Shown here: positions 1-9,956 of the stretch, piece after piece
Numbering within the stretch: position 1 is the stretch's first letter
How the letters are laid out: each line of letters opens with the position of its first letter
From: Vitrella brassicaformis CCMP3155
Lineage: Eukaryota > Protista > Chromerida
DNA: 9,956 nucleotides
NCBI GenBank assembly: GCA_001179505.1
Contig: CDMY01000933.1
Span: 1-9,956, forward strand
Direction of reading: 5' to 3'
Notes under the pieces: generated by a model
What the model was told of the DNA's origin: nothing
The model's database searches: none
Seen by the model: the letters and a program-made list of their open reading frames with translations, nothing else
Made by a program: the position numbers and the translations under genes

Positions 1-8
1 GTGGGAGA

Positions 9-36
9 TGTGTGTGTGTGTGTGTGTGTGTGTGTG
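9..36. repeat. (TG)14 microsatellite; other simple repeats at 609-630 (CAGA)n, 663-678 (TG)8 and 5813-5828 (ATGT)4
   Basis: Read directly from the sequence. Those next to splice signals appear intronic. Confidence 0.95.
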
Positions 37-127
37 AGTGTCGTGTGTATACACATGGTACCTTACCTGATGTCGATTCGCGCTAACGACCCTGACCACT
101 GAGGCCACGGCTTTTTCACCGTCGTTG

Positions 128-282
128 GTGACGGCACACCTGATGCACGTAGAGATCTCATACAAGCGACATCAGCGACGCACACAGCCAGATGGTCGTC
201 ATGTGGAAGCTACGATGCCTCTCTGTTTGCCCTTGTTTACCTGGCTTTGCCATTCTTTGCCATCGGACAAGCGAGTGGGGCC
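128..282 (+). repeat. Diverged direct repeat, copy 1 (copy 2 at 686-796)
   Basis: 128-197 vs 686-755: 66/70 identical. catgtgga is shared at 200-207 and 762-769. 256-282 vs 770-796: 24/27 identical. Copy 1 carries about 48 extra bases rich in tttgcc. Confidence 0.92.
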
Positions 283-307
283 GTTTACCATAAGCCTTCT
301 TAACTTG

Positions 308-368
308 GAGTGCGCAGCCACTTGAGGGTGTTCTTATAGAGTGCGCAGCCACTTGACGGTGTTCTTAT
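308..368 (+). repeat. 31-bp tandem duplication
   Basis: gagtgcgcagccacttgagggtgttcttata is followed by gagtgcgcagccacttgacggtgttcttat, with one mismatch. Confidence 0.95.
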
Positions 369-685
369 CTCCTGGAAGTTACGACCGAAGTCGCCTGATT
401 CTTATGTAATGGTAGGAGAGGAGGGGCAAGGGTGGATTTATTACCTGCAGCAGACAGGCATGCACAGAGCACCACACGCACGGGATGGATGAAAGCCTTC
501 TTAAGGCCTGCCTACTGGGATTGTCTTTTGCTTAGACGTATGGTGGTCGTCCGGGCGACAAATCCTGTCTTCTCGACCAGGCAGAGATCGATCGCCTGAC
601 TGACCATCCAGACAGACAGACAGACAGACAAGGAGAGTGAGGGAGGGTGCTGTGTTTATGGATGTGTGTGTGTGTGTGCTCGCGT

Positions 686-796
686 GTGACGGCACACCTG
701 ATGCACGTAGAGATCTCATGCAAGCGACACCAGCGACGGACGCAGCCAGATGGTCAGCCACCATGTGGATTTGCCATCGGGCAGGCGAGTGGGACC
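686..796 (+). repeat. Diverged direct repeat, copy 2 (copy 1 at 128-282)
   Basis: Same alignment as for copy 1. Confidence 0.92.
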
Positions 797-942
797 TTGT
801 ACGAGGAAGAGAGAGGTCGACCACACAGGCCGTCTGGCTCATCTGGCTCGTCGCCTGTGTCAAAACCACGCCGCAACACTCATCCTACTTGCGAGCTTAA
901 AGGCGAGCTTTCGATGCATGTGTCAGAAGTGCAAGTCGGTCC

Positions 943-963
943 AGGGTTTAGGGTCTAGGGTTC
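943..963 (+). repeat. Short degenerate TTTAGGG telomere-like tract
   Basis: AGGGTTT-AGGGTCT-AGGGTTC. TTTAGGG is the plant/apicomplexan-type telomere unit. Confidence 0.55.
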
Positions 964-985
964 ATAGACCGACGATCCACTGATC

Positions 986-1208
986 TGTGAGACAGGACGG
1001 CTGTTGAGTCTTTGTCCGTTCCATGAGACAGGCCATGGCGGACAGGACGTCAGACAGAATGGACTGACGCATACTACATGTCCTACGTGGACTCTCCACA
1101 AAATCCACAGACCTTACGTTGCATTGACTTAATCCTTTATCCGGGACTGACCGCCCGGCAGATCCTCTCTTCACCATTCTCCCCGACTCTCTCCCACCTA
1201 TTCTTACA
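986..1208 (+). mobile_element. Putative 5' LTR (223 bp) of a copia-like retrotransposon
   Basis: Starts TGTGAGA (986) and ends TCTTACA (1208), a 6/7 inverted terminal match with TG...CA ends. It is followed directly by TGG and lies upstream of a gag-like ORF. No second LTR copy is present in the window. Confidence 0.6.
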
Positions 1209-1220
1209 TGGGCGCAGCAA
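1209..1220 (+). promoter_or_regulatory. Candidate primer-binding site (TGGGCGCAGCAA)
   Basis: TGG immediately follows the LTR-terminal CA, the canonical PBS position. I did not identify the cognate tRNA. Confidence 0.4.
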
Positions 1221-1243
1221 TCTGGTTTGTCTTTTCCGCCTGA

Positions 1244-1812
1244 TCGGCAGTTGGGCAGATCCTAACAGGTCTGTCTATCATCCGCCTGTCGGCAGTCTGT
1301 CTGTGCAGCAGCCTGTCAGCAGCCTGTCTATCGTCTGTCTGTCGGCAGCTGATAGATCCTAACCGGTCTATCAGTCCGCATTCTCTCGGTGGTATCGACC
1401 CCGCAAGACATCCTNNNNNNNNNNNNNNNNNNNNNNNNNNNNNNNNNNNNNNNNNNNNNNNNNNNNNNNNNNNNNNNNNNNNNNNNNNNNNNNNNNNNNN
1501 NNNNNNNNNNNNNNNNNNNNNNNNNNNNNNNNNNNNNNNNNNNNNNNNNNNNNNNNNNNNNNNNNNNNNNNNNNNNNNNNNNNNNNNNNNNNNNNNNNNN
1601 NNNNNNNNNNNNNNNNNNNNNNNNNNNNNNNNNNNNNNNNNNNNNNNNNNNNNNNNNNNNNNNNNNNNNNNNNNNNNNNNNNNNNNNNNNNNNNNNNNNN
1701 NNNNNNNNNNNNNNCAGCAGCCTGTCTATCATCCGCCTGTCGGCAGCTGACAGATCCTAACCAGTCTATCAGTCCGCATTCTCTCGGTGGTATCGGCCCC
1801 GCAAGACATCCT
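1244..1812. repeat. Internally repetitive leader spanning a 300-N assembly gap (1415-1714)
   Basis: 1317-1414 and 1715-1812 are 98-bp copies with 6 mismatches. Shorter tcggcag..agatcctaac..gtctatc units also occur at ~1244-1295. Confidence 0.9.
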
Positions 1813-1889
1813 CAGCGTCAAGTGCCTCTTCAGCAGCAGCCAGTGACGATCCTGACCGGTCGACCTGAGCAGCAAGAAGAGCAGCAGCA

Positions 1890-2070
1890 ATGGCGCAGCC
1901 CATCTTTGCATTCGACCCCAAGACCGTCATCCGTACCTTCAATGGAGACAAGGACGACTGGCGTGAGTGGGAGTTTACCCTCAGAGCCTTCCTCCTGGCC
2001 AAGGAGATGCCCACAGAGCGTCTGATGCCTGAGAAGGAAGAAGACATTCCTAGGTTACCTGTACCGAATG
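1890..2070 (+). mobile_element. gag: Ty1/copia-type gag N-terminal fragment (truncated)
   Basis: MAQPIFAFDPKTVIRTFNGDKDDWREWEFTLRAFLLAKEM fits the copia Gag N-terminal pattern F-x-G-x(n)-W-x2-W-x(n)-A-F/Y-L. It lies downstream of the LTR and PBS. The right boundary is approximate. Confidence 0.65.
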
Positions 2071-2079
2071 CCGATGAAC

Positions 2080-2518
2080 ACCCCACACGCCCCGACCCCT
2101 CCACCAATGCACACCACGCGGCCACCAACAGGCAGAACGGAGCAGAAGACGGCAAGGCGCTGCGCATTGCGGCCGACAGGAAGCACAGCAAATGCGGCAC
2201 AGAGGCGAGGGCAAACAACTTCACCGTCATCCCCTGTCGGCGGAGAGCTATGGGGGGTGGGGGGACGAGGCGGCGGCCGTTCTCAATCGTATGGCCCGAT
2301 ACATCCGGCCGCCTGTCTATATAGAGGAGGGCGACGTGGAGTTTTTCCGTGAGACAGCATTGGACAGATGGTGGGCTCTACTTAGTGTGCTGCTGCAGAA
2401 GGGCAACGCACACATGTTGCGGAGCGGGGCGTGGCGGGCAAGCAGGTGGAATGGGCAGGAGAGGGCGGGTTTTGCTGAGGGGCTGCTGCTAGAGTGGGGG
2501 CCTTTCCACCCTCGTTGA
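2080..2518 (+). mobile_element. 5'-truncated, frameshifted C-terminus of a CRE-like non-LTR retrotransposon ORF (restriction-like endonuclease region)
   Basis: ...AADRKHSKC..NFTVIP, then a -1 shift at ~2231-2234, then LSAESYGGWGDEAAAVLNRMAR...RWWALLSVLLQKGNAHML...stop at 2516-2518. This matches the K..KY / F.P...E..G.WG..A / LSV.LQ(R/K)GNA signature of RLE-type (CRE clade) elements. Confidence 0.8.
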
Positions 2519-2765
2519 TTGCAGGGTGGGTGGGTGTACGAAGCGAATGCTTTGATAGTTCCTGTCAATATTCTAGATGTGGGTATGTAATCGACTCTGT
2601 CCCAGCGCATGGACACACAACCACCACCACCTTTTTCTATGTGGGGTTCCTTTTTTTGTTTTCTCCTGCTAACCCCGCGTAGAGACTACCCCGAGATGTA
2701 CTATGTTGAAGCCTCCGACTCGGGCACACCTCATCGTCGGCCACGCGGTGAGGGGACCAGCCACG

Positions 2766-2975
2766 TCAACATGCCTTGTCGACGCTGCATATGTTGGCAA
2801 AATGTATATTACAAAGCCAACCTCTCAACGTTCTCGCTCTACAGGCACTCATTGATCCCCATCCGTCGATGTGTCCATTAACGACAAACAGACAGAAACA
2901 CACACCGGCATGGGCATGACAAAAGCTCTGTGCTCGCATACTATGGATGCACGGATGGGTGGCGAATACACACAT
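2766..2975 (+). repeat. Dispersed diverged repeat, copy A (copy B at 9758-9909)
   Basis: Shared collinear blocks: tcaacatgcc.tgt..acgctg.ata; ag.cactca.tg.at.cccatccgtcg; gcatgggca.gacaaaagct.tgtgctc..at.ctatggatgcacggat...tggcg...cacacat. Confidence 0.88.
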
Positions 2976-3389
2976 TCTAGCGTGAAAGTGGTCCTACAAA
3001 GTGGTCGAATGCAAAGTGACGAGGGGTGCAAAGTGGTCGTATGGTTACTTTGCATGCCCCTAGCGGTCATCGCTGTTATTACAGGTAACCAACGCATTCT
3101 CTTCGGTTTCAGTAGCTGCGTTGGGTTCGAACTCGGGACAATTCGGATCACGACACGAACTCCTCCGCCACTCAGATAACCGGTCTGAGCCGTAAGGCGC
3201 GCCCTTCACCGCACTGACCCTGCTCAAACGTCAGGCCTCCTCACATTTGGCATATACTTATCATTTTGTCAGTGTGTGTGAAGCTTGCTCTCGTTGTTGC
3301 CGCCTCCCTCGTGGTTGCTTCACTCCTTTCCCCTTCCGCTTTCTTGTTGCTGTGTGTATACAGCCGACCCTCCCACAGAGACTAAATAC

Positions 3390-4861
3390 TGCGAAGACTA
3401 CGGATACACGTAATACTATGCATCCATGTGTAGAACTTGTCTCAGTCATGTCTCTCTGTCTTTCTGTCATGTTCGCTTTTTGTCTGGGGAATGGTCGTCG
3501 TAGAGAAGTGCTAATTCGACTGTCTCCAGCTTCGGACTTGGCAGAGTCTTCTCCTTGTCCACACACGTCCAGTGCCCACTGCCGGGCACGACTCAAAGAT
3601 GGGACGACACTGGGAGAAAGCCTGTGGAAAGGGAAAAGAAACCTTGTGTTTTGTACATCGTAAACATGCTTACAGCTTCTTTCTCCTTGCTCGAGCTCTC
3701 CCAAGCCCAACTGCATTGACACCCTTCAGCCCCCTTGCCGCATCACAGAGAACCTCCTTCCGGCCCTCAACATGACTCTTCAGACCGCCTGCGCCGCCAT
3801 GGGAGGCACGTATGGCAATGGCGGCCTACGGGGCGCGTGTTGCAGTGGCGACTGTCTTATTTTGTGGGGAGCAGGAGCAGCAGCAAGGAGCCACGTGCTC
3901 GGCTGAGGCCATTCTCGAAGCGGGCAATTTCTGCTTCGATGAAGGAGGTCCGCCGTGTATTGTGACTCAAGCGGATCTTCTCAAGGCTGCTGTAAATGGA
4001 ACGGAGGCCCCCTCTTCTCTTTGCGGCAGTGAGGACCCACTGCCATGTGTGATGGAAGAGTGGCCAATCTCCGCAATCAGACAAAGATGGTCAAGACAGC
4101 GGGTGTGCGAGGAATTTTCAGGGGGTCTGTTTCACTCTCGTCGGGAGGTATGCTGCCCGTTGGAGTGCGGCGTGTGTGGGGGCGAGGGCTGCTCGCTGCG
4201 CGCCAACAACCGGCCTGACCTCTGCTGCAGCAAGGAGATTCGGAGGAGAGGGATAGATGGTCTTTGCTCCAGGACGCAATCGACACCATGCATTGTGGAC
4301 ACGGAAATGGTGGACATGGTGGCACAAGTGGAGACAACCTTGTTGCCACAGCTGCAGGGAGAGTTCTCTGCCGTTGGTAGACCTAACGAATCTCCTTGTC
4401 CGGCTCCTTTGTGTGAACGGACACATGTATGTGCGCACCCATACATGAATGGAGATCAAGGATGCTGTGCGAGGGAGAGCTGCAGGGTGTCTTCGATGGC
4501 AAAGAACAAGCATGCTGCCTGCAGTCGTATACCGATGGTTGCCCAATGTCCCAGGACATCGGCCAGAAGTGCGAGCGGAATGCGTCCCTGCCCTGTGTGT
4601 TCCAAGTGACAAAGGAACAGTAGTGTGAGGTATGAACTAAGACATTGTCCACATTTGTGGAAAGAATGCTTTCTTTGCCGTCAGGACATAGCACTCGGCG
4701 AGTATGATCCTGAGACGGGTGCCTGCTGTGCCCGTCAGTGTGGGACCTGCACAGATGATGACAACTGTGCCGCTTGACCTGGCGGAAGCGACCAGTGCTG
4801 CCCCAAGCTGATCTTGAAAGACGAAATTGACTGTCAGCACACGAAGTGGGCCCCGTGTGTC
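3390..4861 (+). repeat. About five Cys-rich protein modules, consensus roughly C-x3-4-G-x(5-9)-CC-x3-C-x2-C-G-x(n)-C(C)-x3-I-x(n)-C-x6-PC-(V/I)
   Basis: Copies: 3390-~3738 (YCEDYG..., ...NCIDTLQPPC; middle unresolved); 3790-3964 (CAAMGG..GACCSGDC/FCGEQ..TCSAEAILEAGNFCFDEGGPPCIV, across the frameshift); a half-module near 4020-4050 (LCGSEDPLPCV); 4106-4297 (CEEFSGG..VCCPLECGVCGGEGCSLRANNRPDLCCSKEI..LCSRTQSTPCIV); 4468-4599 (CEGELQG..ACCLQSYTDGC..KCERNASLPCV); 4624-4861 (CE|DIALG..ACCARQCGTC..NCAA*PGGSDQCCPKLI..DCQHTKWAPCV). Confidence 0.82.
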
Positions 4862-5226
4862 TCGACACAGGCCCGTGACGATCAACTCATTGCATCCACA
4901 CCCCAGCCTACTGAGGTGGCTTGCATACGCATCATACGTTTATGGAGGTCTGCATGTGTTTCTTCAGGAGCCCGCCTCTGTGACGACGACACATGCACCG
5001 ACAGAGGTGTGCATACTACCTAGCCAGTGTACCGGTCACGATTCGCATACACATTTCTGCGTCCGTGTGCCTCTGGCTGTCATTCCCCTCCACAGGTGCC
5101 TCTTGATGTCGACGGAGTCCCAAAGTCGAAGGACCTTTGTCGGCCTGTGCATCCATCGAAGAAAGGTGGATAACATATTGTATTGCATCCGCTGCGATAC
5201 ATATTTGCGCTCTTGTATGACTACAG

Positions 5227-6880
5227 GTGGCCTTCGTGACCTTGGCAACGGCGCGCATATGTACTTCGGCTATGCCGTCAAGGTAGACAGCTTTGTGCAT
5301 TCATGTAAGTACCCCTTTGTGTCACAACTGCACTTGCAGACCGGATTGTTCGGCAACTTGAAGTACATGAAGATCCTGGGAGAGCAGTCCAGCCTCGTCG
5401 TGGCTGAATACGAATGTACGCGCGTACACAGACCCGGCCTGGTGTTGTGTGCTATGGCAATGTGTAATGTGAACAGGCAAGATGGACGTTACGCAACCAC
5501 GGCAAGGAGTCTATGACTGGGGAGACTGTGATGCCATCGCTCAACTCGCTGACAACCTCGACCTTCGCTTCATACACTGACCTGGCATCGTGCGGTGGGT
5601 GTACGATGTATGCAAATGAGGGCGCTTTGTTATGCCTGCGAATACAGATGCCCGGCTGGATGCTCAATCGGCCGCCACGGAAACGGAGGGGCATCTTATA
5701 AGATCACATAGAGAAAGCCATGGAGCACTTCCGTGACAATCCCAGCCTTTGGTCCATCGACGTTGTCAATGAAGGTTCGTCCGGCCCAGTCGCATGCGCG
5801 TGTGAACTAGTTATGTATGTATGTATGTACATTCATGCAGTCCTTTCTGACGACCAGCCCATCCCGAAGCAGCCCAGGCTGAGAGAATCCTACTGGACTA
5901 AGATGGCCGGTATCGACGACTGGCCAGCTCTGGCGTTCAGGTGTCTTGAACACAAGGATGGACGCGCAAACCACGTGTATGTATTTTTCCACACAGAAAA
6001 GCCAAGCAAATAGCTAGGAACCGAAACAAACTTCGGTCGATCATGAATGAGTATGGAATCAACTCCGTTGCGCGACAAGGGGTCAGAATGCAAACCTTCA
6101 CGCAACAGCGCGCAGTCCATATCCGGATGTATGTGTGTATGTATGTAGGGCTGGCGGAAGGCTGACGCCATGTACCACTATTGCCGGCAGCTGCGCAAAA
6201 AGGGGGTGCCTGTGGACGGTGTGGGTGTGCAAGCCCACATAAACATTGCTAAGCGCGACTTCCACGGTATGTAACCCTCCACGCCCTCATACAAGCGAGC
6301 ATGTCCGGACCCTACGCGAGTGTACGCCGCATATAGGTGTGCGGAAGCAGTTCAAGCGCTTGGGCGAGATTGGCCTGGAAGCTCAGATAACTGAGGTAAC
6401 TCACGGCAAATTGCCCTAATTCGACGTCTTGCTTTCCTTTGATTGTACTCTCCTTTGCTCCTCCAGCTTGATGTATCTTGCGGTCACTGGCACGGCAGCC
6501 GATTCAAAGCATGCGATGGCATGAACGACCTCATGGAATTCATGCAGATGGGCACAGACACATGCAGGAATGGGCACTTGCGTGCACGTGCCTATGTGTG
6601 CACATATGCGTCTCTCCATGATTCTATGTGTGCAGGTCGAGGCATACAAGGCCATGGTCCGCGTGTGCATGGACGCGGCCAACTGCACAGGTCACAAATT
6701 GACACATGCACACGTAAAAGCATTTCATAAACATTTCGTCCAGGTGTCGGCGTGTGGGGCGTCTCCGACGATGGGTCTTGGCTACATAGCGAGTCGCGCA
6801 ATGAGACGCCGCTCCTCTTCGATTCCAGCCTGAAGAAGAAGAGGGCCTTTTATGGCGTCAAGGAAGCCATGCAGACGTGA
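5227..6880 (+). other. GH10 catalytic TIM-barrel domain (within the pseudogene)
   Basis: GH10 motifs appear in the expected order: GLRDLG..MYFGYAV; YMKILGEQSSLVVAEYECKM; QPRQGVYDWGDCDAI; HTLTWH; WSIDVVNE (acid/base Glu, 5771-5773); MNEYG; GVPVDGVGVQAH; QITE|LD (nucleophile Glu, 6393-6395); Q|VEAY..VRVC..C; VWGVSDDGSW; PLLFDSSLKKKRAFY. Confidence 0.93.
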
Positions 6881-7067
6881 TCTGCACTTGTATGATTGTG
6901 AGCTTTGCTTGGATTGATAGAAGACACCTCTGTGATCCGTTCCCTGGCCCGCATCCGGATGTTGCAGTTCTGACAAAGCAGAACCGCATTAGAATTAGCT
7001 GCAGAAAGTCCTGCTTCTAGGGGAGGCGTCGTAGGAGAGGCGGGGCACGTGTTGCGAGCCAGTGGGA

Positions 7068-7080
7068 TCTAGGGTTTAGG
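7068..7080 (+). repeat. Second short telomere-like motif (TCTAGGGTTTAGG)
   Basis: About two heptamer units in the intergenic region between the convergent genes. Confidence 0.4.
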
Positions 7081-7621
7081 TCAGTTCAAGTCAGAATATC
7101 TCCCGACATGTACGACACAGATGCATCTAGGATGCAGTAGGATGAGTGTTGTGGATCACATTTGACATATGCGGGAGATGCTCTTTCCATCGATGCATTC
7201 TTGTGTCCAGCGAATTGCCGGTAAGTGAACGAAGGATGCGGCCTATAACACACACTCAAACAGAGCAGGTGGCCCGCAGGCAGGTGTGTGTACTCGCTTT
7301 CCAAACTCACTCTCATTAGCAAATGGACGGTCCGGCACCGCGAACGGCCTTTCAAGCCCAGTGATTATGTAGCTTGAGGGACGAGTGCTGGAGCCCCCGA
7401 CGGTCGGACAACTATGGTGCAAGGGAGACATGTGGTGGCCTTCGTATGTCTTTTCTCGATGTGAATTGACGCAACACGCAGCCAAAGAATACAGACCTCG
7501 CCATGCGCTAGGCAAACGTCTGCCCTCATTGAAAGACGGCAGCTCCCCTTATATCTCACGCTTTCCGCTCTGTGTGCCGCCATGTTTGTCCTCTTGTCCA
7601 AACGGACACCAAATAGACAAT

Positions 7622-9135
7622 TCATACAATTTCAACCATTGCGTCTGGGGTGTATATTTGAAGATCTCCCTGTGGGTACCCTGGCCCTCCACCGACAACG
7701 AAAATGTGTTGTATGGGCACGCCCGCCACAGCTGCAGCTGCAGTCACTCGCACCAGCGCACATACCCGATGCTGAACGATTCCTTTACCGTCTCGATATC
7801 ACCCACCGGTAGCTTTCGCCGCAATGGGCAAATCTTCCCCTCTGATCCACCTCCTGTCACTTCCCCGAACATCGTCACAATCTGCTTGCGCTATGCGATC
7901 CAGTAGACTGAGAACACCCACTGGGGCGTTCAGTACGGCCCGAACTTTCTGATACTCGCTCTCGCGTCTCTCGCAAAGACTGCTAGAGGCTAGGAACTCG
8001 ACGGAGGTCAGCGGAGTACCGTCGTACTCCCCTCCCACGGTTACGAGATACTTATTATCGATAACCACGACTCCATGCGCTGCGCGAGGCTGATTCAGAC
8101 GTGGGCCCTCATGCCAGCTCATCGTCTTGCGGTCGTAAATATAAACCTCCCCTTTCTCAAGATGACCCTCTCCCCACCCCCATCTGCCTGCCACTACCCA
8201 GATACCCTCGTCGAAGACGGCGGCAGCGATATGCTCAAGGTGCACCGGTGGGCCATCCCTCTCACCCCACTCGTTGGTCGAAGGATCGAACACCATCATC
8301 GAAGGGATGGGGACTTCAGCGCTGAGGTTTGGCCTCACACCATCATCTTGCATGCCACCAATCACGTAGATAAGGCCGTCATATGTGACCGCTGCTCCAG
8401 CCGCTCGTGTTCTAGGCATGTTCGGTAGCTCAGAAATGCTGTCACTCGTGATGTTATACAACCAAGCGCTGGCAGTGGCATGGTCTCCCAGTTCGCCATC
8501 AATGCCTTCAATACACTTGTGCATTCCAGCCCTTCTCTCTTTCTCTCTACTGTGTTGAGTCACCTCCAACGATGACGAAGGCGTCATTAGCCGGCGAGGG
8601 GTAAACACTTGCCATGACATGGTGTCGACTCGCCGGCAGTGGAGACAGGTCAGTCCACTCGCTCGTTTCAGGATCGAAGGCCCTGATCTGATCCATGGCC
8701 CGTCCTTCACTTCCAATGTATCCTGACCGATGAACACCAAGAAATACAGTGTAGAAGGGATCCCATGAGCTCTCACCTCCGACAGCATATATTTTGCCCT
8801 GAGCCATCAATGCCGCATGATCCCAATGATACGGATACGGCATTGATGGCCCCTGTTGCCATGACCCGCCGATGATGTTGCACGGGACGGAGGGGAGGCT
8901 CTTGAGGGGAACAGGCTTGGACAAGCCGCTTATCTTGACAGCCCATGACTCTGAAGCTCCATTGGCCGAACACAACTCAAGCCACCGATCCGAGTCGGTT
9001 CCTTGAAGCACGCGAGGGGCGGCACCAACATACCAGGGGACCCCACCTAACGACCGCAGAGGAGGGGACAGACAAATACTCTCACGACATGAACAAGGCG
9101 AACTTACCGATCAGAAGAGCGAGAAGGAGTGTCAT
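7622..9135 (-). CDS. Intact 426-aa Kelch-repeat (six-bladed beta-propeller) protein with a predicted signal peptide
   Basis: Exons 9135-9108, 9046-8777, 8722-8564, 8505-7807 and 7746-7622 total 1281 nt (427 codons including the stop), all with GT-AG introns of 54-61 nt. The N-terminus is MTLLLALLIGGVPWYVGA. Six blades end in GG/AG: KIYAVGG, FVIVGG, LIYVIGG, IWVVAG, YLVTVGG, HIFVVGG. They carry Kelch W..(G/L)P.(M/L)P and FDP...W motifs. The last intron is the least certain. Confidence 0.88.
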
Positions 9136-9757
9136 TTGATCATTATTCCCTCGGGAGACACACAAACGTTTCCGACACATATCGGAGTACAGACAAATAC
9201 GTCGTCTGTGTGTCTGCTGTGTGTCATTAAATATGCCAGACACATGATGTGTTACACATCCACGTGCTCCACCACAGACCGGTAATTCCCTGCATCTTTG
9301 CTCGTTGAAGTGCATCTTTCCGTCTTTGCGTTCAACGATCGAGGAGAGACGCATGGGGTTTCTCATGCTTTTGAGGGTTTTTTCACACACGGGAGCTTCT
9401 CTTTGTCTCAATCTTCCCCCTCCCCCCCATCATTAATCGTAAGAGGGATAGGTCTGCAAAAAAGACCTCACTTGGGACGTGCGCGACACCAAAATAAAAA
9501 AAGGCAGGCACAGGGCGTGGCAGGTAGGAAAAGGCGATTGGAAAGGAGGCGTGAAGAGAAGCATGAAGGGAGACAGACTGGGATAGAGGAAGGAACGGCC
9601 AAGAAAGACACAATATGAATTCTACACCATCGGTATCCCACCGCTAGTGGTGCGACATAAACAAGGGCGAGGAGCGGCGGATCAGCTCCAACAGACCTTT
9701 AGCATAGTCAGACATCTCTCGCACTTCTATCCTTCTAACCCATATTTAGCTGACCCG

Positions 9758-9909
9758 CTCAACATGCCCTGTACGCTGTATAGACACTCACTGCATTCCC
9801 ATCCGTCGGCGTCTTAACAATAAAACACGCAAGGACACGCGCAGCATGGGCACGACAAAAGCTTTGTGCTCAGATGCTATGGATGCACGGATCAATGGCG
9901 CACACACAT
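9758..9909 (+). repeat. Dispersed diverged repeat, copy B (copy A at 2766-2975)
   Basis: Same blocks in the same orientation, about 6.9 kb downstream. Confidence 0.88.
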
Positions 9910-9956
9910 GAATGCGGGGAGACCCGCATACCGGAGCACACATGTGGGAGCATATG

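What the first reader, a model, noticed from the sequence alone, without database searches (positions are those of the whole stretch)
3390..5006. Array of unassigned disulfide-rich modules placed like carbohydrate-binding modules on a GH10 enzyme
Seen: about five copies of a ~50-65 aa module of up to 9 Cys (C..GG..CC...C..CG...C..RPGG...CC...I....C......PC). They lie between a signal peptide and a Pro/Thr linker (STPQPTE-EPASVTTTHAPTE) that leads into GH10. Established: signal-CBM-P/T linker-catalytic domain is the standard layout of secreted glycanases. The Cys spacing does not match CBM1, CBM14, CBM18/hevein or EGF as I know them. Inference: this may be an undescribed or poorly described eukaryotic polysaccharide-binding module. 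Some copies are complete, one lacks the central CG..C segment, and one is a half-module.
Basis: partly seen in the sequence, partly recalled or inferred. Interest (0 to 1): 0.75.

Follow-up and report, generated by a model that had tools for sequence, protein, structure and literature searches.

The report
Decayed xylanase gene with unnamed cysteine modules
This is a broken (pseudogene) copy of a secreted xylanase-type gene of the alga Vitrella whose front end carries a real, widespread but still unnamed 10-cysteine module that in intact relatives sits on wall-sugar enzymes, so the module is worth testing as a sugar-binding unit but this copy makes no full protein.

Summary
The modules are real. 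The unit is about 60 aa with 10 invariant Cys (not 9). One copy here is complete (4106-4291). Three others and two tail pieces are degenerate. A Pro/Thr linker and a multi-exon GH10 follow.

The window is a whole 9,956-nt scaffold of Vitrella brassicaformis CCMP3155. The gene on it is a pseudogene. Compared with its paralogues it alone carries three nonsense codons (TAG 4621, TGA 4775, TAA 5699), a 7-nt deletion in GH10 and a frameshift in module 1. The signal peptide is not confirmed.

The module has no match in Pfam, in PDB sequences or in PDB folds, although the model is confident (pLDDT 93.9). A profile finds 1,348 protein clusters, in brown algae, diplonemids, Vitrella and marine metagenomes.

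Partners include:
- carbohydrate-active enzymes: GH10, GH26, CE4, alginate lyase, beta-helix;
- WSC and PAN domains;
- proteases, LRR, TSP1 and EGF.

No aromatic residue is conserved, so a sugar-binding role is plausible but unproven.

The scan had already noted this module on other Vitrella DNA (s1-233270, s1-231054).

I searched exon by exon and built no joined spliced model.

The parts
3418..3507 (+). Unconfirmed as an exon.
   Evidence: Read directly. Not conserved with paralogues. Window 3400-3633 is 78-86% like two fragments on C585, which has no GH10 or module hit.
3712..3738 (+). Tail (last two Cys, C..PPC) of a module whose N-terminal part is missing here.
   Evidence: Aligns with the C656 paralogue. 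C656 has the N-terminal part of that module in an upstream exon.
3790..3855 (+). Module 1, N-terminal half, reading frame 0.
   Evidence: hhalign to module profile positions 1-20. tblastx to C656.
3856..3862 (+). Approximate site of the frameshift inside module 1.
   Evidence: The two halves align to one continuous 237-aa ORF of C656 but lie in different frames here. Net length difference is 14 nt.
3863..3958 (+). Module 1, C-terminal half, reading frame 1. Two of the ten Cys are lost.
   Evidence: hhalign to profile positions 37-58. tblastx to C656.
4022..4048 (+). Tail of a degenerate module. Its N-terminal part is present in C287 and C656 and absent here.
   Evidence: Paralogue ORFs. tblastx.
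4106..4291 (+). Module 2: the only complete copy, 62 aa with 10 Cys.
   Evidence: Profile E 1e-14. 72% and 63% identical to C287 and C656 copies. AlphaFold2 model pLDDT 93.9.
4468..4596 (+). Module 3: centre deleted, 6 Cys left, one Cys changed to Tyr.
   Evidence: tblastx to C287, where the module is complete. hhalign to profile positions 4-17 only.
4621..4623 (+). Nonsense codon TAG just before the first Cys of module 4.
   Evidence: C785 and C287 both have TAC (Tyr) here.
4624..4858 (+). Module 4: first Cys codon 4624-4626, exon end 4629, GT-AG intron 4630-4684, remainder 4685-4858.
   Evidence: Profile E 6e-8 with one TGA inside. Intron position shared with C785 and C287.
4775..4777 (+). 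Nonsense codon TGA inside module 4, at the conserved 'RPGG' position.
   Evidence: C785 has GGA and C287 has CGC at this codon.
4886..5006 (+). Pro/Thr-rich linker in two small exons (4886-4915 and 4968-5006), separated by a 52-nt GT-AG intron.
   Evidence: Sequence read. The paralogue C287 has a longer P/T linker at the same place.
5227..6880 (+). GH10 catalytic domain in about 10 small exons, ending at TGA 6878-6880.
   Evidence: PF00331 hits over the cut-off at 6155-6262 (36.4 bits) and 6743-6865 (36.9 bits), and weaker hits at 5473-5577 and 5702-5776. Colinear with C287 and C785.
5571..5572 (+). Site of a 7-nt deletion (frameshift) inside the GH10 'R..HTLxWH' motif.
   Evidence: C785 has 7 extra bases and reads the motif in one frame. 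C287 also reads it in one frame.
5699..5701 (+). Nonsense codon TAA inside GH10.
   Evidence: C785 has TTA and C287 has CTC (Leu) at this codon.
5771..5773 (+). Codon of the GH10 acid/base Glu (in ..DVVNE), still present.
   Evidence: Sequence. Aligned with C287. The assignment of the residue rests on general knowledge of GH10.
6393..6395 (+). Codon of the GH10 nucleophile Glu (ITE | intron 6396-6466 | LD), still present.
   Evidence: tblastx to C287, where ITELD is contiguous. Frames.

Best explanation
Shown:
- The window is a complete small scaffold of Vitrella brassicaformis CCMP3155.
- It carries a decayed paralogue of a family of secreted, multi-exon proteins. These proteins consist of tandem Cys-rich modules, a Pro/Thr linker and a GH10 domain.
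- This copy cannot give a full-length protein. It has three nonsense codons, two frameshifts and internal deletions that its paralogues lack.
- Its nearest relative, on scaffold C785, is decaying independently.
- The module is a unit of about 58-62 residues with ten invariant Cys. Its pattern is C-x4-GG-x8-CCPxxCGxCGGxGC-xxRPGG-x3-CC-x3-I-x7-C-x5-PPC.
- It belongs to a large family with no Pfam model found here, present in brown algae, diplonemids, chromerids and marine metagenomes.

Inferred:
- The ten Cys form five disulfides that hold a small, stable alpha/beta knot outside the cell.
- In intact relatives the modules are strung on Pro/Thr linkers next to wall-active enzymes and lectin-like domains.
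- They most likely hold or space the enzyme on the cell wall or extracellular-matrix polymer, like a CBM. The conserved Arg/Gly loop, rather than an aromatic platform, would be the contact surface.
For: Organism: hits P0098, P0103 and P0105 are Vitrella CCMP3155 proteins on contigs whose lengths equal C571, C220 and C908. The scaffold length is 9,956 nt.

Pseudogene:
- TAG, TGA and TAA stand where C785 and C287 have sense codons.
- A 7-nt deletion lies inside the GH10 motif.
- Module 1 is frameshifted relative to the continuous ORF of C656.
- Modules 1 and 3 have lost Cys.
- No protein of 146-464 aa in the 5.8-billion-cluster collection matches ORF 3812-4606.
- C785 has its own lesions.

Family:
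- 46 module hits at about 24 own-genome loci, six of them next to GH10.
- 1,348 clusters at E<=1e-3 and 225 at E<=1e-10, with up to 14 copies per protein.
- Taxa identified.
- No Pfam family covers the module in any of the 150 relatives.
- Model pLDDT 93.9 with no PDB match.

Partners. An intact module-GH10 protein exists: CEM23853.1, with GH10 at E 8e-71.
Against: - The lesions rest on one draft assembly of a small scaffold with a gap. I could not map reads or RNA.
- The catalytic Glu codons are intact, so the decay is recent or partial.
- For the CBM-like role, no conserved aromatic residue exists.
- Many partners are not carbohydrate-active (subtilase, reprolysin, LRR, TSP1, EGF, Sushi, TIG), and most relatives are bare module arrays.
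- No formal enrichment test was run, because the script machine was lost.
- Disulfide pairing was not read from the model.
Confidence: 0.72

Rival explanations
1. The module is a general structural or protein-binding extracellular unit, used like EGF, TSP1 or Sushi repeats as a rigid disulfide-bonded spacer or protein-protein contact. It is not a glycan binder. Its presence on carbohydrate-active enzymes only reflects that these are secreted multidomain proteins.
For: - It co-occurs with PAN+TSP1, subtilase+EGF, trefoil, Sushi, LRR, TIG, reprolysin and CAP domains.
- Most relatives are arrays of modules on P/T linkers with no catalytic domain.
- No conserved aromatic residue.
Against: - Seven of 10 mid-length three-module relatives carry alginate lyase, CE4, beta-helix or WSC.
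- Six own-genome module loci adjoin GH10.
- In CEM23853.1 the module lies directly before GH10.
Confidence: 0.33
2. The gene is functional. The stops and frameshifts are assembly or sequencing errors on a poor small scaffold, or are bypassed by splicing that I did not see.
For: - The scaffold is only 9,956 nt and contains an N gap.
- Both catalytic Glu codons and one perfect module are kept.
Against: - There are five independent lesions of different kinds: TAG, TGA, TAA, a 7-nt deletion and a net 14-nt difference.
- There are also Cys losses and deletions of module parts.
- Three lesions lie inside conserved motifs, where paralogues have exon sequence.
- The nearest copy, C785, is also broken.
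Confidence: 0.06
3. The decayed locus still yields a short secreted module-only protein. One candidate starts at the internal ATG at 3812 (265-aa ORF), which begins with a hydrophobic stretch and contains the intact module 2.
For: - ORF 3812-4609 is open.
- Module-only proteins are the commonest architecture in the family.
Against: - The ORF start lies in the shifted frame of module 1 and is not conserved.
- No matching protein of 146-464 aa is on record.
- The ORF's C-terminal third reads through what is intron and another frame in the paralogues.
Confidence: 0.07

Closest known systems
Small disulfide-rich carbohydrate-binding modules appended to glycanases (CBM1, CBM18/hevein, CBM14) and the WSC domain
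   Same: - Size of about 35-90 aa, held together by disulfides.
- Often tandem and joined by Pro/Thr/Ser linkers to secreted wall-active enzymes.
- The module co-occurs with WSC in 7 of 112 relatives.
   Different: - No sequence match to any of them in Pfam at E<=1.
- Ten Cys in a different spacing.
- No conserved aromatic residues.
- No fold match in the PDB.
- Binding is untested.
Vitrella brassicaformis CEM23853.1 (UniRef name 'endo-1,4-beta-xylanase'; P0098) and the module-GH10 paralogues on C287, C656, C573 and C785
   Same: Same module family immediately upstream of GH10, same genome, same short-intron gene structure.
   Different: - CEM23853.1 is intact (GH10 E 8e-71, positions 1-309 of 311) and also carries three PAN domains.
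- The window copy is broken in five places.
- It shows no conserved N-terminal part upstream of 3676. At the matching point, C656 continues upstream with a further module.
GH10 (Pfam PF00331) endo-beta-1,4-xylanases
   Same: Exon-wise PF00331 hits, two of them over the cut-off. The acid/base (VVNE) and nucleophile (ITE-LD) Glu codons are present.
   Different: The reading frame is interrupted by a 7-nt deletion in the HTLxWH motif and by a TAA. The substrate is unknown.
Promiscuous extracellular Cys-rich repeats (EGF, TSP1, Sushi, PAN/Apple)
   Same: Tandem use and a wide range of partner domains in secreted or surface proteins. It occurs together with them in Vitrella proteins.
   Different: No sequence relationship detected. 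The Cys count and spacing differ.

Membership tests
Pfam-modelled Cys-rich modules (CBM_1, CBM_14, Chitin_bind_1/hevein, EGF, WSC, PAN, TSP_1, ShK, granulin) | Significant match to the family's profile HMM | tested here: not met
   No family at E<=1 for any of the five module-bearing pieces. In 150 relatives no Pfam family covers the module; WSC, PAN and TSP1 hits lie elsewhere in those proteins.
Any structurally characterised CBM or other solved domain | Sequence or fold similarity to a PDB chain | tested here: not met
   - Profile against 177,635 PDB sequences: only a spurious E 3.7 hit.
- Foldseek PDB: 0 hits at E<=10.
- VIA-align against 48,161 chains: none with Z>=2.
- For a 62-residue domain this is weak negative evidence.
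CAZy CBM families without a Pfam or PDB representative; InterPro, SMART and CDD entries | Match to the dbCAN or InterPro member-database model | not testable with these tools
   No dbCAN or InterPro library was available. Source names of relatives are 'unnamed protein product', 'Uncharacterized protein', or names taken from other domains.
Carbohydrate-binding module (functional class) | Demonstrated binding of the isolated module to a glycan | not testable with these tools
   Only context is available: partners GH10, GH26, CE4, alginate lyase, beta-helix and WSC.
Carbohydrate-binding module (functional class) | Conserved solvent-exposed aromatic residues forming the binding face (typical of CBM1, CBM14 and hevein) | tested here: not met
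   The invariant or near-invariant positions are Cys, Gly, Pro, Arg and Ile only. An aromatic residue after the GG is frequent but not conserved.
The unnamed 10-Cys module family defined here (alignment A1) | Ten Cys in the spacing C-x14/15-CC-x3-C-x2-C-x4-C-x10-CC-x12-C-x7-C, with the GG, CGxCGG and PPC motifs | tested here: met
   Window 4106-4291 has all ten and scores E 1e-14. Copies 1, 3 and 4 meet the pattern only in part.
GH10 (PF00331) | Profile match over the curated cut-off, with both catalytic Glu residues | tested here: met
   36.4 and 36.9 bits against a cut-off of 22.1. Glu codons at 5771-5773 and 6393-6395.
GH10 (PF00331) | Uninterrupted coding sequence across the (beta/alpha)8 domain | tested here: not met
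   7-nt deletion at 5571/5572 and TAA at 5699-5701, against intact C785 and C287 sequence.
Pseudogene | Disabling lesions at positions where close paralogues keep an open frame | tested here: met
   Three nonsense codons and two frameshifts.
Pseudogene | Lack of expression, or lesions confirmed in raw reads | not testable with these tools
   No read or RNA data were available. There is no matching protein of 146-464 aa on record.

The most novel reading that the evidence does not exclude
The 10-Cys module is a new family of glycan-binding modules that lacks conserved aromatic residues. It would be shared by brown algae, diplonemids, chromerids and other marine protists. It would target enzymes such as GH10, GH26, CE4 and alginate lyase, and also adhesins, to wall or matrix polysaccharides through its conserved Arg/Gly-rich loop.
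Probability: 0.35. Interest if true: 0.7.

Novelty: new variant of a known kind. Interest (0 to 1): 0.45.

Why it matters
If the module binds glycans, it would be a new CBM family. It would help annotate over a thousand currently unnamed proteins in brown algae, diplonemids and relatives of apicomplexans. It would also give a handle on how these organisms target wall-remodelling enzymes.

The Vitrella GH10 expansion has at least 18 loci. Some are intact, one appears catalytically dead and two are decaying. It is a small natural series for studying the birth and death of modular wall enzymes in a relative of apicomplexan parasites.

This particular locus matters only as the decayed end of that series.

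Tried and rejected
- Pfam on all module pieces and on 150 relatives: no family covers the module.
- PDB sequence profile, Foldseek PDB, VIA-align wide and BFVD viral structures (best E 1.3): nothing.
- ESM Atlas on a paralogue ORF and on a module-array protein: no usable hit.
- Word search with window ORF 3812-4606: no protein of 146-464 aa.
- BLASTP of short GH10 exon pieces against CEM23853.1 was uninformative because the pieces are too short.
- Literature: seven searches and four papers opened. None described the module.
  - The 'CGXCGG' string turned up only as the amoebozoan integrin-beta stalk repeat, which has a different pattern.
  - The brown-algal EsV-1-7 Cys motif is a different, intracellular motif.
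- Stop-codon reassignment was rejected. All three stop types occur, and paralogues have Tyr, Arg/Gly and Leu at those sites.
- I first thought the GH10 'WH' motif had mutated. That was wrong. I had been reading intron sequence, and the motif lies in the preceding exon, in another frame.
- Not done because the script machine was lost:
  - an own-genome census of partner domains by ORF scanning;
  - disulfide geometry from the model;
  - dN/dS;
  - a formal enrichment test.

Full report
**What the window is**

The window is a complete scaffold: G000:C933, 9,956 nt. The genome is 72.7 Mb in 1,064 contigs. Three profile hits are proteins of Vitrella brassicaformis CCMP3155. They lie on contigs whose lengths equal those of C571, C220 and C908. 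The organism is therefore Vitrella, a photosynthetic relative of apicomplexans.

The gene is on the + strand and has many small exons, with GT-AG introns of about 50-70 nt. I worked exon by exon, by reference.

**The observation**

Six-frame reading and a search of the own genome with the best copy show a repeated unit. An alignment of 19 copies from 13 loci (A1) gives ten invariant Cys plus the GG, CGxCGG, RPGG and PPC motifs, over 58-62 residues.

In the window:
- Only 4106-4291 is a complete copy (profile E 1e-14).
- 4697-4858 also scores (E 6e-8) but contains a TGA.
- Module 1 is split between frame 0 (3790-3855) and frame 1 (3863-3958) and has lost two Cys.
- Module 3 (4468-4596) lacks its centre and keeps six Cys.
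- The two 'half-modules' (3712-3738 and 4022-4048) are tails of modules that are complete, or more complete, in paralogues.
Part of what was read there as module is intron.

The supposed signal peptide (3418-3507) is hydrophobic but is not shared with paralogues. It lies in a stretch that is 78-86% like two fragments on contig C585, which has no GH10 or module hit. I treat it as unconfirmed.

**The gene is broken**

A DNA search of the genome found a closer paralogue than the protein search had: C785:14769-16541, 78-92% identical. Codon-level alignments with C785 and with the more distant C287 give four lesions:

| Window position | Window | C785 | C287 |
|---|---|---|---|
| 4621-4623 | TAG | TAC | TAC |
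| 4775-4777 | TGA | GGA | CGC |
| 5699-5701 | TAA | TTA | CTC |
| 5571/5572 | 7 bases missing | present | motif read in one frame |

The 7-base deletion lies inside the GH10 'R..HTLxWH' motif.

The fifth lesion is in module 1. Its two halves align to one continuous 237-aa ORF of C656, but they lie in different frames here, with a net length difference of 14 nt.

That makes five independent lesions, plus lost Cys and deleted module parts. All three stop types are involved, so a changed genetic code is not an explanation. Lesions of such varied kinds, with the deletions, are unlikely to be assembly errors, though I could not check reads.

Both catalytic Glu codons survive (5771-5773 and 6393-6395), so the decay is not ancient.

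C785 is itself broken, in different ways:
- It starts inside module 3.
- It has a 2-nt deletion at the first exon of module 4.
- One Cys is changed to Phe.
- An acceptor AG is changed to AC.
- It lacks about 500 nt, so that module 4 runs straight into a GH10 exon.

So there are two independently decaying copies, both on small scaffolds. No protein of 146-464 aa matching the longest window ORF is on record.

**The module family**

A profile search in the own genome gives 46 hits at about 24 loci. Six of these adjoin GH10 hits: C933, C785, C287, C656, C571 and C573. The genome has at least 18 GH10 loci.

Against 1.84 billion representative proteins, the profile finds 1,348 at E<=1e-3, 225 at E<=1e-10 and 20 at E<=1e-30, with up to 14 copies per protein.

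Identified sources:
- brown algae: Ascophyllum, Nemacystus, Cladosiphon, Pylaiella, Ectocarpus, Choristocarpus;
- diplonemids: Rhynchopus, Diplonema;
- Vitrella;
- MMETSP transcriptomes and marine metagenomes.

No Pfam family covers the module, either in the window pieces at E<=1 or in the 150 best relatives.

The AlphaFold2 model of window module 2, built with A1, is confident (pLDDT 93.9, pTM 0.77; the five models range from 71.6 to 93.9). It shows a hairpin plus short helices. It has no match by:
- Foldseek in the PDB;
- VIA-align over 48,161 chains;
- BFVD;
- PDB sequence profile.

For so small a domain these blanks are weak evidence, but they agree with each other. The literature searches found no description.

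**What it may do**

Partner domains among the 150 best relatives:
- Carbohydrate-related: WSC 7, CE4 deacetylase 5, GH26 3, beta-helix 3, PAN 3, alginate lyase 2, GH10 1, alpha-amylase 1, malectin and F5/8C.
- Others: LRR 4, TIG 3, subtilase, reprolysin, kumamolisin, CAP, multicopper oxidase, Kelch.

Most relatives have no other domain and are module arrays on P/T-rich linkers.

I also took ten mid-length proteins with about three modules, chosen without regard to annotation. Seven had a carbohydrate-related partner: alginate lyase 1, beta-helix 1, WSC 2, CE4 3.

In Vitrella the module sits:
- directly before GH10 in the intact CEM23853.1, which also has PAN domains;
- in a PAN+TSP1 protein;
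- in a subtilase+EGF protein;
- in proteins that UniRef names P-type (trefoil) domain-containing (CEM08115.1) and Sushi domain-containing (CEM37770.1).

My reading is that this is a secreted, disulfide-knotted accessory module, often attached to wall-active enzymes. A CBM-like anchoring or targeting role is the most likely single function (about 0.35-0.4). A purely structural or protein-binding role is nearly as likely (about 0.33). The lack of any conserved aromatic residue counts against a classical CBM face. The conserved Arg-Pro-Gly-Gly loop is the obvious candidate surface. That last point is inference only.

**Earlier notes of this scan**

Two follow-ups on other Vitrella DNA (s1-233270 and s1-231054) had already described 'undescribed cysteine-rich modules' in expansin-GH10 proteins.

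I checked parts of this myself:
- CEM23853.1 has PAN domains, the module and an intact GH10.
- The C656 paralogue has further upstream modules.
- In one ORF of C656, the GH10 motifs that normally carry the catalytic residues are altered.

So the module is not a first sighting for the scan. What this report adds is its wide distribution, the partner census, the structural blanks, and the finding that this locus and C785 are pseudogenes.

**Limits**

The script machine was lost. As a result there is no disulfide geometry, no dN/dS, no formal enrichment statistics and no systematic ORF scan around the remaining own-genome loci. dbCAN, InterPro, read data and RNA data were not available.

**Verdict**

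- The locus itself is a pseudogene.
- The module family is real, widespread and apparently unnamed, and it is a reasonable candidate for a new accessory (possibly glycan-binding) module.

Noticed in passing
L044 (G000:C785:9500-19499), C785:14769-16541: A second decayed copy of the same gene, 78-92% identical to the window. It is 5'-truncated inside module 3. It has a 2-nt deletion, a Cys-to-Phe change, a lost acceptor AG, and a gap of about 500 nt that joins module 4 directly to a GH10 exon. Its lesions differ from those of the window.
   Followed up: partly
window 7802-9011, minus strand: A Kelch-repeat gene (Kelch_1 E 3e-16 and 2e-9) in two overlapping ORF pieces (7802-8788 and 8550-9011). 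This suggests an intron or a frame change between them.
   Followed up: partly
window 1317-1812: An N gap (about 1415-1714) is flanked by 98-nt direct repeats (1317-1414 and 1715-1812, 94% identical). The assembly gap therefore sits inside a tandem or dispersed repeat.
   Followed up: no
window 128-197 and 686-755: A 70-nt direct repeat, 94% identical and 558 nt apart, of unknown nature.
   Followed up: no
window 3400-3633; G000:C585:44132-44214 (+) and 44290-44458 (-): The stretch holding the supposed signal peptide is 78-86% like two oppositely oriented fragments on C585. That contig has no GH10 or module hit, so this may be a low-copy repeat rather than a first exon.
   Followed up: partly
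L003/L021 (G000:C656:61200-67400, minus strand): Two tandem GH10-like units lie downstream of a long module array. In one ORF the usual GH10 motifs read MPLVTWG and MDVAAD instead of the forms that carry the catalytic residues.
   Followed up: partly
own genome: GH10 is strongly expanded in Vitrella: PF00331 hits at 18 or more loci on 17 contigs.
   Followed up: no
P0001 (Rhynchopus euleeides, 2,487 aa) and P0025 (Diplonema papillatum KAJ9455754.1): Diplonemids (Euglenozoa) carry 10-14 copies of the same module in giant proteins. The family is thus shared by stramenopiles, alveolates and euglenozoans, a patchy distribution that might reflect gene transfer.
   Followed up: no
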